Source of the DNA: a virus | Lineage: Duplodnaviria > Heunggongvirae > Uroviricota > Caudoviricetes | IMG/VR virus record: IMGVR_UViG_2654587570_000012 | DNA: 5,189 bases | Direction: 5' to 3' (one strand) | Part shown: positions 1 through 5,189 of the stretch, piece after piece | Layout: every line of letters starts with the position of its first letter | Numbering within the stretch: position 1 is the first letter of the stretch | Notes under the pieces: generated by a model | What the model saw: only the letters and a program-made list of their open reading frames with translations | Databases searched by the model: none | What the model was told of the DNA's origin: nothing | Translations under genes and position numbers: made by a program

Positions 1-1074
1 TCATTTGTCGATTTCAATTTTGTCCCATTCCCGTCCACGGCTGTCCCTATACCGCGCCGCCATTAAATCTGATTTATGCCCGAGAAGACGTTGAGCAAAC
101 TTATCGCCAATCTGGTTCCGGTATAGCCTCGCTGACAGGCTACGCAGTTCATGGAATGTTGGCGGGTTTCCATCAAATGAGAGTCCAGATGCATTTCTCG
201 CCTTTGTAAAATACTTTGATACTGTTTTCGGGGAAAGCGGATCGTGATGCTTTGATGCGATTATAGTTTCACTGCTGCTGGCCTCCCTGCATTTCTGTAG
301 TGTATCAGCCAATGAGATATTGAGCGCGTCAATCGTTAGCGTTAGCGGAATGGCGAGTTTAGCCCCTGTTTTACTCTGTTCAATGTGAAGATGGTTGTCG
401 TTTATGTCTGACCATTTCATTCTGCACAAATCGCCGACTCTCTGCCCTGTAACGACGGCCAAATCCATCGCCAGCCTTAGCCAGATAGGGAGAGGTTCGG
501 CTGCATGGTAAATCTCGACATACTCATTAGCTGTCAGCCTTGAGCGCCTTACTTCTGACTTTGCTGTACGGGTTGCTGTTACCGGATTCGTTGCAACATG
601 CCCCTCGGCTATTGCTTCACGAAAAACGTCAACAAGGGTTGACCTGATTAATTTTGCGGAAGCTGCTTTACCTTCTGCCACGTAGGTGTTTAGCATTGCT
701 GCCACTTCTTTCGTTGATATGTCAGTGAGCGGTTTGTCCGGCAATTTTCTTCGGATTGCCCTGATTTTGCTGGCGTAGTCGAGTAGAGTTTTCGGCCTGA
801 TCCCTCTTTCGGTGAGGATTCTTTCATATCGGTCAAGCCACACATGAAGAGTGATTGCGTCACCGCCTTTAATTCTGTCTATCAGTGATTTGCGTCCGCT
901 GTCTGAGAGTAACTCAATATTGGCCTGTATTGCTTCAGTGATTGCTATCCTCCTGTCTCGGCCTAATCCAAACTCTTTACCCGTCCTTGGGTCCCTGTAG
1001 CAGTAATATCCATTGTTTCTTATATAAAGGTTAGGGGGTAAATCCCGGCGCTCATGACTTCGCCTTCTTCCCAT
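1..1074 (-). CDS. int: Tyrosine site-specific integrase, lambda Int-like (357 aa, complete; stop at 1-3)
   Basis: Seen: complete 357-aa minus-strand ORF beginning MGRRRSHERRDLPPNLYIRNNGYYCYRDPRTGKEFGLGRDRRIAITEAIQANIEL and ending HELRSLSARLY...LLGHKSDLMAARYRDSRGREWDKIEIDK. Established knowledge: near-identical over long stretches to lambda Int as I recall it (356 aa), with the tyrosine-recombinase C-terminal box. The 23-nt overlap with xis matches lambda geometry. Confidence 0.95.
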   Translation of the reverse strand: MGRRRSHERRDLPPNLYIRNNGYYCYRDPRTGKEFGLGRDRRIAITEAIQANIELLSDSGRKSLIDRIKGGDAITLHVWLDRYERILTERGIRPKTLLDYASKIRAIRRKLPDKPLTDISTKEVAAMLNTYVAEGKAASAKLIRSTLVDVFREAIAEGHVATNPVTATRTAKSEVRRSRLTANEYVEIYHAAEPLPIWLRLAMDLAVVTGQRVGDLCRMKWSDINDNHLHIEQSKTGAKLAIPLTLTIDALNISLADTLQKCREASSSETIIASKHHDPLSPKTVSKYFTKARNASGLSFDGNPPTFHELRSLSARLYRNQIGDKFAQRLLGHKSDLMAARYRDSRGREWDKIEIDK

Positions 1075-1270
1075 TTCTGATCCTCTTCAAAAGGCTACCT
1101 GTTACTGGTCGATTTAAGTCAACCTTTACCGCTGATTCGTGGAACAGATACTCTCTGCCATCCTTAACCGGAGGAGGGAATATCCTGCATTCGCGCACCC
1201 ATCGACGAACTGTTTCAAGGCTTCTTGGGCGTCGCTGGCGAGCGTTCCACTCCTGAAGTGTCAAGTACAT
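1052..1270 (-). CDS. xis: Excisionase (lambda Xis-like, 72 aa)
   Basis: Seen: 72-aa ORF MYLTLQEWNARQRRPRSLETVRRWVRECRIFPPPVKDGREYLFHESAVKVDLNRPVTGSLLKRIRNGKKAKS overlapping the int start by 23 nt. Established knowledge: essentially the lambda Xis sequence and length as recalled. Confidence 0.93.
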   Translation of the reverse strand: MYLTLQEWNARQRRPRSLETVRRWVRECRIFPPPVKDGREYLFHESAVKVDLNRPVTGSLLKRIRNGKKAKS

Positions 1271-1296
1271 CGCAAAGTCTCCGCAATTACACGCAA
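1257..1296 (-). promoter_or_regulatory. pI-like cII-activated promoter: minus-strand TTGC-N6-TTGC (TTGC 1296-1293, GTGTAA, TTGC 1286-1283) plus a third TTGC at 1275-1272; predicted start site inside the xis 5' end
   Basis: Seen: plus strand reads gcaa-ttacac-gcaa at 1283-1296, i.e. TTGC-N6-TTGC on the minus strand just upstream of the xis ATG (1270). Established knowledge: cII-dependent lambda promoters carry TTGC-N6-TTGC flanking the -35 position, and pI initiates within xis so the transcript makes Int only. Inference: the -10 hexamer would fall near 1269-1262 and is poor, as expected for an activator-dependent promoter. Confidence 0.45.
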
Positions 1297-1297
1297 G

Positions 1298-1318
1298 AAA
1301 AAACCGCCATCAGGCGGC
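1298..1318 (-). terminator. Rho-independent terminator (minus strand): stem CCGCC/GGCGG (1304-1308 with 1313-1317), loop UGAU, then U6 (1303-1298)
   Basis: Seen: plus strand gaaaaaaccgccatcaggcggc; on minus-strand RNA this is a GC-only 5-bp stem followed directly by six U. The TGA stop of the 55-aa ORF lies in the loop. Confidence 0.6.
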
Positions 1319-1477
1319 TTGGTGTTCTTTCAGTTCTTCAATTCGAATATTGGTTACGTCTGCATGTGCTATCTGCGCCCACAGCATCCAGTGGTCATAG
1401 CAGTCGCTGATGTTCTCGGCTTCGATAACTCTGTTGAATGGTTCTCCATTCCATTCACCTGTAACTCGGAAGTGCAT
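1310..1477 (-). CDS. Small hypothetical protein (55 aa), at the position of the small ORF between xis and ea8.5 in lambda
   Basis: Seen: the ORF track omits it (below its size cutoff); manual minus-strand translation from ATG 1477-1475 gives MHFRVTGEWNGEPFNRVIEAENISDCYDHWMLWAQIAHADVTNIRIEELKEHQAA with TGA at 1312-1310. Established knowledge (recalled): lambda has a 168-nt ORF about 39 nt upstream of xis; the same 168-nt length and 39-nt gap are seen here. The Shine-Dalgarno is weak, so expression is uncertain. Confidence 0.45.
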   Translation of the reverse strand: MHFRVTGEWNGEPFNRVIEAENISDCYDHWMLWAQIAHADVTNIRIEELKEHQAA

Positions 1478-1490
1478 TTATCATCGCCAT

Positions 1491-1515
1491 AAAACAAAAC
1501 TCGCCGTAGCGAGTT
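1491..1515 (-). terminator. Rho-independent terminator (minus strand): stem AACUCGC/GCGAGUU (1498-1504 with 1509-1515), loop UACG, then U-rich tail (UUGUUUU)
   Basis: Seen: plus strand aaaacaaaactcgccgtagcgagtt; minus-strand RNA folds a 7-bp stem with 4-nt loop followed by a U-rich run, about 50 nt downstream of the ea8.5-like stop (1566). Confidence 0.6.
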
Positions 1516-1565
1516 CAGATAAAAGAAATCCCCGCGAGTGCGAGGATAGTTACTTGTTCATATTA

Positions 1566-1847
1566 TTAATCGTCAATGTATTTTGAGCATTGTGGGCAAT
1601 CATCGATCCCACAATACGATTCATATGCATCCTTTATTGCGTCGCGGGCTTCAGTAAGAGTATTGAATAAGTTGCAGCTATTATCTTTTTGATATAGGTT
1701 AGTTCCTAATTTATAAGCAGAAGAAGCATCATTTCCGCTGTCTAAAATTACATCGTTATGGATTCTGCACCTTGCAAGAACTCCTGATCCCATAAGGGTC
1801 TGCATAGCCCATTGCTCTTGATCTTCACACAAATCATGAATGCTCAT
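1566..1847 (-). CDS. ea8.5: Ea8.5-like small cysteine-rich protein (93 aa from ATG 1847)
   Basis: Seen: the track ORF 1566..1865 begins at a GTG; the in-frame ATG at 1847 is preceded by AAGAGAGGTG (good Shine-Dalgarno) and gives a 93-aa product MSIHDLCEDQEQWAMQTLMGSGVLARCRIHNDVILDSG...CGIDDCPQCSKYIDD. Inference: same length (282 nt) and position (first gene upstream of the xis-proximal small ORF) as lambda ea8.5; the family assignment rests on synteny and the Cys/His pattern, not a confirmed alignment. Confidence 0.6.
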   Translation of the reverse strand: MSIHDLCEDQEQWAMQTLMGSGVLARCRIHNDVILDSGNDASSAYKLGTNLYQKDNSCNLFNTLTEARDAIKDAYESYCGIDDCPQCSKYIDD

Positions 1848-1961
1848 TTCAACACCTCTCTTCACGTTTCACACACGTTAAGATTAACAGTGTTTTTACA
1901 TGCTTTGGAAGATTTATTTTATAAAAACTCTTTTAATACAAATAGATATAATAGTTCACTA

Positions 1962-2759
1962 TTATAGCTCCTTTAATCGAGGCGGTTCTGGTAGAGGCAT
2001 CCAGTGGGTTACACCGCCAATTGGCTCATCGTCGTCGTACTCCAATGCGGTTATATAGAACCCGTCACGACGAGAATAAGAAATCCCGGACATTACAATG
2101 CCATCCGAAACAACAATAATGTCACCCGTTTCTTTCGGCATTCGCTCACTACAGCTTATCCAACCATCCGGAGTCACCGGAAGCGAGAACGGCAGCACAT
2201 CTCTGTGAACAAGTTTTTGCTGTGACAGGTTATCCAGAACTTTCTGTACTGCTGCATCACCGAATACACCAAGCGCATCTGCCATAACTCCTACAACCTG
2301 ATAAGCCTCAGCGCATACCGTGGATAAACCATCCGGAATTACCGGAGAGTTGCCGGGTTCTTTAATGTGCAAGCGAGGCTCACCATCTTTTGGTTCAGGC
2401 CACTGGCGCTCCATGTTGATCTTCAATTTATCTTCCATAGCAGCGGTAATTTCAGCATCGCTGATGCCAGCACGGCGCTGTGCATCCCACAACAGGAAAT
2501 GCATATCAGCCCACTCGCTGAGATCGTCTGGTTCGGCTGCGGCTTCCAGAGCCTCTTTTGAGAGGTGTTTCAGTGGACCAATGGGGCCAACGCAGCCAAA
2601 TGTGGAGTCAGACCATTTGGCATGCTCGTGGCGAATCAGTTCGCGTTCCAGTGATGCCAGTGCAATTCGTGCCAGTTCCATTTGTTCGCCACGAGTAAGC
2701 CCGTTTTCAAGCGGATTTTTAATGAACAATTCAATACGTTCTTTGGTAATAGTGGTCAT
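1962..2759 (-). CDS. Two-domain cargo protein (265 aa): N-terminal MazG-like all-alpha NTP pyrophosphohydrolase (DUF550, dATP/dGTP diphosphohydrolase-type), C-terminal DUF551
   Basis: Seen: ATG at 2759 preceded by AAGGA (7-nt spacer); N-terminal half has the acidic pattern SKEALEAAAEPDDLSEWADMHFLLWDAQRRAGISDAEI (E-x2-E ... E-x2-D on consecutive helices); C-terminus ends GWISCSERMPKE...GVTHWMPLPEPPRLKEL. Established knowledge: E/D-rich helical motifs are typical of MazG-type pyrophosphohydrolases; the THWMPLPEPP tail is the DUF551 hallmark in lambdoid phage proteins. Domain names are from memory, not a search. Confidence 0.75.
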   Translation of the reverse strand: MTTITKERIELFIKNPLENGLTRGEQMELARIALASLERELIRHEHAKWSDSTFGCVGPIGPLKHLSKEALEAAAEPDDLSEWADMHFLLWDAQRRAGISDAEITAAMEDKLKINMERQWPEPKDGEPRLHIKEPGNSPVIPDGLSTVCAEAYQVVGVMADALGVFGDAAVQKVLDNLSQQKLVHRDVLPFSLPVTPDGWISCSERMPKETGDIIVVSDGIVMSGISYSRRDGFYITALEYDDDEPIGGVTHWMPLPEPPRLKEL

Positions 2760-2769
2760 TTGTTAGTCC

Positions 2770-3525
2770 TTAAAGTGCTAGTTGCAATTGCATTTCAAAG
2801 CGGTCGCGTTGTTCACAATACGCAAGAGAACCAGGGCTATTGTGTGCCTCAATCCGTTCTACCATTAATGCTGCGCGTGTCTCTTTACTTGCAGGTGCAT
2901 AAGCCCCAGACCAGGCTTTATCAATACCGATGTTTCGAGCGACGTTCGTACTATCTGCGCTGGCTAAGGGTAATTTTGTGAATATCAGCGGATTTAACAT
3001 GCGCAATCCATGTAGTTTCGTAACCGGCTGACCATGCCCATCAACAATGTGACGAATCAGGTCTTTCATTCTGGCTACCGCAAGAGTTGGGCGCTTTACG
3101 TCATAGTCGCCACAACTACCGATAGCCACTCGCGGAAACTCATTGCACAAATGAATAAATCGCTCGTCACTTTCATTCATGTGCCACACTGGAACGCCAG
3201 CTAGTTTTCCGTGAGGCCACTCATTCAGAAGCGCATCATTTTCCTCCTCTCCGCCATCAATAACATCCGGGATAATGGCAAAATCGAATCCTGGGTGATT
3301 CTTCCAGCGAGCAACAAACTCGTAGTAATCGCTCCAGTCGATTTTGTTTTTGCCAGCTGCTTTCCAGGCGGTGAATGCACCGTTGTCCAGCGCGAACGAC
3401 TGACAGTATTCAGCCGCGAGATTGATCTGGCCTGAATGCGCAAAACTGATAAACGCATGTCGCCCTTTCCATGCTCTCATTGCGCACGTATCAGGAGTAA
3501 TAGGCCCACCGTGGTAGTGAATCAT
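2770..3525 (-). CDS. tRNA-guanine-transglycosylase (TGT)-like catalytic-core protein lacking the zinc subdomain; candidate DpdA-type 7-deazaguanine DNA transglycosylase (251 aa)
   Basis: Seen: start chosen at ATG 3525 (AAAGGAG Shine-Dalgarno; TGAgATG coupling to the ea22-like stop) rather than the track's ATG 3567, which overlaps ea22 by 41 nt. Motifs that line up in order with bacterial TGT as I recall it: LDNGAF (res 46-51) vs TDSGGF; FAIIPD (res 82-88) vs MIFDEC; VAIGSCGD vs YAVGGLAVGE; ASADSTNVARN (res 188-198) vs DCVMPTRNARN. The protein stops about 50 aa after the ARN motif, so the Cys/His zinc site is absent. Inference: TGT-superfamily enzyme, most plausibly DpdA-like; motif-level only. 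Confidence 0.55.
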   Translation of the reverse strand: MIHYHGGPITPDTCAMRAWKGRHAFISFAHSGQINLAAEYCQSFALDNGAFTAWKAAGKNKIDWSDYYEFVARWKNHPGFDFAIIPDVIDGGEEENDALLNEWPHGKLAGVPVWHMNESDERFIHLCNEFPRVAIGSCGDYDVKRPTLAVARMKDLIRHIVDGHGQPVTKLHGLRMLNPLIFTKLPLASADSTNVARNIGIDKAWSGAYAPASKETRAALMVERIEAHNSPGSLAYCEQRDRFEMQLQLAL

Positions 3526-3526
3526 C

Positions 3527-3934
3527 TCACTCTCCTTTGATGCGAATGCCAGTAGCGCGGATTGCATCGATGACTTCAGAAACTTTGTATGCCATTACCG
3601 TTTGGTAATCATCGTGAAAATCTGTTCGATGAAGCATGCTGCTACGTTCCGGGAGCAGTATTTCCCGCGCTTCCAGTTCTGCAATGCGCTTTTTTGCTGC
3701 TTCCAGTTCATCCAGTAATTCCAGCACGGTAGCCGGATTAGCCTTGGCAACAAAATCCCGGACTGGCTTACAATCAATCTCCGCAATGGGTTGATACGAT
3801 GTGTAGCCATGCTGTCTTGTATAACTACCGTGACGAATAACGAAAAAATCACCATTTATTTTTTTAGCCTGCCACTTATCTTCACCGGCTTTCTCTGCCG
3901 CTTCACGCAGTGCCTGAGAGTTAATTTCGCTCAC
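3527..3934 (-). CDS. ea22: Ead/Ea22-like protein (135 aa, GTG start)
   Basis: Seen: GTG start at 3934 with AGAGAGG Shine-Dalgarno 6 nt upstream and GTGA overlap with the upstream stop; N-terminus MSEINSQALREAAEKAGEDKWQ...INGDFFVIRHG and a coiled-coil segment LELLDELEAAKKRIAELEAR. Established knowledge: a conserved QALREAAEKA-type N-terminus with a variable middle is typical of ead/Ea22-family proteins. Shorter than lambda Ea22 (182 aa). Confidence 0.7.
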   Translation of the reverse strand: MSEINSQALREAAEKAGEDKWQAKKINGDFFVIRHGSYTRQHGYTSYQPIAEIDCKPVRDFVAKANPATVLELLDELEAAKKRIAELEAREILLPERSSMLHRTDFHDDYQTVMAYKVSEVIDAIRATGIRIKGE

Positions 3935-4152
3935 TTCGAACCTCTCTGTTTACTGATAAGCTCCAGATCCTCCTGGCAACTTGCACAAGTCCGACAACCC
4001 TGAACGACCAGGCGTCTTCGTTCATCTATGGGATCGCCACACTCACAACAATGAGTGGCGGATATAGTCTGGTAGTTCAGACGACGCATTTTTATTGCTG
4101 TATTGCGCTGTAATTCTTCAATTTCTGATGCTGAATCAATGATGTCCGCCAT
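3931..4152 (-). CDS. TraR/DksA-family C4 zinc-finger protein (73 aa), at the lambda orf73 position
   Basis: Seen: MADIIDSASEIEELQRNTAIKMRRLNYQTISATHCCECGDPIDERRRLVVQGCRTCASCQEDLE with the C-x2-C ... C-x2-C spacing of TraR/DksA C4 fingers; its stop overlaps the ea22-like GTG. Established knowledge: lambda carries a 73-aa TraR homolog in the exo-xis region that acts on host RNA polymerase. Confidence 0.75.
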   Translation of the reverse strand: MADIIDSASEIEELQRNTAIKMRRLNYQTISATHCCECGDPIDERRRLVVQGCRTCASCQEDLELISKQRGSK

Positions 4153-4204
4153 CTTTCATTAATCCCTGAATTGTTGGTTAATACGCTTGAGGGTAAATGC
4201 GAAT

Positions 4205-4228
4205 AATAAAAAAGGAGCCTGTAGCTCC
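4205..4228 (-). terminator. Rho-independent terminator (minus strand): stem GGAGC/GCUCC (4214-4218 with 4224-4228), 5-nt loop, then UUUUUUAUUAUU
   Basis: Seen: plus strand aataataaaaaaggagcctgtagctccct; on minus-strand RNA a GC-rich 5-bp stem is followed immediately by a long U-rich tract, about 20 nt downstream of the 4251 stop. Confidence 0.5.
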
Positions 4229-4250
4229 CTGATGATTTTGCTTTTCATGT

Positions 4251-4532
4251 TCACCGTTCCTTAAAAACGCCGTTTAACATGCCGATTGCCAGGCTTAAAT
4301 GAGTCGGTGTGAATCCCATCAGCGTTACCGTTTCGCGGTGCTTCTTCAGTACGCTACGGCAAATGTCATCGACGTTTTTATCCGGAAACTGCTGTCTGGC
4401 TTTTTTGATTTCAGAATTAGCCTGACGGGCAATACTGCGAAGGGCGTTTTCCTGCTGAGGTGTCACTGAACAAGCCCCATGTCGGCAAGCATAAGCACAC
4501 AGAATATGAAGCCCGCTGCCAGAAAAATGCAT
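4251..4532 (-). CDS. Hypothetical protein (93 aa as drawn) in the position of lambda orf61; start uncertain
   Basis: Seen: ORF MHFSGSGLHILCAYACRHGACSVTPQQENALRSIARQANSEIKKARQQFPDKNVDDICRSVLKKHRETVTLMGFTPTHLSLAIGMLNGVFKER. No convincing Shine-Dalgarno before ATG 4532 (AACCACTGA-ATG). An in-frame ATG at 4562 (good lambda-like 20-nt overlap with orf63) is cut by TGA after 9 codons. Size differs from lambda orf61 (61 aa), so the call is positional only. Confidence 0.4.
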   Translation of the reverse strand: MHFSGSGLHILCAYACRHGACSVTPQQENALRSIARQANSEIKKARQQFPDKNVDDICRSVLKKHRETVTLMGFTPTHLSLAIGMLNGVFKER

Positions 4533-4542
4533 TCAGTGGTTG

Positions 4543-4734
4543 TCATACCTGGTCTCTTTCATCTGCTTCTGCTTTCGCCACCATCATTTCCAGCTTTTGT
4601 GAAAGGGATGTGGCTAACGTATGAAATTCTTCGTCTGTTTCTACTGGTATTGGCACAAACCTGACTCCAATTTGAGCAAGGCTATGTGCCATCTCAATAC
4701 TCGTTCTTAACTCAACAGGAGATGCTTTGTGCAT
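4543..4734 (-). CDS. orf63: Orf63-like small protein (63 aa)
   Basis: Seen: [63 protein letters not shown]; GGGAGG Shine-Dalgarno 4 nt upstream of ATG 4734; 28-nt overlap with orf60a. Established knowledge: identical length (192 nt) and overlap geometry to lambda orf63 as recalled. Confidence 0.65.
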   Translation of the reverse strand: MHKASPVELRTSIEMAHSLAQIGVRFVPIPVETDEEFHTLATSLSQKLEMMVAKAEADERDQV

Positions 4735-4889
4735 ACCGCCTCCCGTTTATTATTTATCTTCTCAGCCAGCCGCTGTGCTTTCAGTGGATTTCTGATAACA
4801 GAAAGGCCGGGAAATACCCAGCCTCGCTTTGTAACGGAGTAGACGAAAGTGATCGCGCCTACCCGGATATTATCGTGAGGATGCGTCAT
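4707..4889 (-). CDS. orf60a: Orf60a-like small protein (60 aa from ATG 4889)
   Basis: Seen: ATG 4889-4887 overlaps the exo-frame TGA (4888-4886) as ATGA, with GGGGAG 8 nt upstream; product [60 protein letters not shown]. The track's ATG at 4895 is only 2 nt from the Shine-Dalgarno and is rejected. Established knowledge: same 183-nt length and ATGA junction with exo as lambda orf60a. Confidence 0.65.
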
Positions 4890-5107
4890 CGCCATTGCTC
4901 CCCAAATACAAAACCAATTTCAGCCAGTGCCTCGTCCATTTTTTCGATGAACTCCGGCACCATCTCGTCAAAACTCGCCATGTACTTTTCATCCCGCTCA
5001 ACCACGACATAATGCAGTCCTTCACGCTTCATACGCGGGTCATAGTTGGCAAAGTACCAGGCATCTTTTCGTGTCACCCACATGCTGTACTGCGGTAATG
5101 ACTCCAA
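4886..5107 (-). pseudogene. exo: 3' remnant of lambda-type exonuclease gene exo (last ~65 codons only)
   Basis: Seen: translation ...[68 protein letters not shown]; the track's M is a TTG at 5107 with no Shine-Dalgarno; in this frame upstream there are TAA and TGA stops within 40 nt. Established knowledge: this is the C-terminal tail of lambda Exo as I recall it (...[67 protein letters not shown]). Similarity begins near 5090; sequence upstream is unrelated. Confidence 0.6.
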
Positions 5108-5108
5108 C

Positions 5109-5189
5109 TTATTGATAGTGTTTTATGTTCAGATAATGCCCGATGACTTTGTCATGCAGCTCCACCGATTTTGAGAACGACAGCGACTT
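5109..5189 (-). CDS. 3' end (last 26 codons) of an unidentified gene running off the window edge, replacing the exo 5' portion
   Basis: Seen: minus-strand frame open from the window edge, ...[26 protein letters not shown], with TAA at 5111-5109, one nt before the exo-remnant TTG. Does not match lambda Exo in any frame. Too short to assign. Confidence 0.25.

Follow-up and report, generated by a model that had tools for sequence, protein, structure and literature searches.

The closest described system is the exo-xis region of phages lambda, phi24B and 933W (Bloch 2013, 2014; Donaldson 2021). It contains, downstream of exo, the block orf60a-orf63-orf61-orf73-ea22, together with the predicted terminators t1-t5 and a BPROM-predicted promoter, p1, located upstream of orf73 in lambda and phi24B (Bloch 2014, PMC4195576). 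All of these are common to the window, which is the whole 5,189-nt stretch of viral DNA analysed here (IMG/VR record IMGVR_UViG_2654587570_000012). The block is present in the window at 97% lambda identity, with DUF1317, DUF1382 and TraR domains. In contrast to the three phages, the window has a variable set made up of a DpdA-like gene, an EaA-like gene and ea8.5 in diverged form, its ea22 core is another and shorter allele, and the orf61 homologue is a 93-aa form. The integrase of the host element is of the HK022 type. The region probably belongs to the non-essential exo-xis ('ea') part of the pL (leftward early) operon in a lambda-like E. coli prophage, as an ordinary stretch of mosaic with swappable cargo behind ea22. 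Its novelty is low. The main biological interest is the singleton DpdA clade, which is common to E. coli (STEC included) and Salmonella phage BTP1.

The early-left region of BTP1 has the same gene order as the window: gp24 is Ea22-like, gp23 (DpdA-like) is annotated as 'queuine tRNA-ribosyltransferase' and gp22 is EaA/DUF550. The DpdA-like proteins of BTP1 and the window are 92.8% identical in amino acid sequence, and the gap before EaA is 10 nt in both. However, the BTP1 backbone is P22-like (erf, abc, different int/xis), the 321-aa EaA of BTP1 differs at the C-terminus, and the gene after it is an ASCH gene where the window has ea8.5. A literature search for the BTP1 locus tag STMMW_03391 gave no match.

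Table 1. Features of the cargo region and its flanks in window coordinates. The z-scores of hairpins are against shuffled sequences.
Feature	Position	Strand	Evidence and remarks
Hairpin, lambda/phi24B predicted t2	4212..4230	(-)	-10.2 kcal/mol, z = -2.6; between orf61 homologue and orf73
orf73	3931..4152	(-)	TraR/DksA-type zinc finger, lambda backbone; PF01258 E = 8e-9, TIGR02419 E = 2e-14, phrog_54
ea22-like, 135 aa, chimeric allele	3527..3934	(-)	PF13935 E = 3e-17; phrog_1667
29-nt linker, module-swap junction	3522..3550	(-)	exact match in at least 120 IMG/VR contigs
DpdA-family (TGT-like) transglycosylase, singleton, 251 aa	2770..3525	(-)	phrog_887 E = 2e-103
EaA-like, 265 aa	1962..2759	(-)	PF04447 E = 1e-41; DUF551 PF04448 E = 8e-14
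AT-rich spacer before ea8.5, 114 nt, 27% GC	1848..1961	(-)	
ea8.5, diverged allele, 93 aa, GC 0.39	1566..1847	(-)	PF20735 E = 4e-16; phrog_6325 E = 3e-56
Hairpin, lambda predicted t3	1528..1547	(-)	-12.1 kcal/mol, z = -3.9; directly after ea8.5
Hairpin, lambda predicted t4	1497..1516	(-)	-11.9 kcal/mol, z = -3.1; second of tandem pair

As shown in Table 1, the five genes initially annotated as orf73, ea22-like, TGT-like, MazG/DUF551 and ea8.5 kept these identities in Pfam, NCBIfam-type and PHROG matches, and they are as tightly packed as had been described. The orf73 and ea22-like genes overlap by 4 nt, the ea22 stop is separated from the DpdA-like ATG (3525) by 1 nt and the DpdA-like gene from the EaA-like gene by 10 nt, while the ATG of ea8.5 at 1847 has the 114-nt AT-rich spacer ahead of it. 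No stable fold was found in this spacer (z = 0.31), and an Rfam scan of the window gave no family, only a chance miRNA match within the spacer. The ea22-like product is indeed shorter than that of lambda (135 vs 182 aa), and only its first ~14 and last ~9 codons are lambda-like. The products of ea8.5 here and in lambda share 41% amino acid identity.

Window positions 3893-5093 correspond to lambda 30354-31555 at 97% nucleotide identity, the value also found for orf73, and positions 1-1612 are 78.5% identical to lambda. Homology to lambda ends at 1612, inside ea8.5, and resumes at 3893; the only lambda sequence between them is a 29-nt island at 3524-3552, at the 3′ terminus of ea22. Non-lambda sequence therefore spans 1613-3892 and not just 1962-3525. 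On this alignment, alleles have been replaced in the ea22 core and across most of ea8.5. The new material had been placed at 1962..3525, exactly at the ea22/ea8.5 boundary. The upstream junction (3525) is exact, as claimed, but the downstream junction (1962) is set by gene order only and the non-lambda sequence extends beyond both. The ea22 and ea8.5 genes, which are adjacent in lambda, are separated here by 1962-3525. The two extra genes are absent from lambda and occur in a minority of the 5426 complete E. coli genomes: the DpdA-like gene in 201 (~4%, STEC lineages included) and the DUF550 part in 400, with the whole segment in 78. They are optional cargo and not conserved backbone, in agreement with the initial annotation.

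The linker at the upstream junction contains the last ea22 codons, the Shine-Dalgarno sequence AAAGGAGAG of the first cargo gene, the TGA stop and, after a single base, the start codon (ATG) of the next gene. With this arrangement, the cargo block is translationally nested behind ea22. In the IMG/VR contigs that contain the linker, conservation outside it falls to ~50% on either side, and at least 9 sequence clusters flank it upstream and at least 11 downstream. Because at least 11 different sequences follow the linker, the slot is truly variable, which supports the earlier statement that a known variable slot exists at ea22. Directly behind the linker, among the matches listed, a DpdA-like gene was found in 31 of 112 contigs, a lambda-type ea8.5 in 4 and an EaA-type gene in others, counts that do not represent independent events as many of the contigs are near-identical. 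Lambda-backbone genes (orf60a, orf63, orf61, orf73, both ends of ea22, orf55 and xis) and lambda t1-t5 form the frame of the swap zone. We propose that homologous recombination at the linker plugs in different cargo genes, to be translated right behind ea22. In this window the cargo consists of a transglycosylase of the DpdA family, a singleton, and behind it an EaA-like DUF550-DUF551 protein. The annotation is thereby tidied: the hairpins are lambda t2-t4, and a defined junction for recombination and translation coupling takes up the extra genes as plug-in cargo.

Minus-strand terminator-like hairpins had been described at 4205-4228 and 1491-1515. Both were found, and they were placed at 4212-4230 and 1497-1516. 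In total, 15 terminator-like sites were found in the window, against 5.3 +/- 2.2 expected. The hairpins match the predicted t1-t5 of lambda and phi24B (Bloch 2014, PMC4195576), which makes them backbone elements rather than part of an insertion. The t2 hairpin is identical in sequence to t2 in Table 4 of that paper, falls within positions 3893-5093, the block with 97% lambda identity, and overlaps p1. Each consisting of a GC-rich hairpin and a U-tract and homologous to a lambda site, t2-t4 are predicted rho-independent terminators. The hairpin at 1528-1547, which was missed in the initial annotation, is stronger and is the first terminator after ea8.5.

A moron in the Juhala/Hendrix sense is an autonomous promoter-gene-terminator insert. 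Like a moron, the block 1962-3525 places extra genes between two that are direct neighbours in a related phage. Unlike morons, it has neither promoter nor terminator of its own by consensus and no compositional contrast. A consensus scan found no promoter for the block, which begins after the 1-nt gap to the ea22 stop, and no hairpin follows the EaA-like stop; the nearest ones are t3/t4, past ea8.5. The GC content of 1962-3525 is 0.489, compared with 0.457 in the remainder of the window, and its GC3 is 0.45 vs 0.40-0.51 in the flanking genes; a compositionally foreign block was rejected on these ordinary values. The AT-rich outliers of the window are ea8.5 and its spacer. The segment had been called a 'terminator-bounded cassette', but the bounding hairpins are backbone t2 and t3/t4, which also occur in lambda, a phage that lacks the cargo. 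The name 'moron-type' insertion does not fit either, given the ordinary GC, the position nested behind ea22 and the lack of own signals. Because the flanking terminators are lambda's own, the segment is not a self-contained moron.

It is also unlikely that orf73-ea8.5 as a whole is a true moron or lysogenic-conversion unit, insulated, starting at p1 and stopping at t3/t4, with pL-independent expression from the prophage to the benefit of the lysogen. Hairpins do lie on both sides of the segment and BPROM places p1 at that spot in lambda and phi24B. In H2O2-induced phi24B, orf73 and ea22 mRNA were high, above those of upstream genes (Bloch 2014, PMC4195576). The published p1 and these mRNA levels leave room for pL-independent transcription. 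However, in the window sequence the -35 hexamer of p1 matches at 3 of 6 positions and its spacer is 21 nt long; p1 fails even lenient consensus promoter criteria and would be a weak promoter by consensus. Consensus scans with lenient criteria found no sigma-70 promoter-like site on the whole minus strand (3.3 +/- 1.7 in shuffles). As p1 and t2-t4 occur in cargo-less lambda, they are not part of the insertion. The GC of the cargo is ordinary, as described above. In lambda, qRT-PCR showed orf73, ea22 and ea8.5 mRNA below that of genes upstream of t2 (Bloch 2014, PMC4195576); genes downstream of t2 were expressed lower and not higher, and this drop supports termination at t2. High expression in the BTP1 lysogen is limited to bstA, cI, pid, gtrC and gtrA. 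The homologous Ea22-DpdA-EaA genes are not among these five loci, which also counts against the moron reading. We favour a swappable cargo whose transcription would come from pL by read-through, with N antitermination, once the phage infects a cell or is induced, and not in the lysogen.

The first cargo protein resembles phage DpdA (CAjan, 9g; Hutinet 2019, 2023) and bacterial DpdA (7ui4), with which it shares the TIM barrel and the D...F, HG and S-x-D-S motifs. Unlike in these systems, the gene here has no folE, queC, queD or queE nearby and, unlike bacterial DpdA, the 251-aa protein has no large Ins8 domain. Its motifs are LD47NGAF51, H172-G173 and SAD191S, and 46 homologues of 33-55% identity all have D47, H172, S189, D191 and S192. 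These residues, which include the predicted catalytic Asp pair (general acid/base and nucleophile) and the His of the base-recognising His-Gly, align with LDSGAF, KLHA and SCDS of CAjan DpdA, while the correspondence to D95/F99, H181-G182 and D256 of bacterial DpdA is by motif and not by superposition. Alignment of the family profile with CAjan DpdA by hhalign gave 99% probability (E = 8e-18, 176 columns), BLASTP to CAjan DpdA gave E = 3e-9, and tblastn reached MED16 and 7-11 directly. PDB sequence searches with the single protein and with the 46-member profile gave nothing meaningful, and a fold search was therefore used; the protein has a TGT-type (beta/alpha)8 barrel. No match was found in Pfam, NCBIfam or PADLOC, even at E = 10, which is uninformative as Pfam misses CAjan DpdA too. 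The dN/dS of the gene is 0.02, indicating strong purifying selection.

E. coli supplies preQ0. [quoted passage not shown] Without genes of preQ0 biosynthesis, the DpdA-like gene is therefore a 'singleton', group 3 of Hutinet. The protein falls in the gamma-proteobacterial 'singleton' cluster of Hutinet 2019 and, judged by sequence, belongs to the same group as the proteins of BTP1, SPN3UB and HK106, described there as DpdA-only phages which might use host preQ0. When 9g DpdA was expressed alone in E. coli, 790 dPreQ0 per 10^6 nt were found in plasmid DNA, and deletion of dpdA in CAjan abolished dPreQ0. Against DNA modification by the clade of this protein, the singleton-DpdA phage Orion has none, and 7-11 has only 50 dADG per 10^6 nt.

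A possible function, which we put forward tentatively, is that the compact singleton DpdA of temperate lambdoid and P22-like phages uses host preQ0 during lytic growth to make low-level, possibly motif-specific 7-deazaguanine marks, as an anti-restriction plug-in swapped at the linker behind ea22. The enzyme would replace guanine in DNA by preQ0 made by the host, or by a derivative of it, which would shield the DNA partly from restriction. If phage DNA is modified in this way, 7-deazaguanine modification would reach beyond virulent phages, into common temperate and Stx-type prophages, and would bear on restriction evasion and on horizontal transfer. The protein might instead not modify DNA and act on tRNA or protein (Cap10-like nucleobase-protein conjugation) or as a counter-defence decoy. 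This seems improbable, given the profile homology to a DNA-modifying phage DpdA and the tblastn hits described above, and the PADLOC models gave no match. The neighbouring genes also argue for a role on DNA, being enriched in DNA methyltransferases and replication genes; in 78 species, 21 DNA methyltransferases and 2 QueC were found among 145 neighbours. A bolder version of the anti-restriction proposal would have the neighbouring DUF550 purine-dNTP pyrophosphatase assist DpdA in this trait.

The EaA-like protein, whose homologues are named EaA/DUF550, is composed of a shuffled N-terminal module of ~45 aa, a dATP/dGTP pyrophosphohydrolase domain of family PF04447 (formerly DUF550) and DUF551 at the C-terminus. 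The PF04447 match scored 141.4 bits against a gathering cut-off of 23 and covered 96 of 97 profile positions. A PDB sequence search with the protein was empty, and its structure model, built on a shallow alignment, had a pLDDT of 42. PF04447 (E = 1e-41) is common to the EaA-like protein and the DUF550/MazZ-type enzyme of the Z-genome phage SH-Ab 15497, a fusion protein whose conversion of dNTP to dNMP and PPi has been measured and which is the only one known to have this activity in the family. In contrast to that phage, the EaA-like gene has no PurZ/DatZ context, and its product is of the P22 EaA type, fused to DUF551 and not to DUF5664. The EaA-like enzyme would hydrolyse dATP and dGTP to monophosphates.

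Gene order and the 10-nt gap are alike in E. coli, BTP1 and S107, and a Yersinia prophage has a stand-alone PF04447 gene directly upstream of the DpdA-like gene, in the opposite order and with overlapping stop and start. DUF550 enzymes also serve base-replacement pathways in Z-genome phages. These facts would suit one two-enzyme module that moves as a unit, for example coupling purine-dNTP hydrolysis to guanine exchange or 7-deazaguanine handling. We regard such a module as very unlikely. DUF550 is the immediate neighbour in 0 of 78 species-level loci and lies within 5 kb in 3 of 78, and an obligate DpdA-like/DUF550 pair was rejected on these counts. The S107 'EaA' is alike in the first ~38 codons only and has no DUF550, SfI and HK106 have DpdA without DUF550, and several IMG/VR architectures, among the matches listed, have a non-DUF550 gene after DpdA. 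The DpdA-like and EaA-like enzymes of the window would more plausibly act independently. Among phage records, DUF550 was found in 509, mostly of Klebsiella phages, and the DpdA-like gene in 108, mostly of Vibrio and Salmonella phages.

As listed in the table, the window runs from int to the start of exo in a lambda-like prophage, and all of its genes are on the minus strand. The gene labels of the initial annotation agreed with the domain searches, which also matched DUF1382 and DUF1317 in the window. The tight packing described there was likewise found: orf73 and ea22 overlap by 4 nt, the next two gaps are 1 nt and 10 nt, and a 114-nt spacer with 27% GC precedes ea8.5. The 93-aa product of the orf61 homologue matched 93 of the 101 positions of phrog_303. 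An A-run near 4395 is A7 in the window and A8 in the lambda reference; because the extra base shifts the frame and leaves a product of 61 aa, lambda 'orf61' looks like a truncated form of the phrog_303 family.

Genes and convincing terminator-like hairpins in the window
Feature	Position	Strand	Evidence
int	1-1074	-	
xis	1052-1270	-	
orf55	1310-1477	-	
ea8.5-like	1566-1847	-	Lambda_ea8_5, E = 4e-16
EaA-like	1962-2759	-	PF04447 (dATP/dGTP pyrophosphohydrolase, formerly DUF550), E = 1e-41; DUF551, E = 8e-14
TGT/DpdA-like	2770-3525	-	phrog_887 'queuine tRNA-ribosyltransferase', E = 2e-103
ea22-like	3527-3934	-	Ead_Ea22, E = 3e-17
orf73	3931-4152	-	zf-dskA_traR
orf61 homologue, 93 aa	4251-4532	-	
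orf63	4543-4734	-	
orf60a	4707-4895	-	
exo, start only	upstream of orf60a	-	
Hairpin	4825-4803	-	folding-energy z -2.6 to -3.9 (range of the five)
Hairpin	4230-4212	-	as above
Hairpin	1547-1528	-	as above
Hairpin	1516-1497	-	as above
Hairpin	1320-1301	-	as above

Three matches to lambda were obtained by blastn. Window 1-1612 corresponds to lambda 27809-29420 (78.5%), 3524-3552 is a perfect 29-nt island matching the last ea22 codons, and 3893-5093 corresponds to lambda 30354-31555 (97%). The DpdA-like and EaA-like genes (1962-3525) had been proposed as an insert exactly at the ea22/ea8.5 boundary. On these matches the upstream insertion point is exact, but the non-lambda stretch spans 1613-3892: beside the insert, the core of ea22 and the greater part of ea8.5 have been replaced by other alleles. 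The ea22-like product is shorter than that of lambda, as noted (135 aa vs 182 aa).

The terminator scan returned 15 terminator-like sites in the window against 5.3 ± 2.2 expected, and the five convincing hairpins all correspond, identically or with small base differences, to t1-t5, which were predicted in lambda by Bloch et al. 2014 (PMC4195576), t1 and t2 being predicted in phi24B too. Because of this correspondence, and because the upstream hairpin falls within the stretch 97% identical to lambda, the hairpins are, judged by sequence, backbone features. In lambda the same hairpins flank orf73-ea22-ea8.5, without the cargo. Both hairpins said to bound a cassette at 1566-4228 are present (4230-4212 and 1516-1497); the first one after ea8.5, at 1547-1528, had been missed.

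In lambda, mRNA levels of orf73, ea22 and ea8.5 are lower than those of the genes upstream of t2, and a BPROM-predicted promoter, p1, overlaps t2 (Bloch et al. 2014, PMC4195576). An insulated transcription unit driven by p1 is nevertheless improbable here, as p1 in the window has a 3/6 -35 hexamer and a 21-nt spacer. The consensus scan found no sigma-70-like site on the minus strand of the whole window, and at lenient criteria that strand held 0 sites where block shuffles gave 3.3 ± 1.7. For both strands together the consensus scan gave 3 sites against 8.4 ± 2.9. This part of the operon thus seems poor in promoter-like sequences. Inside the cargo, consensus promoter and terminator signals are absent; no terminator was found after the EaA-like stop, where the spacer folded no better than shuffles (z = 0.31). 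We propose that, once the phage infects or is induced, the cargo would be transcribed by read-through from pL under N antitermination.

The description of 1962-3525 as a moron-type unit was not supported. None of four tests (promoter, terminator, composition, expression) favours autonomy, the first two being consensus scans and the expression data being indirect, from Salmonella phage BTP1. GC is 0.489 in the block vs 0.457 in the rest of the window, in which ea8.5 (0.387) and its spacer (0.272) stand out as AT-rich. BTP1 carries Ea22-like, DpdA-like and EaA genes in the same order as the window, and bstA, cI, pid, gtrC and gtrA are the only genes above 100 TPM in the BTP1 lysogen. If anything, ea8.5 with its spacer comes nearer to a moron layout than the block does. 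This unit (1566-1961; GC 0.39 and 0.27) is directly followed by the tandem t3/t4 hairpins, although its spacer showed no consensus promoter.

The region consists of backbone terminators, a conserved coupling linker and variable cargo. On the coding strand the junction reads ...ATC AAA GGA GAG TGA G ATG A...; here the last ea22 codons, which contain the Shine-Dalgarno sequence, are followed by the stop, a single base and the start codon of the next gene. The DpdA-like gene would be translated in a manner coupled to ea22. The 29-mer (window 3522-3550) has exact matches in at least 120 IMG/VR contigs. Among the 70 distinct 429-nt contexts listed, the island is 100% conserved and both flanks immediately show a majority-base frequency of ~50%. 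At least 9 clusters, representing ea22 alleles, were distinguished in the 100 nt upstream and at least 11 in the 100 nt downstream, in agreement with the earlier claim of a known variable slot at ea22. Among the matches listed, the embedded ATG opens a reading frame in 10 of 11 downstream clusters. Such a slot at a short conserved linker we take to be classic lambdoid mosaicism (modular theory).

Protein content behind the linker was compared in 112 contigs with at least 300 nt downstream, among the matches listed. The gene directly following was DpdA-like in 31, an EaA-type DUF550 gene in ~18, lambda-type ea8.5 in 4 and another DUF551-containing gene in ~52, counts that do not represent independent events because a large share of the IMG/VR contigs come from E. 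coli prophages that are almost identical. The gene after the DpdA-like gene also varies: S107 has in common with the window only the DpdA-like gene and ~38 codons at the start of the ORF behind it, and the S107 EaA is without DUF550. The first ~45 codons of the EaA-like ORF (2625-2759) form a separately shuffled module: they match different PHROGs (3323, 10451, 660), and these N-terminal ~45 aa are common to S107 and several IMG/VR contigs with differing downstream domains. In E. coli UTAK-6, PGAP annotates this stretch as a partial pseudogene of its own and places the start of the DUF550 protein beyond it.

The DpdA-like protein (251 aa) shows tblastn amino acid identities of 92.8% to BTP1, SPN3UB and S107, 68% to SfI and 36-38% to HK106, 7-11 and MED16. 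Hutinet et al. 2019 described 76 phages that 'encode DpdA but no G+ or preQ0 biosynthesis protein', among them BTP1, SPN3UB, HK106, SEN1, SE131, 7-11 and PEAT2; according to these authors such phages could use host preQ0, and the function of the gamma-proteobacterial singletons as a cluster may have changed. The profile of our 46-member family matched the DpdA of CAjan, an enzyme with genetic validation, at 99% probability (E = 8e-18), aligning the motifs LD(N/S)GAF, KLH(G/A) and S(A/C)DS. The residues D47, H172, S189, D191 and S192 are invariant in the family and fit, by motif and not by superposition, the roles in the bacterial DpdA structure of the general acid/base Asp95 with Phe99, of His181-Gly182 and of the nucleophile Asp256. 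The gene is under purifying selection (dN = 0.044, dS ~2, dN/dS = 0.02 against BTP1), and is therefore maintained and functional.

The immediate neighbours of DpdA-like genes in 78 species-level loci (L013-L090) suggest a role on DNA. By raw counts, 21 of the 145 neighbouring genes are DNA methyltransferases (N6_N4_Mtase, C5 DNA_methylase, Dam, D12 and MT-A70), 2 are QueC and 5 are PAPS-reductase-like (PAPS_reduct); replication genes also occur. With methyltransferases and replication genes as neighbours, action on a non-DNA substrate seems quite unlikely. We favour a reaction in which guanine in DNA would be exchanged for host preQ0. The 9g DpdA alone in E. coli gave 790 dPreQ0 per 10^6 nt in plasmid DNA. 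The singleton phage 7-11 contains only 50 dADG per 10^6 nt, and the singleton phage Orion, whose host makes no preQ0, contains no modification.

The EaA-like protein is very common in E. coli prophages, where it is named DUF550 or Eaa. PF04447 is named after the dATP/dGTP pyrophosphohydrolase of the Z-genome phage SH-Ab 15497, and the EaA-like protein may hydrolyse purine dNTPs. A Yersinia enterocolitica prophage (L009, L011, L012) has a stand-alone PF04447 gene, coding for 165 aa, immediately upstream of its DpdA-like gene (3004-3501 and 3501-4256, stop and start overlapping), in the order opposite to that of the window. This arrangement would speak for a functional DpdA-DUF550 pair, to which we give little credence: DUF550 is adjacent in 0 of the 78 diverse loci and within 5 kb in 3, and the DUF550 domain, present in 509 phage records of which most are from virulent Klebsiella phages, and the DpdA-like gene (108 records) are carried by largely different phages. 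A two-enzyme system was set aside on these locus counts, and the pairing in the window is treated as co-residence in the same accessory region.

Of 5426 complete E. coli genomes, 78 contained the whole segment 1200-4400, 201 the DpdA-like gene and 400 the full-length DUF550 part; the last two frequencies indicate that neither gene belongs to the backbone, whereas membership in it would have spoken against an insertion. The components and the regional variability are known from publications or routine annotation, BTP1 having the same trio; what the singleton DpdA clade does in temperate phages is the only point that merits experiments.

An IS2/IS3 insertion splits the same segment in many genomes of avian-pathogenic and O121 strains (e.g. 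E. coli APEC O78, NC_020163), where it matches in two pieces across ~4.5 kb. The closest full prophage, in UTAK-6 (NZ_CP157151, L005 18802-43072), adjoins torS; its DpdA-like gene and exo are frameshifted and its replication gene is interrupted by an IS3 element. Further up its pL operon it encodes an 'Nmad5 family putative nucleotide modification protein' (L005 26427-27050), possibly a second nucleic-acid-modification gene in the same operon. The 1.7-kb record 'Staphylococcus phage SA 1298 Kay' (OR850331) encodes a Salmonella-type DpdA-like protein (92.8% amino acid identity), and 'Campylobacter phage CJLB-4' (MW057783) aligns with the window just where lambda does and with equal identity; contamination or mislabelling probably accounts for both records.

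Follow-up and report, generated by a model that had tools for sequence, protein, structure and literature searches.

The window analysed here, the whole 5,189-nt stretch of IMG/VR record IMGVR_UViG_2654587570_000012, is the end of a prophage lying beside torS in E. coli, and at least 80% of it is present in 80 of 5426 complete genomes. Its genes run on the minus strand (Table 1) in the order int-xis-orf55-ea8.5-[DUF550-DUF551 gene]-dpdA-ea22-dksA/traR, with exo-bet-gam-kil-cIII further out. The gene immediately upstream of the DUF550-DUF551 gene is DpdA/TGT-like; it matches phrog_887 ("queuine tRNA-ribosyltransferase", E 5e-104), and profile and single-sequence searches gave no Pfam, NCBIfam or PDB sequence match for it. 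The listed ORF of this neighbor begins at the ATG at 3567, but every homologue starts at its residue 15 (MIHYHGGP). The gene therefore probably starts at ATG 3525–3523 (251 aa), 1 nt past the stop codon of the Ea22-like gene (TGA, 3529–3527). On the minus strand, the junction with the gene under study reads CTT-TAA(2772–2770)-GGACTAACAA-ATG(2759–2757), leaving a gap of 10 nt. The short spacing and the separate Shine-Dalgarno sequence described in the earlier note are both real, as read directly from the sequence.

Terminator-like sites number 15 in the window, compared with 5.3 expected. Four good hairpins partition the early-left genes, including a tandem pair just 3' of the ea8.5-like gene. 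No convincing terminator was found between dpdA and the DUF550-DUF551 gene, and the two may be on one transcript. Together with the ea22-like and ea8.5-like genes, they form a strand-continuous string bounded by the minus-strand terminators at 4230–4212 and 1547–1497. Two weak hairpins within the ORF (2346–2332 and 2074–2061) were dismissed as terminators, being 5-bp stems in coding sequence. The terminator/promoter scan found no minus-strand promoter-like site. Together with the location of the gene in the repressed pL operon, this led us to set aside a dNTP-depletion defense expressed from the prophage. The related prophage of E. coli UTAK-6 (L004) has a frameshifted dpdA and a split DUF550 gene. 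It also carries, beyond cIII and outside the window (10626–11094), a gene for an "Nmad5 family putative nucleotide modification protein", which is a second nucleotide-/DNA-modification-related gene in the early-left operon.

Table 1 Features of the window and of the 265-aa protein encoded in it (positions in nucleotides of the window).
Feature	Position	Strand	Remarks
int	1-1074	minus	
xis	1052-1270	minus	
55-aa orf (orf55)	1310-1477	minus	
ea8.5-like gene	1566-1865	minus	
EaA-family ORF, complete	1962..2759	minus	265 aa plus stop; ATG start; mosaic protein
DUF551 (PF04448), residues 199-260	1980..2165	minus	Predicted four-stranded small beta-barrel
Direct repeat copy 2 (AACCATCCGGAGTCACCGGA)	2162..2181	.	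Encodes PVTPDGW
Central module, residues 139-198	2166..2345	minus	Two predicted helices, low confidence; separately exchangeable block
Direct repeat copy 1 (AACCATCCGGAATTACCGGA)	2327..2346	.	Encodes junction motif PVIPDGL
PF04447 (DUF550) MazZ-type all-alpha (d)NTP pyrophosphohydrolase domain, residues 42-137	2349..2636	minus	Pfam, AF2, Foldseek, hhalign
Second acidic motif, E82-W-A-D85...D92	2484..2516	minus	Equivalent to MazZ E50, D53 (metal) and D60 (guanine 2-amino contact)
First acidic motif, E69-A-L-E72	2544..2555	minus	Equivalent to MazZ metal ligands E35, E38 (hhalign)
N-terminal leader, residues 1-37 (MTTITKERIELF...ARIALASLE)	2649..2759	minus	Common to many downstream-of-DpdA proteins with any cargo
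Shine-Dalgarno AAGGA	2767..2771	minus	7 nt 5' of ATG; overlaps TAA stop of upstream gene (2772-2770); read from sequence
DpdA/TGT-like neighbor gene	2770..3567	minus	phrog_887
Ead/Ea22-like gene	3527-3934	minus	
DksA/TraR zinc-finger gene	3931-4152	minus	
DUF1382 gene	Beyond DksA/TraR gene	minus	
Intrinsic-terminator-like hairpins, four good	4230-4212, 1547-1528, 1516-1497, 1320-1301	minus	Partition early-left genes

The 265-aa protein combines two Pfam domains. PF04447, formerly DUF550 and now named "dATP/dGTP pyrophosphohydrolase", matches residues 42–137 (E 1.1e-41; 141.4 bits, cutoff 23; covering 1–96 of the 97 model positions), and PF04448/DUF551 matches residues 199–260 (E 7.5e-14; 52.8 bits, cutoff 22; covering 1–67 of the 68 model positions). 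The similarity is far beyond chance, as 7991 database proteins match at E ≤ 1e-5. Near-identical copies are annotated as "DUF550 domain-containing protein" or, under the RefSeq name, as "dATP/dGTP pyrophosphohydrolase domain-containing protein". The sequence motifs on which the two halves had originally been recognized, EALEAAAE (residues 69–76), EWADMHFLLWD (82–92) and THWMPLPEPP (251–260), are all present, and the profile search bears out both the MazG-type N-terminal half and the DUF551 C-terminus. The two-domain description is nevertheless incomplete, because a 37-aa N-terminal leader precedes the two domains and a distinct central module of 55–60 aa lies between them. The leader begins with MTTITKE, and phrog_3323/10451/660 match residues 1–48 only. 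The central module is matched by phrog_28884 (residues 145–195), has pLDDT values below 50 at residues 137–167 and 181–196 in the AlphaFold2 (AF2) model, and is precisely what one variant (L008) lacks. It is flanked by in-frame direct repeats of 20 nt that are 90% identical and lie 165 nt (55 codons) apart. The encoded junction motif, PV(I/T)PDG(L/W), is found in 38 of 63 related proteins, where it typically marks the border with the C-terminal module. The flanking repeats and the loss of exactly this module in L008 suggest recombination at the junction microhomologies. Foldseek on the whole-protein model gave no meaningful match for DUF551, an NCBIfam search of the 265-aa protein gave no match, and PADLOC defense-system models gave none at E ≤ 0.01.

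A single-sequence search of the PDB returned one chance match to a GST (E 0.84), and profile and fold searches were therefore needed to place the enzyme domain. We ran AF2 on an alignment of 118 sequences drawn from 50%-identity clusters. The model has four helices (23–54, 60–75, 80–96 and 101–117), with pLDDT of 84–91 over most of the domain and lower values at its C-terminal end. The predicted domain is thus a four-helix bundle of the kind that defines the all-alpha NTP pyrophosphohydrolase (MazG-HisE) superfamily. The best PDB matches in Foldseek were chains of MazZ from cyanophage S-2L (7ODY; probability 1.0, target TM 0.72, 29% identity), followed at lower scores by YpjD (2GTA) and Bacillus MazG (5IE9). 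The family sequence profile also found 7ODY in the PDB (E 1.1e-4), hhalign against the MazZ gene product of the S-2L genome gave 89.5% probability (E 2e-6, 92 columns), and S-2L MazZ itself scores 44.4 bits on PF04447.

The roles of the MazZ residues, namely the metal ligands, the guanine N2 contact D60, the O6-contacting N20 and the pocket contributed by the second chain, are taken from the structure paper (PMC8342488). The ExxE...ExxD motifs of the superfamily are present, with E69, E72, E82 and D85 aligned one-to-one to MazZ E35, E38, E50 and D53. The second-chain pocket residues K111, N115, R118 and W120 correspond to K76, N80, R83 and W85. In the guanine pocket, D92 is aligned with D60, and the positions of I56 and N20 are taken by F88 and F54. 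All MazZ-equivalent catalytic residues are at least 90% conserved among the 118 homologues, and 53 positions of the enzyme domain reach this level. Two PF04447 members have been characterized: S-2L MazZ is specific for (d)GTP, and the DUF550 protein of Acinetobacter phage SH-Ab 15497 is a dGTP/dATP pyrophosphohydrolase (PMC8342488, PMC12884076). Since the MazZ catalytic residues are kept and the only characterized relatives hydrolyze (d)GTP or dGTP/dATP, cleavage of (d)GTP/(d)ATP to (d)NMP and PPi is a well-supported prediction for the window protein. The prediction concerns the class of reaction more than the exact substrate specificity, because the equivalent of N20 is F54.

To follow the gene beyond the window, we used a set of 80 IMG/VR loci whose DpdA is 87–100% identical to that of the window (window-type DpdA), plus four reference loci from other collections, making 84 loci (L001–L084). 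The gene directly 3' of window-type DpdA is nearly always of the MTTIT... type, and the 84 loci encode 63 distinct proteins in this position. Most of them share the MTTITKE...ARIALASLE leader and then carry differing cargo. Among 49 representatives, DUF550 is present in 13 and DUF551 in 23, and others carry unrelated modules, including RusA, NinX and Ead/Ea22. Across the 84 loci the cargo also includes a CxxC-rich module, coiled coils and several DUF551 variants. DpdA alleles that are 98–100% identical are followed by an identical leader with different cargo. The DUF550 domain was found in the downstream gene at 26 of the 80 IMG/VR loci. A custom HMM gave 14 further weak matches among the window-type loci (22–25 bits; 191-aa "D00"-type proteins and close variants, plus one in L171), which we rejected as non-members because they had neither a Pfam DUF550 match at E ≤ 0.001 nor a tblastn match. 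One locus (L026) contains a 413-aa ORF (6806–8047), apparently left behind by a deletion in the ea-xis-int segment, that joins the DUF550 protein, in frame and within DUF551, to the C-terminal two-thirds of an integrase.

The proximity of the two genes raises the possibility that the enzyme is a dedicated partner of DpdA, editing the guanine pool for 7-deazaguanine modification; it might, for instance, lower dGTP or clear salvage-made 7-deaza-dGTP. The earlier note had likewise treated the pair as one cargo unit. The genes share a strand and are separated by 10 nt, the arrangement recurs in Salmonella phage BTP1, and the guanine N2-contact residue is kept. Among complete E. coli genomes, 201 have the full DpdA allele and 500 the DUF550 allele of the window, and 138 have both joined; this number is as expected from linkage in one successful prophage lineage, and the sampling is clonal. 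The sole precedent is an anecdotal one, a MazG/dUTPase-like gene beside the DpdA3 cluster of Cellulophaga phage phiST (PMC10516641). Against a partnership stand the low frequency of DUF550 and the exchange of cargo behind near-identical DpdA alleles described above. The converse also holds: in Escherichia sp. E1V33 a 98% identical DUF550-DUF551 protein is preceded by a 74-aa ORF and not by DpdA, and P22 has the order eaD-eaI-eaA without dpdA, compared with ead-dpdA-eaA in BTP1. Around other DpdA clades the association is rare, as DUF550 lies within 6 kb of only 8 of 80 SfI-type loci (1–3 kb away) and 1 of 45 HK106-type loci. Conversely, of the 32 species-level DUF550 loci from GTDB genomes, just 2 have a DpdA within 6 kb. 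These two loci, in Enterobacter bugandensis (L225) and Huaxiibacter chinensis (L226), both have an SfI-type DpdA 1.4–2.4 kb upstream on the same strand, non-adjacent. DpdA homologues are present in 108 GenBank phage records, chiefly of Vibrio and Salmonella phages, while 363 of the 441 records with DUF550 are Klebsiella phages, only 5 Klebsiella records having DpdA. A possibly independent co-occurrence is seen in the record of Flyfo siphovirus Tbat1_6 (OL617041.1). Its distant DpdA homologue (45% identity) adjoins a gene for a VUT-family transporter, and some 4 kb away the opposite strand carries a DUF550 gene. All known DpdA-dependent modifications are post-replicative 7-deazaguanine base exchanges (PMC10516641), so that DpdA would need no exclusion of a dNTP, and hydrolysis of GTP would also lower the precursor of preQ0 synthesis. 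Neither from the DpdA side nor from the DUF550 side did we find conserved co-occurrence across independent lineages. Recurrence of the adjacency tracks recent common descent, and near-identical alleles of each gene also occur without the other. We therefore consider a dedicated partnership quite unlikely; the cargo-unit proposal finds no support, and the alternative raised alongside it, that the two genes are unrelated and simply co-located, fits the co-occurrence data best.

Other readings concern the enzyme itself. An Atd1-like hydrolase could remove (p)ppGpp, another guanine-based signal or a toxic nucleotide and thereby blunt early abortive infection. The phage MazG-like protein Atd1 hydrolyzes ppGpp and protects against TIR-STING and retron-TIR (bioRxiv 10.1101/2022.06.09.495361), the guanine N2 contact is kept in the domain, and the gene lies in an early-left accessory region where related phages carry the anti-host genes gam, abc2 and ral. 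We regard this role as doubtful, given that both characterized PF04447 members act on dGTP/GTP or dGTP/dATP, that Atd1 represents a different MazG branch, and that neither the PADLOC search nor annotation lent support to an anti-defense function. A broader proposal is that the slot after DpdA holds "plug-and-play" early proteins, in which the leader and a Tudor-like DUF551 adaptor would bring interchangeable effectors to a common host target, with the PVxPDGW repeats as recombination joints. The DUF550 version would then act locally on guanine and adenine nucleotides or on alarmones, depleting or cleaning them, for anti-defense or replication control, and would form a variable counter-defense islet with DpdA; we think this unlikely. 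That the gene is decaying mosaic debris, a recombination product without selected activity, is very unlikely. The locus is indeed extremely mosaic, and frameshifted or split copies occur in some lysogens (E. coli UTAK-6, L029 and the fusion to int), but the ORF of the window is intact, the conserved positions of the enzyme domain include every catalytic residue, and phages of several families, both virulent and temperate, retain the domain.

With its family membership, predicted fold, full set of MazZ-equivalent catalytic residues, operon position and mosaic architecture, the gene is best explained as an intact EaA-family accessory gene of the lambdoid E. coli exo-xis ("ea") region, encoding an enzyme of the MazZ-type biochemical class (probability about 0.7). 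The protein is assembled from four exchangeable blocks: the 37-aa leader, the PF04447 domain, a helical module of 55–60 aa and the DUF551 small beta-barrel. Judging from lambdoid gene order, it would be expressed as a delayed-early product from pL. The conserved second-chain pocket residues suggest that the enzyme domain dimerizes like MazZ, and its reaction, dependent on Mg2+/Mn2+, would release pyrophosphate from (d)GTP, and possibly from dATP, leaving the monophosphate. DUF551 is more plausibly a binding or adaptor module than an enzyme. The gene shares a string with the DpdA-like gene but would not depend on it. The slot 5' of eaA is exchangeable, being occupied by eaI in P22, by dpdA in BTP1 and the window, and by the 74-aa ORF in Escherichia sp. 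E1V33. The exo-xis region has known effects on replication and lysogeny. Candidate roles are nucleotide-pool control tied to these effects, or counter-defense.

Our literature searches found no function for EaA or DUF550 in lambdoid/P22-like phages. Public annotation and the literature already cover this pairing of domains, the names of the families and the mosaicism of the exo-xis region, and we regard the gene as an ordinary EaA-family member of this region. If the enzyme is active, widespread temperate enterobacterial phages (Stx-converting and P22-like ones among them) make an early enzyme that splits dGTP/dATP without having a modified-base genome that requires it, and pool control, replication timing and counter-defense would be the candidate purposes. 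The DUF550 gene should not be taken to mark 7-deazaguanine DNA modification or to be an accessory to it, and its adjacency to DpdA should be ascribed to cassette shuffling in the exo-xis region.

Several known systems resemble parts of this gene. Atd1, also an all-alpha NTP pyrophosphohydrolase from a phage, has a guanine nucleotide as its substrate. The likeness is at the superfamily level, as Atd1 belongs to the canonical MazG branch, uses (p)ppGpp as a substrate and does not hydrolyze rNTPs. S-2L MazZ is closer, being a member of the same Pfam family and the best structural match, with shared metal ligands (four), guanine N2 contact and pocket residues. It differs in its low identity (~30%), in being a stand-alone protein of 105 aa and in having N20 where the window protein has F54. 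It is encoded between datZ and purZ and supplies dGMP for the synthesis of 2-aminoadenine, feeding PurZ. In the window and the 11-kb region of the UTAK-6 prophage, no PurZ- or DatZ-like product is annotated, and the neighbors are the DpdA-like and ea8.5-like genes. The gene is not a Z-cluster MazZ, because neither purZ nor datZ lies beside it. The SH-Ab 15497 protein is also described in the literature as DUF550, and the present Pfam name presumably derives from its assay. It is fused to DUF5664 instead of carrying the leader and DUF551, and it belongs to a Z-genome pathway. The DUF550 proteins of Z-phages form their own clade (PMC12884076).

The C-terminal half has counterparts in YfdS of E. 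coli CPS-53 and in the Ea22 variant V2 of Stx phages, prophage early-region proteins with the same portable C-terminal DUF551 and other N-terminal partners (PMC10834534; PMC4776307). What has been described for these DUF551 carriers are phenotypes only, namely sensitivity to H2O2 for yfdS and a pro-lysogenic effect for Ea22 (PMC10834534; PMC4776307). The EaA proteins of the Salmonella phages P22 and BTP1 have other leader extensions and C-terminal modules, are 317–321 aa long and lack DUF551; that of BTP1 shares the MTTITKE-type start and has dpdA directly upstream, also with a 10-nt gap, while that of P22 follows eaI. Both have the same PF04447 domain, 79% (P22) and 77% (BTP1) identical to that of the window over ~97 residues, and both occupy the same slot, between the ead/ea22-like gene and xis-int.

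Follow-up and report, generated by a model that had tools for sequence, protein, structure and literature searches.

The stretch of DNA analyzed here, referred to below as the window, is 5189 nt long. Its genes are all on the minus strand, and they are arranged as in the early-left (pL) arm of a lambdoid prophage. The following genes were identified, beginning with the integrase and ending at the remnant of the exonuclease gene exo.

1-1074, minus strand: lambda-type integrase (int)
1052-1270, minus strand: excisionase (xis)
1566-1865, minus strand: Ea8.5-like protein
1962-2759, minus strand: dATP/dGTP pyrophosphohydrolase + DUF551 protein
2770-3525, minus strand: 251-aa protein
3527-3934, minus strand: Ead/Ea22-like protein
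3931-4152, minus strand: TraR/DksA zinc-finger protein
4251-4532, minus strand: 93-aa protein
4543-4734, minus strand: orf63 (DUF1382)
4707-4889, minus strand: orf60a (DUF1317), intact (Pfam PF07026, E 2.5e-38)
from 4886, minus strand: tail of exo

The 251-aa protein found no match in Pfam, and a search of PHROG families returned PHROG 887, 'queuine tRNA-ribosyltransferase' (E 2.3e-103). Because of this match, it is predicted to be a TGT/DpdA-like enzyme. The gene adjoins the one encoding the fusion of a dATP/dGTP pyrophosphohydrolase with DUF551, and the two may form a phage DNA-modification module. In relatives, an Nmad5 'putative nucleotide modification protein' is also encoded near N.

The exo fragment and orf60a

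Alignment to intact exo genes delimits the remnant as follows.

4886-5093, minus strand: 3' fragment of exo (Red-alpha), a lambda-type exonuclease, nt 474-681 through the TGA stop

The fragment consists of 68 codons plus one base, comprising residues 159-226 followed by the TGA, and aligns pairwise with nt 474-681 of the 681-nt intact exo of three relatives (L001, L011, and L013). Homology to exo begins exactly at window position 5093, both in the pairwise alignments and in megablast, where this base is query position 97. Compared with the lambda exonuclease structures 6M9K, 1AVQ, and 3SM4, 65 of the 68 residues were identical (E 6.5e-42), and the fragment also matches the phrog_149 exonuclease family, while a Pfam search of the same fragment gave no domain match. 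In one intact relative, the YqaJ domain spans residues 24-167, of which only residues 159-167 are kept in the stub; a complete YqaJ / PD-(D/E)XK nuclease domain is not present. The catalytic residues of lambda Exo (Asp119, Glu129, and Lys131) are all encoded upstream of the break.

Translation of positions 4886-5188 (minus strand) in the exo frame gave two upstream stops (TGA and TAA), and exo-like sequence running from QYSMW to a terminal GEQWR and stop. This minus-strand translation confirmed the original prediction, which held that exo is reduced to a 3' stub, that a different reading frame lies upstream of it, and that stops close the exo frame. The stub is short, as predicted, and its length is 68 codons rather than ~65, a figure obtained when counting from an internal ATG at 5083. 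The alignment to lambda exo that had been proposed alongside places the stub at residues 159-226 and the junction at 5093/5094, inside the interval of 5090-5110 estimated beforehand. Two findings that had been named as speaking against the prediction, a sequencing frameshift and an exo origin of the upstream 26 codons, both turned out not to apply.

Neither of the two potential start codons of the stub is accompanied by a suitable ribosome-binding site. The TTG at 5107 lies inside an IS1 inverted repeat (see below) and lacks a Shine-Dalgarno sequence, as had been anticipated, and the 73-codon ORF that it opens is a chimera in which the first four codons and two bases of the fifth come from the IS1 repeat. 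For the internal ATG at 5083, the nearest Shine-Dalgarno-like sequence is a GGAG located 18 nt upstream. The stub does not form an ORF with both a start codon and a ribosome-binding site, and it is a pseudogene fragment without a usable start, which cannot be expressed alone. Because most of the YqaJ domain, the start codon, and the ribosome-binding site are absent on the stub side of the junction, exo is inactivated and non-functional in the window.

The downstream gene orf60a takes its translation signals from the stub. A Shine-Dalgarno sequence (GGGGAG, 4903-4898) lies 8 nt before an ATG at 4889, which overlaps the exo TGA at 4888-4886; the signal and the ATGA coupling proposed for orf60a in the stub are thus real. 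Two starts are used in the databases, ATG 4895 (62 aa, in CFT073-like records) and ATG 4889 (60 aa, in PGAP annotations and most relatives), and the relatives with the 60-aa product show a 4-nt overlap with exo. Since the spacing to the Shine-Dalgarno sequence is 8 nt for the start at 4889 and 2 nt for that at 4895, the sequence favours the 60-aa product overlapping the exo stop. A terminator-like hairpin followed by a T-run (GAGGCTGGGTATTTCCCGGCCTT TCTGTTATCA) was predicted inside orf60a at 4803-4825 (minus strand); it is probably not meaningful, because the count of such sites was only slightly above shuffled expectation.

The IS1 end upstream of the junction

The DNA on the other side of the junction contains the following features.

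5094-5189, minus strand: right-hand end of IS1 (IS1A nt 673-768 of 768), with insA/insB oriented like exo
5109-5189, minus strand: last 26 codons and TAA of the IS1 transposase frame (insB / InsAB'), Pfam PF03400
5094-5116, plus strand: right terminal inverted repeat of IS1 (IRR), GGTAATGACTCCAACTTATTGAT, read inward

IS1 inverted repeats are 23 bp in length. Positions 5189-5094 (minus strand) are identical at 96 of 96 bases to the annotated 768-bp IS1A of E. coli K-12 MG1655 (blastn E 1e-45), and the identity stops at the very last base of IS1, which is the tip of the right inverted repeat. A match of this extent would not be expected by chance. When the two ends of the MG1655 element were compared, the IRR GGTAATGACTCCAACTTATTGAT and the IRL GGTGATGCTGCCAACTTACTGAT matched at 18 of 23 positions. 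The 26-residue frame, which ends in HYLNIKHYQ and a stop, covers positions 106-131 of the 131 positions of PF03400 (DDE_Tnp_IS1; E 2.1e-10). Its TAA is located at 5111-5109, within the right inverted repeat, in agreement with the prediction that a frame other than exo ends at 5109. As candidates for the upstream gene, a homing endonuclease and an alternative recombinase were both considered and rejected on the basis of the Pfam DDE_Tnp_IS1 match and the identity to IS1A.

The 96-bp segment is multicopy, being found in 5,289 of 5,426 complete E. coli genomes, on chromosomes as well as plasmids, at a median of 10 places per genome, and its matches, among those listed, are annotated as IS1 family transposase. 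The total of ~76,000 places was counted for the whole 490-nt query, and the first 96 bases account for tens of thousands of these. Query positions 97-490 (exo and orf60a), unlike the first 96 bases, match single prophage loci. The features by which IS1 can be recognized at this end, namely a terminus with an inverted repeat, the C-terminus of the transposase, and multicopy dispersal, were all found, and the upstream DNA is accordingly the right-hand end of an IS1 of the IS1A type. IS1 and exo have the same orientation at the junction, which can be placed to the base between window positions 5093 and 5094, corresponding to exo nt 473/474 in codon 158.

The window begins on the final base of the int stop codon and extends exactly 96 nt into multicopy IS1; it may represent a whole contig. 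Its end resembles the point at which a short-read contig breaks off in a repeat, the overlap being ~k-1 for k=97. Assemblers break contigs at multicopy IS1, which probably explains why the sequence ends at 5189.

Origin of the junction

The closest relative of the window is a prophage of E. coli UTAK-6 (NZ_CP157151.1), which shows 99.9% identity over 5093 nt. Across the site of the junction, UTAK-6 runs straight through as ...ATGGCCCAGGT|GCAGTACAG... (with longer flanks, ...GCTTACATGGCCCAGGT|GCAGTACAGCATGTGG...), with exo uninterrupted by IS1, and the window has IS1 in place of everything upstream of the bar. In UTAK-6, bet and gam lie upstream of a contiguous exo, which carries a one-base frameshift flagged in the long-read assembly. 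Relatives at 99.3-99.9% identity are prophages located beside torS, in the bovine isolate UTAK-6, in O121 and O103 STEC, and in other E. coli. Over 394 nt, the stub and orf60a show 100% identity to many loci whose exo is intact. Taken together with the 100% identity of the IS1 piece to IS1A, this identity marks the event as recent.

Two genes of the UTAK-6 prophage, exo (L042, 5527-6208) and the TGT-like gene (L042, 7569-8325), are annotated as 'frameshifted', each by a single-base indel when compared with the window or with other relatives; both are probably long-read homopolymer errors rather than real pseudogenes. Many gene calls in the databases for a 65-aa C-terminal part of exo likewise stem from sequencing frameshifts.

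We consider it highly likely (probability roughly 0.93) that an IS1 of the IS1A type transposed into exo of a lambdoid prophage belonging to a family that in relatives is integrated next to torS. IS1 is 768 bp long, is bounded by IRL and IRR, and encodes InsAB', whose translation involves a -1 frameshift at an A6C motif (PMC12428005). Target duplications of 8-9 bp have been reported (PMC5009759). In such an event, InsAB', produced by -1 frameshifting between insA and insB, would bind both inverted repeats, and the IS1 ends would be joined to a staggered cut in exo, so that a duplication of 8-9 bp of the target would adjoin the 768-bp element at its far end. From the position of the junction, the target can be predicted as follows.

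5085-5093, minus strand: predicted 9-bp target, GCAGTACAG, exo nt 474-482

A simple insertion would have a second copy of GCAGTACAG beside the left end of IS1, and with a 9-bp duplication the left junction would read ...ATGGCCCAGGTGCAGTACAG|GGTGATGCTGCC.... Beyond it would follow the first ~160 codons of exo and then bet and gam (~0.8 kb further upstream). Both the completeness of the element, of which 96 bp are seen, and its far side, which lies beyond the window, are assumptions in this scheme.

The sequence of the junction was searched for in several collections. A 140-nt junction probe, compared by megablast with 5,426 complete E. coli genomes, matched IS1 alone, and no place covered at least 80% of the probe, while an exact scan for 28 nt across the junction found nothing in GTDB species representatives, JGI metagenomes, or IMG/VR. 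Among the matches listed from INPHARED phage records, all start at query position 97 and none crosses the junction. The predicted left junction (GCAGTACAG + IRL) was not found in a scan of the GTDB representatives. Exact-protein look-ups of orf60a (62 aa), two 265-aa ORFs, a 251-aa version, int, and the 73-aa and 65-aa stub ORFs returned only relatives with an uninterrupted or frameshifted exo, and none with IS1 in exo. In addition, the predicted N-terminal fusions of Exo to the IRL were constructed, 167 aa long for a 9-bp and 161 aa for an 8-bp duplication. For these products, Exo(1-160)-RVMLPTY and Exo(1-160)-R, no cluster representative covered the IS1-derived tail and no exact sequence was found for two N-terminal alleles. 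The source genome is most likely absent from these collections, and the negative results do not discriminate between insertion and rearrangement.

Among the ways in which IS1 could have come to lie at this position, simple insertion is the reading we favour, as the probable one. The visible IS1 end could alternatively be left over from a deletion or inversion mediated by IS1, either through loss of adjacent DNA or through recombination of two copies of the element, or be one arm of an IS1 composite transposon. Such an event would have deleted or displaced the 5' portion of exo, perhaps together with bet, gam, and the immunity and late regions, leaving an int-xis-b-region remnant, or else would have introduced foreign cargo. 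Because the window stops 96 nt into IS1 and the junction occurs in no searched collection, simple insertion and IS1-mediated deletion or inversion are inseparable here, and the ranking of the former above deletion is a prior, based on E. coli mutation-accumulation lines in which IS1A gave 233 new insertions and 43 deletions by IS recombination, a ratio of ~5 to 1 (PMC5009759). Those 43 deletions show at the same time that the rearrangement route is used by IS1A. Truncations associated with IS elements are many in the same arm of relatives (L012, L015, and L028), and in one further locus (L053) a truncated exo remnant lies near IS1 and tail-fibre fragments; the failure to find the reciprocal junction and product of a simple insertion points weakly in the same direction, the source genome apparently being outside the collections. 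Against these observations, each side of the junction is 100% identical to its intact counterpart, as would fit one recent event, and nothing positively indicates that bet or gam was lost. We therefore regard a rearrangement or composite transposon as unlikely, although it is the main alternative.

An artefact, either an assembly misjoin into the repeated IS1 or a frameshift error mimicking a truncated exo, is very improbable. The window does stop 96 nt into a multicopy repeat, where misjoins can occur at contig ends, and exo genes split by sequencing frameshifts are common in the databases, that of UTAK-6 being itself flagged as frameshifted. The break, however, falls exactly at the biological terminus of IS1, as it does in genuine transposition junctions, and a random misjoin would be unlikely to produce this. 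A sequencing frameshift was rejected, as homology to exo ends completely at 5093.

The original prediction had interpreted the junction as a mosaic one between phages, at which the Red module was replaced by another gene or recombinase and the stub kept for the Shine-Dalgarno sequence and coupling of orf60a. Lambdoid phages are indeed mosaic, some prophages that share the integrase (L022, L028, and L030) carry Erf/Abc as alternative recombination modules, and the signals of orf60a do lie in the stub. The adjoining DNA, however, consists of precisely the last 96 bp of IS1, up to the tip of the inverted repeat, and the frame taken for a replacing gene encodes the C-terminal end of the IS1 transposase. 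What lies beyond the junction is not alternative phage DNA shared with other phages, and among the phage matches listed, which start at query position 97, none crosses it. Replacement or deletion of the Red module is not implied by insertion of an IS element either, and the closest relatives carry gam-bet-exo contiguously. Selective retention of the stub is unnecessary as an explanation, the identity of the 394 nt to intact-exo loci giving no sign of long-term retention; because the event is recent, there has been no time for selection-dependent retention or for decay. A mosaic junction is hence scarcely credible. As a kind of event, an IS1 insertion such as this one is ordinary and already known, and it implies no new biology.

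Consequences and comparison with known systems

The exo gene in the window should be annotated as "exo pseudogene, interrupted by IS1", and not as a mosaic junction or a replaced recombination module. As judged from the sequence, the prophage has lost Red exonuclease function, and the suggestion that the defect in exo bears on the intactness of the prophage is supported, exo not being intact in the window. In lambda, exo is dispensable for growth in rec+ hosts, where red mutants grow, and N-antiterminated transcription from pL can read through IS elements and IS-borne terminators. Going by this knowledge of lambda genetics, the hit in exo alone need not abolish prophage induction or the expression of xis and int. 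A consensus scan for an outward hybrid promoter on the minus strand at the IS1/exo junction found none.

Erosion of the early-left arm by IS elements is common among the relatives that were fetched. In a sister prophage at torS (GCA_040813075.1), a complete 768-bp IS1 is located in ea8.5 (L023, 6642-7409, equivalent to L043, 10870-11637); it is 99.6% identical to IS1A and is flanked by a 9-bp target duplication, CAATACTCT. This sister illustrates a complete IS1 insertion with its duplication, and it shows that IS1 is active in the torS prophage lineage. Elements of the IS3 family were found in gam (L015), in erf (L028), and elsewhere (L047 and L050). A further exo remnant without its N-terminus is present in NZ_CM194533.1 (L053, 3110-3388), where, near pinE, it directly abuts inverted fragments of tail and tail-fibre-assembly genes and has an IS1 ~0.5 kb from it. 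This is a separate instance of an exo stub in a defective prophage, with a different junction.

Compared with lambda Exo (YqaJ / PD-(D/E)XK; PDB 1AVQ, 3SM4, and 6M9K), the stub retains residues 159-226 with 65 of 68 identical, whereas residues 1-158, including nearly the whole YqaJ domain, are missing on its side of the junction. Lambda-like relatives share the order exo-orf60a-orf63 and the ATGA overlap with orf60a. The IS1 end is identical to IS1 of the IS1A/IS1E type from Escherichia coli and Shigella in its last 96 bp, in the IRR, and in the C-terminus of the transposase with the stop codon within the repeat; it differs in that the terminal 96 of 768 bp are visible here, and in its insertion site, exo nt 473/474, which occurs in none of the searched collections. 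With the torS-family lambdoid prophages of STEC and other E. coli, the window shares the integrase, the excisionase, and the b-region genes at 99.3-99.9% identity. Where its sisters have IS1 in ea8.5 and IS3-family elements in gam, erf, or elsewhere, the window has an IS element in exo, and it adds one more case of IS elements eroding the early-left arm of E. coli lambdoid prophages.
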